A DNA stretch of 64,000 nt, taken from positions 5,027 to 69,026 of the forward strand of contig CAIZMI010000044.1 in NCBI GenBank assembly GCA_903934015.1, in the 5' to 3' direction. The position numbers and the translations under genes are program-made. Below, piece after piece: positions 1-64,000 of the stretch. The notes under the pieces are model-generated. The model had not been told where the DNA came from. It was given only the letters and a program-made list of their open reading frames with translations, and made no database searches. Source of the DNA: an uncultured bacterium. GTDB lineage: Bacteria; Patescibacteriota; Andersenbacteria; UBA10190; CAIZMI01. How positions within the stretch are numbered: the stretch's first letter is position 1; each line of letters opens with the position of its first letter.

Positions 1-29
1 GAAATCTTTATGAAGGTGGGCAGGGAAGA

Positions 30-428
30 GTGGATCACAGTAAAGAAGAAGAGTTGTCTAATCCGCACGCGATGAAGAGGGCGGAGCGTTTAAGTGGTGG
101 TCTGGATGAGGTGGCACGACGCGCAAAGGATATGCAACTCGATGAAAATCGCATGGAGAGGACATTTGGTAAAATTGGTAGCGCTATTGAAAAAGTTGGT
201 GAGGCCAAGAACTCAAATGTTATGCGACAGCGACAACAAGATTTGCGTCATAAAATGCGCAGTAGTTACGCTAAAATTGAGCAGGAACATGAAAATCGCA
301 TCGAGGAATTGAAAAGAAAAGGAGCGACTGATCGTCGCATTAAGGACGAAGAAAACAAAATGAGGAAGACTCGAGACGATATGAGTTCAATGTATCGTCG
401 TGCCGGTGGGTCGGGAATGCTGAAATAA
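30..428 (+). CDS. hypothetical K/R/E-rich protein, start uncertain (GTG 30 or ATG ~72)
   Basis: ORF track; low-complexity charged product with no recognisable motif. Confidence 0.3.
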   Translation: MDHSKEEELSNPHAMKRAERLSGGLDEVARRAKDMQLDENRMERTFGKIGSAIEKVGEAKNSNVMRQRQQDLRHKMRSSYAKIEQEHENRIEELKRKGATDRRIKDEENKMRKTRDDMSSMYRRAGGSGMLK

Positions 429-508
429 ATAGAAGTTTTAAGAAAATTCGTGTTTTGCCTGGATAAACCCCTTTGACCAAAGGGGCAAAAATTCATACTA
501 TAGATTGC

Positions 509-1885
509 ATGTCTGCTACTTCATTAGATCAAATTATTTCCCTCGCAAAAAGGCGTGGTTTTATTTTTCAATCCTCCGAAATTTATGGCGGTGCCGCAGC
601 AGCCTACGATTACGGACCGTTGGGAGTGGCGTTAAAAAATAACATAAAAGCACATTGGTGGAAAACAATGACGCAAGGTTTTGATAATATCGTCGGGATT
701 GACGCGGCGATAATGATGCACCCCAAGGTTTGGGAAGCCTCCGGCCACGTCAGCAATTTTACCGATCCCTTGGTGGAGTGTCAGCAATGTCACAAGCGTT
801 TTCGCGTTGATCACTTATTGGGTGACGATAAGTATCTTCCAATTAAAGACGATGCGGATGCTGTGTTGACTGCGGTTAATACAAAAGGTTGTTCGGGTTG
901 CGGGATGAAAAATAAGTTTACAACACCGCGCCAGTTTAATTTAATGTTCACCACAAATCTTGGCGCAGTGGAAAATGAGGGAAGCACTGTTTATTTGCGT
1001 CCTGAAACAGCGCAGGGAATTTATGTGAACGCGCAATTGGTTGCCAACGCGATGCGTTTGAAAGTGCCGTTCGGTATTGCGCAAATCGGAAAGGCTTTTC
1101 GCAATGAAGTGACGCCGGGAAACTTTACGTTTCGAACTGTCGAATTTGAACAAATGGAAATGCAGTATTTTGTAAAGCCTGGGGAGGCTGATAAGACTTT
1201 TGAATTTTGGAAAACGGAGCGTTCGAAATGGTACGCGAGTCTTGGTTTTGACGAAAAATTGTTACGTTTTCATGAACATGGTAAGGGCGAACTGGCGCAC
1301 TACGCTAAAGCTGCTTTTGATATTGAATATAAAATGCCATTTGGTTGGAAAGAAATTGAAGGGATTCATAATCGTGGCGATTGGGATCTCAAGCGTCACA
1401 GCGAATTTTCAGGTAAAGATCTATCTTTCTTTGATGAGGAATCCAAAGAAAAGTATTTGCCTTGGATAATTGAAACCTCGGTAGGGGCGGATCGTGTTAC
1501 TTTGGCGGTTCTTAGTAATGCACTCTGTGAAGAAAACAAGGATGGCGAACAGCGTTTGGTGTTACGGTTGCCTAAAGTGTTGGCACCGGTTCAGGTGGCC
1601 ATTTTTCCACTACTTTCTAACAATGATGACCTTGTAAATAAGGCAAGGGAAATTGCCACAACACTGCGGGGGTCATTCCGTGTACAGTTTGATGAGAGTG
1701 GATCAATTGGTAGACGCTATCGTCGCCAAGATGAAATCGGTACCCCGTTCTGTATCACTGTCGATCACGATTCCTTGAATGATCAATCTGTCACAGTTAG
1801 AGAGCGTGATTCGATGGAACAAAAACGCGTATCGATTGCGGAGCTTAACTCTTTTTTTACTGATCAATTTTCAGAAACTCTATGA
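509..1885 (+). CDS. glyQS: glycine--tRNA ligase (alpha2 type)
   Basis: Class II aaRS motifs (GIAQIGKAFRNE...TPGNFTFRT). Length and layout fit GlyRS. Start moved to ATG 509 (MSATSLDQII). Confidence 0.88.
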   Translation: MSATSLDQIISLAKRRGFIFQSSEIYGGAAAAYDYGPLGVALKNNIKAHWWKTMTQGFDNIVGIDAAIMMHPKVWEASGHVSNFTDPLVECQQCHKRFRVDHLLGDDKYLPIKDDADAVLTAVNTKGCSGCGMKNKFTTPRQFNLMFTTNLGAVENEGSTVYLRPETAQGIYVNAQLVANAMRLKVPFGIAQIGKAFRNEVTPGNFTFRTVEFEQMEMQYFVKPGEADKTFEFWKTERSKWYASLGFDEKLLRFHEHGKGELAHYAKAAFDIEYKMPFGWKEIEGIHNRGDWDLKRHSEFSGKDLSFFDEESKEKYLPWIIETSVGADRVTLAVLSNALCEENKDGEQRLVLRLPKVLAPVQVAIFPLLSNNDDLVNKAREIATTLRGSFRVQFDESGSIGRRYRRQDEIGTPFCITVDHDSLNDQSVTVRERDSMEQKRVSIAELNSFFTDQFSETL

Positions 1886-3162
1886 ATCATTCATTATTTG
1901 AAATCCACCGCGCCACTGCGCCATCTGGCTTGCGGCTTTTAGCGTTGCCGATGGGTGGCACCGGCACTGTTACCGTTATGGCTTTTGTGGCCACCGGTTC
2001 CCGGTACGAAGATGCTGAAGAAGCGGGAGTTTCGCATTTTTTAGAGCACTTATTTTTTAAGGGTTCGAAAAAACGACCAACAACATTACAAATCTCAGAA
2101 GCCCTAGATGAAGTGGGTGGAGAGTTTAATGCGTTTACGTCGAAAGAAATGACCGCATTTTATGCCAAGGCATCTGCAAAACATACAAAGTTGTTGTTGG
2201 ATGTTTTGGGTGATATGTTGATCAACCCACTTTTCCAGCAAAAAGAAATCGATCGGGAACGTGGCGTAGTAATAGAAGAAATGAATATGTATGAAGATTC
2301 GCCACAGGATTCTATTGGGGAGCAATTTGAGCTTCAACTGTTTGGTGAACATGATTTGGCGCGAAAAATTATCGGTACGAAAGAAATTATTAGCACAATT
2401 ACCAAGAAACGCATTGTGAAATATCGTAATCAGCAGTACGGCGCGCCAAATATGGTTGTTTGTATTGCGGGAAATATTGAACCAGGGAAAGCTTTGGCAA
2501 TGCTTAAGCGACAATTTAGTGGTTTGCCAAAGCAAGCACCGGTAAAAATCAGAGGATTTGGTGGCGTTTGGGGAACAGATTTGGTTTCACTTAAAGTGAA
2601 AAAGACAGATCAAGCACATGTGATTATTGGTGGACGAGGAACTTCCTTGGTGGATGATGATCGTTGCGCCGTTGATTTGCTAAGTACAATTCTTGGTGGC
2701 AGTATGTCGAGCCGTTTGTTTATTGAGGTGCGCGAGAGACGTGGGTTAGCGTATTCTGTTCACACGTCGGCTGAACATTTTGTTGATACCGGTTATATTG
2801 CGACGCAAATCGGTGTTGATCCGGGTAATGTTGAAAAGGCTTTGTTGGTAATATTGAAAGAATATAAAAAAATTCGTGAAATTCCTATTGTTGCCGGAGA
2901 GCTTAAAAAAGCCAAGGAAAATATTAAGGGGCACCTCTTGATTCGTTTGGAATCAACAAACGCGGTAGCTCAGTTTGTTGGCGGTCAAGAGACACTGACA
3001 GGACGTATTTTGTCTCTGGAGGATGTGTTTAAAAGTTTTGACGCGGTAACACCAGCTGATATTCAACGCGTCGCAAAAAAATATCTCGCGCCGGAATTTT
3101 TGAGAATTGCGGCCATTATGCCGAATGATGTTAAAAATGAATTAACTAAATTACTTATATAA
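1882..3162 (+). CDS. M16 (pitrilysin/insulinase) family zinc peptidase
   Basis: HFLEHLFFKGS inverted zinc motif HxxEH, 426 aa. Overlaps the glyQS stop by 4 nt. Confidence 0.8.
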   Translation: MNHSLFEIHRATAPSGLRLLALPMGGTGTVTVMAFVATGSRYEDAEEAGVSHFLEHLFFKGSKKRPTTLQISEALDEVGGEFNAFTSKEMTAFYAKASAKHTKLLLDVLGDMLINPLFQQKEIDRERGVVIEEMNMYEDSPQDSIGEQFELQLFGEHDLARKIIGTKEIISTITKKRIVKYRNQQYGAPNMVVCIAGNIEPGKALAMLKRQFSGLPKQAPVKIRGFGGVWGTDLVSLKVKKTDQAHVIIGGRGTSLVDDDRCAVDLLSTILGGSMSSRLFIEVRERRGLAYSVHTSAEHFVDTGYIATQIGVDPGNVEKALLVILKEYKKIREIPIVAGELKKAKENIKGHLLIRLESTNAVAQFVGGQETLTGRILSLEDVFKSFDAVTPADIQRVAKKYLAPEFLRIAAIMPNDVKNELTKLLI

Positions 3163-3167
3163 AAAGT

Positions 3168-4214
3168 ATGAGAACGCAGAATTTTATGACGATTGATATT
3201 TCAGCGAAAACGCTTTTTCGTCTGTTATTTTTTATTCTTGCTGTATGGTTTCTTTGGTTTATTCGTGACCTTTTGTTGATTTTATTGGTGGCTGTTTTGA
3301 TTGCTTCGGCATTAGAGCCTCTTGCGATACGTCTTCAGCGTTTTCGAATACCGCGTGCAATTTCCGTTTTGACGGCCTATGCTTTTTTTGTCGGTTTGTT
3401 GATTGTTGCAGTAACAATTCTTGTCCCGCCTTTAATTGCTGAAATTCAGTCGTTAACGGTAAATTTGCCCGTGATATACACGCAATTGGTGTCTATGTTG
3501 GGAAGAGCCGGAGTGGCCTTTGGTGCTTCGGATTTAGTTCCATCGCTCCAAAAAGGGTTATTGGATGTCGGTCAATTTTTAGCGCAAACCTCTAATGGTA
3601 TTTTTGCCACGACAAAAACCGTTTTTGGTAGTCTCTTCTCAATATTGCTTACTTTTGTAATTTCTTTTTACCTAGTTATTTCCAGGGACAGTCTTTATGC
3701 GTTCGTTTGTTCGGTTGTTCCGTTGGAGCATCGTCCCTACACGATAAAAATTATAAAAAAAGCACAGCAGAAAATTGGTCATTGGCTTCTGGCTCAAATT
3801 GTGCTGGGATTGATTATGGGCACGCTTGTCTTTGTGTGTTTGTGGGCATTAGGTGTTCCATATGCTTTGGCGATTGCGTTGCTAGCCTTTTTTGCCGAAT
3901 TTGTTCCAGTCATTGGCCCAACACTCTCTGCTATTCCGGCTGTTCTTCTTGGTTTTACTAACTCTTGGATTGTTGGATTAATCGTCCTAGTTATGTATTT
4001 GATTATTCATCAAATTGAATCAAATTTGCTGGTGCCAAACATTATGCGTCGCGCGGTTGGACTGAACCCTCTTACAACAATTTTGGCGGTAATAATTGGA
4101 GCAAAGCTGGCAGGCGTTATTGGTGTCGTGTTGGCTGTACCGATTGCGACAATTATTTCATTGTTTATTACCGATTTGTTGCCGAACGAGAAGGAAGAAG
4201 AACTACCGGCGTAG
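3168..4214 (+). CDS. AI-2E/PerM (UPF0118) family transporter-like membrane protein
   Basis: About 8 predicted TM helices, 348 aa, typical PerM topology. Confidence 0.6.
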   Translation: MRTQNFMTIDISAKTLFRLLFFILAVWFLWFIRDLLLILLVAVLIASALEPLAIRLQRFRIPRAISVLTAYAFFVGLLIVAVTILVPPLIAEIQSLTVNLPVIYTQLVSMLGRAGVAFGASDLVPSLQKGLLDVGQFLAQTSNGIFATTKTVFGSLFSILLTFVISFYLVISRDSLYAFVCSVVPLEHRPYTIKIIKKAQQKIGHWLLAQIVLGLIMGTLVFVCLWALGVPYALAIALLAFFAEFVPVIGPTLSAIPAVLLGFTNSWIVGLIVLVMYLIIHQIESNLLVPNIMRRAVGLNPLTTILAVIIGAKLAGVIGVVLAVPIATIISLFITDLLPNEKEEELPA

Positions 4215-4221
4215 TGTATTA

Positions 4222-4614
4222 CTAGAGGTTTTCAGTTAGAAATTCTTTAAGACTGTTTAAGTCTTTTTTCTCGCTGTCGTAGTAGTAGCTTTTTATGCCA
4301 GCCACTTGGGCGGTTTTAAAAGCATCTAAGTTGTGTTCAAAGTAAACAACCGCATCCGCGTTTAAGCCTAAATGGTTTAGCAGTGTTTTAAAATATGCTG
4401 GGTCCGTTTTTTCGGGGGTATGCTTTAAAGTGAAAACCTCATAAGGCATTTTATCCAAGCCATAGTAGTTGAATTTATCATAATTAGCATTGGTTAAAAT
4501 AACTTTTTCATTTGGAAAAGAATCCAGTAACTCGTGCATTTGTTGAAAAATATTAAATTTTCCATTTTTTTCGATGATGAAAGTATAAACCGCGTCAACG
4601 AGAATAGTTTTCAT
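4222..4614 (-). CDS. putative HAD-like hydrolase (weak)
   Basis: MKTILVDAVYTF N-terminal motif. Small soluble protein. Start at internal ATG. Confidence 0.3.
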   Translation of the reverse strand: MKTILVDAVYTFIIEKNGKFNIFQQMHELLDSFPNEKVILTNANYDKFNYYGLDKMPYEVFTLKHTPEKTDPAYFKTLLNHLGLNADAVVYFEHNLDAFKTAQVAGIKSYYYDSEKKDLNSLKEFLTENL

Positions 4615-4624
4615 AGATAAAAAA

Positions 4625-5083
4625 TCAATATAAGTAAATTGTTGCAATAGCAATTCCGATTACTATTACCTGACTTATTATTCCTTTCCAAAATAATTCT
4701 GTTTCTCGTTGTATGCCGTCGTGAAATTTTGAAAAGTAGGGAATTCTTATTTTTAGAAAATAGGCGCTAAACGAAATGACGTCCGGAAGTAGTCCTCCCA
4801 CGATGGCGGAAAGAACTGATATGTGCCAAAAATTTGGACCAAGTAATAGGAATGAGGCGAATAATCCGAGGGCAACATCAATCAATGCATAAAGCGCAAT
4901 TGGTTTATGTTTATGCGGATAGAAGTTCCAATGTAAAAAATAATCGCAAATAAAATGCCCAACAAAAGCGATGCCAAAAGAAACCGCCGGGTTGGATATT
5001 TCATTGCCAATCGTCGCGCTCACAATTGTGTGGGATATCGCCATCATGAAAAGATTATACAAGAACTGTGGCAAGAATGGCAT
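4625..5083 (-). CDS. integral membrane protein, unknown function
   Basis: 4-5 hydrophobic helices, His-rich loops. Confidence 0.4.
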   Translation of the reverse strand: MPFLPQFLYNLFMMAISHTIVSATIGNEISNPAVSFGIAFVGHFICDYFLHWNFYPHKHKPIALYALIDVALGLFASFLLLGPNFWHISVLSAIVGGLLPDVISFSAYFLKIRIPYFSKFHDGIQRETELFWKGIISQVIVIGIAIATIYLY

Positions 5084-5123
5084 CTTTCTTGCAATAAGGT
5101 GATTTCCTCTCTAAACTCCTTTC

Positions 5124-6554
5124 ATGGACAGATATTCAATTACAACTCCAATTTACTACGCTAATGGCAAACCCCACATTGGCCACGCCTATACGACCGT
5201 TGCTTCCGATGTTTTAGCGCGCTTGAATAAACAACTAGGTAAAGAGGTTTTCTTTTTAACCGGTACTGACGAACATGGCGCCAAGGTTGCCGATACGGCG
5301 GTATCCGTCGGAAAAGTGCCACAAGATTTTGTTGATGAGATTGCAACTAGTTTTAAAGAGTGCTGGCAGAAATTAGACATTGAATATTCTGATTTTATTC
5401 GTACAACAGATAAACGCCACGAAACAGGTGTTATTTTTGCGCTGAAAAAATTAAAAGAAACAGACGTAATTTATGAAAAAACATATACCGGACTATATTG
5501 CACTGGCTGTGAGGCTTTCGTAACCGAAAAGGATTTGGATGAGCAGGGTTTTGAGCCGTTACATCAGAAGAAGCCGGTTGTGGTTGAGGAGAAAAATTGG
5601 TTCTTTAGCTTGGCCAAATTCCTACCGGAAATTAAACAGGCAATCGAGACGGATCGAATCAAGATTACTCCCGTAGAGCGAAAAAACGAGGTTCTTGGGC
5701 TTTTTCAGCAGGGCTTGGAGGATTTCTCTATCTCCCGGTCGAAAGAGCGTCTGAAGTGGGGAATTGAGTTGCCTTTTGATTCTACTCAAGTTGCCTATGT
5801 TTGGGTGGACGCGCTTCTAAACTATATTACTGCCCTTGGTTATGGGTCTGATAACGATGAGTTATTGAAGAAGTTTTGGCCAGCCGATGTTCAGGTAATG
5901 GCGCAAGACATCCTAAAGTTTCACGCAATATATTGGCCGGCAATTTTATTGGCACTAGGTCAAGAATTGCCAAAATCAATTTCGATCCATGGTTTTTTCA
6001 CAATCAATGGGCAAAAGATGAGTAAGAGCTTGGGTAATGTAATTGACCCGGCGGATTTGGTTTTAGAATACGGTTCTGACGCTACAAGGTTTTTGCTGCT
6101 ATCCGCTTTTCCGTTTGGCAATTCGGGCGATATTGATGTCCAAAATTTCCGTGAAAAATATAATAGCATCGCAAACACATTAGGAAACCTGGTGCGTCGC
6201 GCGTTTAATTTGGCAGAAAAATATGGGGTAGTAATTGAAACCGTTCCACCATTGGATAAAAGTGTTTTCAGTGAATCAAGTGTTGAAAATTTAAGGGTTC
6301 TACAAAATGTGCTTGAAACAGCGCGTGAATTAAATGTCGAACTGGACAAGCAGGCGCCATGGAAAGAGGCTGATGAAACGAAGCGCAATGCGATTGTGAA
6401 AAACTCTTTGGAAAAAATTCTTGCACTTGCGCAAATGCTTGCACCGACAATGCCGTCTATTGCGAAAGCGATCCTTGGGGCAGTTGGCTCTGATGGAAAA
6501 ATTACAAATCCGCCGGTATTGTTTCCGAAACAAGACAAGTTTATAGCTAAATAG
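5124..6554 (+). CDS. metG: methionine--tRNA ligase
   Basis: HIGH motif (PHIGHAYT), KMSKS (KMSKSLGN) and a CxxC zinc knuckle. Confidence 0.9.
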   Translation: MDRYSITTPIYYANGKPHIGHAYTTVASDVLARLNKQLGKEVFFLTGTDEHGAKVADTAVSVGKVPQDFVDEIATSFKECWQKLDIEYSDFIRTTDKRHETGVIFALKKLKETDVIYEKTYTGLYCTGCEAFVTEKDLDEQGFEPLHQKKPVVVEEKNWFFSLAKFLPEIKQAIETDRIKITPVERKNEVLGLFQQGLEDFSISRSKERLKWGIELPFDSTQVAYVWVDALLNYITALGYGSDNDELLKKFWPADVQVMAQDILKFHAIYWPAILLALGQELPKSISIHGFFTINGQKMSKSLGNVIDPADLVLEYGSDATRFLLLSAFPFGNSGDIDVQNFREKYNSIANTLGNLVRRAFNLAEKYGVVIETVPPLDKSVFSESSVENLRVLQNVLETARELNVELDKQAPWKEADETKRNAIVKNSLEKILALAQMLAPTMPSIAKAILGAVGSDGKITNPPVLFPKQDKFIAK

Positions 6555-6698
6555 AGTTTGGGTTTTGTAGCAAAATTTGTAGTAAAGAGGATTAGTAAAA
6601 AATTAAAATTCTGAAGCATGTGTCAGCCTATAAGACTAATATTTTATGGCTAAATAATATGTGTTAATATTTAAGTGACTTAGTATTAACTTATCCAC

Positions 6699-7082
6699 AT
6701 GTCATCATTTGAAAATCCAGTGTCAAGACGTGACGATGAAGATTCCAAAGAGTCTGTTGTTCAATCCGGAGAAATTGTGAAAAGGGTTAAAGAATATCAC
6801 ACATTGTTAAGCGAGTTAAGAGCGGAGGCTGTAAACTTGCACAAAGAAGCAAAAAAAGAAAAACTTCTGGATACCAGTGTAATAACAGGAGACTTGGCAG
6901 AACTGGTTAATGTATATCTTGGGCAGGAAATAAAATGGTGTAATAAAAATGAAGATGAATTAAGTGATGAGTTGCCATCTGAAGAGGAGCTTGACGAGAG
7001 AGTAAAAGAAATTGATAAAATAAGACAAAATTTTTCAATGATAAAACAAGAATACGAAAAGTTGGTTGGAGATTCTTTTTAG
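6699..7082 (+). CDS. hypothetical acidic coiled-coil protein
   Basis: ORF track; E/K-rich product with no domain. Confidence 0.35.
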   Translation: MSSFENPVSRRDDEDSKESVVQSGEIVKRVKEYHTLLSELRAEAVNLHKEAKKEKLLDTSVITGDLAELVNVYLGQEIKWCNKNEDELSDELPSEEELDERVKEIDKIRQNFSMIKQEYEKLVGDSF

Positions 7083-7096
7083 CCTAATATGGTTTT

Positions 7097-7861
7097 TTGA
7101 TCGACGCACACTGTCATCTTGATTTAGAACAATACGACGCTGATCGACCGGAGGTTATTGATCGTGCGAAGCAAGCGGATGTAAATACAATTATTAATCC
7201 CGGCGCTGATTGTTTAGGTTTTGAAAAGCCTGTAAAAATTGCTGAGCAATTTGAAAATGTATATGCGGCGATCGGTGTACATCCGGAAGGAATAAATGAG
7301 ATTACGGAAGGATTTTGGTTGCGTTTTTCGGAATTATTACAGCACCCTAAAGTGGTGGCGATTGGTGAAGTCGGATTAGAAAAAAACGATTGGTTACCAT
7401 CACTGGAAGAACAAATTCCCATTATGCTTCGCTTTATCGATTTGGCATTGGTAAACAATAAGCCGATTATTTTTCACGTGCGCTATGTTCATAAAGAGTT
7501 TCAACAGATAATTCGTGAAAAAAATTTAAAATTCAATGCCGTTATTCATAGTTTTACAGGAACGCTTGAGGAGTCGGAATTCTATTTGGCACAAGGATAT
7601 TATTTAGGAATTGCCGGGATGGTGACGTTTCCAAAAGCGGATGAGTTGCGCGCGGTGGTTAAGGAATTACCGCTTGAACGGTTACTGATTGAAACAGATG
7701 CGCCATTCTTAGCGCCACAAGTGGTGCGGGGAAAGCGTAATGAACCGGCACATGTCGTGGAAATCGCAAAAAAGATTGCGGAAATTAAGGGAATTTCGAT
7801 GGAAGAAGTTTTTCAAACAACAGAAGCAAACACGAGAAAATTATTTGGAATCACTCCATAA
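7097..7861 (+). CDS. tatD: TatD family metal-dependent DNase/hydrolase
   Basis: MIDAHCHLD N-terminus and conserved TatD His/Asp pattern. Confidence 0.85.
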   Translation: MIDAHCHLDLEQYDADRPEVIDRAKQADVNTIINPGADCLGFEKPVKIAEQFENVYAAIGVHPEGINEITEGFWLRFSELLQHPKVVAIGEVGLEKNDWLPSLEEQIPIMLRFIDLALVNNKPIIFHVRYVHKEFQQIIREKNLKFNAVIHSFTGTLEESEFYLAQGYYLGIAGMVTFPKADELRAVVKELPLERLLIETDAPFLAPQVVRGKRNEPAHVVEIAKKIAEIKGISMEEVFQTTEANTRKLFGITP

Positions 7862-7950
7862 TCCCTCCCCACCTCCCTTTGAAAAAAGGGAGGAGTCGAC
7901 GCGAACATTCCCTCCTTTATTCAAAGGAGGGCGAGGGTGGATTTGTCCGG
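7861..7950. repeat. REP-like composite element: copy A (AATCCCTCC-N4-CTCCCTTTGAAAAAAGGGAGGAG) plus inverted variant B (CCCTCCTTTATTCAAAGGAGGG..GGTGGATTT). It fills the whole convergent intergenic gap.
   Basis: Perfect hairpin CTCCCTTT-GAA(A/T)AA-AGGGAG. The same element recurs at 12436-12581 and 33347-33385. Confidence 0.8.
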
Positions 7951-8259
7951 TTATCCCTTGAAATCCTTTAGATCATCTTGTAACTTCGCAATGCCCTCCG
8001 GGCCTTCTTGCATTCGTTTTTCAATTGTTGCCCGAGCGGACGCGGGGAGCATTTCCAGTAATCCCTGCATTAAGTCTTCCGGCAGTACTTCGGCGTGACC
8101 AAGCTCCAGGGCTTTCTTTTCGGCAGCACTTCGCAACTTTCCTTTAACCATACCAATCATCATTTTTGGTCCGGGAAATTGAGCGATTGCTTGCTCCAGC
8201 GCACCTTCTGCTTCCACGCTCCACTTGATGTGTTCTGTTGATTTATTGAGTCCAAACAT
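7951..8259 (-). CDS. small hypothetical protein, PCP_red-like (PF08369-like) domain suspected
   Basis: W..EAE..L..IP..MMIGMVKGKLR..AEKKA.E.G pattern resembles PCP_red. Call is from memory only. Confidence 0.35.
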   Translation of the reverse strand: MFGLNKSTEHIKWSVEAEGALEQAIAQFPGPKMMIGMVKGKLRSAAEKKALELGHAEVLPEDLMQGLLEMLPASARATIEKRMQEGPEGIAKLQDDLKDFKG

Positions 8260-8278
8260 GGGAAAAGGATAGCATAAA

Positions 8279-10027
8279 CTAGATTTTTGTGTACATTTCG
8301 TGACCCGGCAGTTTGTCATGGCGGATTTTGTCGATAGGACTGTTCCAGTGGTGGTCCTCTATGTAGGAGATAAGAAGTTCCTGATTTGGTTCGATTTTTT
8401 CCTCCTCGCATCGACGCTGGAAAAATATCCCGATTCTTTCTCTTGCCTCATTAATTGATAGTGTTTTTGCTTTTATACTGGCGATTAGTATTCCTTCATA
8501 TTCTTCCATTTCCTCCCAAATTTTCAACAAAGCCTCGTCAGGTCGTTTTCGTTCAAGTTCGGCTTCTTCCGCGATAATTGCTTTTTGTTCTTTATCTATT
8601 TCTCGTAAGCCAGGCACAAGAAGTCCGGTTTCGTTTTCTTTCAAAAATTTATAATAACGATCAAGCAAAATTTTACGTTTTTCGCTCGGCTCTTCGCCAT
8701 CATTCGGAAATTCAATGCCATCCAGGTCTGTTAGCAAATCCGCTTCCTCTTCAAACGGCATTCGTGTAAGTTGGTCGGACCAGTCTTCAAGAGGAATCTG
8801 GGCGAGCACCCATCGAAACGTTTCATACCTTTTTTTTAAATTCCGTCTTGCGTAAAGCGCTGCCGGATAGTTCGCTTCTCGACAAGCCTCATATAAGTTC
8901 TCTTTGTAACGCGAATGTAATCTTTCATATGCCGAAGAAGTTACGGATAATCCGGCGATTTTAAAGTAGTCGTACACATCCATTCTTTCGAGAAGTTCGT
9001 TTTTGTAAGAGAAGGGGTCATATGATGTTGTCTTGTAATTGGCCAAAAGTTCGTCTTTTGCACGTCCAAGAGCATAGCTTAATAGGCGATCTTCTAATCG
9101 TGCTCGCTCCGCTTTTTGTTTTTTCTGGTCTTCTGTTGGTTGATCAAGCACTACATCGTCTGAATTAAGAAGTTCTATCTCGGTTATCTTTAGTGCGGGG
9201 GAGTGACTCCAAACCAGACGACGGTGTTCTGCTTCAGGTTTCTTTATTACGGAATTTTTTAAAATTGAGTTTTCAGCGTGGCCTACTTCATGCTTTTTGA
9301 CACTTGAATCTTGATTGGCATTAACGGCGATAAGGGGAAACGCGAGTTTGTCAATTGTTTGATTTGCCTGATGGAACCCTCCAACATTGTCTTTTGGATC
9401 AACGCGTTTATAATCTTCCGCATCGGAAAAATTCATTATCAAGGCCAGGGGGTTGGTTGTATCTAGTGCAATTTTGCCTTTTGGTTTTTCGGGTGTCTTT
9501 GCTAAATATGTAGTAAACAATCTTTGGCCAAGCCAGTGGCTTACATCGATATTTTGTTTTTTCAAGTGTTTGGAGTGAGCGATAAGGAGCTTTACTTGTT
9601 CACTCATTCTTTGATCAATATAATCTTGTGAATGTCCTTTTTCTTTTAACGCTTTTTCGTAGGCGTCTAGACCATCTGCTTGTATAATCCAATCTTCTCG
9701 AATAATTGAATCGCGTGCCCATGTGTTTACCGCTAAAATTTTTTCGCGTGTTTCCAGTAATTTGTCGATAAAAGCATCTACCGCATCGGGATGAACAATC
9801 CTGTCTGATTGTTTTGCGACTTCTAAAAATTCCTCACGCGTAATAGCGGGGTTTTTCATAATTGTATCGACAAAAAGTTGCGCGCACTGGGCGTTGTCAA
9901 ATAAAGCCTCCATACGAAGAAGAGCGGAAGCATCTCTCTTTTCTGCTTTTTCTTCAGCAGTTTCATGTGGCATTTTTCTAACACCTTCGATTTTGTCGTC
10001 GTATTTTGGCGTTCGCTCCATGGACAT
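8279..10027 (-). CDS. large hypothetical protein with HEVGH (HExxH) motif
   Basis: About 580 aa, alpha-rich and charged. Single HExxH. Track start is TTG 10063; internal ATG used. Confidence 0.45.
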   Translation of the reverse strand: MSMERTPKYDDKIEGVRKMPHETAEEKAEKRDASALLRMEALFDNAQCAQLFVDTIMKNPAITREEFLEVAKQSDRIVHPDAVDAFIDKLLETREKILAVNTWARDSIIREDWIIQADGLDAYEKALKEKGHSQDYIDQRMSEQVKLLIAHSKHLKKQNIDVSHWLGQRLFTTYLAKTPEKPKGKIALDTTNPLALIMNFSDAEDYKRVDPKDNVGGFHQANQTIDKLAFPLIAVNANQDSSVKKHEVGHAENSILKNSVIKKPEAEHRRLVWSHSPALKITEIELLNSDDVVLDQPTEDQKKQKAERARLEDRLLSYALGRAKDELLANYKTTSYDPFSYKNELLERMDVYDYFKIAGLSVTSSAYERLHSRYKENLYEACREANYPAALYARRNLKKRYETFRWVLAQIPLEDWSDQLTRMPFEEEADLLTDLDGIEFPNDGEEPSEKRKILLDRYYKFLKENETGLLVPGLREIDKEQKAIIAEEAELERKRPDEALLKIWEEMEEYEGILIASIKAKTLSINEARERIGIFFQRRCEEEKIEPNQELLISYIEDHHWNSPIDKIRHDKLPGHEMYTKI

Positions 10028-10082
10028 GTATAAATTATGACATGTTACAGAAAGGCGCACCAATTTATGGTATCATTAAAAC

Positions 10083-10292
10083 ATGGGTCTTTTCTTCACA
10101 AAACACGCCAAGAAGCGCATGAAACAGCGTGGAGTGGGGAGTAGCGCAACCACTTCGGCTTCGCGCGGTTCTTCGCGTTATCAGGGGCACGGAATATATA
10201 AATCGGAAATTGAACGACGTGGTATAAAATATGTCGTGGTTTACAAACGCGATGGAGCTAAAAAAGTAATAATATCAACATGGCGAAAGTAG
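10083..10292 (+). CDS. DUF4258-like small toxin-like protein (RelE-fold family suspected)
   Basis: FTKHAKKRMKQRGV ... YVVVYKRDGAKKVIISTWRK fits the H-A-x2-R-M-x2-RGI ... VITVY pattern of DUF4258. Confidence 0.4.
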   Translation: MGLFFTKHAKKRMKQRGVGSSATTSASRGSSRYQGHGIYKSEIERRGIKYVVVYKRDGAKKVIISTWRK

Positions 10293-10546
10293 TAAAAAAG
10301 AAAAAAAGATTTTTAGATAACGGCAAAATTCTGCTTGGAGTTTGTTTATTGCTTGTCTTGGTTGTGTTGGTGATGGTTGCTATGTCACCCGCGTCATATT
10401 TGAGAACGCAGTCTTTGCAGACCGGGTCGTGTGAATGCGGAGCCGGTCATGCGCTGGTTTGTTCAACGGATGGTCATACCTATACAAGTGTTTGCGAAGG
10501 AACATGTAAGGGGCGCACAATGTTGCATCTCGGCGAGTGTTACTAA
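10280..10546 (+). CDS. membrane-anchored Kazal-type serine protease inhibitor domain protein
   Basis: N-terminal TM/signal anchor, then C-x7-C-x6-Y-x3-C-x3-C-x10-C with the VCSTDGHTYTSVC Kazal core. Overlaps the upstream gene by 13 nt. Confidence 0.6.
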   Translation: MAKVVKKKKRFLDNGKILLGVCLLLVLVVLVMVAMSPASYLRTQSLQTGSCECGAGHALVCSTDGHTYTSVCEGTCKGRTMLHLGECY

Positions 10547-10573
10547 AAAATAACCATTGTCTGTGACAATGGT

Positions 10574-11011
10574 TCAGTGTTTTTCGCCGATGCAAACGAA
10601 GGCGACTGCAATCGCGGCAAGAAAATATCCGACAACCTCATTCCATCTAGGCCAATTTCCGCCAGTTGAAACGTTAATGAGTGAGGCGAAAACGGGAAAG
10701 AGGGTGCCGGTTAAAATCGTTATGCCGGCGACTGACCCTCCTTCCTTGTAGCATCGGAAAAGACAGTAGTCGGCCGCAAAAAGAGTGAAGCCGATTGCAA
10801 GCAAAATCCAGATCTGAGTTGAGTCCGGGGTTGTTAGATTCAGCTTCAGTGGTTTGTTTAGAATCACCGCCAACCAGGAAAGGATTGTAATTGGCAGATA
10901 GAAGTACGCCATGTTTGCCACAGGAGAAGATGATCCCAATTTGCGTTGGATCGTAACATTCTGTGCGGCGTACAAAATGACAGAAATGATGGCGAGAAAC
11001 TTTGGTGACAT
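10574..11011 (-). CDS. small EamA/DMT-like 4-TM membrane protein
   Basis: Four hydrophobic helices, about 145 aa. Confidence 0.4.
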   Translation of the reverse strand: MSPKFLAIISVILYAAQNVTIQRKLGSSSPVANMAYFYLPITILSWLAVILNKPLKLNLTTPDSTQIWILLAIGFTLFAADYCLFRCYKEGGSVAGITILTGTLFPVFASLINVSTGGNWPRWNEVVGYFLAAIAVAFVCIGEKH

Positions 11012-11090
11012 GAGTATTACTCCGCATGAAAGGTGTTTAATGTGCGATCACACTTTGCGTGACAGATATTTGTATTACAATACATCCTAC

Positions 11091-12431
11091 ATGTCAACCG
11101 ACGCTCAAAATCAAGACTTATTCGATAATCAGCTTAAAAACGCCTTGCAAAAGGAGGCGCCTTTGGCGGCGCGGATGCGTCCCAAAAAAATGGAGGATTT
11201 TGTTGGACAAGAGAGTATTTTGGGAAAAAATGCACTGTTACGTAAGGCAGTAGAAACAGGCAAGGTCGGGTCGCTAATTTTGTATGGCCCGCCAGGCTCA
11301 GGTAAAACCACAGTTGCGGAAATTATTGCCAATAAAATGGACGCTTATTTCGAGCCGGTAAGCGCGGTTAATGCGGGAAGTGCTGATTTGCGAAAAGTAA
11401 TTGAAGGGGCGAAAGAGCGCAGGAAGATGCAAGGGAAAAGAACTGTTGTGGTGGTTGATGAAATTCATCGTTTCAATAAAGCGCAACAAGATATTCTTCT
11501 TCCACACGTTGAAGACGGAACGATTACATTGGTTGGAGTGACAACTGAAAACCCATATTTTGAAGTTATTAAAGCCTTGGTTTCACGATCGCAGGTTTAT
11601 CAATTGGCTCCACTCACTGATGAAAATATTAAACAAATTATCGAAAACGCATTGCAAGATGTTGAGCGTGGTTTAGGTAAACTAAAACTAAAGATTCAGC
11701 CTAAAGCTTTGGAGCATTTGTCGCAGATGGCCGGTGGAGACGCACGGATGGCGCTTAATGCCCTTGAACTTTCCGCGGTGAGTAAAAAAGTTGGCGCGAC
11801 AATTCAACTAAAAGAGATTGAAGACGCCATTCAAACGCGCGCGTTTAAATATGACGCGAAAGGTGATGAACATTTTGATACAATTTCTGCTTTTATTAAA
11901 AGTATGCGGGGGTCGGAACCTGACGCCGCGCTTTTTTGGTTACACAAAATGTTGTTAGCGGGGGAAGATCCGGAGTTTATCGCACGGCGGATGATTATTT
12001 TTGCGTCAGAAGATATTGGTAATGCGGACCCGCATGCTTTGATGGTTGCCGTATCTGCCGGCCACGCGCTGGAGTGGGTTGGTTTGCCGGAAGCCGGCTA
12101 CGCCCTATCGCAGGCGTGTATTTATCTATCGGCGTCACCAAAAAGTGACGCGGTGAAAAAAGCAATGCGAGGAGTAAGAAGTGACTTAGAACATTATGGG
12201 CAATTGCGCGTGCCGAATCATTTGAAAAACGCGCCGGTGCCGGACATGACAAAACATGGTGCTAGTGTTGGTTATCAAGACCCGCATGGTGGCGAAGGAC
12301 ATGTTGTGGAACAACAGTATTTACCGGACAGGATTAAAGACCACATATATTACGAGCCAACCGAACAGGGGTTTGAACGAGAAGTGAAGAAACGCGTGGA
12401 TAACGCGCGGAAAGTGATGAAGAAGAGATAG
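11091..12431 (+). CDS. rarA: replication-associated recombination protein A (AAA+ ATPase, MgsA/WRNIP)
   Basis: Walker [10 protein letters not shown], Walker [12 protein letters not shown], MgsA C-terminal region. Start at ATG 11091 (MSTDAQ), since the upstream part overlaps a minus-strand gene. Confidence 0.9.
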
Positions 12432-12435
12432 GCGT

Positions 12436-12581
12436 TTCCCTCCTTTATTCAAAACGCACACGCATCGGCGGTGTTTCGCTGATGCTCAAAGGGCGGGGGT
12501 GGATTTAGTTTATGGGCCTGTTGTTGCATATTGCCAGAATCCCTCCCCTCCTCCCTTTGAATAAAGGGAGGAGACGCGACG
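12436..12581. repeat. REP-like element B (with a ~37-nt insertion in the loop) plus element A, at the rarA/nagB convergent junction
   Basis: TTCCCTCCTTTATTCAAA...AAAGGGCGGGGGTGGATTT and AATCCCTCCCCTCCTCCCTTTGAATAAAGGGAGGAGACGCGACG. Confidence 0.8.
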
Positions 12582-12582
12582 T

Positions 12583-14037
12583 TTACCAATTAGTAATATT
12601 AAATAGTTCCAAATACGGTTGTGTGTCGATTGGTTTTTTGCCAAGCTCGGAAAAGAATTGTTCTGCGATAGTAATGCGACGGAAGGAAGAAATTGTTTCA
12701 GCAGCGGTATCAAAACGCGTGCGGTCGGTTTGCGTTTTGTGTTTGCGAATTGCTTCAAGTTTTGTTTTCATTAATTTTTCAGAAAATTCGAACGCAGAAT
12801 TGAAACTGCGGTGACCGAATAGTGCCCATGGAGATTCGTAGCTCCATAATTCAATTTCATGTGGCAGTGAAGACAGCGCGATTTTTCGGGATAAAACATG
12901 CGTTGGGTGAGTGTCATCTTTTTGCGGAACTAATGCGATATCAGGTTTGATTGTTTGCGTCAGGTTACGCAATTTTTTCAAATCTGCCTCATTAATATCG
13001 CCACTGTCATAAAAATGCGCGCGCATGAAATAAATTTTTGTACCTAGTATTTTTGATTCTTCTTTAGCCTCTTTTTCACGGATTGTCACACGATCATTCA
13101 TTGAACTGCTTCGGCCCGATACGGCCCTGTGCCCGGTTGTAAGAATTATTTCATGGACCGTGTTATTTTTGCTAAGCGCGGAAATTGTCGCACCGGCGCA
13201 AATTGGCGCATCGTCAGGATGCGGTGAAAAAACAACAATGGTCTTTCCCTTAGGTAAGTTAAACTCGGAGTATAGCTTTACGTCGCTTAGTATCGGCGGT
13301 TCCTGTCGCGTTTTCTTTAACTTACTTGCCGCAGATTTGTCTAAAAGAACAACTAAGTTTTTGTGGCTTTGCAAAATAGATGCCGGAGTCTTCTCTGTGG
13401 CGGGGGCTTCCAGTGTTGCTTTTATTGCGCCAGTTTTGTCTTCGCCAAAAGCAAGCAAAATAATTTTCTTTGCACCCATGATCGTTTTTAGGCCGGTTGT
13501 GATTGCTTGTTTCGGTACTGCTTTATCCGATTTGAAAAAACGCGCGTTAGCTTCGATGGTTGATTTAGTGAGATCGGTAACGTGTGTGATGGAATCAAAA
13601 CTTGTACCTGGTTCGTTGAAAGCAATGTGGCCGTTACGTCCGATGCCGATGATGGCTAAATCAATACCATTTTTATTGATAGCTTCTTCATATTGTTTGC
13701 AAAATTCTTTTGTATCTTTTGGATTCGCCTCCGGAATAAAATTATTAGTCTTTTTAAAATCAACCTTATCAAAAAAGTTTTTCTGCATAAAACTGTGATA
13801 ACTTTCGGGGTGGTTTACATCGATTCCTAAATATTCATCCAAGTTAAAAGATGTGGCGTGTGCGAAACTTAATTTTCCTGATCTGACGCGCTCTGCTAGT
13901 AAATCATAAAGAGGGAGCGGAGTGGAGCCGGTGGGGAGGAGAAAAACGGTGTTTGGTTTGTTGTTGATTTCTTCTTGAACGAGATGAGCCGCGTGTCGGC
14001 TGGCAATTTCGCCATTGCTGGCAACAATGATTTTCAT
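12583..14037 (-). CDS. nagB: bifunctional glucosamine-6-phosphate deaminase (NagB) / LmbE-PIG-L family N-acetylglucosaminyl deacetylase fusion
   Basis: N-terminal half: MKIIVASNGEIA..FNLDEYLG..IGIGRNGHIAFNEPG (NagB). C-terminal half: VVFSPHPDDAPICAGATI ... THPTH (PIG-L/LmbE). Start at ATG 14037. Confidence 0.75.
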   Translation of the reverse strand: MKIIVASNGEIASRHAAHLVQEEINNKPNTVFLLPTGSTPLPLYDLLAERVRSGKLSFAHATSFNLDEYLGIDVNHPESYHSFMQKNFFDKVDFKKTNNFIPEANPKDTKEFCKQYEEAINKNGIDLAIIGIGRNGHIAFNEPGTSFDSITHVTDLTKSTIEANARFFKSDKAVPKQAITTGLKTIMGAKKIILLAFGEDKTGAIKATLEAPATEKTPASILQSHKNLVVLLDKSAASKLKKTRQEPPILSDVKLYSEFNLPKGKTIVVFSPHPDDAPICAGATISALSKNNTVHEIILTTGHRAVSGRSSSMNDRVTIREKEAKEESKILGTKIYFMRAHFYDSGDINEADLKKLRNLTQTIKPDIALVPQKDDTHPTHVLSRKIALSSLPHEIELWSYESPWALFGHRSFNSAFEFSEKLMKTKLEAIRKHKTQTDRTRFDTAAETISSFRRITIAEQFFSELGKKPIDTQPYLELFNITNW

Positions 14038-14230
14038 AAAAAAAGAGTACTGCGTGGCGGGGAAATGTTCAATATGCGAGTAGTCTTTGCGAGCCATCGC
14101 CAATATCAATTGGCGAGGCGCGGCAATCTCTAAATTAGTATATTGTACTTTGTATATAGTATATGGATTTATTGAGTATATTTGTTTCAGGAAATTGATG
14201 GAATTCAACGGCTATTTCGGAAATGATTTG

Positions 14231-14257
14231 TGGCAATTCATGAATTGCCCCTACGTG
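14231..14257. repeat. palindromic element GGCAATTCATGAATTGCCCCTACGTG (family 2)
   Basis: Perfect 18-nt palindrome. Copies at 17395-17420 and a variant at 24821-24863. Confidence 0.75.
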
Positions 14258-14356
14258 ATGGGCTTTGTGGTGGTCTAATTATCGCGACGCCGATAATTAA
14301 AAAATACCGCCGGGACCGATTGGTCGGGGCGGGGGGCGCTGTTGAACAGCGAGAAG

Positions 14357-14764
14357 CTACTTGGGTGCGGGGACCACATGGTCCCGCGTCAGCGGTTGTT
14401 TACCGCTGGGTTTGTGGTCCACCCAAATGCCACAAAACGTGCTCTGGGTGGACTCCACTTGCCACCCGGTGATTTCAAGTTCGGGGTGGTTTCTCTCGAA
14501 CTCGTCTTTGGCCACCAGAACTTTCATTTCTCCTTGCTTCCCGTCGCTGTACTGGGAGATCAGTGGCCGGAAGTAAATGAAGGTGTGGTTACCACAAGTT
14601 TCTTCCAAAGTGGTGGGAAGAACCCAGGGCGTGTTTGGAGACGTGGTGGTAGTAAATTGCTTCATCATGATGCCGACCCCGAGGATCACGTAGTAGGCAA
14701 GGTTGATGGCAACCAACGAAGCAATAACCACCAAGGCGATTTTCAACATTTTTCGAATGTTCAT
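14357..14764 (-). CDS. membrane-anchored hypothetical protein
   Basis: N-terminal TM helix. Preferred over overlapping + strand ORFs, which are GC-rich read-through artefacts. Confidence 0.4.
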
Positions 14765-14865
14765 GCTGGCTCCTGAAATTGGGTAATACGAAAACAGTAA
14801 CGGAGAATTATGTCAAATTTTTATCTTCTTGTCAACTGTGGCTAAATAGCGTTAAGATTTTCATT

Positions 14866-17340
14866 ATGCAAGATAAAAAATACCTACCCCGCGAGATAGA
14901 ACCACGCGCGCAGGCGCTTTGGGAAAAATTAGGACTTTATCAGGCTGACTCATCAGAGTCATCCCCGACCGGGATCGGGGATCCCAAAAAAGATCTATAC
15001 GTTTTAGATATGTTCCCTTATCCCTCGGGCGAAGGGCTTCATGTCGGTCACGTCGAGGGTTACACAGCAACGGATATTTACTCACGCTATAAGCGAATGC
15101 GAGGTTTTAATGTTTTGCATCCGATGGGTTGGGATGCTTTTGGTTTGCCCGCCGAAAATACGGCCATAAAATTAAAAACACATCCGCGAAAATTAGTTGA
15201 AAAAAACGTCGCTCGTTTTAAATCGCAACTAAAACGGATGGGCTTTTCGTATGATTGGTCGCGAGAAATTAACACCACTGATCCGGAATACTACAAATGG
15301 ACACAATGGATTTTTCTAAAGCTTTTTCATCTTGGTTTGGCGTATGAGGCAGTGGTGCCAATTAATTGGTGCCCCTCTTGTAAAACAGGATTGGCCAACG
15401 AAGAAGTGGTGGGTGGTCGCTGCGAGCGCTGTAAAACGGAAGTGATCAAAAAAGACATGCGCCAATGGATGTTAAAAATTACGAAATATTCCGAACGTTT
15501 ATTGGAAGGTCTGGATGGTTTGGATTGGCCGGAAGGGATAAAAGAGCTTCAGAGAAATTGGATAGGCCGTAGTGAAGGGGCGGTGGTTTCATTTAAGGGT
15601 GTAGGGGGTAGGGAGTTGGGTGTAGAGACGACTAATATCGATGTTTACACAACTCGTATCGACACGATATTCTCGGGAACATATGTGATTTTGGCGCCTG
15701 AGCATCCTTTTGTAGAGCAAAATAAAGCATGCATTGAAAATTGGGAAGAAGTGGAAAAATATCGTACGGCGACAAAAAGCGTGGCGGAAATTGAGCGAAC
15801 GGCGAAAGAACGCGTTGCCACCGGTGTGCCATTAAAAGGCGTCAGTGTTATCAATCCGGCGACTGGTGAAACAATGCCGGTTTGGATTGCCGATTTTGTT
15901 TTGGCACATTATGGTACCGGCGCGGTTTTTGCCGATGCGCATGACCAGCGTGATTTTGATTTGGCAAAAAAATATAATATTCCATTAAAGGTTTCAATTC
16001 AGCCGGTTGGTGATACTGATTTTTCGAAAATCGAAAATCTGGAAGAATGTTTTGAAGGCGAAGGTGTCTTGGTTAACTCGGAACAATTTAACGGTCTCAC
16101 TTCCGCCGAGGCGCGTCCAGAAATAATATCTTGGCTTCAGGAAAAAGGATTAGCAAAAGCGGAAACAAATTTTAAATTGCGCGACTGGGTTTTTTCGCGA
16201 CAACGTTATTGGGGAGAGCCAATTCCTGTCATTCATTGTGAAAAATGTGGTGTACAGCCGGTGCCGGAAGATCAGTTGCCGGTTTTGCTTCCGGAAGTTG
16301 AAAATTACGAACCAACCGGTACGGGAGAATCGCCATTAGCCGGCATTGAAAGTTGGGTAAATACAATTTGTCCCAAATGTGGCGCACCCGCCAAACGAGA
16401 AACAAATACAATGCCACAGTGGGCGGGAAGTTGTTGGTATTTCTTGCGTTTTGCGGATCCTGCTGATCAAACACTTGGTTTTGAGTGGCAAAAAATGGAA
16501 CGTTGGTTGCCGGTGGATTTATATGTTGGTGGAGCGGAACATGCGGTGCTACATCTTCTGTATTCCCGTTTTTGGATTAAAGCGCTGTATGACGGTGGAT
16601 ATTTGCCTTTTGAAGAGCCATTTAAAGCATTGCGTAATCAAGGAATGATTCAGGGGCCGGATGGTCAAAAAATGAGCAAATCTCGCGGTAATGTGATTAA
16701 TCCCGATGACGTGGTTGATCAGTATGGTGCGGATGCTTTGCGGTTGTTTGAAATGTTCTTGGGGCCGTTTGAACAAAACAAGCCCTGGGACGATAAGGCG
16801 ATTACGGGAGTATCGAGATTCCTTTATCGAATTTGGCGGATGGAAATGTCTGTCGAGTCGGGTGTAGATGTTAAAAAAGCACTTCATAGATTGATTAAAA
16901 AAGTTAGTGATGATATCGAAAGTATGAAATTCAACACCGCAGTTTCATCAATGATGGAGTTTGTAAACTTGATTGAAAAAACAGGGATTACAAAAACCGA
17001 CTTTGAAAAATTTGTTTTAGTATTGGCTCCGTTTGCGCCTCATTTGGCGGAAGACTTGTGGCAGAACATGCAAACCAAGCCATACAAAAATGGTCAATCG
17101 GCAACGGTGCAAGTTTGGCCGGAATTTGATGTCACACTTCTGCAAGACGAAACAATGAACATTGTCATTCAGGTAAATGGAAAAGTTCGTGGCGCGGTTG
17201 AGGTGGAAAAAAATTTACCTGATGAAGCGGTTCAAAAAATTGTTGCGGAACAAGAAGTTGCAAAGAAATGGTTGGATGGGAAGGAAATCGTGAGGGTGAT
17301 TGTGGTCAGTGGGCGTTTGGTAAATTTTGTGGTGAGATAA
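14866..17340 (+). CDS. leuS: leucine--tRNA ligase
   Basis: [16 protein letters not shown] (HIGH region), [10 protein letters not shown]1 editing domain. Start at ATG 14866; track start 14779 is TTG. Confidence 0.92.
15601..15627 (+). repeat. G/T-rich dispersed element GTAGGGGGTAGGGAGTTGGGTGTAGAG (family 4) inside leuS, in-frame
   Basis: Encodes VGGRELGVE between the WIGRSEG and YTTR segments, ~6 aa longer than E. coli LeuRS. Near-identical copies at 20887-20913, 46690-46711, 57567-57589 (reverse). Confidence 0.7.
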
Positions 17341-17394
17341 AATGGTGATGAAAGAAAAAAATTGTAAAACTATCGGGTACACCCGGTCGTTGTA

Positions 17395-17420
17395 GGGGCA
17401 ATTCATGAATTGCCCCTACG
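17395..17420. repeat. palindromic element GGGGCAATTCATGAATTGCCCCTACG (family 2)
   Basis: Between the leuS stop and the next gene start. Confidence 0.75.
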
Positions 17421-17431
17421 CGTAACGCACT

Positions 17432-19423
17432 ATGCTTTATTCCCTTCAACTCTTTATTTCCGATCTTCTTTCTGCGTCTAATTTTAAGACATCTTTTGCT
17501 TGGGCAGTAGGGGTGGTTTTGCTCATGGGCGCGTTAAGCCTTGGTCTTTTTGTGATGCCTCGCAATATTGCGCGTGGTGCTGTTCGTGCGCTCGCAGGCA
17601 TACCTCTGTTCTTCGTAATTGGCGGGGCACTTGCGGGATTGCTGTATTATTTTGGTGTTGGTGTTTTTGTTTCAGGAAATATTTTAGTTATCATTGGCTT
17701 GGGATTATTAATTGGCGCGATTGTTTCTGGTCGTATAAAAGACCTTTTGCATTGGAATGAAATTATTTATTTACTTTGCTTATTCATTGTTTGTTATTTA
17801 TTGATGTTTTTTGGTTGGGGTGAGATTTCGGATGGCACGATTCGCGCAATTTCCGGGTCATGGGGTGATGGTGTATTGCATACTTTGAATGCGGAGGCGT
17901 TTAAAATTCGGCAAGGTGGAAATTTTAGTATGCCGGCATTCGCGGGAGAAAATTTTCATGAGCCATTTGGTTACGATTTTGTTGCGGGAATCCTATTGAG
18001 TTTGGGCTTCACGATCGGCGGGGCGTTTACTTTACCGGCGACCGCCCTTTTAGCCACCTTAATGGCAATTTCGGCACGGTTTACCTCCCACCTCTTGAGT
18101 AATCGCTTTGGTGCAGGAATAAGTTATTGGCCGAAGCGTCTTGCCGGTGTCATGGCAATACTGCTTGTCGTGTTGGGGAGTGGTTTGCAGTGGATTGTCA
18201 TGCCATTGGTTGAGCGAATTTGGACATGGTCAGGTTTCTTTGGTGTACACGATCCGGTGTGGGATAAAAACGAGTCATTGGGTATTGCCTGGGCAAACCA
18301 TCTAAACACGTTAGTGTCGCAAAAACATTTGTTATTGGCTGCAACATTTTTGGCGGTGTTGAGTTTTGTTTTGTATTGGCTTTTGACAGTAGATGGCATT
18401 AGGGTCCGACCTGCGAAAGGTCGGACCCTAATCGTCGGTTTTTTAGTTGTTGCATCAGGATTACTTCCATTTTTTCATGCGCATGCGTTTATCGCCGTAG
18501 CGCTTTTGTGGTTTGTTTTTTGGGTGCTAAAACCCAACAGAAAATCATTCATTTTGGGAATTGCGGTTGCGATTATCGCTTTACCAATCTTTCTTTCTTT
18601 TGGTGCGGCAGTATCACGGTCCGGGTTTACAACACTGCATCTTGGTTATTTAGTGGATACGGGGATCGGTCAATGGATTTTGTCTTGGATTGTTAACCTC
18701 GGTTTATTTTTGCCGGTTATCATAATCGCGATGATGGATAAGAAATGGGGCAGGAATCGCTGGTTAATTGCTATACCGGTGATTGTTCTTTTTGTGCTTG
18801 GAAATATTATTCAATTTCAACCGTATTTATGGGACAATTACAAAATATTCTTATTTGCTTGGTTTTTGATTTTACCGTTCTTTGTGGCGCAACTTTTTGC
18901 GTGGATAACACAAGCGAACAAGAGGACAACAAAAATTGGATTAGCAGTAGTTGTGGTTGTTATTTATATTTCAATGGTTATGACTACTATTTCCGAGACG
19001 GCGACATACTTTAATTTTAGAAACAATTATCCACTGTTTACGTCGAAGGATAGGCTGATTGCTAAAAAACTGGATGAAGTTTTGCCAAAGGAAGCAGTGG
19101 TTTTAGTCGGAACAGATAATTACCACAAAGATCCGGTTACTTTAACCGGTCGCAACCTTGTTTTGGGATATGGCGGTTGGATTTGGACGCGCGGGATGGA
19201 TTTGGTTGGTCGCGAACTGGAAATAAAGAATATATTGCAGTCAATCGACCCAACGAGTCTTTGTCAGAATCTTCAAAGTTTAAAGGTGACACACATCGTT
19301 GTCGATCAGCCGACCGTTGTTTATTGGCAACCAATGATTTCGGAGTTTGTTGCAAAGGCTTTTGGTTTGATTGATGTCGGTGATCAAGTGAATGTCTATA
19401 AAACGAGTCAATTCTGCCAATGA
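17432..19423 (+). CDS. large polytopic membrane protein (>=14 TM) with C-terminal soluble domain; putative glycosyltransferase/glycan polymerase
   Basis: Topology only. Adjacent to the sugar-nucleotide genes. Confidence 0.4.
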   Translation: MLYSLQLFISDLLSASNFKTSFAWAVGVVLLMGALSLGLFVMPRNIARGAVRALAGIPLFFVIGGALAGLLYYFGVGVFVSGNILVIIGLGLLIGAIVSGRIKDLLHWNEIIYLLCLFIVCYLLMFFGWGEISDGTIRAISGSWGDGVLHTLNAEAFKIRQGGNFSMPAFAGENFHEPFGYDFVAGILLSLGFTIGGAFTLPATALLATLMAISARFTSHLLSNRFGAGISYWPKRLAGVMAILLVVLGSGLQWIVMPLVERIWTWSGFFGVHDPVWDKNESLGIAWANHLNTLVSQKHLLLAATFLAVLSFVLYWLLTVDGIRVRPAKGRTLIVGFLVVASGLLPFFHAHAFIAVALLWFVFWVLKPNRKSFILGIAVAIIALPIFLSFGAAVSRSGFTTLHLGYLVDTGIGQWILSWIVNLGLFLPVIIIAMMDKKWGRNRWLIAIPVIVLFVLGNIIQFQPYLWDNYKIFLFAWFLILPFFVAQLFAWITQANKRTTKIGLAVVVVVIYISMVMTTISETATYFNFRNNYPLFTSKDRLIAKKLDEVLPKEAVVLVGTDNYHKDPVTLTGRNLVLGYGGWIWTRGMDLVGRELEIKNILQSIDPTSLCQNLQSLKVTHIVVDQPTVVYWQPMISEFVAKAFGLIDVGDQVNVYKTSQFCQ

Positions 19424-19501
19424 AATGGTGTTTCACATTTTCGGTCCTTTGTTCTATCATTTAGTAAGTTAAATCGTTACTATTAACCATACATAATTGC
19501 T

Positions 19502-20212
19502 ATGCAAGCTGTTCTTCCTATAGCTGGAAAAAGTAGTCGAATGGCCAAAAAGTATCAGGGGCCGAAACAATTATTGCCTGTTCTGGGAAAGCCCTTAGTT
19601 GAGCACATGCTTGAATCGTTGCCGGATGCAATTGATGATCTGGTTTTAGTTGTTGGTGGGCCATATGAAAACGATATTCGCGCATATTTTGGCAGTGAGC
19701 ACAATGGCCGTAAGGTTTCATATGCGCGACAAGAGGCGCCATTGGGTCTTGGACACGCAATTCAGCAAGCGAAGGATTTGGTGAAAGGTCGTTTCATTAT
19801 TACGGCGCCGGATGATATTTACAACAAAGCGGATTTGGAAAAAATGATTGCCGAACCGGACATGGCGGCGCTTACTATGAAGCGTGATGATTGGCAAAAT
19901 TTTGGAGTATTTGTTTTGGATGAACAAGGATACATAATACGCATGGTGGAAAAACCGAAAGAGTTTGTTTCACCGTATGTTTCCGCCGGCGCTTGCTATA
20001 TGCTAGATCAAGAATTTTTTGATGTAACGGTTGCTCCGTCTGCGCGTGGTGAAATTGAATTACCGGATATTGTAAATGCACTTATTAATGAAAGAGGTCG
20101 AAAATGTAAAGCGATTACGACAAGTTTTTGGGTGGCAATAAACGATCCTGATCAGTTGGATGTGGCTAATGATATTATGAAGGCGCGTATTGCTAATCAG
20201 ACGACAAATTAA
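19502..20212 (+). CDS. sugar-1-phosphate nucleotidylyltransferase (NTP_transferase domain), paralog 1
   Basis: MQAVLPIAGKSSRM...GLGHAIQQA. Resembles the GlmU/RmlA N-terminal fold. Stop overlaps the next start (TAATG). Confidence 0.65.
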   Translation: MQAVLPIAGKSSRMAKKYQGPKQLLPVLGKPLVEHMLESLPDAIDDLVLVVGGPYENDIRAYFGSEHNGRKVSYARQEAPLGLGHAIQQAKDLVKGRFIITAPDDIYNKADLEKMIAEPDMAALTMKRDDWQNFGVFVLDEQGYIIRMVEKPKEFVSPYVSAGACYMLDQEFFDVTVAPSARGEIELPDIVNALINERGRKCKAITTSFWVAINDPDQLDVANDIMKARIANQTTN

Positions 20213-20904
20213 TGCAAGCTGTTATTTTGGCGGGGGGATTAGGAAAGCGCTTACGTCCTATTACGGAAGATGTTCCAAAACCATTGGTTCCTGTTTGTGG
20301 CAAACCGGTTGTTGAATATACACTCGAGAATTTGCCGGCAGAAATAATTGAGGTGATTTTTGTGATTGGCTATAAGGGCGAAATGATTAAGGATTTATAC
20401 GGTCATAATGCTTTTGGAAAAAAGATTTCTTATGTCGTGCAGGAGCAACAACTGGGCACAGGGCACGCTGTAAAATGTGCCGCTTCGTTAGTGGATATGC
20501 CTTTTATTTTGCTTTACGGTGACGATATTTACGGAAAAGAAGGATTACAGAAGTTGGTGAAGCGTGAATGGGCTTTATTGGCACGTAGGGTGGAACATCC
20601 GGAAAGATTTGGTGTGCTTAAATTAAACGAAGACGGGACGGTTAGTGATATGGTGGAAAAACCGAAAGAATTTATTTCCGATTTGTCCTGGGTGGGTGGG
20701 GCAAAGTTCCAGGCGGAGTTTATGCAAGTTGAAACACCGCTTTCTCAGCGTGGCGAATATGAAGTTCCCGATATGGTGAATGTCTTGATTAAACAAGGAA
20801 AAAAGTTTTATCCGGAATTGACGGATCTTTGGTTGCCAGTAAATACGCTAGAAGAAGTTGCTGAAGCGGAACGGGTGATTAAGGATGTAGGGGGTAGGCA
20901 GTAG
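20212..20904 (+). CDS. sugar-1-phosphate nucleotidylyltransferase, paralog 2
   Basis: MQAVILAGGLGKRLRPIT (GxGxRL signature). The last 6 codons and the TAG stop lie inside a family-4 repeat. Confidence 0.7.
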   Translation: MQAVILAGGLGKRLRPITEDVPKPLVPVCGKPVVEYTLENLPAEIIEVIFVIGYKGEMIKDLYGHNAFGKKISYVVQEQQLGTGHAVKCAASLVDMPFILLYGDDIYGKEGLQKLVKREWALLARRVEHPERFGVLKLNEDGTVSDMVEKPKEFISDLSWVGGAKFQAEFMQVETPLSQRGEYEVPDMVNVLIKQGKKFYPELTDLWLPVNTLEEVAEAERVIKDVGGRQ

Positions 20905-20913
20905 GGTGTAGAG
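20887..20913 (+). repeat. family-4 element GTAGGGGGTAGGCAGTAGGGTGTAGAG providing the C-terminus (..DVGGRQ) and stop codon of the upstream gene
   Basis: One-nt difference from the leuS copy (GAGTTG vs CAGTAG) creates the in-frame TAG. Confidence 0.7.
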
Positions 20914-20940
20914 ATGTTCCGACGACAACCGATCCCGCGC

Positions 20941-20980
20941 CCACTCCCGAAGTGGACCCGCTGGGCCACTTCGGGAGTGG
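20941..20980. repeat. 15-bp-stem hairpin CCACTCCCGAAGTGG-N10-CCACTTCGGGAGTGG
   Basis: Same arms recur at 56882-56983 with a 71-nt structured insert. Confidence 0.6.
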
Positions 20981-21002
20981 TACGGTTAGTGTGTTGTAAA
21001 TA

Positions 21003-21029
21003 AAAAAACCACCGGTCAGGGTGGTATTA
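21003..21029 (-). terminator. rho-independent terminator (ACCACCCTGACCGGTGGT + T8) for the minus-strand gene ending at 21037
   Basis: 6-bp GC stem followed by a U-run on the minus strand. Confidence 0.6.
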
Positions 21030-21036
21030 TTTGGGA

Positions 21037-21537
21037 TCATTGCACTTCAAAAAATTTGTAGCCAACGAGGTCGCTTCTGAAATCATAGGGTTTTTCAATC
21101 AATACCGCCCTAAGACCAGAAATATTCGCTAACGCACACGCAAATACATGAAAGTCCACTATCGAAATCACCCCACTTATGGATTTCCAATTGGAGCCGC
21201 ATGGCCACCTTATCAGCTCATTATCAATACTGGAAAATCCTATGTTAAATTTATTGGGAAAAATGGGTTGACCACCAATAATTGTGGTTCCAGGTCTAAG
21301 GATACGTAGAAGAAAGTCAATGTTGCACTGGCAATCATCAGTGCTTAATGCGCGCTTGAGTTTATTGTTTCGAAAGAGTTGCATTGCCCAGAACAGGGCC
21401 TCAATCATATCGTTCGTTCGACATTGTTGGGATTTGGAAATTAGTCGAACAGCTGCCACGAAATGGTCAGATATGGTAGTAAGCCAATTACTGATCACGG
21501 GTCCAAACAATTTTCCGGTTTCCGCGGACGGTGACAT
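21037..21537 (-). CDS. hypothetical protein, divergent from the RAYT gene
   Basis: ORF track; no recognisable motif. Confidence 0.35.
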   Translation of the reverse strand: MSPSAETGKLFGPVISNWLTTISDHFVAAVRLISKSQQCRTNDMIEALFWAMQLFRNNKLKRALSTDDCQCNIDFLLRILRPGTTIIGGQPIFPNKFNIGFSSIDNELIRWPCGSNWKSISGVISIVDFHVFACALANISGLRAVLIEKPYDFRSDLVGYKFFEVQ

Positions 21538-21645
21538 GTAATGTCTCCCTGTGATTGAAATGAACGTGACTGTGGTATTCGCACAGCCGTCACGTCAACA
21601 TTGACGTAACTTGAACATGTTACGCTAAACCGTATAAAGTCAACC

Positions 21646-21668
21646 TGCTCCACCTACGAGGTGGAGCA
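21646..21668. repeat. REP hairpin TGCTCCACCTACGAGGTGGAGCA
   Basis: 6-bp stem CCACCT/AGGTGG with ACG loop. Additional small hairpins lie 20-60 nt upstream. Confidence 0.75.
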
Positions 21669-21696
21669 AAGGTACTCCCTGGTATATGATAATAAT

Positions 21697-22365
21697 ATGC
21701 GGAAAGATATTCTAACTAATAGTGAAGTTTACCATGTGATGAATAAAAGTATCGCTGGATTTAAAATATTTCAGTCAGAGAAGGACTTTTTGCATATGAG
21801 AAACTTGATTAGGTATTACACATCTGCGGGTGTCCGACAAAAGTATTCACAATTTGTACGTGATGTAAATATTCACAAAGATGATATTGAAGAAGAAATC
21901 AATAAACATTTATTGCAGAAAGAAAAAACAGTGCAAATAATTTGTTATTGTTTAATGCCTACGCATTTTCATGTGGTAATAAAACAATTACAGGATCATG
22001 GTATCGAAAAATTCATGTCGGATGTTTCCAATGCATATACACGTCATGTGAATATAAAAATTGAACGAAATGGGCCATTGTGGGTAGGGCGTTTTCAGAG
22101 TGTACTTGTTGATAATGACGATTATCTTACCCATTTAACGCGGTATATCCATCTAAATCCTGTTTCTGCTGGATTAGTTAAAAAAGCCTCTGGTTGGCCC
22201 AATTCTTCTTTTTTGGAGTATGTAAATCGTGATAAGGTGAGGTTTCCGGTGTGCGATTATTCAGGCTTTATTTCTTTTTCGGAAAAACAATACGAAAAAT
22301 TTACAAACGATCACGCGGATTATCAAAAGGAGCTTACACGAATAAAAGCTCTTTGTTTAGAATAA
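21697..22365 (+). CDS. REP-associated tyrosine transposase (RAYT; IS200-like HuH-Y1 family)
   Basis: HuH motif CYCLMPTHFHVVI and Tyr motif RYIHLNPVSAGLVKKASGWPNSSF, which align with E. coli YafM VVLPEHMHCIW / YIYINPVKHGWV..WPFSTF. Start at ATG 21697; track start GTG 21661 lies inside the REP. Confidence 0.8.
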   Translation: MRKDILTNSEVYHVMNKSIAGFKIFQSEKDFLHMRNLIRYYTSAGVRQKYSQFVRDVNIHKDDIEEEINKHLLQKEKTVQIICYCLMPTHFHVVIKQLQDHGIEKFMSDVSNAYTRHVNIKIERNGPLWVGRFQSVLVDNDDYLTHLTRYIHLNPVSAGLVKKASGWPNSSFLEYVNRDKVRFPVCDYSGFISFSEKQYEKFTNDHADYQKELTRIKALCLE

Positions 22366-22382
22366 GGTTTATTACCTTGCAC

Positions 22383-22423
22383 CACCTACGAGGTGGAGCA
22401 AGGTTGCTCCACCTCGTAGGTGG
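22383..22423. repeat. inverted REP doublet CCACCTACGAGGTGG-AGCAAGGTTGCT-CCACCTCGTAGGTGG (BIME-like)
   Basis: 20-2-20 near-perfect palindrome 18 nt after the RAYT stop. Confidence 0.8.
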
Positions 22424-22439
22424 TAAGCAGGTCGTAGAA

Positions 22440-23810
22440 TTATTTGCCGCGGCCTACCGAATGATACAAGAAACCTTTTTCTTCCATTTCTTTCGGATTA
22501 AACATGTTTCGGCCGTCGATGATTAGTGGCTGGTGAAGGGAAGCGTGAACCTTTTTCAAATCGGTTTTTTTAAATTCATCCCAGTCGGTAACGATAACCA
22601 GAGCATCGGCATTAATTGTGGCATCCATTGCAGATTTTACATAAGTGATATTTTCATCGCCGAGCACTTCGTGTGCCTTTTCCATTGCTTGCGGATCATA
22701 AGCTTTAATAATCGCACCTTCACCACGCAGGTGATTGATAACCGTCACGGCAGGCGCGCTGCGCATATCATCAGTATTTGGTTTGAAGGAGAGTCCCCAA
22801 ATGGCAATTGTCTTTCCTTTGACAATCCAAAGCGCTTGCTCAATTTTCTTAATGAAAATCGCTTTTGCTTCCTCATTAATTTTCTCAACCGCTTTTAAAA
22901 TTCCAAAATCGTAATTTATTTCTTCCGCAATCTTAACGAACGCCGAGACATCTTTTGGAAAACAGCTTCCGCCGTATCCGACACCGGCTTTCAAGAAAGA
23001 AGAACCAATGCGTTTATCTAAACCCATACCGTAGGTTACTTCTTCAACATTAGCATTTGTTAATTCACAAATTGCGGCCAAGGCGTTGGCGAAAGATATC
23101 TTTGTGGCTAAGAAAGAATTGGAAGCGTGTTTGATCAGTTCGGCGGAATTAATATCGGTTGCGATAAATGGCGCTTTGATTGGCGCGTAAATTTCACGCA
23201 TAATTTTTTCCGCGCGTTCGTTTTCGGCACCGATAACAATGCGATCGGGGTTTAAGAAATCGTAGACAGCCGTACCTTCGCGTAAAAACTCCGGGTTACT
23301 AACAACGTCGAATTCAATGCCGTGTGGGTTGTAGGAGCGCAAAGTTTCTAGAACTTTTTCACCTGTTTGCACAGGCACAGTGCTTTTGTCGACAACAACT
23401 TTGTATTCGGTGGCCACCTCAGCAATTTGGCGGGCAGCGTTTGCAACATAAGACAAGTCCGCTTTTCCGTCCGGTCGTGGTGGGGTATTAACTGCAATAA
23501 AAATAACCTCTGTATTTTTTACGGCTTCCGGCAGATTAGTAGTAAACTCGAGGCGTTTTGCCTTGATATTTTTGGCAATAAGTTCCTCAATCCCCGGTTC
23601 ATAAATCGGGCTGATCCCTTTCTTGAGTTTTTCGACCTTGTCGGCGTTGCGGTCGACGCAAACCACGTGGTGACCAATTTCAGCTAAACAAGCGCCAGAT
23701 ACGAGGCCTACATAGCCCGTACCAATAACGGAAATGCGCTTCCTGGCTTTAGATTCCTTTGAAACGGCCTTCTTCTCCTTTGTAACGCGTTTTATAGCAA
23801 TTTTAGTCAT
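22440..23810 (-). CDS. ugd: UDP-glucose 6-dehydrogenase (NDP-sugar dehydrogenase)
   Basis: ISVIGTGYVGLVSGACLAEIGH Rossmann motif and catalytic GGSCFPKD. Lys-rich N-terminal extension. Start at ATG 23810. Confidence 0.85.
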   Translation of the reverse strand: MTKIAIKRVTKEKKAVSKESKARKRISVIGTGYVGLVSGACLAEIGHHVVCVDRNADKVEKLKKGISPIYEPGIEELIAKNIKAKRLEFTTNLPEAVKNTEVIFIAVNTPPRPDGKADLSYVANAARQIAEVATEYKVVVDKSTVPVQTGEKVLETLRSYNPHGIEFDVVSNPEFLREGTAVYDFLNPDRIVIGAENERAEKIMREIYAPIKAPFIATDINSAELIKHASNSFLATKISFANALAAICELTNANVEEVTYGMGLDKRIGSSFLKAGVGYGGSCFPKDVSAFVKIAEEINYDFGILKAVEKINEEAKAIFIKKIEQALWIVKGKTIAIWGLSFKPNTDDMRSAPAVTVINHLRGEGAIIKAYDPQAMEKAHEVLGDENITYVKSAMDATINADALVIVTDWDEFKKTDLKKVHASLHQPLIIDGRNMFNPKEMEEKGFLYHSVGRGK

Positions 23811-23851
23811 AGGGGAAGTGTAGGGAAAAATGGCGAGTGTGACAACCAGCA

Positions 23852-23893
23852 CCGCTCACGGAGCGGAGCAACCTTGCTCCGCTCCGTGAGCGG
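23852..23893. repeat. REP-variant doublet CCGCTCACGGAGCGG-AGCAACCTTGCT-CCGCTCCGTGAGCGG
   Basis: Same architecture as the 22383 doublet (ACG loop, AGCAA-SS-TTGCT spacer) but a different stem. Confidence 0.75.
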
Positions 23894-23924
23894 ACAAAGG
23901 TTCATCGTTCTCAATTTCAGAACT

Positions 23925-24806
23925 ATGTCATACAATTCAAATATGAACGAACAAGCACCACGGATAAATCCGGACACGGAAGAACAGCCAGAAACCGGAT
24001 TGGAATTGGAAAAATTGGAAACAACAGAAACGCCGGAGATGCCAGCGGATTTTGTCGAGCCGGAAGGAAAATCGGGCGGATGGGGCGAGGTCGTAGAAAA
24101 CAAAGAGCTTGGTGTCAGATATCGCGAAAAAGTGATTGAATTGCCGAAGCATCGACAGGAAGAAACAGGGGTGAAGAGAATTCGTCGAAGGGAGATGTTA
24201 CCGCCTTTTCCGGAAGGGTTGTTATTACAAGAGGTAGACGATAAAAATCTCCAATATTGGAGTGGTGATGAGGCGTTCGATGAGGTATATAATTTTTTTA
24301 CCTCCAACGGCTACCCCTCGGAAGGTACCCTTGTTCATATTATGAATTTTATGCGAGAAAATGATCAGGAAAAAATCCAAAAAAATATTCGAGAGGGACT
24401 ATATTTTCAAGAAATTCACGCCGAAAATGAGTATGGTTTTAGATTGTGTCCCGATAGGACATATGTGGGAAAATTTACAACACCCGTTTTTGTATTTGGA
24501 AACCGCAATAGTGTTTTGAATGAATATGTTGATTCAGTGATTAATGATCCTGTGTCAGAGTGGGGTGTTGAATTTGAAGGAAAATGGGCAATACGGTTAG
24601 GAAAACATGAGTATTCATGGCCGGAAGTTAGCCATGATTTAAAAAGACTAAGAAATAGAAAACACATTGATGCGGGGGAGGTATCCCTGCCATATTTTGG
24701 TCGTCTAGAAAATTCTTCAAAACGACAGCTTCGTTGGTGTCACGCGGAATTGGCTTTGGTTCCTACCAAGCGCAGTCTGAATGTTTTGTTTTTCGAGACG
24801 GAATAA
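23925..24806 (+). CDS. hypothetical protein
   Basis: ORF track (track start 23874); acidic N-terminal region, no domain. Confidence 0.4.
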   Translation: MSYNSNMNEQAPRINPDTEEQPETGLELEKLETTETPEMPADFVEPEGKSGGWGEVVENKELGVRYREKVIELPKHRQEETGVKRIRRREMLPPFPEGLLLQEVDDKNLQYWSGDEAFDEVYNFFTSNGYPSEGTLVHIMNFMRENDQEKIQKNIREGLYFQEIHAENEYGFRLCPDRTYVGKFTTPVFVFGNRNSVLNEYVDSVINDPVSEWGVEFEGKWAIRLGKHEYSWPEVSHDLKRLRNRKHIDAGEVSLPYFGRLENSSKRQLRWCHAELALVPTKRSLNVLFFETE

Positions 24807-24820
24807 GCCAACGCGACGCG

Positions 24821-24863
24821 AGGGCAATTCATGTTCGCCAGCTGGCGAATGCCCCTACAGCGT
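24821..24863. repeat. family-2 element variant GGGCAATTCATG[TTCGCCAGCTGGCGAA]TGCCCCTACAGCG with a nested palindrome insertion
   Basis: Shares the GGGCAATTCATG...CCCCTAC flanks with the 14231 and 17395 copies. Confidence 0.6.
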
Positions 24864-24900
24864 TGAAATTTGTAGAGAGATAAGCTAACCTATTTCAAGA

Positions 24901-24983
24901 GCCGGAGTGGCGGAATGGTTTACGCGCACGACTCAAAATCGTGTGACCTTACGGTCATGTGGGTTCGACTCCCTCCTCCGGTA
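24901..24983 (+). tRNA. tRNA-Leu (anticodon CAA), type II with long variable arm
   Basis: 7-bp acceptor stem GCCGGAG/CTCCGGT(GU), anticodon stem CACGA/TCGTG with loop CTCAAAA, variable arm GACC-TTAC-GGTC, T-loop TTCGACT. Overall layout parallels E. coli tRNA-Leu. CCA is not encoded. One U-U mismatch in the T-stem. Confidence 0.8.
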
Positions 24984-24994
24984 CAATAAATATA

Positions 24995-25582
24995 ATGGAT
25001 ACAAGTACTAAACCCAATTTACGAACGCTTGCGTACGTGATTGGTGTTGGTATTGGCGACGGCAACTTATCAAATCCCAACAAAAGAGCGACGCGATTAA
25101 GGATTAGTTGTGATACAAAATATCAGGAACTGATTAGAAAAATTCAAGGGTCTATTAGGGAAATTCTACCGAATAACAAAGTTTCCATTGTAAATAGAAA
25201 CAAGAACTGTATAGATATTAGTTGTTATTCAAATATGTGGGAGGGGTGGCTTGGATGGTCCGCAGGTGGTGGCCCAAAACTTGATCAGAAGGTGAGGGTT
25301 CCTTCGTGGATTATGAAAAAAGAGGAGTTTATTATTCCTTGTTTACGTGGATTATTTGAAACGGATGGATCTGTCTATTTTGATCGTGGATATTTAATGG
25401 CAATGTTTGTGACGACGATTCCGGAATTAGCAGAGGATGTTTTGAACATGACTGCTAAAATCATGATTTCGGCCAAGATGTATGAAATTGAAAAAAAGCC
25501 ACCAAGTCACACAAGATACAATATCCGTGTTTCGAAGAATGTTTCAGATTTCGTTAATTTGATTGGAATACAAAAGAGGTAA
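24995..25582 (+). CDS. LAGLIDADG homing endonuclease (two-motif, single-chain)
   Basis: LAYVIGVGIGDGNL and LRGLFETDGSVYF motifs. Starts 12 nt after the tRNA-Leu 3' end. Track start 24959 overlaps the tRNA. Confidence 0.8.
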   Translation: MDTSTKPNLRTLAYVIGVGIGDGNLSNPNKRATRLRISCDTKYQELIRKIQGSIREILPNNKVSIVNRNKNCIDISCYSNMWEGWLGWSAGGGPKLDQKVRVPSWIMKKEEFIIPCLRGLFETDGSVYFDRGYLMAMFVTTIPELAEDVLNMTAKIMISAKMYEIEKKPPSHTRYNIRVSKNVSDFVNLIGIQKR

Positions 25583-25628
25583 ATTTGATTTTCCTTATCG
25601 ACCCTAACCATATATAATAGCAACAGTT

Positions 25629-26417
25629 ATGATAATATCCATCGTTAATCAAAAAGGTGGAGTGGGGAAAACTACCACGGCTGTTAATTTGGGAGCGGCC
25701 TTGGCCAGGGCTGGGCATCCTACATTGCTAGTTGATCTTGATCCGCAGGGAAACGCTTCCTCGGGGGTTGGAATTGGTGACGAACAGCGGTTACCGGGTA
25801 TTTATGAGCTTTTACGCGGAGAGGTAGCGGCGGATGCCGCTATGCGCCCGACGGCACAGGAAAATTATCACGTGATGCCGGCAACAGCGGATTTGGCCGG
25901 TGCTTCGGTGGAATTAATGAATGTCGATAATCGTGAATTTCGTTTAAGGGAAGTGCTTGCTCCGCTCAAAGAGCAGTATTCATATATTATTATTGACGCC
26001 CCTCCTTCATTGGGAGTTTTGACAATGAACGCCTTGGTTGCCGCTGAACGAGTCTTAATCCCCGTGCAGTGCGAATATTATGCGCTTGAGGGGCTTGGTC
26101 AGCTTCTCCAGACAATTGGTTTGGTTAAAGAGCATTTGCATCCTGAACTGGAAGTATTAGGTGCCGTATTGACGCTTTTTGATCGACGCGTAAAAGTGGC
26201 GCATGACGTGATCAAAGAAGTACGTGAACATTTTCCGGGAAAAGTATTTGAAACCGTTATTCCAAGAAATATTCGCTTAGCAGAAGCGCCATCTTATGGT
26301 AAAAATATCTTTGAGTATGACGATGCATCTCAGGGCGCGCAAACTTATCAATCGTTTGCGCAAGAAGTTCATGACACAGTAAAAAATTTAATTAATCAAC
26401 AAACACCACAAACATGA
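25629..26417 (+). CDS. parA: chromosome partitioning ATPase ParA/Soj
   Basis: Deviant Walker A KGGVGKTT, 262 aa. Confidence 0.9.
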   Translation: MIISIVNQKGGVGKTTTAVNLGAALARAGHPTLLVDLDPQGNASSGVGIGDEQRLPGIYELLRGEVAADAAMRPTAQENYHVMPATADLAGASVELMNVDNREFRLREVLAPLKEQYSYIIIDAPPSLGVLTMNALVAAERVLIPVQCEYYALEGLGQLLQTIGLVKEHLHPELEVLGAVLTLFDRRVKVAHDVIKEVREHFPGKVFETVIPRNIRLAEAPSYGKNIFEYDDASQGAQTYQSFAQEVHDTVKNLINQQTPQT

Positions 26418-27319
26418 AACCAGGAGGATTGGGAAGAGGTTTATCCGCATTAATTCCACAAAGGCGCGACGAAGGTTCTACTTTTGTTGCGACGCAACCG
26501 AGTTATTCGAGTGTTGTTAGAGCTGAAGAATCGACAGGTAATCGCGTGATGATGGTGGCGGTTGAAAAGATTGATCGTAATCCGGAACAGCCACGTCAAG
26601 ATTTTTCAGAAGCTGATTTGCAGGATTTGGCGCAATCCATTCGTGAGCATGGAATTTTACAGCCGTTATTGGTTACTAAGGATATGGATCGCTATACGCT
26701 TATTGCCGGTGAACGTCGTTTGCGAGCGTCAAAACGGGCAGGATTAAAAGAGGTACCTTGTTTGGTGCACGTTCCCGTGACTGATAAAGAACAATTAGAG
26801 TTGGCGATTATTGAAAATGTTCAGCGTGAAGATCTGAGTGTTTTGGAGCAAGCAATCGCTTATAAAAAATTGCACGACGAATTTAATATGACCCACGAAG
26901 AAATTGCGAAAGCAGTGGGTAAAGAGCGCCCTTCAATTACGAATATTATTCGTATTTTGGATTTGCCCGATGAAATGCAGAAAGCGCTGAAAGAAGGCAA
27001 AATGAACTTTGGTCAAGCCCGTAGTCTGCTTGCTGTTACCGAACCGGAAAGACAAAAAGAAGCGTTTCAAAAAATGCTAGAGGGAAAGATGAGTTCGAAG
27101 GCTCTTGAACGCGTTCAGCAAAAAACCAACGTTCAGGCGCATCAAAGGGTAATTCAAAAAGATCCGCAACTTGCCAGTTATGAAGAAGAAATGGGACGGA
27201 CTTTGGGAACACGGGTCAGGATTAAAAAAATTGGTGATTCAGGTGGAAACATTATTGTGGATTTTTACAGCGACGAAGAATTATCGGGAATTATAGAAAA
27301 AATTAATATTGGCCGATAA
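26414..27319 (+). CDS. parB: chromosome partitioning protein ParB/Spo0J
   Basis: GLGRGLSALIP N-terminal box, ParB/Sulfiredoxin and HTH regions. 4-nt overlap with parA. Confidence 0.9.
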   Translation: MKPGGLGRGLSALIPQRRDEGSTFVATQPSYSSVVRAEESTGNRVMMVAVEKIDRNPEQPRQDFSEADLQDLAQSIREHGILQPLLVTKDMDRYTLIAGERRLRASKRAGLKEVPCLVHVPVTDKEQLELAIIENVQREDLSVLEQAIAYKKLHDEFNMTHEEIAKAVGKERPSITNIIRILDLPDEMQKALKEGKMNFGQARSLLAVTEPERQKEAFQKMLEGKMSSKALERVQQKTNVQAHQRVIQKDPQLASYEEEMGRTLGTRVRIKKIGDSGGNIIVDFYSDEELSGIIEKINIGR

Positions 27320-27439
27320 AACAAATAGGAGGAGGATATTCTAGGGCCCTTTTCTGTTTGACGATTTTATAAAATAGGTTGATTCTGGTCGTAAGGTTGT
27401 TTTTGCTTGTTCTCTCCAACTAGAAAAAAGGAGATTCAT

Positions 27440-28234
27440 ATGAGTCATTTTCCTTCTGATACTGCAGAAAAGATCGCTTATTCACTTTGTCGAATGCGAT
27501 ATGAGTGTGGAGCGGATGTCGGTTATGTGGCGGCCCATCTGCTTGCGCGATACGATAAAAGTGATTGGAAAAACATCTTTATATGTTTGTTATCTTATTT
27601 TGGAACAACAGAACTCGATCAGCCACCGCCTGAACATTTGAACAGAATGACTGATGATGAGTGGGAACGGGTTAAGAAATCGATAGGCGCTCGTTTAGAA
27701 CATATTCTCGAGACACTTCTAGATGGGCATCTCGAAGATGAAAATGCGGCGGAATTTCTGGCAGAGCAACTCCGTGACATGGCTGATAATGAGCTAGCGG
27801 TTGCTCTTGCGATCATTTTGGACCATGTCGCGCCCTACGAGTATCTTCCCGATGAACTGTTTGGTGACGAGGAGCTTGTGGATACAGTCGGTATTGTACT
27901 TTTGGAGATAAAACGAGTTGCTCGCCAGCTAACGATGCTTTCCTATCGTCAGGATATCTCTGTGACGCGACTCTGGAAGGTGGCTCTGTTTCTAATTTCT
28001 GCGTTGGATGTTGATGGCACAGTCGAAATGCTTGCCTATTTTCACGAACTGGTGCCCAGGCAGTATGAACGAGTTGGGGATCCGTTTGCTGAATACAGTA
28101 ACAGTCCTTTCCAACAAGTACTCTATTTGAGCGAGGACCGTGTCTATGGCGGCGATGCTCAACTAGTCGTTGTGCGTGGAAAAACAGTTGAAAGTGCTGT
28201 CGCTTCGTGGAAAAAAGCATGTTTTCATGATTAA
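27440..28234 (+). CDS. hypothetical alpha-helical acidic protein
   Basis: AAAAAGGAG RBS then ATG 27440. No recognisable domain. Confidence 0.4.
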   Translation: MSHFPSDTAEKIAYSLCRMRYECGADVGYVAAHLLARYDKSDWKNIFICLLSYFGTTELDQPPPEHLNRMTDDEWERVKKSIGARLEHILETLLDGHLEDENAAEFLAEQLRDMADNELAVALAIILDHVAPYEYLPDELFGDEELVDTVGIVLLEIKRVARQLTMLSYRQDISVTRLWKVALFLISALDVDGTVEMLAYFHELVPRQYERVGDPFAEYSNSPFQQVLYLSEDRVYGGDAQLVVVRGKTVESAVASWKKACFHD

Positions 28235-28244
28235 GATGTTTTCG

Positions 28245-28276
28245 CCCCTGTTCGCGTGGACAGGGGTTTTTGTTTT
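28245..28276 (+). terminator. rho-independent terminator CCCCTG-TTCGCGTGGA-CAGGGG + T-run
   Basis: Immediately after the 28234 stop. Confidence 0.65.
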
Positions 28277-28342
28277 CTTTCGCTAAAAAACGGCCCCTTG
28301 AAGCGACGCAAGGTTATGAAGTTATCACGTGGCGAAGTGGGG

Positions 28343-30574
28343 TTATTCCTCTTCGCTTTTGGGTTCGTATTCCTTTGAAAAATCACATTCTTTATTTGAG
28401 CAAACTGCAGTATTACTTTTTCCAAAAATAAGTAAATTTTGGCAAGTCGGGCATTTTTCACCGGTTGGTTTACTCCACAAAACAAAATCACATTCGGGAT
28501 ATTTGTTGCAACCGTAGAAATATTTTCCGCGTTTTGATTTGCGTTCGACAATTTCGCCGACGTTACATTTTGGACAAATACCGCCAACCTTTTTTTCAAT
28601 GCGTTCCGTGTGTTTACATTCCGGATAACCGGCGCAACCCAAGAAAATACCAAAGCGACCGCGTTTAGTCACCAAATCTTTTCCGCAATCCGGGCAAATT
28701 TTGCCGGTAGGCGCTGTATCCATTTCTGATTTTTCTTTCTCGCTGGCGGGCGCGGTGTATTTACAATCCGGATAACCGGAACAACCGTAGAATTTTCCAT
28801 TACGCCCAAGACGTAAAATAACCGGTTTACCGCAATCGGGGCATTTAAGATCGGTCTTTTCGGTTGTAATTTCATCTTTATTGAGTGTTTTGGCTTTCTC
28901 TTTTAGGTTCTTCTTAAACGGAACATAGAATTCCTTCAAAAGGGGAACCATTTTTTTGTTTCCATCAGCGATTTGATCAAGGTCTTCTTCCATGTGGGCG
29001 GTAAATTGAATATCAACAATTTCTGGGAAGTGGGCGACTAAGACATCATTAACAACTTTTCCAATATCGGTTGGACGGAATCGTTTGTCTTCCAAACTTT
29101 TTTCTACATAACCGCGTTTTTGTACCGTATCGATTGTTGGTGCATATGTTGACGGCCGACCGATGCCGGCTTCTTCAAGTGCTTTAACCAAAGAAGCTTC
29201 CGAATATCGGGCAGGAGGTTGGGTGAAATGTTGTAGTGCGTTAAGTAGCAATAATTCCAGTATCTCGTCTTTTGTAAGCGAAGGAAGGATAACTTCCTTG
29301 GTTTTATCAATGCCCCAAATTTGCAAGAAACCCGGGAAAGCGACGCGTGAACCGGTGGCGCGAAAAACATAATTGTCCGCTTTAATGTCGACAGTCATCG
29401 CTTTGAATTTCGCATCCGCTGTTTGGCAGGCGACAGTTCGGCGCCAAATCAAATCGTAAAGTCGAAAGGCGTCGTGTTCCAGGTATTGTTTTACATTTTC
29501 CGGCTTTAAATTAACGTCTGTCGGACGAATCGCTTCATGGGCTTCCTGGGCACCGCGTGATTTATTTTTGAAGGTGCGTGCCTCGGCCGGTAGGTAGTCG
29601 GCGCCAAGATCGTTTTTGATAAATTCACGGATTTTGATTACCGCCTCATTGGCCAAATTCAAAGAGTCTGTACGCATATAGGTGATTAATCCTGTTGCTC
29701 CTTCTTCGCCTAATTCCACACCTTCATACAAGCGTTGGGCGAGCATCATAGTTTTCTTGGTTGAGAATCCCAGACGGTTCGATGCCGCTTGTTGTAATGT
29801 GCTGGTAGTGAATGGTGCCAGTGGTGTACGACCGACCTGGCGCTCTTCAACACTGTCAACGAGCCATTTTGCTTTATTTAAATCAGTCTTTATTTTTTCC
29901 GCTTCTGTACCGGATTTAATATCAAGCTTATCCAAAATTTTTCCATCAACAGATCGCAGTTTGGCCAAAAACTCACCATCTTTGGCTTTTAGACTTGCTT
30001 CCAATGACCAAAATTCATCAGCTTTAAAGGCTTCGATTTCACGCTCACGTTCAACAATTAAACGAACAGCAACCGATTGGACGCGACCGGCCGAAAGACC
30101 ACGACGAATTTTATTCCAAAGGAGAGGAGATAACTCATAACCAACCAACCGATCCAGGATGCGACGTGCTTGTTGCGCATCCACTAGTTGCAGATTAAGT
30201 TTTCGTGGGTTTTCAATGGCGTGTTGAATTGCCGACTTGGTGATTTCATCAAAGGTGATTCGTTCTGCCGTTTTTTCATCCACTTTTAAGATCTTTGCCA
30301 AGTGCCAGGCAATAGCTTCTCCTTCGCGGTCTTCATCAGTTGCGAAGTAGACTTTCTCGGCCTTGGCCACGCTTGCTTTCAATTCTGTAACAACCTTCTT
30401 TGCCTTTGGTGGGGTTACATACTCCGGCTCAAAATCATTTTCCACATCAACGCCAATCTTGCTTTTTGGTAAATCGCGCACATGACCGAAAGATGCTTTT
30501 ACGACGTAACCTTTTCCAAGGTATTTGGCGATAGTTTTTGCTTTTGCGGGTGACTCAACAATTACTAATTTCAT
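28343..30574 (-). CDS. topA: DNA topoisomerase I with C-terminal Zn-ribbon repeats
   Basis: TOPRIM start MKLVIVESPAKAKTI, active-site region. Three C4 zinc ribbons (CPDCGK.., CPKCN.., CPTCQ..). Confidence 0.92.
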   Translation of the reverse strand: MKLVIVESPAKAKTIAKYLGKGYVVKASFGHVRDLPKSKIGVDVENDFEPEYVTPPKAKKVVTELKASVAKAEKVYFATDEDREGEAIAWHLAKILKVDEKTAERITFDEITKSAIQHAIENPRKLNLQLVDAQQARRILDRLVGYELSPLLWNKIRRGLSAGRVQSVAVRLIVEREREIEAFKADEFWSLEASLKAKDGEFLAKLRSVDGKILDKLDIKSGTEAEKIKTDLNKAKWLVDSVEERQVGRTPLAPFTTSTLQQAASNRLGFSTKKTMMLAQRLYEGVELGEEGATGLITYMRTDSLNLANEAVIKIREFIKNDLGADYLPAEARTFKNKSRGAQEAHEAIRPTDVNLKPENVKQYLEHDAFRLYDLIWRRTVACQTADAKFKAMTVDIKADNYVFRATGSRVAFPGFLQIWGIDKTKEVILPSLTKDEILELLLLNALQHFTQPPARYSEASLVKALEEAGIGRPSTYAPTIDTVQKRGYVEKSLEDKRFRPTDIGKVVNDVLVAHFPEIVDIQFTAHMEEDLDQIADGNKKMVPLLKEFYVPFKKNLKEKAKTLNKDEITTEKTDLKCPDCGKPVILRLGRNGKFYGCSGYPDCKYTAPASEKEKSEMDTAPTGKICPDCGKDLVTKRGRFGIFLGCAGYPECKHTERIEKKVGGICPKCNVGEIVERKSKRGKYFYGCNKYPECDFVLWSKPTGEKCPTCQNLLIFGKSNTAVCSNKECDFSKEYEPKSEEE

Positions 30575-30653
30575 TGAAACTAATTCTTAATGTTTATCGG
30601 GGATTGCTTCGCCCGCGCACCACAAGGGTGCGGGGCTCGCAAAGACTAATGCT

Positions 30654-31943
30654 CTATATTCTTACATAATTTCGACCACCTGTATCTTTTACTAGGCCAT
30701 CTATTTCCAGCATTGTTAAAACAGACGCCACGGTATGAGACGGGAGTGTACTGGCTTTTACAATCTCGTCAATGGGGAGGGGATTTTGTGTAAGAATATT
30801 CAGAACCGATATTTGTTCATTTTTAGGTTGATTGTCAGGAGTCCTTTCAACGGCTATTGGAGAAGATTCTATTCTCGTTTTCACTGGTTGTTTTGCTGTC
30901 TTTGCAGTCGGTATGCCTCCAAATAAAGTAAACAGTTCCAGTTCGTCCATAATCTGTTGGGCGCTACTTACAGGGGTCGCGCCGTCGCGAATCAGTTCAT
31001 TGGTACCTTGTGACATTTCGGATGTAATTGGGCCGGGGACGGCAAACACTTCGCGGTTTTGTTCAAGGCCTAATCGGGCAGTGATTAGGGCACCGCTTTG
31101 TTTACCTGCCTCCACGACAACAATCGCCCGAGAAAGACCGGTGACGATGCGGTTTCGTTGCGGAAAAAAATATGGAAGGCCTTGGGTGCCGGGTGGGTAT
31201 TCGCTAATAATGGCACCATCATTTTTAATGATGTCTTTCGCCAGTTGGCGGTGAGCGCGCGGGTATAAAGTCATTTCATCGCAACCATTTCCTAGTACCG
31301 CCCACGTGGTGCCGTTGCTTTGTAGCGTTGCTAGGTGAGCTTCCGCGTCAATGCCGTATGCCAGTCCGGAGATAATCACTACACCCTTTGCGGCGAGTGG
31401 GCGTACTAACATATTTGTTACGGTTTTGCCGTAGGGTGTGGCTTTGCGACTGCCGACAAAAGCGATGTTTAAACTGTTTTGGTGGAGTGTTCCTCGCACA
31501 TAAAGACCTAGCGGTGGATCAAAAATATTGATTAAGGATTTGGGAAATTTTGGCGATGTGGCCGGGATAAATTCAATTCCCAGTTGATTAAGGCGCTCCA
31601 GCGCTTTTTCCGGCTGATAATGTTTTCTGTGTTCATTGAAGAGGTGGCGTTGTTCGGTCGTCCAGCCGTATTGTTCCAAGGCTTCGTCGGGGATAGTCCA
31701 CGCCTGTTCATTCCCGCCCGCGCGGTTAATCAAGTTCTGTATTTTTGACGCGTTGATGTTCGGGCGAAACGCGGAGAGCGCTTGGAGGATCACAAAATCA
31801 TCCGCACTGCTGGATGTGTCCAAGTCTTCTTGGTATTTACCATCCCCGTGAACACGGGGATCCACGCCGTGGACTCCCGCAGAAGCGGGAGTGGTGCGTT
31901 TTTGTATTTCTTGGTTTTCTGTTTCCGTGTTTGTTTCCACCAT
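30654..31943 (-). CDS. dprA: DNA processing protein DprA/Smf with N-terminal extension
   Basis: Rossmann-like core GSRKATPYGKTVTNML..IISGLAYGIDAEAH and C-terminal wHTH. Confidence 0.85.
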   Translation of the reverse strand: MVETNTETENQEIQKRTTPASAGVHGVDPRVHGDGKYQEDLDTSSSADDFVILQALSAFRPNINASKIQNLINRAGGNEQAWTIPDEALEQYGWTTEQRHLFNEHRKHYQPEKALERLNQLGIEFIPATSPKFPKSLINIFDPPLGLYVRGTLHQNSLNIAFVGSRKATPYGKTVTNMLVRPLAAKGVVIISGLAYGIDAEAHLATLQSNGTTWAVLGNGCDEMTLYPRAHRQLAKDIIKNDGAIISEYPPGTQGLPYFFPQRNRIVTGLSRAIVVVEAGKQSGALITARLGLEQNREVFAVPGPITSEMSQGTNELIRDGATPVSSAQQIMDELELFTLFGGIPTAKTAKQPVKTRIESSPIAVERTPDNQPKNEQISVLNILTQNPLPIDEIVKASTLPSHTVASVLTMLEIDGLVKDTGGRNYVRI

Positions 31944-32064
31944 TACCTACACATTATTCCCGTAAATGTTACTATTGACAAATTGTCAATTTGAGAGTAG
32001 AATTAACTGTTTTTCTGGTTATGATAGAACTTTTTACAACTTTTTGTTTAATTGGGAGGGTTTT

Positions 32065-33108
32065 ATGTACAATCGACCTGGATTGAATTATTGGGATGAA
32101 GATTTAGTGGGTGGAGGCGGTGGTATTGTGGAGATGAATCAGGAGGACGAGGATTCCGATCTTGTCGAGCGAGCGGAAGGGGTCGACGACAACCACGCCA
32201 ATTATACGGCGCAGGTGATTGGGCGTTTTGTCTCGTCACTTCGGAATGCGATCGCGAGGACTATGAATGAGGGGCTGAAGATACGCATGAAACATGTTCG
32301 CGGGAGGTTGCTGGGGATTCTGGCCGTTCGCAATGAGGAGAGGGTCGAAAAGTTGCTGAAAGACGCCGATGAGATGTTGGATGCGACGGAGCAGTATTTG
32401 GCCTCGGCGATGCAGGTGACCAGCACGCGTGAGACGATCCTGCAATTTGACATGGCCGAAGGCAGTATGCGTTTGGCTGGTGATTTCCTGCGGGAAATGC
32501 AAGAACGCAAGTACTTGAAGGAAGTCGCGAAGAAGCGTCAGTCCGAAATCGACCTGCTTCAAGAGAGGTTGAAGCGCTTGCGGGTTGAGAGCAATAAGCG
32601 TCCGCAAGTAGTTCGCGCCGCACGTGAACGCGACGAGTCGGCGCAACAACAACTTCAGCAACGGGCGCAACAAGTCGTTGAGGAAGAGGTGAGGTTTCGC
32701 GCGGAATCTCTCGCGGTCTGTCGGGCACGTATGGAAGCTGGCGATCTTGCGGGGGCCAAACTTCTTCTTGGTGGCATTGAACCGGTTAACAGGAAAATGG
32801 TCCGGAAATCGGATGGATGTGGTTACACATTCATTCCGGATGATCCCGAGTTGGTCGCTTTGGACGAGCGATTGGTCGCTCTGTCCATTGCCGAAGCGAC
32901 GCGGTTGAAGGGCCTCGTCGATGGGTGCGTCGCTCAGCAGGATTTCGCCGGTGCGATGCAACACATCACAGCCCTTGGGGTGCTCGATCCTCGTGCGATC
33001 ACAAATGTGTTCGGCGGGCCGGAGCAGGTGGCGATGCTTAAACAGCGCTGTTACCGGCAAAAGTACGGGGCGCGCAAAAGTCCTCGTGAAATCCACCTGT
33101 TGAAGTAG
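32065..33108 (+). CDS. hypothetical coiled-coil protein encoded in a GC-rich island
   Basis: GGGAGGG RBS then ATG 32065. Q/R/E-rich coiled-coil segments, G5 run. Local GC looks well above flanks. Antisense ORFs on the minus strand are stop-codon-poor artefacts. Confidence 0.5.
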   Translation: MYNRPGLNYWDEDLVGGGGGIVEMNQEDEDSDLVERAEGVDDNHANYTAQVIGRFVSSLRNAIARTMNEGLKIRMKHVRGRLLGILAVRNEERVEKLLKDADEMLDATEQYLASAMQVTSTRETILQFDMAEGSMRLAGDFLREMQERKYLKEVAKKRQSEIDLLQERLKRLRVESNKRPQVVRAARERDESAQQQLQQRAQQVVEEEVRFRAESLAVCRARMEAGDLAGAKLLLGGIEPVNRKMVRKSDGCGYTFIPDDPELVALDERLVALSIAEATRLKGLVDGCVAQQDFAGAMQHITALGVLDPRAITNVFGGPEQVAMLKQRCYRQKYGARKSPREIHLLK

Positions 33109-33138
33109 GGCATCGTTTTTTTCAAGTTCTTTAGCAAC

Positions 33139-33169
33139 CGTGTGACAAGGTGTCACACGGTTTTTTTTG
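33139..33169 (+). terminator. rho-independent terminator CCGTGTGACA-AGG-TGTCACACGG + T8
   Basis: 10-bp stem then U-run, 30 nt after the 33108 stop. Confidence 0.75.
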
Positions 33170-33346
33170 TTTTTCTTAGCAAAGAAAAACAATCCCCCAT
33201 AGTCGCGTGGTCGCGAAGCGACTTTACGCGACGACGGGGGATGATTTCGCGATATTTTTGTTACACTAAATATAATATAAAGAAGCATTTTGTATCGATA
33301 TATCGATACAAAATTATATTATAGTGGAAATTGGGGTTTATGGACT

Positions 33347-33385
33347 AAATCCCTCCTAACCTCCCTTTGAATAAAGGGAGGAAAC
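33347..33385. repeat. REP-like element A (AAATCCCTCCTAACCTCCCTTTGAATAAAGGGAGGAAAC)
   Basis: Third copy; at the convergent junction downstream of mfd. Confidence 0.75.
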
Positions 33386-33393
33386 ACTCGCGC

Positions 33394-33422
33394 CTCTACG
33401 CCCTACACGCTACCACCTACAC
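33394..33422 (-). repeat. family-4-like element (minus-strand reading GTGTAGGTGGTAGCGTGTAGGGCGTAGAG) supplying the mfd stop codon
   Basis: The first TAG of the element is the mfd stop (33417-33419). Confidence 0.6.
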
Positions 33423-36400
33423 TTTTTTCTTCGCCTTGCCCGTTACGCGCTCTTTTTCGCGAGCTTCTGTTATGAGATGCAATGTGTGTTCTACTTTGCT
33501 TAAATAATCCTGGCCTAGTTCGGTAACAGGTATCGACATTGATGCGCCGGTGAAAGTCCAACGCGGATTATCGGCAATCGCGGTGTAAGCAATTGTTGGC
33601 GTAAGGCCGTCTTGTAAAGTTAATGTAATACGCAAATCTTTTTGCGCGGTCATATCGCGTTTGCTGGCCATAGGGTTTGTGGACGTAACAATGCCATTTA
33701 CATTTGCGATTGCGGCTAATAGTTTCAACTTAAGCACTTGGAAGAAAGTGATTCCCGCTTCCGGAAGTGGTCCATATTGTTCTTCCAGTGCATGGCGAGT
33801 AGAAACTAAATCTTTCATTGAACGAATAGAGCCGGTTCTTGTATAAGCTTGCAAGCGTTCTGCCGTATTTGGAATATATTCTTCCGGCAAATAGGCCTTA
33901 ATCGGCAAATCAATTTGTACGTCTGTAATAGTTTGTTCGGCTTGGCCTTTTCGTAACCGTTCCACTTCTTCATTTAGTAATTCACCAAAAAGATGCACAC
34001 CAACAGCTTTGATTGTGCCATGTTGTTCTTTGCCGAGCAGGTTTCCGGCGCCACGGATTTCTAAATCACGCAAAGCGAGCGTCCAGCCACTGCCCAGTTC
34101 TACTGCTTCCAAAAGTGCCGTTAAGCGTTTGCGGGCTTCAAACGGCAAGCGTCCTTGGTGGTACAAGAAATAGGCGAAGGCTTGTTTGTTTCCACGACCA
34201 ACGCGACCCCGTAACTGGTATAAATCCGACAAACCAAAAGACGGTGAATCAAAAACAACCAGCGTATTAACATTTGGCAAATCAATACCGTTTTGAATAA
34301 TTGTTGAGCAAACAAGAATATCGGCTTTTTTGGTATCAAATAATTCCATCACTTCCATTAGTTTTTGTTCATGCATTTGACCGTGACCCACCACAACGCG
34401 TGCTTTTGGCATGATTTTTCGAATGCGTTCGGCGGCCGCTTCGATAGTTTCTACGCGATTCCATAAAACGTAGGCTTGACCCCCACGTTCTAATTCTGTT
34501 TGTAGTGCTTTTTTAACCAGTTCATCGTTTTCACGCGTTACTTTGGTGATGACAGGTTGGCGACCACCCGGTGGTGTAGCAATTACGGAAAGAGAACGTA
34601 GTCCTGAAAGAGCCATATTTAGTGTACGTGGAATTGGTGTAGCGGAGAGGGAAAGAACATCAACGCTTGCGCGCATTCTGCGCAAACTTTCTTTTTGCTC
34701 GACACCGAATTTTTGTTCTTCGTCGATGATCATTAAACCTAGAGATTTGAATTTTACATCTTCTGATAAAAGGCGATGGGTGCCAATAACAATATCAACT
34801 TCGCCTGTTACTAATTTTCGTACCACCTCATTTTGCTCAGAAGCTGTCTGGAAGCGAGAAATTAAGGCACAACGGGAATTAAACGGTTTCAGGCGTTCCT
34901 GGAAGGTGTCGAAATGCTGTTGTGCTAAAAGTGTTGTGGGAGACAGGACGGCTACTTGGCGACCAAAGTTCACTGACTTAAAAGCAGCACGGATGGCAAC
35001 TTCTGTTTTGCCAAAACCAACATCACCGCAAACCAAACGATCCATTGGTTGGGCGCGTTCCATGTCCTTGGTTACTTCGCGGATAGCCGTTTCTTGGTCG
35101 TGTGTTTCGTCGTATGGGAAAGAATCAGCAAGCGACCGTTCTGCTTCCGTTTCCGGTGGAAAAGCGGTTCCGGATTGTGTTTCGCGCGCGGCATAAAGCT
35201 GTAACAATTCTTTGGCTAGATCGGCTGTTTCTTGGCGGATTTCTTTTGTTGTTGATTCCCATTCGCTACCGCCCAAGCGATGAATAACCGGATTAGCGGC
35301 CCCAATGTAGGCGGTGACTTTGTAGGACATTTCCACTGGAACAAAAAGTTTGTCGGAGGCGGCATATTCCAAAACTAGGTAGTCGCGAGCGGAATCGCGC
35401 AATTCTTTTCGCTCAATTCCACGGAATCGCGCAATGCCATGGTCGCGATGAACAACATAACCACCGGCGGAAAAACGGCGCGAGTAAGCCATGCCACTAT
35501 CCCATGAAAGCGGGTCTTCTTCGGCGGATTCACCAATGTCGGCATCAGTGAATATAGCGAAGGCGTCTTTAGTGTTAATAAAACCACGGGCATCCGCCGC
35601 TGTTTCGGCGGGAATGATTTCCAGGTTTTCGTTTTGCGGTAAAGTGACGCGCGTTGCTTCTGGGCGTGCAGTCAATATGATTACTTTATTTTTTTTGAGT
35701 GTTTCTGAAATGAGTAGTTTGAATTTTTCCATATCCCCGCCACATGGGGCCGGCTCGCGGATTTCGGAAATGCCGGAAAATGGTTGCAGGAGCATGTCCG
35801 GTTTTGTTGTGTTTCCAATTAGCGCTCCTTCTTCGGCGACGATGTATGCTGATTCGATGATTTTTTGGAAGTTTACCGGCAATGTTGGCGGAAGGGCCAG
35901 GGGAAAAATGTTTCTTGTTCGTCCGTCGGTTTGAGAAATTCTCTCGAATATTTTATTTGTATCGTTATTATTGCTATTGCGAGGCGCGAGAGATTTGATG
36001 TGGTCAATTTCATTTCCTAAAAACTCAATGCGCATTGGAGCGTCAGAATGAAATGGAAAGATGTCTACTATTCCGCCATGGTGCGAAAACGTGGCCGGTT
36101 CTTCGGAAACTCGCTCTTCCGTGTAGCCAAAGTTTATTAATTTTTCAATAAGAATTGTGGGAGAGAGAGTCTGTTTTTCTTTTAGTTGTAAAACTCCAAG
36201 GTCGGAGGTGAGTTTTGGAGACGGTTGTTGCAGTTCTTTTTGTGTTGCTAAAATCAAACGCGGGTGATTGTTTTTCAATGCCGTAATTGCTTGCCAGTAG
36301 GCCCTGAGTCGAGGAGTGGGAATATCACCGGATCTTTCTTGGGGTAGGAGGACGGGTAAGATTGTTAACGGATAATTGGTGGGATACTCTGTTTCACCAA

Positions 36401-36623
36401 TTTTTACTTGTTTCCAAAAAGCGATTGAACGAGAAATGCCCGGTAATGTAATAGTGGATCTTTCTACGAGTACGACAACAATTGGTCTACCCGATTCTGA
36501 AATCGGAAGACCTGCTAAAAATAGGGGAAGGATGCTCTCTGGAAGAGTCGGCGCTTCGATTTGTTTATCTTTTTCGACGGCGCTCCAAAGGTCCTGTAAT
36601 ACAGAGATTCGCGGGATATTCAT
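33417..36623 (-). CDS. mfd: transcription-repair coupling factor
   Basis: 1068 aa. UvrB-homology N-terminus, RNAP-interacting domain, superfamily-2 translocase motifs (GFGKTEVA, DEEQKFG), TRG motif. Confidence 0.92.
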   Translation of the reverse strand: MNIPRISVLQDLWSAVEKDKQIEAPTLPESILPLFLAGLPISESGRPIVVVLVERSTITLPGISRSIAFWKQVKIGETEYPTNYPLTILPVLLPQERSGDIPTPRLRAYWQAITALKNNHPRLILATQKELQQPSPKLTSDLGVLQLKEKQTLSPTILIEKLINFGYTEERVSEEPATFSHHGGIVDIFPFHSDAPMRIEFLGNEIDHIKSLAPRNSNNNDTNKIFERISQTDGRTRNIFPLALPPTLPVNFQKIIESAYIVAEEGALIGNTTKPDMLLQPFSGISEIREPAPCGGDMEKFKLLISETLKKNKVIILTARPEATRVTLPQNENLEIIPAETAADARGFINTKDAFAIFTDADIGESAEEDPLSWDSGMAYSRRFSAGGYVVHRDHGIARFRGIERKELRDSARDYLVLEYAASDKLFVPVEMSYKVTAYIGAANPVIHRLGGSEWESTTKEIRQETADLAKELLQLYAARETQSGTAFPPETEAERSLADSFPYDETHDQETAIREVTKDMERAQPMDRLVCGDVGFGKTEVAIRAAFKSVNFGRQVAVLSPTTLLAQQHFDTFQERLKPFNSRCALISRFQTASEQNEVVRKLVTGEVDIVIGTHRLLSEDVKFKSLGLMIIDEEQKFGVEQKESLRRMRASVDVLSLSATPIPRTLNMALSGLRSLSVIATPPGGRQPVITKVTRENDELVKKALQTELERGGQAYVLWNRVETIEAAAERIRKIMPKARVVVGHGQMHEQKLMEVMELFDTKKADILVCSTIIQNGIDLPNVNTLVVFDSPSFGLSDLYQLRGRVGRGNKQAFAYFLYHQGRLPFEARKRLTALLEAVELGSGWTLALRDLEIRGAGNLLGKEQHGTIKAVGVHLFGELLNEEVERLRKGQAEQTITDVQIDLPIKAYLPEEYIPNTAERLQAYTRTGSIRSMKDLVSTRHALEEQYGPLPEAGITFFQVLKLKLLAAIANVNGIVTSTNPMASKRDMTAQKDLRITLTLQDGLTPTIAYTAIADNPRWTFTGASMSIPVTELGQDYLSKVEHTLHLITEAREKERVTGKAKKKV

Positions 36624-36728
36624 TCCCGATAGTGATTTATGTATTGATATTATATACGATTTACAAATATATGCAATATTTTCAAATTCAACTCCTCATT
36701 TGTTGAGTTTATTTAGATTATTAATCCG

Positions 36729-37283
36729 TCAATTGGTGAAAAATTTATGTTTTGCGTCTAAAAATATTTTATCTAATTCCACTATTTCATTATTTGAAAA
36801 CTTCTCCAACACAAATATGTCGGTTGTCTGTGGCGCCGGTACCGGACCGATGCCGATTCGAAGGCGCCAAAAGTTGGATGTTCCAAGGCAGTCGATAATT
36901 GATTGCACGCCTTTGTGGCCGGCAGACGAAATTTCTTTTTGTAATCTAATTTCCCCTAAATTAATGTCCTTATCGTCGTGTAAGACGAGGAGTTGTTCTG
37001 GTTGTAATTGTTCTTTTTCTATAAGATAGGCAACACTTGTTCCGGATTCGTTCATGAAAGTGTGCGGGAAGACTAGAAGGTGGGGGGTGGGGTGTAGGTG
37101 GTAGGTGCCTCGTGATATCATTGCGTTCGAGTATTTGTCATGTTTGAATTCAGGGAAAATCCATTGTTTTTGCAGACAATCTAATAATAATGCACCTGCG
37201 TTGTGGCGAGTATTTTTGTATTCGTCTCCCGGATTTCCCAGTCCAACGATTATTCGAATGTCATCCAGAATAAATTCGGACAT
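36729..37283 (-). CDS. pth: peptidyl-tRNA hydrolase
   Basis: IVGLGNPGDEYKNTRHNAG N-terminus, FMNESG, HNG. Contains ~9 extra residues (TYHLHPTPH) encoded by a family-4-like repeat. Confidence 0.85.
   Translation of the reverse strand: MSEFILDDIRIIVGLGNPGDEYKNTRHNAGALLLDCLQKQWIFPEFKHDKYSNAMISRGTYHLHPTPHLLVFPHTFMNESGTSVAYLIEKEQLQPEQLLVLHDDKDINLGEIRLQKEISSAGHKGVQSIIDCLGTSNFWRLRIGIGPVPAPQTTDIFVLEKFSNNEIVELDKIFLDAKHKFFTN
37080..37110 (-). repeat. family-4-like G/T-rich element inside pth, in-frame (GTGGGGGGTGGGGTGTAGGTGGTAGGTGCC on + strand)
   Basis: Encodes GTYHLHPTPH, absent from the E. coli Pth alignment at this position. Confidence 0.5.
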
Positions 37284-37293
37284 TGTAAAAAAA

Positions 37294-38868
37294 TTACTGG
37301 CTGGTTGTTTGTGAGCTATCCGCAAAATCGGTACCGAGGAGGATAAGAAAATCAGCTTTCGAGGAGTTTTCGGAACTTGGAAGAGAAACGGTACTGCCGA
37401 TACCGAGTGTACTTAAAATAGTTTTTAGGCTTTCCGGTTTTTTATTGGCGGTGAGATCGATGATGACTGTAGACGTGCGATCTCTTTTTGCCGTGTTTCC
37501 CACGGTTTGGACGATAAAGTTTGCTGTTTTTAGCTTAGCCGATGTTCGCGAAGCCAGTCCCGTGATATTTGTGCCGTTACGAATTTCTACAGTTGGTTTT
37601 TCGGTTTTTAAATTTGCTGTATCAGGGGAAGTTGATGGAGTTGGTTTTGCGGAAGGTGTTACTGAAGGTGGCGCAGTTGGTTTCTGGGAGGAAATTGGTG
37701 TAGCTGGGGCATCTGTTTTTGTGGCTGAAAAGATATTGCTGACAAATTCTTTGATTTGCGAATAATCTTCGGCACCGGCGCGTGGTCGAATAATTGAAGC
37801 GGGAACTCCATCTAGAATTTCCGTGCCACCAGCAAGAAGACCATTTGTTCCTGTGGACAAGACGGCCGTATTAATGTTGTCTTTTGGAATTACGCGTGCC
37901 ATCTCAAAAACTTTTTTTACTTCCCAGAGGTTAAAATTAGTGGCGACGTTATCGCCAAAAGCATCGATGATTCCTGTAACCGCACGCACGTCAAAAGCCG
38001 TATTGGCTGAAAAGATTTTTTCACGCATTGCTAAAAGCAGGTGTTGTTGACGCGCGGCGCGAGCAAAATCGCCACCCTCCGGGCCGTCAACATAGCGTGC
38101 GCGAACATAAGAAAGCGCGCGGTCTCCACTCATTAACTCTGTTCCGGCAGGGAATGAAATTTTGTGCCAATAATCATAAAAAGAAACAGGAATGGTAACT
38201 TCTACGCCCCCAATTTTATCGATAACTTGCTTAAAAGCGGTGAAATCAACGCGTGCATAGTAGTGGATAGAGAGACCGGTAATTTCTTCTACTTTTTGAC
38301 CGAGAGCGATAATGCCTTCGCCCTTTTTCACATTTTCTTTATAGGCGTTGATGGCGTTAATTTTTGTGAAGGATGACGAACCGGGAAGGCGAACAAATAA
38401 ATCGCGTGGAATGGAAAGCAGTGCCACCTTTTTTTCTTGTGGACGGATCATTGCCACCATGATGGTATCAGTGAGATTTTCGCCTTCATGGCCCTTTCCG
38501 CCGATGGCGGCGAGTAAAACATTGATTTGTCCATCTTTTTCTCCTATTAGCATGCGATCACCTGGGATAAAGAGATCTACTAATTGCGCGATAATTGAGC
38601 GATCTTTGTTTAATACATTGCCACCGACCTTTAAGATTTTTGCAGAAAATAACCCGCCACAAAGGATGAGTAGTGTTAAAATTACGTAAATAGTGCGACG
38701 AATACCGCGACCTTTTTTTCGCTTTCCGGAGGGGGCCTTTATGGTCCCGCTTCCTTTGCCACCACCTTTTGAAGTGCGGATAGGAACAGAAGCGCCGTTA
38801 TCGGCTGATCTTATCTCGCGCAAAATATTTGCGCGTTCGTCTGACGAAAGAGATACACGAGAACTCAT
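37294..38868 (-). CDS. LytR-CpsA-Psr (LCP) family cell-envelope phosphotransferase with S/T/P-rich C-terminal extension
   Basis: N-terminal TM, LCP core (..AIGGKGHEGENLTDTIMVAMI..LLSIPRDL..), LytR_C-like tail. Confidence 0.8.
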   Translation of the reverse strand: MSSRVSLSSDERANILREIRSADNGASVPIRTSKGGGKGSGTIKAPSGKRKKGRGIRRTIYVILTLLILCGGLFSAKILKVGGNVLNKDRSIIAQLVDLFIPGDRMLIGEKDGQINVLLAAIGGKGHEGENLTDTIMVAMIRPQEKKVALLSIPRDLFVRLPGSSSFTKINAINAYKENVKKGEGIIALGQKVEEITGLSIHYYARVDFTAFKQVIDKIGGVEVTIPVSFYDYWHKISFPAGTELMSGDRALSYVRARYVDGPEGGDFARAARQQHLLLAMREKIFSANTAFDVRAVTGIIDAFGDNVATNFNLWEVKKVFEMARVIPKDNINTAVLSTGTNGLLAGGTEILDGVPASIIRPRAGAEDYSQIKEFVSNIFSATKTDAPATPISSQKPTAPPSVTPSAKPTPSTSPDTANLKTEKPTVEIRNGTNITGLASRTSAKLKTANFIVQTVGNTAKRDRTSTVIIDLTANKKPESLKTILSTLGIGSTVSLPSSENSSKADFLILLGTDFADSSQTTSQ

Positions 38869-38965
38869 GTAGGTATAAGCATATTACTTTGGCGAGTGAG
38901 AAGCAAATTGAAACTTGACCGTCGTCTTTGCGAGGCGCTGCAGTGCCGAAGCAATCTGACGGTGT

Positions 38966-39041
38966 AAAATTTCTAATTTCTAATACCTAATGAAATTCCA
39001 AAAGTCCAATTCGATGTTTTAAAATTATTACATTTCATTAG
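38966..39041. repeat. AT-rich inverted-repeat element (TTCTAATTTCTAATACCTAATGAAAT ... ATTTCATTAG)
   Basis: Related copy at 54418-54520. Both lie in promoter-proximal intergenic DNA. Confidence 0.45.
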
Positions 39042-39162
39042 ACATATATTATTCGATAATTACAAATATTTTAAGATTTACTGTGCCTTGCTTTTTTTAT
39101 ATATTTATTATATATTGCGAAGTCGTTGTTGTTTGTCACAAAAAACAAGAAAAAGGGGATTG

Positions 39163-39794
39163 CCGTGCCAAATATTGAAATTCACGGGTTCGATTGTCCA
39201 ATTTCCGAAGCAGCAAAAAAAGCCATACAAAGGATTAGGGAAATATTTACGGGGGTAAGTTTTTACAGTGAGATTGCAGTCGAGATTGTACTCTCAAGTT
39301 CGCAGGATCTGTCCGGTAATCATCTTCCGTATCTGCGCGTATGGGATACCAATAAAGTACGTGGTCGGCAAATGAGCAACACGTTACGGATGAATGGTTT
39401 TTGCGTCGAGCGACCAGTGGCGCTGGAAGAATTCGGACAGCCGTCAATGTGGAGCGAAGGAGAAATTCACGCAGATTTGTCACTAATGCTTTCACACGAT
39501 TGGATGAGTGAGGGCACATCTCAGATATTGTTGGGTAGGGCAATCGAGGATATGCGGAATCGAGAATTTGGTAAGGTTGCCCAGCTCTATATTGCGGTGG
39601 CACACAGTTTTTTGATTTCGCTTGGTAATCATTTGTTGCCTCCAGAGGACATGATTCGCAAAGTCGATTTACATCTTTTGGAAAGGAGTATGGGAGAAGC
39701 AAAAATAAAGATGCGACTCGTGCAGGTGATGCAAATCATTGAGTCGCTTGTTCCTAAGTGGAAATGGAAAAATTATTTTATCGAACATGAATAG
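39163..39794 (+). CDS. hypothetical protein
   Basis: AAAAGGGGA RBS then GTG 39163. A terminator (CCGCC..GGCGG + T-run) follows at ~39800-39825. Confidence 0.35.
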
Positions 39795-39884
39795 AGTCGC
39801 TACCGCCCAGTTCCGGCGGTTTTTTATTGGCGTTAACCTGATTTTTGTGATAGCTTTACTATGTAATTATCATTTATCTTTCCA

Positions 39885-40532
39885 ATGGAAGAACAACAAA
39901 AAAATGAAGAGCCGGTAAGGCAAGAGTCGGTTTGGCGTAATTTATTTTCTAGTATATGGGGGTTGGCGAAGGTTTTTATTATCAGCGCTCTTGTTATTTT
40001 GCCGATTCGGGCATACGTGGCGCAACCTTTTTTTGTTCGAGGGGAAAGTATGGTGCCGAATTTTCATGATGGTGAATATTTGGTAATTGATGAGTTGTCT
40101 TATAATACGGGGATTCGTTCACCGAAACGCGGTGATGTGGTCGTTTTTCGCTACCCGAAAGATCCTTCACAGTTCTACATAAAAAGAATTATTGGTCTTC
40201 CCGGTGAAAGAGTGGTGATATCTGGTGATAAAATTGTGGTCGTGAATAAAGAATATCCCAAAGGATTGCAACTTAATGAAGGACAATATTTACCAATCAC
40301 AGATATTACGACAGGAAACGTTGATTCTGTTCTTGGTAAAGATGAATATTTTGTGTTGGGTGACAATCGAGAACACAGTTCCGATTCGCGCTACTGGGGT
40401 GCGGTGCCACGAAATCTGATCGTTGGTCGTGCTTGGTTGCGCTTGTTTCCAATAAATGAAGCGTCTGCTTTCACAACTCCCCATTATGGTGGTATTGTTC
40501 CGCCACAAGCAACAGTTTCGTCACAACCATAA
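39885..40532 (+). CDS. lepB: signal peptidase I
   Basis: TM anchor, catalytic Ser box GESMVPN, Lys box YIKRIIGLPGE, GDNREHSSDSRYWG. Confidence 0.88.
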   Translation: MEEQQKNEEPVRQESVWRNLFSSIWGLAKVFIISALVILPIRAYVAQPFFVRGESMVPNFHDGEYLVIDELSYNTGIRSPKRGDVVVFRYPKDPSQFYIKRIIGLPGERVVISGDKIVVVNKEYPKGLQLNEGQYLPITDITTGNVDSVLGKDEYFVLGDNREHSSDSRYWGAVPRNLIVGRAWLRLFPINEASAFTTPHYGGIVPPQATVSSQP

Positions 40533-40550
40533 TTATTTTTTATTACTATT

Positions 40551-42014
40551 ATGAATAAGGCATCTAAAGAAGATTTAAAGAAGGACAAGAAAATAGAAGA
40601 AGAAAAACCGATTGTACCGGCGCACACCGAGCAACGTCGCGGAATGCAACGTCCGCCGGAAGAAGAGGAAGAAGATATTCGCGCCCGTGCGCCAATCGCT
40701 TTAGTTGTTCGTTCACCGCGTGGCATGCAGGATGTTCTTTGGGATGATATGCGTTATTGGGATATTGTAAGCGACACTTTCAAGCAAGTGGCGACTAGTT
40801 TTAATATGAAAAAGGTTTCTGTTCCGGTTGTCGAAGAAGCGGCGCTTTTTGAAAGAAGTATCGGTGAAACAACGGATGTGGTTGAAAAGGAAATGTTTTT
40901 TGTGAAGGATCGTAGCGGAACGACTCGTTTGGCTTTGCGTCCGGAGTTTACAGCTGGTGTCGCCCGCGCTTATTTGGAACACGGAATGAGCAGTAAGCCA
41001 CAACCGGTGCGGATGTGGTACCAGGGGCCGGTTTTTCGTCACGATCGTCCGCAGGCGGGTCGTTATCGTCAGTTAACGCAATTTGGCGTAGAGGTGATTG
41101 GTGAAGCGCACTCGATTATTGATGTGCAGGTGATTCATTTGGCTTATGAGGCTTATAAGGCATTACAGCTTGATGCGTTCAGAATTGATATTAATTCCGT
41201 TGGTTGTTTGAATAAAACTTGTCGTCCTGCTTACATCAATTCCTTGAAAAAACACGCGCAAGACAATACACGCAAGCTTTGCGTTGATTGCAAGCGTCGT
41301 TCAAAGGTAAATCCATTGCGCATTTTTGATTGTAAGGAGGAAAAATGTCAGGTGGTGGCGAATTTGGCGCCAAAAATTACAGAGCATCTTTGTGAGCAGT
41401 GCAAAGAACATTATCAAAATGTACTGCGATATTTGCAGGATTTGGGTATTCCATTTCGTGAGAATGCGCGCTTGGTGCGTGGTTTGGATTATTATACCCG
41501 CACGGCATTTGAAATTATTTCAACTCTACCGGCCACAGATCCCTTGAGTGGTTTGGCACTTGGTGGTGGCGGTCGTTATGATGACCTGATTCAATTGCTG
41601 GGTGGTCCCGCCACTCCCGCTATTGGATTTTCCGGCGGAGTAGAGCGGACAATTATGCAAATGAAAGCGGAGGGTGTTGAAGTAAAAAATAATGATATGC
41701 CGGATGTGTTTTTGGCGCACTTGGGTGATCTTGGACGTCGTCGCGCCGTAAAACTTTTAGACGATTTGCGTCGTTCTGGTTTTAGAGTTGCCGAAGCTTT
41801 TCATAAGGATGGTATCAAAGCGCAATTACGTAACGCCGATCGCGTGAAGGTGCAGTGGACGCTTATTCTTGGACAAAAAGAAGCCTTGGATAACACTATT
41901 ATTTTGCGCAACATGGAAAGCGGAATGCAGGAAACATTAGACTTGAATCTAGACTCGCTTGTGCCTGCATTGAAGAAAAGACTTCACAAGGAAATTCTGA
42001 CGAGCCACACGTGA
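40551..42014 (+). CDS. hisS: histidine--tRNA ligase with basic N-terminal extension
   Basis: Class II motifs (MFFVKDRSG..LALRPEFT, motif 2 RYRQLTQFGVEVIG, motif 3 GGGRYDDL) and a C-terminal anticodon-binding domain. Confidence 0.9.
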   Translation: MNKASKEDLKKDKKIEEEKPIVPAHTEQRRGMQRPPEEEEEDIRARAPIALVVRSPRGMQDVLWDDMRYWDIVSDTFKQVATSFNMKKVSVPVVEEAALFERSIGETTDVVEKEMFFVKDRSGTTRLALRPEFTAGVARAYLEHGMSSKPQPVRMWYQGPVFRHDRPQAGRYRQLTQFGVEVIGEAHSIIDVQVIHLAYEAYKALQLDAFRIDINSVGCLNKTCRPAYINSLKKHAQDNTRKLCVDCKRRSKVNPLRIFDCKEEKCQVVANLAPKITEHLCEQCKEHYQNVLRYLQDLGIPFRENARLVRGLDYYTRTAFEIISTLPATDPLSGLALGGGGRYDDLIQLLGGPATPAIGFSGGVERTIMQMKAEGVEVKNNDMPDVFLAHLGDLGRRRAVKLLDDLRRSGFRVAEAFHKDGIKAQLRNADRVKVQWTLILGQKEALDNTIILRNMESGMQETLDLNLDSLVPALKKRLHKEILTSHT

Positions 42015-42094
42015 ACATGAATAATGAATGATGATATATGATGTACGAAAAGCATCGCTCATTATTCATCAATCATAAATCTTAATTCAGTAAC

Positions 42095-42436
42095 ATGATT
42101 GACTGTATTTTTTGCAAGCTTGTTGCGGAAGGAATCGGTCGCGATATCGCTTATGAGGACGATGATATTATTGCATTTCCAGATAGGTTTCCAAAATATA
42201 AAATACATATTTTGATTATCCCAAAGAAGCATTTAATGTCCTCAATAGCGGAAAGTACAGCGCAAAATGATGAACTTGTGGGAAAAATATTAAGGATTGG
42301 CGCACAAATTGCCAAGGAAAATGGTTTGGCAGAAAAAGGTTTCCGCTTATTGACCAATACGGGCGGAGACGCTGGACAATCGGTTCCTCATTTACATGTT
42401 CACTTATTGGGTGGTGAAAAACTGCGACCAGTATAG
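42095..42436 (+). CDS. HIT family (Hint-like) nucleotide hydrolase
   Basis: Histidine triad HLHVHLLGG. Confidence 0.85.
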   Translation: MIDCIFCKLVAEGIGRDIAYEDDDIIAFPDRFPKYKIHILIIPKKHLMSSIAESTAQNDELVGKILRIGAQIAKENGLAEKGFRLLTNTGGDAGQSVPHLHVHLLGGEKLRPV

Positions 42437-42527
42437 TCGTGAGGTGTCAGATACTTTTTTTGACACTTTTTGCTCTCTCTGTTACTATTCGATCATTCAA
42501 ATTTAAAGAAAGAGGTGAGTTTTATTC

Positions 42528-42773
42528 ATGTTTGAAGTGAAAAAAAAGGAGCACGAATCGCTCGACAGTCTTTTGCGTCGCTTTCACCGTAAGGTGCAAC
42601 AAAGCGGTGTGATTATTCAGGCAAAAAAGGTTCGTTATTACGAGCGACCAAAGAGCAAACAACGCCAAAGAAAAGAAGCGATTCGCAAAACCGAACTTAA
42701 GGGCGAAAGAGATTTGTTAAAGAAACTTGGAAAATTGGAAGAACGTACTCATGAGCGCTCCGGTGGTTTTTAA
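42528..42773 (+). CDS. rpsU: 30S ribosomal protein S21
   Basis: SLDSLLRRFHRKVQQSGV..YYERPKSKQRQRK resembles S21 (ALRRFKR..AGV..EKP..ERKR). Confidence 0.65.
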   Translation: MFEVKKKEHESLDSLLRRFHRKVQQSGVIIQAKKVRYYERPKSKQRQRKEAIRKTELKGERDLLKKLGKLEERTHERSGGF

Positions 42774-42785
42774 TACTACTGTTTA

Positions 42786-43229
42786 ATGACTCTTGCTGAG
42801 CAAATAACGGCAGACTTACGCTTGTCCATGAAGGCAGGCGATGTTCTGCGTCTTTCAACCTTGAGATTGCTTCAGTCTCAGATTACCAATCAAAAAATCG
42901 CATTAAAAACAGAGGTGCTTCCAAATGAAGAATTGGTAAAAATTGTTCAGCGCGAGATAAAGAAACGACGTGAGGCGTCAGACGCTTTTTCAAAAGGTGG
43001 ACGAACAGCAGATGCTGAAAAGGAAATCCAGGAACAAAAAATATTGGAAGCATATTTACCGAAACAAATATCAGATGTTGAACTGGAGAAATTTGTGGTT
43101 GGTTTTATCAGTGAAATTTCCGGCGATAAAAATGTCGGTAAAATTACTGGCGCAATTCTTGGTAAACTTAAGGGGCAGGTGGATGGTAATCGTGTAAAAT
43201 TAATGATTGAAAGAATTCTTAAAACTTGA
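42786..43229 (+). CDS. GatB/YqeY domain protein
   Basis: YqeY-like sequence. 147 aa. Confidence 0.75.
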   Translation: MTLAEQITADLRLSMKAGDVLRLSTLRLLQSQITNQKIALKTEVLPNEELVKIVQREIKKRREASDAFSKGGRTADAEKEIQEQKILEAYLPKQISDVELEKFVVGFISEISGDKNVGKITGAILGKLKGQVDGNRVKLMIERILKT

Positions 43230-43280
43230 GCAGAGAAGGAGTTTTGTGGCATAATTACGACATACATATAAATTAACAAG

Positions 43281-44501
43281 ATGGACACACAAATAAATGG
43301 CGCGGTGGGCAATAACGGAACAGGTTTACTAGACGATACTTCTGGTGGTATTGCGAATGATTTACCACCAAAAAAATCGTCGATGAATATACCAAGTTTT
43401 CCGCCAAAAGGCAGTATTGAACCGCCGACTAATTTACCTTTTGCTGATGATGTTGATGATTCTGCGGAAAATCAGAAAATGGTGTCTGAAAAAGTTGCTG
43501 ATGCCGTTCCTGTGTTATTAAAACCAATACCAAAAATTGTCCCGGGTGTTAGAGGGCCATTGCCGTCCGCTCCCGCAAATCCAATGAAAAATTCTAGTGC
43601 CAAGTTTGGTATTGGAACATCTTTAAAAGGCTCTATTGTCAACAAGGAAGCCGTAAAAGCCGTAACAGAATTGAAGCCGGCTTCTTTAGTAAAAAATGTC
43701 ACGATTTCTAAAGAGGATGATTTAGGTAACAGTTTGGGTGATAATGTGATGCCGGAATCGGAAGAAAAAAAGTCCGAATCTGATGTTCACTCGATATTGT
43801 CTTCGGCTCGCCCAAGGATTGGTGTCCCAAAACCGCCAATTGTCCCCGAGTCTACGGTTGAAAAAGAGATTGAAGAACTTATTAATAAGTCTGAAAGTGA
43901 CGATGGCACAAAAATATCAGGAAAGAATATTTTGCCACCAACAGCACCTCCGGAAAGTAGTGTTGATAGAAACATTCGACCGCGTAGATTGGCAATAGTG
44001 GTTATTGTTCTACTTTTGTTTATTGGAGCAATTTTTGTGTCGCTTTGGTATTTTATGACAAGAAAAACAAGTACTGCGGTAATTCCTCAACCAACTGATT
44101 TATCTTTGTTTTCGCCTGAACCGACTACAAATACGGTTGATGCGACACCGGTCCCCAGTGCGGATTTACTTAGTCAGGTAGATTCGGATGTTGATGGTCT
44201 GACTGACGCGCAGGAAACAAAGTTGGGAACAGATCCTTTTAAGGCTGATACGGACGGGGATGGATATAATGACAAACAAGAAATTGACGCTGGTTTTGAT
44301 CCATTGGTTAATGGTGGAAAACTTGATACTGATCGTGACGGTTTGGCCGATCCTGATGAAAAATGTTGGGGTGCGGGCGTTAATAATCCGGATTCGGACG
44401 GTGACGGTTATTTAGACGGTCAGGAAGTTATTAATGGTTATGATCCGCTAATACCGTCTCCCAATGACAAGCTTATCGGTGTGGCACGTTGTAAAATATA
44501 A
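43281..44501 (+). CDS. single-pass membrane protein with extracellular thrombospondin-type-3-like Ca-binding repeats
   Basis: Disordered P/S-rich N-terminus, TM (LAIVVIVLLLFIGAIFVSLWYF), then DxDxDGxxD repeats (DSDVDGLTD, DTDGDGYND, DTDRDGLAD, DSDGDGYLD). Confidence 0.6.
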   Translation: MDTQINGAVGNNGTGLLDDTSGGIANDLPPKKSSMNIPSFPPKGSIEPPTNLPFADDVDDSAENQKMVSEKVADAVPVLLKPIPKIVPGVRGPLPSAPANPMKNSSAKFGIGTSLKGSIVNKEAVKAVTELKPASLVKNVTISKEDDLGNSLGDNVMPESEEKKSESDVHSILSSARPRIGVPKPPIVPESTVEKEIEELINKSESDDGTKISGKNILPPTAPPESSVDRNIRPRRLAIVVIVLLLFIGAIFVSLWYFMTRKTSTAVIPQPTDLSLFSPEPTTNTVDATPVPSADLLSQVDSDVDGLTDAQETKLGTDPFKADTDGDGYNDKQEIDAGFDPLVNGGKLDTDRDGLADPDEKCWGAGVNNPDSDGDGYLDGQEVINGYDPLIPSPNDKLIGVARCKI

Positions 44502-44531
44502 TTTCGTACAAGTTTTTGGTATTTGTTTATT

Positions 44532-44981
44532 ATGAAAGTAGAATTTGTTAACAATACCGATCATAAAATAGTTGCAAAGGAGTTTGATTTATTGATTGGA
44601 TGTGTTGCAAGGGAATTGCGTTTGTCGCCAAAGACGAGCGTGGGTATTTTTTTTGTTGAAAGTAAGGAAATTAAAAAATTAAATCGTGAAACAAGAAAAA
44701 TAAATAAAATCACGGATGTCCTTTCTTTTCCAATGCAGGAAAAAAACAGCAAATATGAGAAGGATGCCGATGGGGATATTGCGCTTGGTGATGTTGTTAT
44801 TTGTCCCGACTATGCGCTTAAGAATGCAATTAAAATGGGTAGAAAAGCGGAAAGCGAACTGATTTTTTTAGCGGTACACGGCATGCTTCATTTGTGTGGT
44901 TATGATCATGATTCTGATGATGATCATATAAAAATGGACAAGGTTGCAAATAAGATTATTAATTGCTTTGAAAAATTATGA
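44532..44981 (+). CDS. ybeY: rRNA maturation endoribonuclease YbeY
   Basis: HGMLHLCGYDH zinc motif. Confidence 0.85.
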   Translation: MKVEFVNNTDHKIVAKEFDLLIGCVARELRLSPKTSVGIFFVESKEIKKLNRETRKINKITDVLSFPMQEKNSKYEKDADGDIALGDVVICPDYALKNAIKMGRKAESELIFLAVHGMLHLCGYDHDSDDDHIKMDKVANKIINCFEKL

Positions 44982-45361
44982 TGCGCCGAATAAAATACGC
45001 GATACAGGGGCTTGTATTGGGAATCAAAACAGATCGTTCGATTCGTTTGCACTTCATTGTGGCATTAATTGTGTTTATTGGTGCGTTGTTGTTGCAAATA
45101 CCGTCTCTTCAGTGGGCGATATTGATATTGACAATATTTTTCGTGATCGTTATGGAGTATGTTAACTCTGCGATTGAGTCTTTTGCTGATCGTGTTCATC
45201 CGGAACAACATTTTGCGATTAAAAAAACTAAGGATCTTGCGGCGGCCGGTGTATTTTTGTCCGCTATTTGCGCACTTTTGGTGGGATTATTGATTTTTCT
45301 TCCACCATTAATAAAGATGACCGCGGAATGTTGTTTATCGACAGTCACTGATGAACAATAA
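44978..45361 (+). CDS. dgkA: diacylglycerol kinase (prokaryotic DgkA family)
   Basis: 3-TM, EYVNSAIE motif. 4-nt overlap with ybeY. Confidence 0.75.
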   Translation: MMRRIKYAIQGLVLGIKTDRSIRLHFIVALIVFIGALLLQIPSLQWAILILTIFFVIVMEYVNSAIESFADRVHPEQHFAIKKTKDLAAAGVFLSAICALLVGLLIFLPPLIKMTAECCLSTVTDEQ

Positions 45362-45439
45362 ACATGACACATTAGGCTATGGTACTTTTGTGTGGCAGTA
45401 TAGAATCAATTAAACATGGTATGATAATCAAGAAGACTT

Positions 45440-46684
45440 ATGTCAAAAGATGAAATATTGGTAGGTTTGGATGTCGGAACAACAACAACAAGGGTTGTTG
45501 TTGCGGTTCGATCTCCTGAAAATGAAAAACCGTCTGTTCTTGGAATTGGTGTTGTTGCCTCGTCTGGAATTCAGAAAGGTGTTGTGACTGACGTTGAAGA
45601 AACAATCCAATCTGTAAGCAAGGCATTGGATCAAGCAGAACAGATGGCCGGAATTCCGATTGAGCGTGCCACTGTCAGTATTGGTGGGGCGCATATTTCC
45701 TCGCAAAACAGTCGTGGTGTAATTGCTGTTTCAAGAGCGGATGGTGAAATAAGCGAAGATGATATCACGCGGGTAGTAAACGCTGCGCAAGCTATTTCAA
45801 TACCATCCAATCGTGAAATACTTCATGTCGTACCGCAACAGTTTGTTGTTGATAGTCAGGATGGAATAACCGATCCGTTGGGGATGACCGGTGTTAGATT
45901 GGAAGTGGACGCTCATATTATTGAAGGTTCCGCGCCGTTTATTAAAAATTTGACGAAGTGTGTTTATCAAGCGGGTGTTACGGTGGGGGATTTGGTGTAC
46001 GCTCCGTTATCTGCCGCCAAGGCGGTTCTTTCCAAGAGACAGCGCGAATTGGGTGTAATTCTAATCGACTTAGGCGGTGGTACAACCAATATCGCTGTTT
46101 TTGAAGAAAATCGTTTGCTTCAGACGGCAACTTTACCGATTGGTTCAATGCACATTACAAATGATATCGCAATTGGTCTTCGTTCATCTATTGATGTGGC
46201 GGAAAAAATTAAAGTAGAACTTGGTACGGCACTGCCGGATGAAGTAAAGAAAACACAGGTAATAAACTTAAAGCATATGGATGAACAAGAAGAAGAAACG
46301 GAAATACCACGACGTCACGTTGCGGAAATTATTGAGGCGCGGTTGTCTGAAATATTTGCAATGGTAAATAAAGAATTAAAATCAGTTCAGCGGTCCGGGC
46401 TTTTGCCGGCCGGAGTTGTGCTTACCGGTGGTGGGTCAAAAATGCACGGTGTTGTTGAATTGGCAAAAAAAGAATTGCGATTACCTGCGCAGTTGGGTTA
46501 CCCGCAACCATTGCCTGGAATTGTTGATGAAATTAATGATCCGGCATGGGCAACAGCGATGGGATTAATCTTTCATACTATGGATAATCAACAAGCAAAG
46601 CCCCGTTCATCAATGCCAAATCTTTCTTCGGTTGGTCCAACGGTAACAAAAATTCGGGGCTGGTTTCGGTCGTTAATGCCTTGA
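45440..46684 (+). CDS. ftsA: cell division protein FtsA
   Basis: Actin-fold. N-terminus ILVGLDVGTTTTRVVVA; DLGGGTTNIAVF. Confidence 0.9.
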   Translation: MSKDEILVGLDVGTTTTRVVVAVRSPENEKPSVLGIGVVASSGIQKGVVTDVEETIQSVSKALDQAEQMAGIPIERATVSIGGAHISSQNSRGVIAVSRADGEISEDDITRVVNAAQAISIPSNREILHVVPQQFVVDSQDGITDPLGMTGVRLEVDAHIIEGSAPFIKNLTKCVYQAGVTVGDLVYAPLSAAKAVLSKRQRELGVILIDLGGGTTNIAVFEENRLLQTATLPIGSMHITNDIAIGLRSSIDVAEKIKVELGTALPDEVKKTQVINLKHMDEQEEETEIPRRHVAEIIEARLSEIFAMVNKELKSVQRSGLLPAGVVLTGGGSKMHGVVELAKKELRLPAQLGYPQPLPGIVDEINDPAWATAMGLIFHTMDNQQAKPRSSMPNLSSVGPTVTKIRGWFRSLMP

Positions 46685-46689
46685 TGAGA

Positions 46690-46711
46690 GGGTGTAGGGA
46701 GTTGGGTGTAG
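46690..46711 (+). repeat. family-4 element fragment GGGTGTAGGGAGTTGGGTGTAG just after the ftsA stop
   Basis: Matches the 3' part of the leuS copy. Confidence 0.6.
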
Positions 46712-46858
46712 TTTTCTAAAGATAATACCGAAATTACGAATATAATTATATGTCAATCGTCAATGTCCATTGATGATTTTTAGTTATGGGAGGTTCAAAA
46801 GTTGTTTATAATATTTCTAGAATTTTACACCCTAAACGCTAACCCCCATATCCTTCCA

Positions 46859-46897
46859 TTGTTCACATTGAACAACAATAGTGTTCACACTGAACAA
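46859..46897. promoter_or_regulatory. two tandem 7-3-7 palindromes TTGTTCA-CAT-TGAACAA and GTGTTCA-CAC-TGAACAA (centres 22 bp apart) upstream of ftsZ; candidate operator
   Basis: Perfect inverted repeats. The same motif occurs at 48287-48303 and 49826-49842. Confidence 0.55.
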
Positions 46898-46970
46898 TGG
46901 TAAGTTTGACAAGCTTTTTCAGAATGGTATTCTGGCCGTGTTACCCATTAATGAATCGAAACAAAGATTT

Positions 46971-48143
46971 ATGGCAGAAGTTAAACCCAAAATAGAAACA
47001 CTTCCAAAAATAAAAGTCGTTGGTGTCGGAGGTTCCGGTAACGCCGCATTGAATAGGATGGTTGAAGCAAAAATTAAAGGAGTGGAGTTTATTGCGGTCA
47101 ATACTGATGCGCAGGCTTTGCATCATTCGGGCGCTGATCAGAAAATTCACATTGGCCAAACTTTAACAAGGGGTTTGGGCGCAGGGATGGATCCATCCGT
47201 CGGTCAACAGGCCGCGGAAGAAAGTCGTGAAGAAATTCATGAAGCGTTAAAAGGTAGCGACATGGTGTTCGTTGCTTGTGGTGAAGGCGGTGGAACGGGA
47301 ACCGGTGCTTCTCCTGTTGTGGCAGAAATTGCCAAAGAAAGTGGTGCGTTAACAATTGCGATTGTAACAAAACCTTTTTCTTTTGAAGGACAGGCACGCA
47401 GGATTATTGCTGATGAAGGTTTGGCAGAATTATGCGAACGGGTCGACGCGGCTGTTGTCATTCCAAATGATCGTCTGTTGCAGGTTATTGATAAAAAAAC
47501 ATCTTTGTTAGATGCGTTCCGAATTGTGGACGATGTGTTGCGCCAAGGTGTTCAAGGTATTACTGATTTGATTACCGAGCACGGTATGGTAAATGTTGAT
47601 TTTGCTGACGTTAGAGCAATTATGTCTGACGCCGGATCGGCTTTAATGGGCATTGGTAGAGCGACGGGTGAAAATCGCGCAGTTGAAGCCGCGCGTGCCG
47701 CAATTGATAGCCCATTGTTGGAAGTTTCTATTGATGGCGCGAAAGGGATTTTGTTTAATATCAGTGGTGGTTCGGATCTTGGTATGTATGAAGTGGAGGA
47801 AGCCGCTCGAATTATTACCGAGAACGCTGATCCTAATGCGCGTGTCATTTTTGGAGCAGTTATTGATGAAACACAAGTTAATGATGAGGTTCGTATTACG
47901 GTAGTTGCTACCGGTTTTGATTCAGCAAAGAAAGAACCATTGCAACATCGTGATCAGCCGAGAACAATGGTGGCAAAGCGACCGGTCAGTTCTGTGCCGT
48001 CATTTTCTAGGCCAATGGAACATCCGATGCCTTCACCGCAACCACATCCAGTAGTACCGCCACAACAAAAGACGATACAGCCACCAAGTACGCAAGAAGA
48101 TTTGGATATTCCAACGTTTATACGTCGTAAAATGAAAAATTAG
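46971..48143 (+). CDS. ftsZ: cell division GTPase FtsZ with P/Q-rich C-terminal linker
   Basis: [13 protein letters not shown], tubulin signature GGGTGTG, T7 loop. Start at ATG 46971; track GTG 46881 lies inside the palindrome. Confidence 0.9.
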
Positions 48144-48277
48144 AGTAAAAAAATTTGAGACAGATAATTTTTCAAAGGTTCCGCCGAAAGAGGCGGAACC
48201 TTTTTGAAAATTTCTAAATATTTAAGAAAATAATCAATGGTTCAATGTTTAAATTGTTTTGGTAATTGAAAACAATT

Positions 48278-48312
48278 AACACCCCATTGTTCAAGGTGAA
48301 CAATGGGGTGTT
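48278..48312. promoter_or_regulatory. extended palindrome AACACCCCATTGTTCA-AGG-TGAACAATGGGGTGTT, 35 nt upstream of comEC
   Basis: Core TTGTTCA-N3-TGAACAA plus flanking CCATT/AATGG arms. Confidence 0.55.
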
Positions 48313-48346
48313 AATTGTGTCATAAGAATTGTACGATTATTAAACT

Positions 48347-49882
48347 ATGTATCCTCAAATTGTCCCGTATTTGTGTGTGGGTTATATCGCGGGCGTAATG
48401 ATTGGAAGCGCATTTTCCCCCATAGTGGCGAATGTTTTTTATCTTACTTTTATTCTATACGGTCTCTTGATATTGTTTGGGCGTTATCAGGCGGTGAGAT
48501 ATGGATTAATTTTTGTCGGTTCTTTGTTGGCGGGATTGGTGTTGAGTGATTTGGCGGTTAGAAGCGATGTGCAAAGCATGGCGAGCTGGAAAAATGTTGC
48601 CGGAATTATCTCAAAATATGAAGGTCGTGTTCAAAGTGTGGAAGAAGATGGACTGTCATTAAAATTTCAAGTTGAAAACGTAAAGAAACAAGACACTAAT
48701 AATGTGTTGCCCGGAGTGCTTGAAATTAAGACAGCGGTTTCGGAGAGTATTCAGGTGGGAGACAATATTCAGTTTATTGGAAAAATTGCCATTCCGGATA
48801 ATTTTTCCTTAAGTGCTGGCCACTTTGATCCGCGTCGGTATTATGCCCGTTATGGAATTTTTGCCACAATGCTTAATCCGCGAATACAAATATTGCAGGG
48901 GGGCGCGGAAAATAAATTAACAATGTTTCGAAGTTATTTGCGGGAGAGGTTTTTTGTTTTGTTGCCCGAACCGGACGCGGGGCTTTTTTCGGCGACACTG
49001 TTGGGATACATGCGGGACGTTCCAAAAAGCTTGCGTACAGATTTTTCCAATTCCGGCTTAGCGCATTTGGTGGCAATTTCCGGGCAACACGTGAGCATGT
49101 TGGCCATCGCGATATTTTTTATTACAACAATGATCGGCGTACCGCGAATTTACGCGATGATTATTACCGCGATTTTAGCTACGGTATTTATTGCGTTAGT
49201 TGATTTTCCGCCAAGTGGTATTCGGTCGGTGATTATGGTGGCGGGGGTTTATTGGGCGATGGCGTCAGAAAGAAAATCCCACGGCGTTCGGATCCTTTTA
49301 GTAACCGTGGTGTTGATGCTTATGGCAAACCCGCGAATCCTATTGGCCGATTTGGGTTTTCAATTATCCGCACTGGCAATGTGGGGATTAATTGTATTTT
49401 ATCCTCTTTGTCAACGTTTTACTTTTCGCACGAATTCTTTTGGGTTGCAAAATATATTTTTAATGACCGCGTGCGCGATGTTTGCAACGACTCCGATTAT
49501 TGCCTATTCGTTTGGTAGGGTTTCGTTGATTGGCGTGGTTGCTAATGTTTTTGCGGCACCACTTTATCCGCCGTTAATGCTTTTGGGGGTATTAGTTTTA
49601 ATTTTTGGATGGATACCGATTTTCCAAAGTTTTTTGTTTTTTGCCACTCACACGCTTACAAAAATATTTTTAGAGTTGGTGGAGTTTTCGGCAAAACTTC
49701 CCGGCGCCAATATCCAATTGGTAGAATTTAAGGCAGAATATCTTGTGTCATTTTACATAATTTTATTTGTCTTATCAATTTTATTATCACGTTCGACACG
49801 AAGACAATTTTGGCCGATAAACGAATTGTTCAAAGTGAACAAAAATGGTGTCCACCCTGAACAACGAGGTGAAAATAAATAA
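48347..49882 (+). CDS. comEC: ComEC/Rec2 competence channel protein (DUF4131 + competence domain), lacking the C-terminal MBL domain
   Basis: Multi-TM protein. Competence-domain region (..SGLAHLVAISGQHVSMLA..). Confidence 0.75.
   Translation: MYPQIVPYLCVGYIAGVMIGSAFSPIVANVFYLTFILYGLLILFGRYQAVRYGLIFVGSLLAGLVLSDLAVRSDVQSMASWKNVAGIISKYEGRVQSVEEDGLSLKFQVENVKKQDTNNVLPGVLEIKTAVSESIQVGDNIQFIGKIAIPDNFSLSAGHFDPRRYYARYGIFATMLNPRIQILQGGAENKLTMFRSYLRERFFVLLPEPDAGLFSATLLGYMRDVPKSLRTDFSNSGLAHLVAISGQHVSMLAIAIFFITTMIGVPRIYAMIITAILATVFIALVDFPPSGIRSVIMVAGVYWAMASERKSHGVRILLVTVVLMLMANPRILLADLGFQLSALAMWGLIVFYPLCQRFTFRTNSFGLQNIFLMTACAMFATTPIIAYSFGRVSLIGVVANVFAAPLYPPLMLLGVLVLIFGWIPIFQSFLFFATHTLTKIFLELVEFSAKLPGANIQLVEFKAEYLVSFYIILFVLSILLSRSTRRQFWPINELFKVNKNGVHPEQRGENK
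49826..49842. promoter_or_regulatory. TTGTTCA-AAG-TGAACAA palindrome within the last codons of comEC, 42 nt upstream of the MBL gene start
   Basis: Fourth copy of the 7-3-7 motif. Confidence 0.5.
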
Positions 49883-49883
49883 A

Positions 49884-50747
49884 ATGAAGCGCAGGATAAT
49901 ATTTTTGATACTGGTGGGGACGTTGGTGTTTGGTATGGCCTTGTTTCTGCAAAAATCAAGCGACGGCAAAGTTTTTGTTAGCTTTATGAATGTAGGGCAA
50001 GGCGATACGATTTTCTTGCGTCAGGGAAATTTTGATCTTCTGGTGGACGGTGGACCGGATTTATCGGTTTTACAACGTCTTGGAGAAACGCGTCCTGCAT
50101 GGGATCGGAAAATTGACGTAATTGTATTGACACATCCGGATCAAGATCATCTTGGTGGATTATTATATGTTGTAAATAAATATAAGGTTGGGGCGGTTGT
50201 ATTGCCAAAAATTATCGAGAAGACAAAAAATTATCGAATATTCCTCCAAAGTATAATGGATAAACAAATTCCATTAGTTTTTGCCGAGGCGGGGCAAACA
50301 ATCATTTATAATGACATTAAATTAGAAATTTTTTCGCCTGATGAAAAACTGCTTTCTTGGGGAAAAACAAACATTAACAACGCTTCGGTGGTTTCGAGAT
50401 TAACTATTCCGGGGGTTTCGGCGTTGCTCACCGGAGACGTGGAGGCGCCGGCAGAAAATTATTTGGCAAAAAAATATAATACGATCCTCAAGTCGGATAT
50501 TTTGAAAGTCGGTCATCATGGCAGTAAGACATCGACAACTGCCGGTTTCTTGGGTGTTGTTAAGCCGAAAATGGCAATTATTTCGGTAGCGGCAAAAAAT
50601 ATGTTTGGACACCCAAATCCCTTAACACTAAAAAGACTTGGCGGAGTAAAAGTTGAAAGGACGGATAGGATGGGAACGATCACTTTGGAAAGTGACACGA
50701 AAACCAGAGAAGTTAAGTTGAGGTGCGAGAAGGAATGCGCACTTTAA
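49884..50747 (+). CDS. secreted/membrane-anchored metallo-beta-lactamase fold protein (ComEC C-terminal-domain-like, free-standing)
   Basis: N-terminal signal anchor. HPDQDH motif (HxHxDH). GHHGS. Confidence 0.75.
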   Translation: MKRRIIFLILVGTLVFGMALFLQKSSDGKVFVSFMNVGQGDTIFLRQGNFDLLVDGGPDLSVLQRLGETRPAWDRKIDVIVLTHPDQDHLGGLLYVVNKYKVGAVVLPKIIEKTKNYRIFLQSIMDKQIPLVFAEAGQTIIYNDIKLEIFSPDEKLLSWGKTNINNASVVSRLTIPGVSALLTGDVEAPAENYLAKKYNTILKSDILKVGHHGSKTSTTAGFLGVVKPKMAIISVAAKNMFGHPNPLTLKRLGGVKVERTDRMGTITLESDTKTREVKLRCEKECAL

Positions 50748-50950
50748 TTTTCAATTATCAATTTTACAATTTTCAAATAATTTCCAATGTTCAATGTTCA
50801 AAAATCTCGACGCAATTTTGATAATAGATAATTGAACATTATTTGGAAATTGGTCATTGAGAATTGAAAATTTTGGGTGTAAATAGTTACGATAATTCCT
50901 GAATATTCATATTTGTCAAATATTCGGTTTTCCCCTATATTGTTACCCAT

Positions 50951-51595
50951 ATGTCTAAATCTCAAAAAAAGTCGGAAGTGGATTCAAAAATAATGGAAAT
51001 AAAGCGTCAGCAGACGTTGGTTTTAATTAAGCCGGATGGAGTACAACGCGGATTGATTGGTGATGTTATCGGTCGCTTTGAAAAAGCCGGCCTTAAGCTG
51101 GTAGGAATGAAGATGATTTCCCCAAGTAAGGAAATTTTGGAAAAGCACTATACAAACGACGTTGCGTACCTAACCGCATTGGGTGAAAAAGCCAAGGCGG
51201 GAATGGAGAAAAGCGGATTATCAGATAGCCGTACGCCAATTCAGATTGGACAATGGATTCGTAATCAGTTGGGTCGCTATTTGGCAATCAGTCCTGTTGT
51301 GGCGATGGTTTGGCAGGGAACACACGCCATTGGCAATGTTCGCCAATTAGTTGGTAGTACTAATCCCATTTCTGCCGATGTTGGTAGTATTCGCGGTGAT
51401 TTAACAATCGACACTATCGAAATGGCCAACTTGGAAGGACGCTCTGTTAGAAACTTAATTCATGCCTCATCCGAACCGGAGGAAGCAAAACGCGAAATCG
51501 CGCTTTGGTTCACGAAATCCGAAATCTATGATTATGAAAACGTCATGGACAAAGTTTTGCATGATGCGGAATGGGACAGTCCAAAGAAGAAATAG
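50951..51595 (+). CDS. ndk: nucleoside diphosphate kinase with ~40-aa insertion
   Basis: TLVLIKPDGVQRGLIGDVIGRFE..VVAMVWQG..NPISADVGSIRGD. Active-site His is in NLIHASS. Confidence 0.8.
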   Translation: MSKSQKKSEVDSKIMEIKRQQTLVLIKPDGVQRGLIGDVIGRFEKAGLKLVGMKMISPSKEILEKHYTNDVAYLTALGEKAKAGMEKSGLSDSRTPIQIGQWIRNQLGRYLAISPVVAMVWQGTHAIGNVRQLVGSTNPISADVGSIRGDLTIDTIEMANLEGRSVRNLIHASSEPEEAKREIALWFTKSEIYDYENVMDKVLHDAEWDSPKKK

Positions 51596-52079
51596 GGTAG
51601 ATACTGTAATTAAATATGAAACGTGTCATTCCTGCCCGTGAGCAGGAATTCGTTTAATAAAAAAAGAGGCCGTTTCTTGGAAAAGCCTCTGACTGCGAAT
51701 TCGTTTTTTCAGTTTTCCATCCAGCACATTAACTGCTGGATGATCACCATCGACATCGCTGCCAAAACTAACCCAGCGATGTCGCGAAAAGAGAAGGAAT
51801 TCATCTTGAGATCCCTAACTGCAGTTTGTCCCCCTGCAGAGACTCCCCCTCATGGAGGCACCAAATTTAGAATGAACAATACAAAGAATATTGGGTACCC
51901 CCATGAGGAGATGCAATCTCAAATAGATTATTGCTTTAAGGATAATCCTTAAAGTTCATAAGGCTTAGTCGAGATTACTGCGCGTAATTTGTGTAATGGG
52001 CAGGATTTTTTACCGATAATGCATCTTAAACTATTATTGGATATTTGTCAATACTAGCATTTACTGCTAGTTTAAACAT

Positions 52080-53018
52080 ATGAAAAACCAAAAAACGGTT
52101 CTGGTGACCGGCGGGGCGGGGTTTATTGGCAGTCATTTGTGTGAGCGTCTTTTGAGTGATGGTCACGAAGTTCTTTGTGCTGACAATTTCTTTACCGGTT
52201 CCAAGGAAAATGTTCGCCATCTTTTAGATAACAAACATTTTGAAATGATTCGGCATGACGTTATCGATCCTTTGGTTGTGGAAGTGGATCAAATTTATAA
52301 TCTTGCTTGTCCGGCCAGCCCTGTGCATTACCAATACAATCCGATTAAGACGATTAAGACCTCGACTGTCGGCGTGGTAAATATGCTGGGTCTCGCGAAA
52401 CGCGTGAAGGCTCGAATTTTGCAAACTTCTACATCTGAAGTTTATGGTGATCCTATTGAACATCCACAGAAAGAAACCTATTGGGGCAATGTAAATCCTT
52501 TGGGACTGCGTAGTTGCTATGATGAAGGTAAGCGAGTAGCGGAGTCGTTGTTTATGAGTTATCACCGTCAGAATAATGTTGATATTCGCATTGTCCGCAT
52601 TTTTAATACCTACGGTCCGCGCATGCATCCCAACGATGGGCGCGTGGTCTCTAACTTTATTATACAGGCATTAAAAAATGAACCGATCACAATTTATGGT
52701 GATGGGACACACACCCGCAGTTTTTGTTATGTTGATGATTTGGTTGATGGGTTGGTAAAAATGATGGAAAACACGGAAACAATTGGTCCTGTGAATCTAG
52801 GAAATCCGGTGGAAATTACGGTCGGCGAATTGGCGAATCGAATCGTAAAATTAGTCGGTTCCAAATCCGAAATTATTTACAAAACTATCCCCGATGACGA
52901 TCCCAAAAAACGTCAGCCGGACATCACTCTCGCCAAAAAATTTCTAAAGTGGGAACCGAAAGTGGATTTGGAAACGGGTCTTAAAAAAACAATTGAGTAT
53001 TTTCGGGGAATATTGTAG
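52080..53018 (+). CDS. UDP-glucuronate decarboxylase (UDP-xylose synthase, SDR family)
   Basis: [14 protein letters not shown], YxxxK region, strong resemblance to UXS1/ArnA-type decarboxylases. Confidence 0.82.
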
Positions 53019-53180
53019 GGTGGCAGGGTACTTTTAAATAAAATCAATGATAAGAGTAGCGCCTTGTACTTGCGAGTGAGTATTAAGCGCTGCTCTTGTC
53101 AAAAGATTCGGTGAGGTGCCGGACACGAATCCTCAAAAGGGAGCGTTCCATACTTGTTGGCAGCAAAAGGAGGTGTTCTG

Positions 53181-53743
53181 TGAAAAAGTGGAATCGGACG
53201 TTGTTTGACTGGACCGAGTACTTGCGGGCATGCGGGATGGACACAAATGTCCCAATAACGGATTGGCATGACCCAGCACTGATGTTGTGGCACAGGATTC
53301 ATGGTTTGCGAATTTATTCCTTGCCAAGTCATCAGCGCGCGATCCTTGAATTAGATGTCCATAGGTGCATAGTTTCGCCGACCAACCAGTGCAACGTGAT
53401 CACGCAACGAATTGGGGGGATCTGTGCCGGCAGTCGAAATGTTTATGTTGTGCACAAACAACATTCGCAGACATTTGAAGCTTCTTTCTTGTTGTTTGAT
53501 GGTGAGCATTTTTGTGATGCGGCGATTGATGTTGCGAGGTCGGTTTTCGTTGGATTTGGTGTAGCGAGTGCGGAAAAGTTCACTCTCTCTCATTTCACCT
53601 TAAGCCAGCAAACATTTGTTCACAAAAATGATCACTGGATGGATTACGCTTCATTTTTGCGTCAGGTTAAAGGTCTTCCAGCTTTTGCGAAAGTGGAAGA
53701 AGCCAAATTTAATCAACAATGTTTGTTTGTCGGACCTGGGTAG
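53181..53743 (+). CDS. hypothetical protein (GC-richer than flanks)
   Basis: AAAGGAGG RBS then GTG 53181. Confidence 0.3.
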
Positions 53744-53773
53744 ATTGGGGGTCGCCCATAGTCTGTAACTATT

Positions 53774-53800
53774 CCGCATGTGAAAGTGCGGTTTTTTTTT
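53774..53800 (+). terminator. rho-independent terminator CCGCA-TGTGAAAG-TGCGG + T9
   Basis: Follows the 53743 stop. Confidence 0.6.
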
Positions 53801-53807
53801 GTTTTTC

Positions 53808-54031
53808 GTCGGGACGCCGGGAATCCCGTTTTCCCCGTCGCGTGGCCTCGCCGTTTATTAAGCCGGGAATCGGCCTCGCCTCTCGGAGTACTGATGTCCT
53901 CCTCGGGCTGGCCACCGCCTCCTGTCCGTTTGCGGACAGTCCGGCGTCCGATTCCCGGGTATTCCGAGTCACAAAAAATAGGCCACAGGCCTATTTTTCA
54001 TGACAGTCGGGACGCCGGGAATCGGACCCGG
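53808..54031. repeat. GC-rich structured noncoding block with direct repeats TCGGGACGCCGGGAATC (x2), CCGGGAATCGG (x3 direct, x1 inverted) and hairpins (CTGTCCG-TTTG-CGGACAG; AATAGGCC-ACA-GGCCTATT)
   Basis: Seen directly; no convincing ORF. GC looks far above the genome background. Confidence 0.5.
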
Positions 54032-54417
54032 TCTACATGCACCCCATGCATGCGTACTACCGGTATACTACGTCCCGGTTGTTTCAATTATGCGCAAAAA
54101 AACGCGAGCCGTATATACAGCATACCGCATACTGAATACATCATTCTATATACTACTTCGTCATTTCTTTTGTCGCGATCTTGATACAAGAGGCGCACAA
54201 AAGCATCCGGATACCGGCGATTTTGCATTTCTGCAAGTTTGGGTATTGACGGCGTTTGGAAGCGATATTTGAGTGGCTTCTGCTAAAAGAAGACTGTGTT
54301 TTCTTTTCGCAACGCTGGCAAACTTTCATCATAGGGGTGGGGGATGAGGATTAAATACTGAAGGAATTTAACATATCATTTACATTCGAGCAAGAGTGAG
54401 CTGTGTTGTGGGAATGT

Positions 54418-54520
54418 CTAGTATCTAATTCCTAATTTCTAATGAAATGCACAAATGTCAATATAGTGTGTTGAATATTGGAAATTTCATTAGAAATTAG
54501 ATATTAGTAATTAGAAATTT
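54418..54520. repeat. AT-rich ~95-nt imperfect palindrome (CTAATTCCTAATTTCTAATGAAAT ... ATTTCATTAGAAATTAG...)
   Basis: Related to the 38966-39041 element. Confidence 0.45.
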
Positions 54521-54570
54521 GGCGTTGTATCAAACATGTATACGTGTAAGGGGTGTGCTATAATCTTTCT

Positions 54571-55194
54571 ATGTTCACCCTCACCATTCTCGCCACAATC
54601 ATCGGTTTTATTGTCGCTATTGTTATTCATGAGTCCGCGCATGCTTATGTGGCGGATCAATTGGGCGACCCTACGGCGCGTATCGAGGGACGTATTAGTT
54701 TGAATCCAATCAAGCACATAGACCCCGTTGGTACGATTCTTATTCCGGGTCTTCTACTGCTAACCGGGACAGGTTTTGTTTTTGGGTGGGCCAAGCCGGT
54801 GCCGATAAATCCTTATAATTTTAAAAAACCGATTCGAGACCGTTTGTTGGTGGCCTTGGCCGGTCCCGTTTCCAATTTTCTTATCGCTTGTATTTTTGCG
54901 TTGATCTATCGTCTTGCGCCTGGCGGTACCAATTTACCGACGCTCTATATTGCGATTATTACAATCAATCTGGTTCTGATGATGTTTAATTTGATCCCTA
55001 TTCCACCGCTCGATGGTTCGGCAATTTTGCCTTATGTTTTTAAAAACAACGCCGGTTTGCTCTATAGCATGGAACGTCAAGGTTATATGTATCTCTTGGG
55101 GTTGCTGGTTATTGATAGTTTAACCAATGGTATGATTTTGGGGGTAATAGTGCATTTACCGGTACAGTTTTTCTTGCGGATTTTTATCGGTTGA
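54571..55194 (+). CDS. site-2 protease (M50) family membrane metalloprotease-like
   Basis: HESAHAYV (HExxH) in TM1, multiple TM helices, LDGS-like motif near the C-terminus. Confidence 0.65.
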   Translation: MFTLTILATIIGFIVAIVIHESAHAYVADQLGDPTARIEGRISLNPIKHIDPVGTILIPGLLLLTGTGFVFGWAKPVPINPYNFKKPIRDRLLVALAGPVSNFLIACIFALIYRLAPGGTNLPTLYIAIITINLVLMMFNLIPIPPLDGSAILPYVFKNNAGLLYSMERQGYMYLLGLLVIDSLTNGMILGVIVHLPVQFFLRIFIG

Positions 55195-55278
55195 CGAAAT
55201 ATTCTATAGATAATAGAATACATTGTCCTGGTAGGGCAAAGGAATGGTTCTTTATGTTCTTGTAAGGGAGGGGTTGTT

Positions 55279-55554
55279 GTGAAAGGCAAAGACATAAAAT
55301 GTACCGTTGATGGGTGTGATGGGACCACGAATCCACAAAACGGCATCGTTCTGAAGAACGGTACTCTTGAAAGGCGCGCCAGTGCCGTTGCGTGCAGGCT
55401 GTGTTCGGCTCTGTATTGGGTAACGGATGGATTTTCCGTCGTGAAAAAGGGCACAGCGACGTGCATTTATTTGGTTGATGGGGAACCAACCGATCAAGCG
55501 CCTCCGATCAAACAATCAGTAGGGGTGGTTACTACTGCGATAGTGATCTTGTAG
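55279..55554 (+). CDS. small hypothetical protein with CxxxxC...CxxC pattern
   Basis: ORF track. GGGAGGGG RBS. Confidence 0.3.
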   Translation: MKGKDIKCTVDGCDGTTNPQNGIVLKNGTLERRASAVACRLCSALYWVTDGFSVVKKGTATCIYLVDGEPTDQAPPIKQSVGVVTTAIVIL

Positions 55555-55694
55555 CGAATAACCGGTTAATTCCCGGTTTTTTTAAATAAAAAGTGCTTAA
55601 TGGAGCCCAAAAAATATTGACTATTAAACGATATCAATATAAAACATTATTGAAAGAAACCGGTTCCTTTACAAAAGAAGAGAAGGAGAATGCG

Positions 55695-56288
55695 ATGTAC
55701 ATTTTAAACCTGATTGCACCCGAACTGTTACTTGTTGTTTTGGTTGGTTTGGGTACAGTATCGTGGATTTTTGGACGCAATTATGGTCGAAAGGACGCGA
55801 CCAGAACAATCGCAACACAAATTTGGAATCCGGACTTGTACGGAAGTCTCCAGCTTTTGTTGAATAATGGCGGTGAAATTTCACCGAAAGGAGACGGAGA
55901 TATTTATTCATTTCGTTATCCGAGGAGATTAATTCCAGGGGGTTTGCGTTTTCGGGGGCACATCGTTGGTTTTTGGCCTCACGCCACAGTTGAAGTTGAT
56001 GGTGAGTTGATAACAACGGAGTGGAAGGCTGGTTCTGACGGAAAAGTGAGGTTTCGTGATTTGATTTTTGGTATTAACCAAGGGGGTGTGAGGATAGACG
56101 TCACTTTTAAGTGTTATGGAATCTCACACATATTTCCCTATCTCCGTTCTCGATCGTTGGTCACCGTAATCACTCCGGAAGACGATGGAACGGTTGATGT
56201 GAGAGAAGAAGCAATCGTGGACTTAAGAGCGGGTAGTGGGCAAAAGTTTGGGGTTGTCGATTTTGAACCCGCTCTTTCTCCGTCTTAG
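55695..56288 (+). CDS. membrane-anchored hypothetical beta-rich protein
   Basis: N-terminal TM. Start at ATG 55695. Confidence 0.3.
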   Translation: MYILNLIAPELLLVVLVGLGTVSWIFGRNYGRKDATRTIATQIWNPDLYGSLQLLLNNGGEISPKGDGDIYSFRYPRRLIPGGLRFRGHIVGFWPHATVEVDGELITTEWKAGSDGKVRFRDLIFGINQGGVRIDVTFKCYGISHIFPYLRSRSLVTVITPEDDGTVDVREEAIVDLRAGSGQKFGVVDFEPALSPS

Positions 56289-56467
56289 CGTCAAGCGACC
56301 AATTCGATGATCCAAGTGGTCATCGAATTTTTTATTTAAATGGCGGTGGCACACAAAAACTGTGTGCTTTTTTTTGGGGGGTTGACAATTGGATAGTTTG
56401 GATAGTATTGATGATAGTATCTTTGGGTTGGTCTAATCGGTTAGTTTCGTTTTGTTGGTTCTTTTGA

Positions 56468-56731
56468 GTGAGGGGAATAAGTATGCCACATAGCGTGGGA
56501 GAAGTGAATAAACAAGTTCGCTATTTGAGATTGATTCACCGTTGTCGTGCGGGATTTGCACCATCATCTTTTTTTAGGAAGGATGTCGCGTTTCGTAAAA
56601 GATTGAATGCGCTTGGTTGGGAGAGGAAATCAAGAGAACCAGAACAAGTGCGTGATGTAGATGCGACAGCGCCACTCTCCGATGGGGAGTACTATGAACT
56701 CATGAGGGAGTATCGGGCGTTAGTGGCGTAA
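56468..56731 (+). CDS. small hypothetical basic protein
   Basis: ORF track. Followed by a terminator. Confidence 0.3.
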   Translation: MRGISMPHSVGEVNKQVRYLRLIHRCRAGFAPSSFFRKDVAFRKRLNALGWERKSREPEQVRDVDATAPLSDGEYYELMREYRALVA

Positions 56732-56743
56732 GTGAAGCAAACC

Positions 56744-56768
56744 AACCGCTCGATAGCGGTTTTTTTTT
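56744..56768 (+). terminator. rho-independent terminator AACCGCT-CGAT-AGCGGTT + T9. A conserved ~45-nt downstream box follows (copy also at ~57459-57505).
   Basis: Seen directly. Confidence 0.6.
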
Positions 56769-56847
56769 CGTGAGAATACTCAATGGATTTCGGATTTCTG
56801 CTTGTAATAGAATGTTTTTTAATTTTTTACTGTTACGTTCGTACGCG

Positions 56848-57084
56848 CTCACAGGTTTAGTAAAGAAACAAATCGTCGCGTTCACTCCCGAAGTGGCCCC
56901 TCGACCATGAGCTCCCTTCGGCTGTGAGCTCAGGGTTGTCGAACAGCGGGGTCGAATGGTGCCGAGGCACTTCTTCGGGAGTGGTAGAAGGTTTGCGTCG
57001 ACGCGAACCGTCGTCCACGTCGGAGGAAGTGCAAGCATGCACCACCTCCGACGTGATTACTGCGAAAAAACCTCAACCTGTGAG
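56848..57084 (+). ncRNA. candidate structured RNA (nested long-range helices). Function unknown.
   Basis: CGCTCACAGGTT (56848) pairs with AACCTGTGAGCG (57072). Inside: CACTCCCGAAGTGG...CACTTCTTCGGGAGTGG, GAGCTC-CCTTCGG-..GAGCTC, CACGTCGGAGG-N17-CCTCCGACGTG. GC-rich. Confidence 0.25.
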
Positions 57085-57176
57085 CGCTTACTTGCGCTTG
57101 GGTTGACAATCAATCGGTAATAAATTATCATCATTTGTTGATTGCTGTGTTGTTTGTTTGAACATTTAAAATTCTC

Positions 57177-57425
57177 ATGCGTGAAAATGAGAAAGCAGAA
57201 AAGGGGAGGAGAATGTCGCTGGTAAGCGCTTTGGGGAGTATTTGTATCTTTTATCTTGCATTTATTGCGGTTGGTTGCTTGTTTTGTTGGTCAATCGGGA
57301 TTTTGGCCTGGCCGTTTGGTGGCCGGTGTGATTGGTGTCGACGCTATCGGGCACCTTGGCAACTCGAGAGTGCGTCGTCTGCCGGCCAACCCTGTTATCG
57401 ATGTCGGGGCAGATGTTACTCCTGA
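57177..57425 (+). CDS. small Cys-rich membrane protein
   Basis: TM helix then CDWCRRYR..CYRCRGRC. Confidence 0.3.
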   Translation: MRENEKAEKGRRMSLVSALGSICIFYLAFIAVGCLFCWSIGILAWPFGGRCDWCRRYRAPWQLESASSAGQPCYRCRGRCYS

Positions 57426-57443
57426 TTGAGGGTTGAGAGTTGA

Positions 57444-57470
57444 ACCGGTCCATCGGAGCCGGTTTTTTTT
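57444..57470 (+). terminator. terminator ACCGG-N10-CCGGT + T8, followed by a second copy of the ~45-nt conserved box
   Basis: GGTTTTTTTTCGTGAAAATACTCAATGGATTTCGAATTTCCGC, ~93% identical to the box at 56758. Confidence 0.5.
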
Positions 57471-57560
57471 CGTGAAAATACTCAATGGATTTCGAATTTC
57501 CGCCAGAGTATAGAGAGTTGATAATTGATATCCATGTTTGTTGTAATGGTAGATAAAAAA

Positions 57561-57593
57561 CGACACTCTACACCCTACTGCCTACTGCCTCGC
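57561..57593 (-). repeat. family-4 element (reverse: GCAGTAGGCAGTAGGGTGTAGAGTGTCG) ~95 nt upstream of rpsL
   Basis: Matches the 20887 copy. Confidence 0.6.
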
Positions 57594-57688
57594 TCTGTCC
57601 CCTTGACTGAAATCTGTTCTTTCCGTAAAGTTCATGTGACACGCAATTCGTTTTGATTTTGCGGAGAATCATCTATTTTTATCAACTG

Positions 57689-58117
57689 ATGCCTACAATC
57701 AACCAGTTAATCAGAAAGTCCCGTCGAAAAGCCGTAAAAAAATCTCGAGTCCCAGCTTTGGGAAAAATGTTTAATGTTTTAAAAAATCGTCCGGTCTATC
57801 TTTCCAAAGGTAGTCCATTTAAACGTGGTGTTTGTATCCAAGTAAGAACGCAAACCCCACGTAAACCAAATTCCGCTTTGCGTAAAATTGCTCGCGTGCG
57901 TTTAACAAATGGTATGGAAATTACCGCGCATATTCCGGGTGAAGGGCACAATTTGCAAGAACATTCTGTCGTTTTGGTACGTGGTGGTCGTGTGAAAGAT
58001 TTGAACGGTGTCCGTTATCGAGTTGTCCGTGGCGTTTTAGATACACAGGGCGTTGAAACACGTCGTCGCGGGCGTTCTATTTATGGAACAAAGAAACCTT
58101 CTGCTAAATCTAAATAA
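57689..58117 (+). CDS. rpsL: 30S ribosomal protein S12 (with ~12-aa insertion after the N-terminal segment)
   Basis: [10 protein letters not shown]...[36 protein letters not shown]. Confidence 0.95.
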
Positions 58118-58126
58118 ACTACTACT

Positions 58127-58597
58127 ATGCCACGACGCGCAGTAAATAATCGCCGCGAAATTCTCCCAGATCCAAAGTTTGGAAATGTTATGATAGAGCG
58201 TTTTGCCAATCACCTGATGAAGGGTGGAAAGAAAACTTTGGCCCGTTCGATTGTCTATGATTCTTTTGATATTATCAGCGAAACAACTAAGCAAGATCCA
58301 TTAAGTATTTTTGATGGCGCGATTCGCAATGTTTCTCCCGTTTTGGAAGTAAGAGCCAAGCGTGTTGGTGGTGCCAACTATCAAATCGCGATGGAAGTGC
58401 GCGCTGAACGTCGTCTTACGCTAGCAATGCGTTGGCTTATTCAAGCTACGCGTGACAGAAACGGTATTAAATTTTCAGAGAAATTAGCAGCTGAGCTTTT
58501 GGACGCCGCCAAAAAAGAGGGTGGAGCGATTAAAAAGCGTGATGAAGTGCATAGAATGGCCGAAGCAAACAAGGCTTTCTCGCATTTCAACTTCTAA
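58127..58597 (+). CDS. rpsG: 30S ribosomal protein S7
   Basis: MPRR..PDPKFGN..FANHLMKGGKK. Confidence 0.95.
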   Translation: MPRRAVNNRREILPDPKFGNVMIERFANHLMKGGKKTLARSIVYDSFDIISETTKQDPLSIFDGAIRNVSPVLEVRAKRVGGANYQIAMEVRAERRLTLAMRWLIQATRDRNGIKFSEKLAAELLDAAKKEGGAIKKRDEVHRMAEANKAFSHFNF

Positions 58598-58680
58598 TAA
58601 AGATAAAATGTTTTCCGATTAATATCGGAATACATCAAAAAGAAGAATAAAATTTAATTATTAGTGCAAATATAATCAAA

Positions 58681-60801
58681 ATGCCTGAAAAAGAAGATCA
58701 GTTTTCCGTCGCGATACCAATCGAACGAATTAGAAATTTCGGCATTGTAGCGCACATTGATGCCGGTAAGACTACGATGTCTGAGCGGGTGCTTTTTTAT
58801 ACCGGTATTTCTCATAAAATCGGTGAAGTGCATCAAGGTGAAACGGTGATGGATTGGATGGAACAAGAACGTGAACGTGGTATTACAATTACTTCCGCGG
58901 CCACAACTTGTTTTTGGAAAGGTTTTCGTTTGAATTTGATCGACACTCCCGGGCACGTTGATTTTACGGCAGAAGTTGAACGAAGTTTGCGCGTTTTAGA
59001 TGGTGCGGTAGTTGTTTTTGATGGTGTTGCCGGTGTAGAACCTCAAAGTGAAACTGTTTGGCGTCAGGCTGATAAATATAAAGTTCCGCGTGTTTGTTTT
59101 ATTAACAAACTGGACCGCACTGGCGCGGATTTTTTCCGTTCTTATGAAAGTATTTTGCTTCGTTTGACACCAAACGCCGTACCGGCTTTTTTGCCGATTG
59201 GCAGTGAAGGCGATTTTTCGGGCGTTATTGATCTTTTGAAAGAAAAAGCTTTTCGTTTTGACGGTCCACACGGAGAAACAATTGTCGAAATTCCAATCCC
59301 CGAAAATCAAAAAGCGCAAACCGAAGAATGGCGCAACAAGTTTGTGGAAAAAATTGCCGAAAGCGATGACACATTGACGGAAAAATATTTGGCTGGCGAA
59401 AAGTTGAACTTTGAAGAATTGTATTCCGCACTGCGTCGTGCCGTTATTGCTTATAAAGTTGTTCCGGTGTTGTGTGGTTCGGCTTTGAAAAATAAGGGTG
59501 TGCAATTTGCATTGGATGCGGTGATTGAACTTTTGCCGTCGCCAATGGATGTGCCGGCAATTATGGGTACCGAAATTGATGATCCGGAAGTAAAAATTGA
59601 ACGTCACCCCGACGTTACCGAACCGTTTACCGCTTTGGCTTTTAAGGTCGCCACTGATCCGTATGTCGGTCAGCTTACTTTTTTCCGTGTTTATTCCGGA
59701 AAAATTGATACCGGTACGTATGTGTTGAATGCAAATGCAAATGAAAAAGAACGTATCAGCCGGATTCTGCGTATTCATGCCGATAAGCGTGAGGAAGTAG
59801 AGAGTCTTTCCGCTGGAAACATCGGTGCTTTAATTGGTATGAAACACACCACCACCGGTGACACGCTTTGTGATGAAGAAAGTCCAATAATGTTGGAACG
59901 TATTACCTTCCCGGAGCCGGTTATCCGCATTGCGATCGAACCAAAAACTAAGGCCGATCAGGAAAAGATGGGTATGGCACTTAAGAAACTTTCTGATGAA
60001 GATCCAACTTTCCGTATTAGCACTGATACCGAAACATCCCAGTTGATTATTGCCGGAATGGGAGAATTGCACTTAGAAATTATCGTTGATCGGATGCGTC
60101 GCGAATTTGGCGTTGAAGCCAATGTCGGTGCACCTCAGGTGGCATACAAAGAAACGATTCTTGGTTCGGCGGAAGCAGAAGGTAAATATATTCGTCAGTC
60201 CGGTGGACGTGGTCAATATGGACACTGTTGGTTGCGCGTTGCTCCGCTGGAACGTGGTAAGGGTGTTGAATTTTTGAGTGAAATCAAAGGTGGAGTTATT
60301 CCCCAAGAGTTTGTGCCGGCCATTGAAAAGGGTGTAAAAGAAGCCTCCGATTCCGGTGTGCTGGCGGGTTATCCGACAATAGACGTTTCTGTTACTCTTT
60401 TTGATGGTTCTTATCATGATGTCGATTCTTCCGAAGCCGCTTTCAAAATTGCCGGGAGCAAGGCTTTCCAGGAAGCTGTTAAGGCCGCTAACCCAGTATT
60501 GCTCGAACCAATCATGAAAGTTGAAGTCACCACGCCGGAAGATTATATGGGTGATGTTGTGGGAGATCTTAACGCGCGTCGCGGTCAGGTTGTTGGTATG
60601 AACGACCGCATGAACGTTAAGGTAATAGATGCCTTTGTGCCACTTGCGACGATGTTTGGTTACGCTACGTCATTGCGATCAATGACGCAGGGTCGCGCAA
60701 GTTATACAATGGAGTTTAATCGCTACGAAGCAGTGCCCACGAACGTAGCAAAGGAAGTGACCGAGGGTCGGTCGGGCAAAAAGCATCGCGTCGGTAATTA
60801 G
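58681..60801 (+). CDS. fusA: elongation factor G
   Basis: [22 protein letters not shown]; 706 aa. Confidence 0.95.
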
Positions 60802-60953
60802 GAGTGGCGAATATTTGCACAAATCGTTACTTTTTGGTACAGTCGCGCTGTCACTGATACCGCATCAACTTAAATAATTCCTGGTAGTTCGGAAATTGTA
60901 AGGTTGTAGCGGTATAGGTCTAAATAATTTTAATTTTCAAGGAGAAAAACAAT

Positions 60954-62159
60954 ATGGCAGAAAAATTTGAAAGAAGTAAACCACATATTAACGTCGGAAC
61001 AATTGGCCACGTTGATCACGGAAAGACAACCTTAACCGCAGCTTTGACTCACGTCATGTCCCTCAAGGGCTTGGCGACAGATCGCAGTTACGACGATATT
61101 GCAAAAGCATCAGAAAAAGAAGGCCGTCGCGATCCGAGTAAGATTTTAACAATCGCTACCGCTCACACCGAGTATTCTTCGGAAAAGCGTCATTATGCGC
61201 ACGTCGACTGTCCGGGTCACGCTGATTATGTAAAGAATATGATCACTGGTGCCGCGCAGATGGATGGTGCAATTTTGGTCGTATCGGCAATTGATGGTCC
61301 AATGCCACAAACACGTGAACACGTTTTGCTCGCTTACCAAATCGGTGTGCCGGAAATTGTTGTTTTCTTGAACAAAGTTGATGCGGTGGATGATCCGGAA
61401 TTGGTTGATTTGGTGGAAGCCGAAGTTCGTGAAATTCTTTCTAAATATCATTACGATGGTGAAAAAGCCAAAGTTATCCGTGGATCAGCTTTGCAAGGCT
61501 TGAAAGCTACTTCGGCCGAAGATCCGGGTGCAAAATCTATTTATGATTTGGTTGCCGCGTTGGATGAAGCAATTCCGGAGCCGGTTCGATCGGTTGATCA
61601 ACCATTCTTGCTCTCTATTGAAGATATCTTCTCCATTGAAGGTCGCGGAACAGTTGTAACCGGTCGTATTGAAAGAGGAAAGGTGCACACAAACGATGAA
61701 GTAGAAATCGTCGGTTTGCGTCCAACTGCCAAGTCGATTGTTACCGGTATTGAAATGTTCAACAAGACTTTGGACGAAGGTTTGGCTGGTGATAATGCCG
61801 GAGTCCTACTTCGTGGCACAAAGAAAGAAGATGTTGAACGTGGTCAAGTTTTGGCCAAGCCGGGTTCGATTACCCCCCACACGCAATTTGAATGTGAAAT
61901 CTACGTTTTGACCAAAGATGAAGGTGGACGTCATACTCCGTTCTTCAAGGGCTACAAACCGCAATTCTATGTCCGCACAACGGATGTAACCGGAGAAGTA
62001 ACTCTACCGGAAGGTACGGAAATGGTTATGCCGGGTGACACCGTAAAGGGTGTTGTAACATTGATCAAAGAAGTGGCCATGGAACAACAAATGCGTTTTG
62101 CAATTCGCGAAGGTGGTCGCACAGTCGGTGCCGGTATCGTCACCAAAATTCTCAAATAA
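60954..62159 (+). CDS. tuf: elongation factor Tu
   Basis: [22 protein letters not shown]; 401 aa. Confidence 0.95.
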
Positions 62160-62182
62160 TTTACTAACTACTGCACTTTGCC

Positions 62183-62569
62183 ATGCCAACGGACGAAATA
62201 ATTGATAGCCAAAGCGACGTCGAGGAAGATGCCGTTGCGGAAGTAGCGGCGGTAACACCCGAACAAGTCGGGCCGAGAATTCGCATTAAGATCAAGGCTT
62301 ATGATTACAAGCTCGTGGATCAATCGGCAAAGCAAATTGCTGATACGGTACTGCGTACCGGAGCCCGCGTTTTTGGACCGGTACCACTACCAACAGAACG
62401 GAAGCGTTACACGGTGAACAGTTCAACATTTGTTCACAAAGACGCGCGTGATCAGTATGAGATTCGGGTCCATAAGCGACTCATCGATATTCAAAACTTT
62501 ACACCCAAGACGGTAGACGCGTTGCAAAGCTTGCAAATCCCGGCTGGTGTAGACGTCTCGATGAAGTGA
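62183..62569 (+). CDS. rpsJ: 30S ribosomal protein S10 with ~30-aa acidic N-terminal extension
   Basis: [21 protein letters not shown]...GPVPLPT. Confidence 0.88.
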
Positions 62570-62825
62570 AAATGCTTTTTAGCATTTTCATCCCCTAGCG
62601 TCATAGGGGATCCACTGAATGAGTTAGTAATATTCCTGGCAACCGCCAGGAATATTTGTGTTAGCAATTTGATCATCGACCGACACAGATGATTCAGATA
62701 CTAAATAAGACCTCGTGCAAGGGCACTCTTTTTGGTTTAGGTGGTTGAATCATTTAGCATTTGAACTGAATTTATTGTAAAAAATGAAATTGTGATATAA
62801 TTTATTTAGAAACAAACATTATAGG

Positions 62826-64000
62826 ATGATAATGACAAACAAATTCTTGCGTTTCCATAAATCAGTTTCAGCAATAATTATTTTAGTTACTCTTTTCGTC
62901 CCTCAAGGGGCAGTTTTTGTTAATGCAGAAGAAAATCAACCACAGGACAATACTCAAGTAAAGCTCATAAATATTATTGATGAACACCAACATCCTAAGA
63001 AAGGTGAACTCTGGAGCATCAGATTCCAAACTCAAGGCACAAGTGATCTTGCAATATATCCCCAAGACCAAGCCACCATTGATGACATGGATTTTGTCAG
63101 TCTCACTTGTGACAATCAACCCAAAGAAGTAACTGTGTTAAGTATTGGTGACGTTATCTATGCAAAAAACTACGAATGTGCAGGTATCAGCACGCTTTCC
63201 CATAAAATCAACAAAGCAGGCAACCACACACTCAAATTCCAATTTGCAGGTGAAACTGCTTTTGCCTACAACACAACCGGCGTAGATTGGACGGCTCTGC
63301 CTTCCATGACATCAGAGGCTCTTAAGTTTGGCCGAACAATGGCTAATTCGATTGCATATGGCTCGGGCAAATTTGTTGTTGTGGGATATTCCGGAAAAGC
63401 TTCTTATTCTTCCGATGGCATTACTTGGACTTCTCTAACGGCAGGCGTGAATACCGGAATTAAGTTTGGTACAGAAACTGCTTTTTCCGTCGCATACGGC
63501 TCAGACAAATTTGTTGTTGTGGGAGATTATGGAAAAGCTTCTTATTCTACCGATGGCATTACTTGGACTTCGCTTCCAGCCGGCGCGGACACAGGTATTA
63601 GGTTTGGCACAACTTATGCTCGTTCTATTACATTCGGCTTAGACAAATTTGTTGTTGTGGGCGGTTCTGGTATGGCCTCTTATTCTTCCGATGGTATTAC
63701 ATGGACTTCTCTTACGGCAGGCATTAACACTGGCATTAAGTTTGGTACAGAAATTCCTATATCAATTACATACGGCTCAGACAAATTTGTTGTTGTGGGA
63801 GATTTAGGTATGGCCTCTTATTCTTCCGATGGTATTACATGGAATTCTCTTACGGCAGGCATTAACACTGGCATTAAGTTTGGTACAGACTCTGCTAATT
63901 CCGTCGCATACGGCTCAGGAAGATTTGTTGTTGTGGGAAATTATGGAAAAGCCTCTTATTCTTCCGATGGCATTACTTGGACTTCTCTCGCAGTAGGTGT
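62826..64000 (+). CDS. secreted tandem-repeat beta-propeller-like protein (3'-partial, continues beyond window)
   Basis: Signal peptide MIMTNKFLRFHKSVSAIIILVTLFVPQGAVFVNA, then >=5 copies of a 46-aa repeat AYGS(D/G)KFVVVG.YGKASYSSDGITWTSLTAGINTGIKFGTE... Not in the ORF track because it runs off the window end. Confidence 0.6.
   Translation, partial: MIMTNKFLRFHKSVSAIIILVTLFVPQGAVFVNAEENQPQDNTQVKLINIIDEHQHPKKGELWSIRFQTQGTSDLAIYPQDQATIDDMDFVSLTCDNQPKEVTVLSIGDVIYAKNYECAGISTLSHKINKAGNHTLKFQFAGETAFAYNTTGVDWTALPSMTSEALKFGRTMANSIAYGSGKFVVVGYSGKASYSSDGITWTSLTAGVNTGIKFGTETAFSVAYGSDKFVVVGDYGKASYSTDGITWTSLPAGADTGIRFGTTYARSITFGLDKFVVVGGSGMASYSSDGITWTSLTAGINTGIKFGTEIPISITYGSDKFVVVGDLGMASYSSDGITWNSLTAGINTGIKFGTDSANSVAYGSGRFVVVGNYGKASYSSDGITWTSLAVG
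63350..64000 (+). repeat. tandem 138-bp coding repeats (>=5 copies, high nucleotide identity)
   Basis: GACAAATTTGTTGTTGTGGG recurs at 63504, 63642, 63780 and 63918 (period 138). Confidence 0.8.

Follow-up and report, generated by a model that had tools for sequence, protein, structure and literature searches.

Operators at which two dimers bind side by side are found with the phage-type Cro/CI (XRE) repressors, such as OR1-OR2 of phage lambda and the CI sites of TP901-1, the latter with GTTCA half-sites. These operators are dyads of 15–17 bp with a free centre; two dimers lie about two helical turns apart and bind cooperatively, with a weak site beside a strong one, which is the classic pattern of cooperative operators. 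At OR2 lambda cI activates transcription from a position just upstream of the –35 box. Repeats with a period of about two turns also occur at sites of response regulators, upstream of division or competence promoters. WalR binds TGTWAH-N5-TGTWAH at the P1 promoter of ftsAZ in Bacillus subtilis, and the LytTR regulators ComE and AgrA recognise 9-bp repeats with a period of 21 bp. The LexA protein of the Verrucomicrobia likewise has tandem sites, frequently a strong one beside a degenerate one (Erill et al. 2016, PMC4951493).

A palindrome arranged in a comparable way is found in the window, the stretch of 64 kb of DNA analysed here, where it most probably serves as binding site for a putative regulator. 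Its core, TGTTCA-N3-TGAACA (6-3-6), occurs there in four perfect copies. The preliminary description had counted four perfect copies of a longer 7-3-7 palindrome. Three are indeed exact (TTGTTCANNNTGAACAA, starting at 46859, 48287 and 49826, where shuffled sequences give an expectation of 0.00), but that at 46881 begins GTGTTCA and is one mismatch removed, being perfect only as a 6-3-6. A degenerate fifth copy at 49848 (GTGTCCACCCTGAACAA, two mismatches) had been overlooked. It starts 22 bp after the 49826 copy, and thus there are two tandem pairs with the same 22-bp spacing, one before ftsZ and the other before a gene for a metallo-beta-lactamase (MBL), in addition to the single site before comEC. 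The two pairs form 40-nt units that are 85% identical. A PWM trained on 24 sites scores these five at 22–27 bits; the runner-up in the 64 kb reaches 17 bits and lies within the dagK coding sequence, and the scan of the window gave nothing comparable beyond the five. The right half-site TGAACA is present in 24/24 of the training sites, and in the left half-site the G is kept in 23/24 and the C in 24/24, while the central 3 bp carry <0.45 bits. The motif is thus one of free centre, conserved contact positions and dyad or repeat symmetry. Across the related loci the half-site broadens to TGWWCA.

The genes ftsZ, comEC and MBL, the predicted ftsZ promoter and the two tandem pairs are on the forward strand. 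ftsZ (46971–48143; Pfam Tubulin and FtsZ_C) is preceded by ftsA, confirmed by Pfam (FtsA), and followed by a GC-rich terminator of its own at 48162–48215. The distal of its two upstream sites, TTGTTCA-CAT-TGAACAA at 46859–46875 (half-sites a and b), is an exact match, and the proximal site is GTGTTCA-CAC-TGAACAA at 46881–46897 (half-sites c and d). They are 22 bp apart and end 96 and 74 bp before the ATG at 46971, in keeping with the distances originally reported. The top promoter-like match in the region (10/12 with TG, by consensus matching) is a predicted ftsZ promoter at 46906–46933, comprising a –35 box TTGACA (46906–46911), a 16-bp spacer and an extended –10 element TGgTATTCT with its –10 at 46928–46933. 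The pair of sites stops 9 bp short of this predicted –35 box, which would put their centres at about –51 and –73.

The gene comEC (48347–49882; Pfam DUF4131 and Competence) encodes no MBL domain. Its upstream site, TTGTTCA-AGG-TGAACAA at 48287–48303, lies 44 bp before the ATG at 48347, in agreement with the preliminary description; the palindrome containing it is longer than the 35 nt given there, since an inverted-repeat search finds 47 nt (22+3+22, 48272–48318) with 100% complementarity. Sequences close to a half-site are also present in its outer arms (TTAACA at 48276, TGTTAA at 48309). The second tandem pair falls within the 3′-terminal part of the comEC open reading frame, the final 19 codons of which run through both sites. 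The distal one, TTGTTCA-AAG-TGAACAA (49826–49842), is an exact match and ends 42 bp before the ATG of the MBL gene, as had been stated. The proximal one, GTGTCCA-CCC-TGAACAA (49848–49864), scores 23.7 bits, and its TGAACA is 22 bp from that of its neighbour. The free-standing MBL gene itself (49884–50747; Pfam Lactamase_B) is the counterpart of the C-terminal domain in full-length ComEC. A GAGG at 49867–49870 precedes its start codon, which aligns with the MBL starts of the related loci L153, L156 and L159.

How well is this arrangement conserved? We compared 13 related ftsA-ftsZ-comEC-MBL-ndk loci. The array is found 9–10 bp upstream of the ftsZ –35 TTGACA in 11/13 of the ftsZ upstream regions, the flanks having diverged, and the promoter TTGACA-N16-(TGn)TAnnCT is itself conserved among the orthologues. 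Loci of the L158 type lack the array. The half-sites and the –35 box alone form the invariant columns of the alignment. The tandem array occupies the same place in the window and in L156, L153, L159, L160, L024, L154, L155 and L161, loci in which FtsZ is 74–87% identical and the GC content ranges from 40 to 64%. Pairs of TGAACA-N16-TGAACA on the gene strand number 12 in nine loci of this clade, against 0.01 expected. In the more distant relatives L162 (FtsZ 71%) and L163 (69%) the order b-N7-c-N3-d-N10-TTGACA is kept, with half-sites TGTACA or TGTCCA. The proximal site is the best conserved across 11 related loci; in the distal site the right half TGAACA is invariant in the orthologues, and of all four half-sites it is the left one here that has degenerated most. 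Some copies are direct rather than inverted repeats, TGAACA-cgt-TGAACA in L153 and TGTACA-agg-TGTACA in L162. In L154, L155 and L161 the best promoter with –10 support lies 11–14 bp further from the sites, which weakens a strict face-of-helix model of activation. Among the loci compared, copies at comEC and the MBL gene are restricted to a low-GC subclade that includes this organism. L159, L156 and L153 also have sites at one or both of these genes, and because those at the junction fall in differing frames of the comEC 3′ end it is the DNA that is conserved and not a ComEC peptide. In L153 and L159 the junction site directly adjoins the MBL start codon.

That last position is one of the points in favour of a role in RNA, where hairpins formed by the palindromes would serve in termination, attenuation or processing, or would mask the ribosome-binding site, in ftsA-ftsZ read-through transcripts and at the comEC-MBL junction. 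The predicted folds (–35.2 kcal/mol for the comEC palindrome and –18.4 kcal/mol for the ftsZ pair) are also well beyond those of shuffled sequences. Yet covariation is absent (double changes in 2/126 cells, not above shuffles, with helix 1 only 71% paired), and variant sites break the pairing without compensation, so that what is conserved is the DNA sequence and not an RNA helix; conservation extends to the sequence, beyond mere pairing. On the gene strand no U-tract follows the palindromes, the terminator-like predictions being confined to the minus strand, ftsZ already has its own terminator, and Rfam returned no family match. The conserved ftsZ promoter lies downstream of the sites, and the main ftsZ mRNA would thus not contain them. 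A function in RNA is on this evidence quite improbable. We consider it very improbable that these are copies of a small palindromic repeat, mobile or REP-like and of no regulatory function, which has spread passively, perhaps by the IS200-like Y1 transposase of the window. The 85% identity of the two 40-nt units is what such a repeat might leave, the perfect 47-nt palindrome at comEC marks that copy as young, and a Y1_Tnp gene is present at 21661–22365. However, that gene is flanked by another hairpin family, GCTCCACCT-ACG-AGGTGGAGC, at 21650, 22382 and 22409 (related hairpins lie at 23852 and 23879), and the PWM does not detect the operator motif around it. There are merely five copies in 64 kb, all in one 3-kb stretch, and the ftsZ copy is fixed relative to the –35 box over 40–64% GC and 69–87% FtsZ identity, which is unlike a REP element.

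Two known DNA-binding proteins have also to be weighed. Were the sites a lineage-specific parS centromere, their ligand would be the ParB whose gene lies 20 kb upstream. Both parA and parB are present in the window, the canonical parS TGTTTCACGTGAAACA is found neither there nor in any related locus when up to three mismatches are allowed, and the motif bears a loose likeness to parS, which can be written TGTTTCA-CG-TGAAACA. But the present motif has a core of 15 bp whose centre varies, as against the 16-bp parS TGTTNCACGTGAAACA, whose centre is conserved. Moreover, the recognition helix of this ParB is near canonical, and retains the equivalents of four residues of Caulobacter ParB, R173, N178, R181 and G201, the roles of which have reportedly been described. 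Typically parS sites are dispersed about the origin; GC skew indicates no origin in the 64-kb window, and the position of the sites is fixed relative to a promoter, which argues against a centromere. We regard such a role as exceedingly improbable. Rather unlikely, too, is a reading of the motif as this lineage's LexA (SOS) box, with LexA repressing ftsZ, comEC and the MBL nuclease until damage triggers its self-cleavage. ftsZ is not known as a usual direct target of LexA, and neither lexA nor recA is in the window or in the related loci compared. The half-sites do include GTTC and GAAC, like many LexA boxes; that of the Verrucomicrobia is TGTTC-N4-GAACA, with tandem copies bound cooperatively by LexA, and LexA motifs have been found to drift from one phylum to another (PMC4951493). 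The resemblance to LexA boxes remarked upon earlier breaks down at the spacer, which is N5 between the tetranucleotides here and N4 in the boxes compared (Verrucomicrobia and Gram-positive bacteria). The tandem copies are 7 bp apart rather than the 1–2 bp of Verrucomicrobia LexA, and the ftsZ sites are upstream of the –35 box predicted by consensus, not over the core promoter. An SOS-like or competence regulon had been proposed for the motif, but dprA, mfd, rarA/mgsA and topA, all in the window, carry no site, and the conserved target is ftsZ.

We conclude, with a probability of roughly 0.7, that the five sites would be cooperative operators of one sequence-specific DNA-binding protein, whose ancestral target is ftsZ. 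What is directly observed is the set of sites with its statistics, its positional conservation and its lack of RNA covariation. The original proposal, that of an operator bound by a protein, with dyad symmetry and a phasing of two turns, is strengthened accordingly as a sequence-based prediction, the sites being held in place at orthologous ftsZ promoters while the flanks diverge, with no covariation of the RNA type. The putative regulator would recognise TGWWCA hexamers in pairs set 9 bp apart, and the simplest form for it would be a dimer of helix-turn-helix or similar type. Neighbouring sites, being 22 bp or two helical turns apart, would present the same face of the DNA and would probably be bound cooperatively. 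At the ftsZ promoter, the presumed ancestral and conserved target, the array consists of b-N7-c-N3-d with a weaker a, ending 9–10 bp before a near-consensus –35 box. In the low-GC subclade additional sites appear to have arisen before comEC and at the comEC/MBL junction, so that division and both halves of the DNA-uptake channel and nuclease would answer to the same protein. Protein binding, cooperativity, the promoter positions and co-regulation are what we infer from the sequences.

Regulation by this protein may be positive or negative. The sites had been described as those of a repressor, but the two at ftsZ precede the –35 box, with predicted centres near –51 and –73, and a placement of this kind is equally typical of an activator; the geometry would fit either activation or interference with the alpha subunit of RNA polymerase. 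In relatives where the site adjoins the MBL start there is no room for a downstream promoter, leaving only a roadblock or promoter occlusion as possible modes of action there. As to the protein itself, Pfam searches found no candidate regulator gene among the ~60 open reading frames of the window, with relaxed thresholds for the unknowns, or among the unknown open reading frames of the ~20-kb related loci. ParB is the sole recognisable transcription factor encoded in the window.

The element is restricted in its distribution. When 185 579 species genomes were scanned for the perfect tandem, 28 matches were obtained, of which a single one (L024) is a relative and the rest are unrelated arrays. 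What had been called a CPR-specific operator belongs, in the sequences scanned, to a single lineage allied to Ca. Andersenbacteria. A metagenome scan with ATTGTTCANNNTGAACAAT returned at least 120 loci, nearly all of them lone chance sites, and tblastn revealed no kin of the window among the matches listed. Within the 64 kb and the 13 loci scanned, every site found sits in one 3-kb ftsZ-comEC-MBL gene cluster.

To our knowledge almost nothing is known of transcriptional control in the CPR (Patescibacteria), organisms that cannot be grown alone and that encode very few regulators, and a literature search found nothing on point concerning the motif or CPR regulons. A sharply defined 40-bp element before the central division gene, conserved across very different base compositions, is a rare lead on the control of division, and could serve as bait to identify the regulator by DNA-affinity methods or DAP-seq. 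Its secondary spread to comEC and the gene of the ComEC nuclease suggests a link between division and DNA uptake. We would put forward only tentatively, as a possibility we think doubtful, that a dedicated new regulator gates ftsZ across the Andersenbacteria-related CPR lineage and has been rewired in one subclade to the ComEC channel and its separate nuclease. If so, the decision to divide would be tied to the scavenging of DNA, the presumed source of nucleotides for these nucleotide-auxotrophic bacteria. Under this reading the sites at comEC and MBL, which are within the transcribed region, may work in the opposite sense to those of ftsZ, which precede the –35 box.

A number of described sites can be set aside by comparison. 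In the window TTGTTCACA resembles the DnaA box TTGTCCACA, but its CACA is not conserved in the orthologues. The b-c junction reads ACAC-N5-GTGT, which has the wrong spacing for an NrdR box (ACAC-N8-GTGT), and the consensus of the Deinococcus RDRM/DdrO, TATGYYHTTARCRKA, is unrelated. The sites of Fur/Zur (7-1-7), TnrA, CRP/FNR and ArgR and the PurBox differ in spacing or in invariant bases. The Verrucomicrobia LexA box is identical to the present motif in the letters and orientation of its half-sites, but its targets are lexA, recA and imuA (PMC4951493), whereas those here are ftsZ, comEC and the MBL gene. The same 15-bp core recurs every 22–23 bp in arrays at six Firmicutes loci found in the genome scan. 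These are 3–5 copies within open reading frames of unrelated taxa, not at a promoter, and resemble the iterons of phage or plasmid replication origins; the likeness is probably convergent.

The sites of WalR, ComE and AgrA appear similar in having a period of about two turns, placement immediately upstream of a –35 box, and ftsZ or competence genes as targets. Compared with the sites of WalR and the LytTR regulators, however, the hexamers are 9 and 13 bp apart and not 11 or 21, and are mostly inverted, and we saw no two-component genes near them. The Cro/CI operators differ in their setting, for neither a divergent repressor gene nor a prophage accompanies the array here. Yet the dyad, the free centre, the spacing of about two turns and the weak site beside the strong one all appear to be shared, and in kind the element is most likely an ordinary operator array.

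The palindromic sites of the window, with a probability that we put at about 0.7, make up a cooperative operator array for a putative dimeric regulator. Its conserved target is the ftsZ promoter, where regulator dimers would bind the tandem sites cooperatively; in a low-GC subclade comEC and the ComEC nuclease gene would have come under the same control. How CPR bacteria regulate their genes is almost unexplored, and an element as well defined as this could be used to fish out its protein.

The motif itself is real, small corrections to its preliminary description aside. Exact copies of TTGTTCANNNTGAACAA lie at 46859, 48287 and 49826, against an expectation of 0 in dinucleotide-preserving shuffles. 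The four perfect copies originally counted hold for the 6-3-6 core TGTTCA-N3-TGAACA, of which the window has four exact copies, but only three are perfect for the full 7-3-7 palindrome, the copy at 46881 beginning GTGTTCA. That count was also one short, a degenerate fifth copy (GTGTCCACCCTGAACAA at 49848) having been overlooked. Because this falls 22 bp after 49826, the sites form two tandem pairs, both spaced by 22 bp, together with one single site. A PWM made from 24 sites scores all five at 22–27 bits, while the runner-up in the 64-kb window reaches 17 bits within the dagK coding sequence; every site in the window therefore sits in one 3-kb stretch. The dagK near-match (GTGTTCATCCGGAACAA, 45192–45208) recurs at the same dagK position in several genomes (L153 8408, L159 7853); the likely reason is constraint on the protein sequence, not operator function. 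The single site before comEC is held in a perfect palindrome, as described, but one of 22+3+22 nucleotides (48272–48318) and not 35.

Pfam identifies the neighbouring genes as ftsA (45440–46684), ftsZ (46971–48143), a comEC whose only domains are DUF4131 and Competence (48347–49882), a separate Lactamase_B (MBL) gene (49884–50747) and ndk, encoding nucleoside diphosphate kinase (50951–51595). The MBL-proximal pair of sites lies within the final 19 codons of the comEC ORF. ComEC is split in this way throughout the lineage (window; L153, L154, L156–L163), the metallo-beta-lactamase gene lying downstream; an ATGA overlap of the two genes is frequent (L153, L154, L159), and in L155, L161 and L163 unrelated genes sit between them. 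The NDK of the window has 214 amino acids (194–258 in relatives), where typical NDKs have ~140–150, and its Pfam match, broken in two, suggests an insertion. Elsewhere in the window, tRNA-Leu(CAA) (24901–24984) is directly followed by a free-standing LAGLIDADG ORF of ~195–207 amino acids (together 24901–25582). Its listed start overlaps the tRNA, and it matches Pfam LAGLIDADG_3 and, weakly, the LAGLIDADG domain of WhiA, without the WhiA HTH domain. A tRNA-Pro(GGG) on the minus strand (54006–54077) is called by ARAGORN and unreported by Rfam at gathering score; the ORFs listed over 53780–54272 are probably spurious.

How widely is the array conserved? Metagenome scaffolds in ENA that match the window come from the same organism. 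The sources of the closest FtsZ homologues include 'Parcubacteria group bacterium Gr01-1014_38' and 'Candidatus Andersenbacteria', and one related MAG bears the label Ca. Saccharibacteria; the host lineage is CPR, allied to Andersenbacteria. The gene order ybeY-dagK-ftsA-ftsZ-comEC-MBL-ndk is present in all thirteen related loci compared, with unrelated insertions in a few (L155, L161, L163). Nine genomes, with FtsZ 74–87% identical and GC of 40–64%, carry the tandem array at a constant position in the ftsA–ftsZ interval. On alignment the half-sites and a TTGACA box are invariant columns, and the DNA around them is not alignable. The nine loci of the clade hold 12 pairs of gene-strand TGAACA at a spacing of exactly 22 bp, where 0.01 would be expected. 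The array has the layout a-N3-b-N7-c-N3-d, four hexamers with a the weak one and b, c and d conserved. The same layout is found in two more distant relatives, in L162 (FtsZ 71% identical) as cGAACA-N7-TGTACA-agg-TGTACA-N10-TTGACA and in L163 (69%) as TGAACA-N7-TGTCCA-aag-TGAACA-N10-TTGACA, so that TGWWCA describes the half-site best. The Andersenbacteria relatives L157 (70%) and L158 (67%) lack a 6-3-6 site and have only the hexamer pair TGTACA-N7-TGT(G/A)C(A/G), that is TGTACAC-N5-GTGT(G/A)C(A/G), 13 bp apart. In L157 (9816–9834) this adjoins the –35 box; in L158 (9980–9998) it lies 2–3 bp ahead of the ftsZ start codon instead of preceding the –35 box. This pair may serve the same regulator in another arrangement.

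Of the promoter-like matches in the region the best is TTGACA (46906)-16 bp-TGgTATTCT (to 46933), and TTGACA-N16-(TGn)TAnnCT is conserved among orthologues. The end of the proximal hexamer is 9–10 bp from the –35 box in eight genomes. Assuming a start ~7 bp past the predicted –10 box, the ftsZ sites would be centred near –51 and –73, positions typical of activators touching the RNA polymerase alpha subunit and atypical of LexA-type repressors. Repression would also be compatible with this placement. A strict helical-face model is not secure, since the promoter best supported by a –10 box is 11–14 bp farther off in L154, L155 and L161, yet TTGACA is at the usual distance. In L153 and L159 the junction site runs right up to the MBL start codon (TGAACAATGA), leaving no space for a downstream promoter; the only actions open to a protein bound there would be to block transcription or to occlude a promoter further upstream. 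Regulation may therefore differ in sign between targets.

Among the related loci, comEC-upstream and comEC/MBL-junction sites occur only in the low-GC subclade. The window has both, as do L159 (each single and perfect) and L153 (reduced to half-site pairs TGAACAA-N15-TGAACAA); L156 has the MBL site only, and L154, L155, L160, L161 and L024 have neither. The 3′ end of comEC runs through the junction motif in differing reading frames; the motif's right half-site encodes (P/S/T)-E-Q in the window, in L153 and in L159, and contains the comEC stop codon in L156. Thus it is DNA that is conserved, not a ComEC peptide. From this distribution ftsZ is probably the ancestral target, and the comEC and MBL sites later additions.

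The palindromes would fold well as RNA hairpins, with predicted energies of –35.2 kcal/mol for that of comEC and –18.4 kcal/mol for the ftsZ pair. However, in the nine orthologous ftsZ regions just 2 of the 126 pair cells have changed on both sides, a number that does not exceed the shuffles, and pairing in the distal helix reaches only 71%. Variants such as TGAACA-cgt-TGAACA (L153) and GGTCCA-gtc-TGAACA (L155) have lost the pairing but retain one half letter for letter. No U-tract follows the palindromes on the gene strand, ftsZ has its own GC-rich terminator (48162–48215), and an Rfam search matched no family to them. The pattern indicates a constraint on DNA sequence, pointing to a DNA-binding protein; with the position kept before ftsZ, it supports the original reading as an operator.

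Neither the window nor those unknown ORFs of related loci that were tested include a recognisable transcription factor gene. The window does encode ParA and ParB (25629–27319), and ParB, encoded 20 kb upstream of the sites, might bind them as a centromere; no canonical parS is found, allowing up to 3 mismatches, in the 64 kb or any related locus. Against a centromere, the 3-bp centre is free, the position is locked to the promoter and the ParB recognition helix is near-canonical. At the positions of Caulobacter ParB T179 and A184 the ParB of the window has I and D. A REP-like origin finds no support either, since the hairpins that flank the IS200-like Y1 transposase gene (21661–22365; Pfam Y1_Tnp E = 3.8e-7) belong to a different family. 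These hairpins, GCTCCACCT-ACG-AGGTGGAGC, stand at the gene start (21650) and, past its end, as an inverted pair (22382 and 22409) making a perfect 21+2+21 palindrome (region 21650–22424); at 23852 and 23879 there is a related pair, CCGCTC-ACG-GAGCGG (region 23852–23900). The arrangement resembles that of a RAYT gene accompanied by REP/REPIN-type repeats, here in a CPR genome.

Among Firmicutes, Bacillus, Streptococcus and Granulicatella genomes have 3–5 copies of TGTTCA-N3-TGAACA within ORFs (L005 1371–1429, in ORF 1033–1935; L016 2334–2438; L018 3553–3612; L021 7734–7815; L025 203–285; L030 3206–3265, in ORF 2797–3588). These resemble origin iterons inside phage or plasmid replication-protein genes and, as iterons of 22–23 bp period inside ORFs, are an unrelated system. 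A Bacteroidales MAG has seven perfect copies at an exact 21-bp period (L007 1600–1740). The SOS-like or competence repressor first suggested is not supported: a LexA box is unlikely, as the sites are clear of the predicted core promoter and mfd, rarA and dprA in the window have none. The LexA box of Verrucomicrobia is TGTTC-N4-GAACA, in tandems 1–2 bp apart, whereas the motif of the window has an N5 spacer and tandems 7 bp apart.
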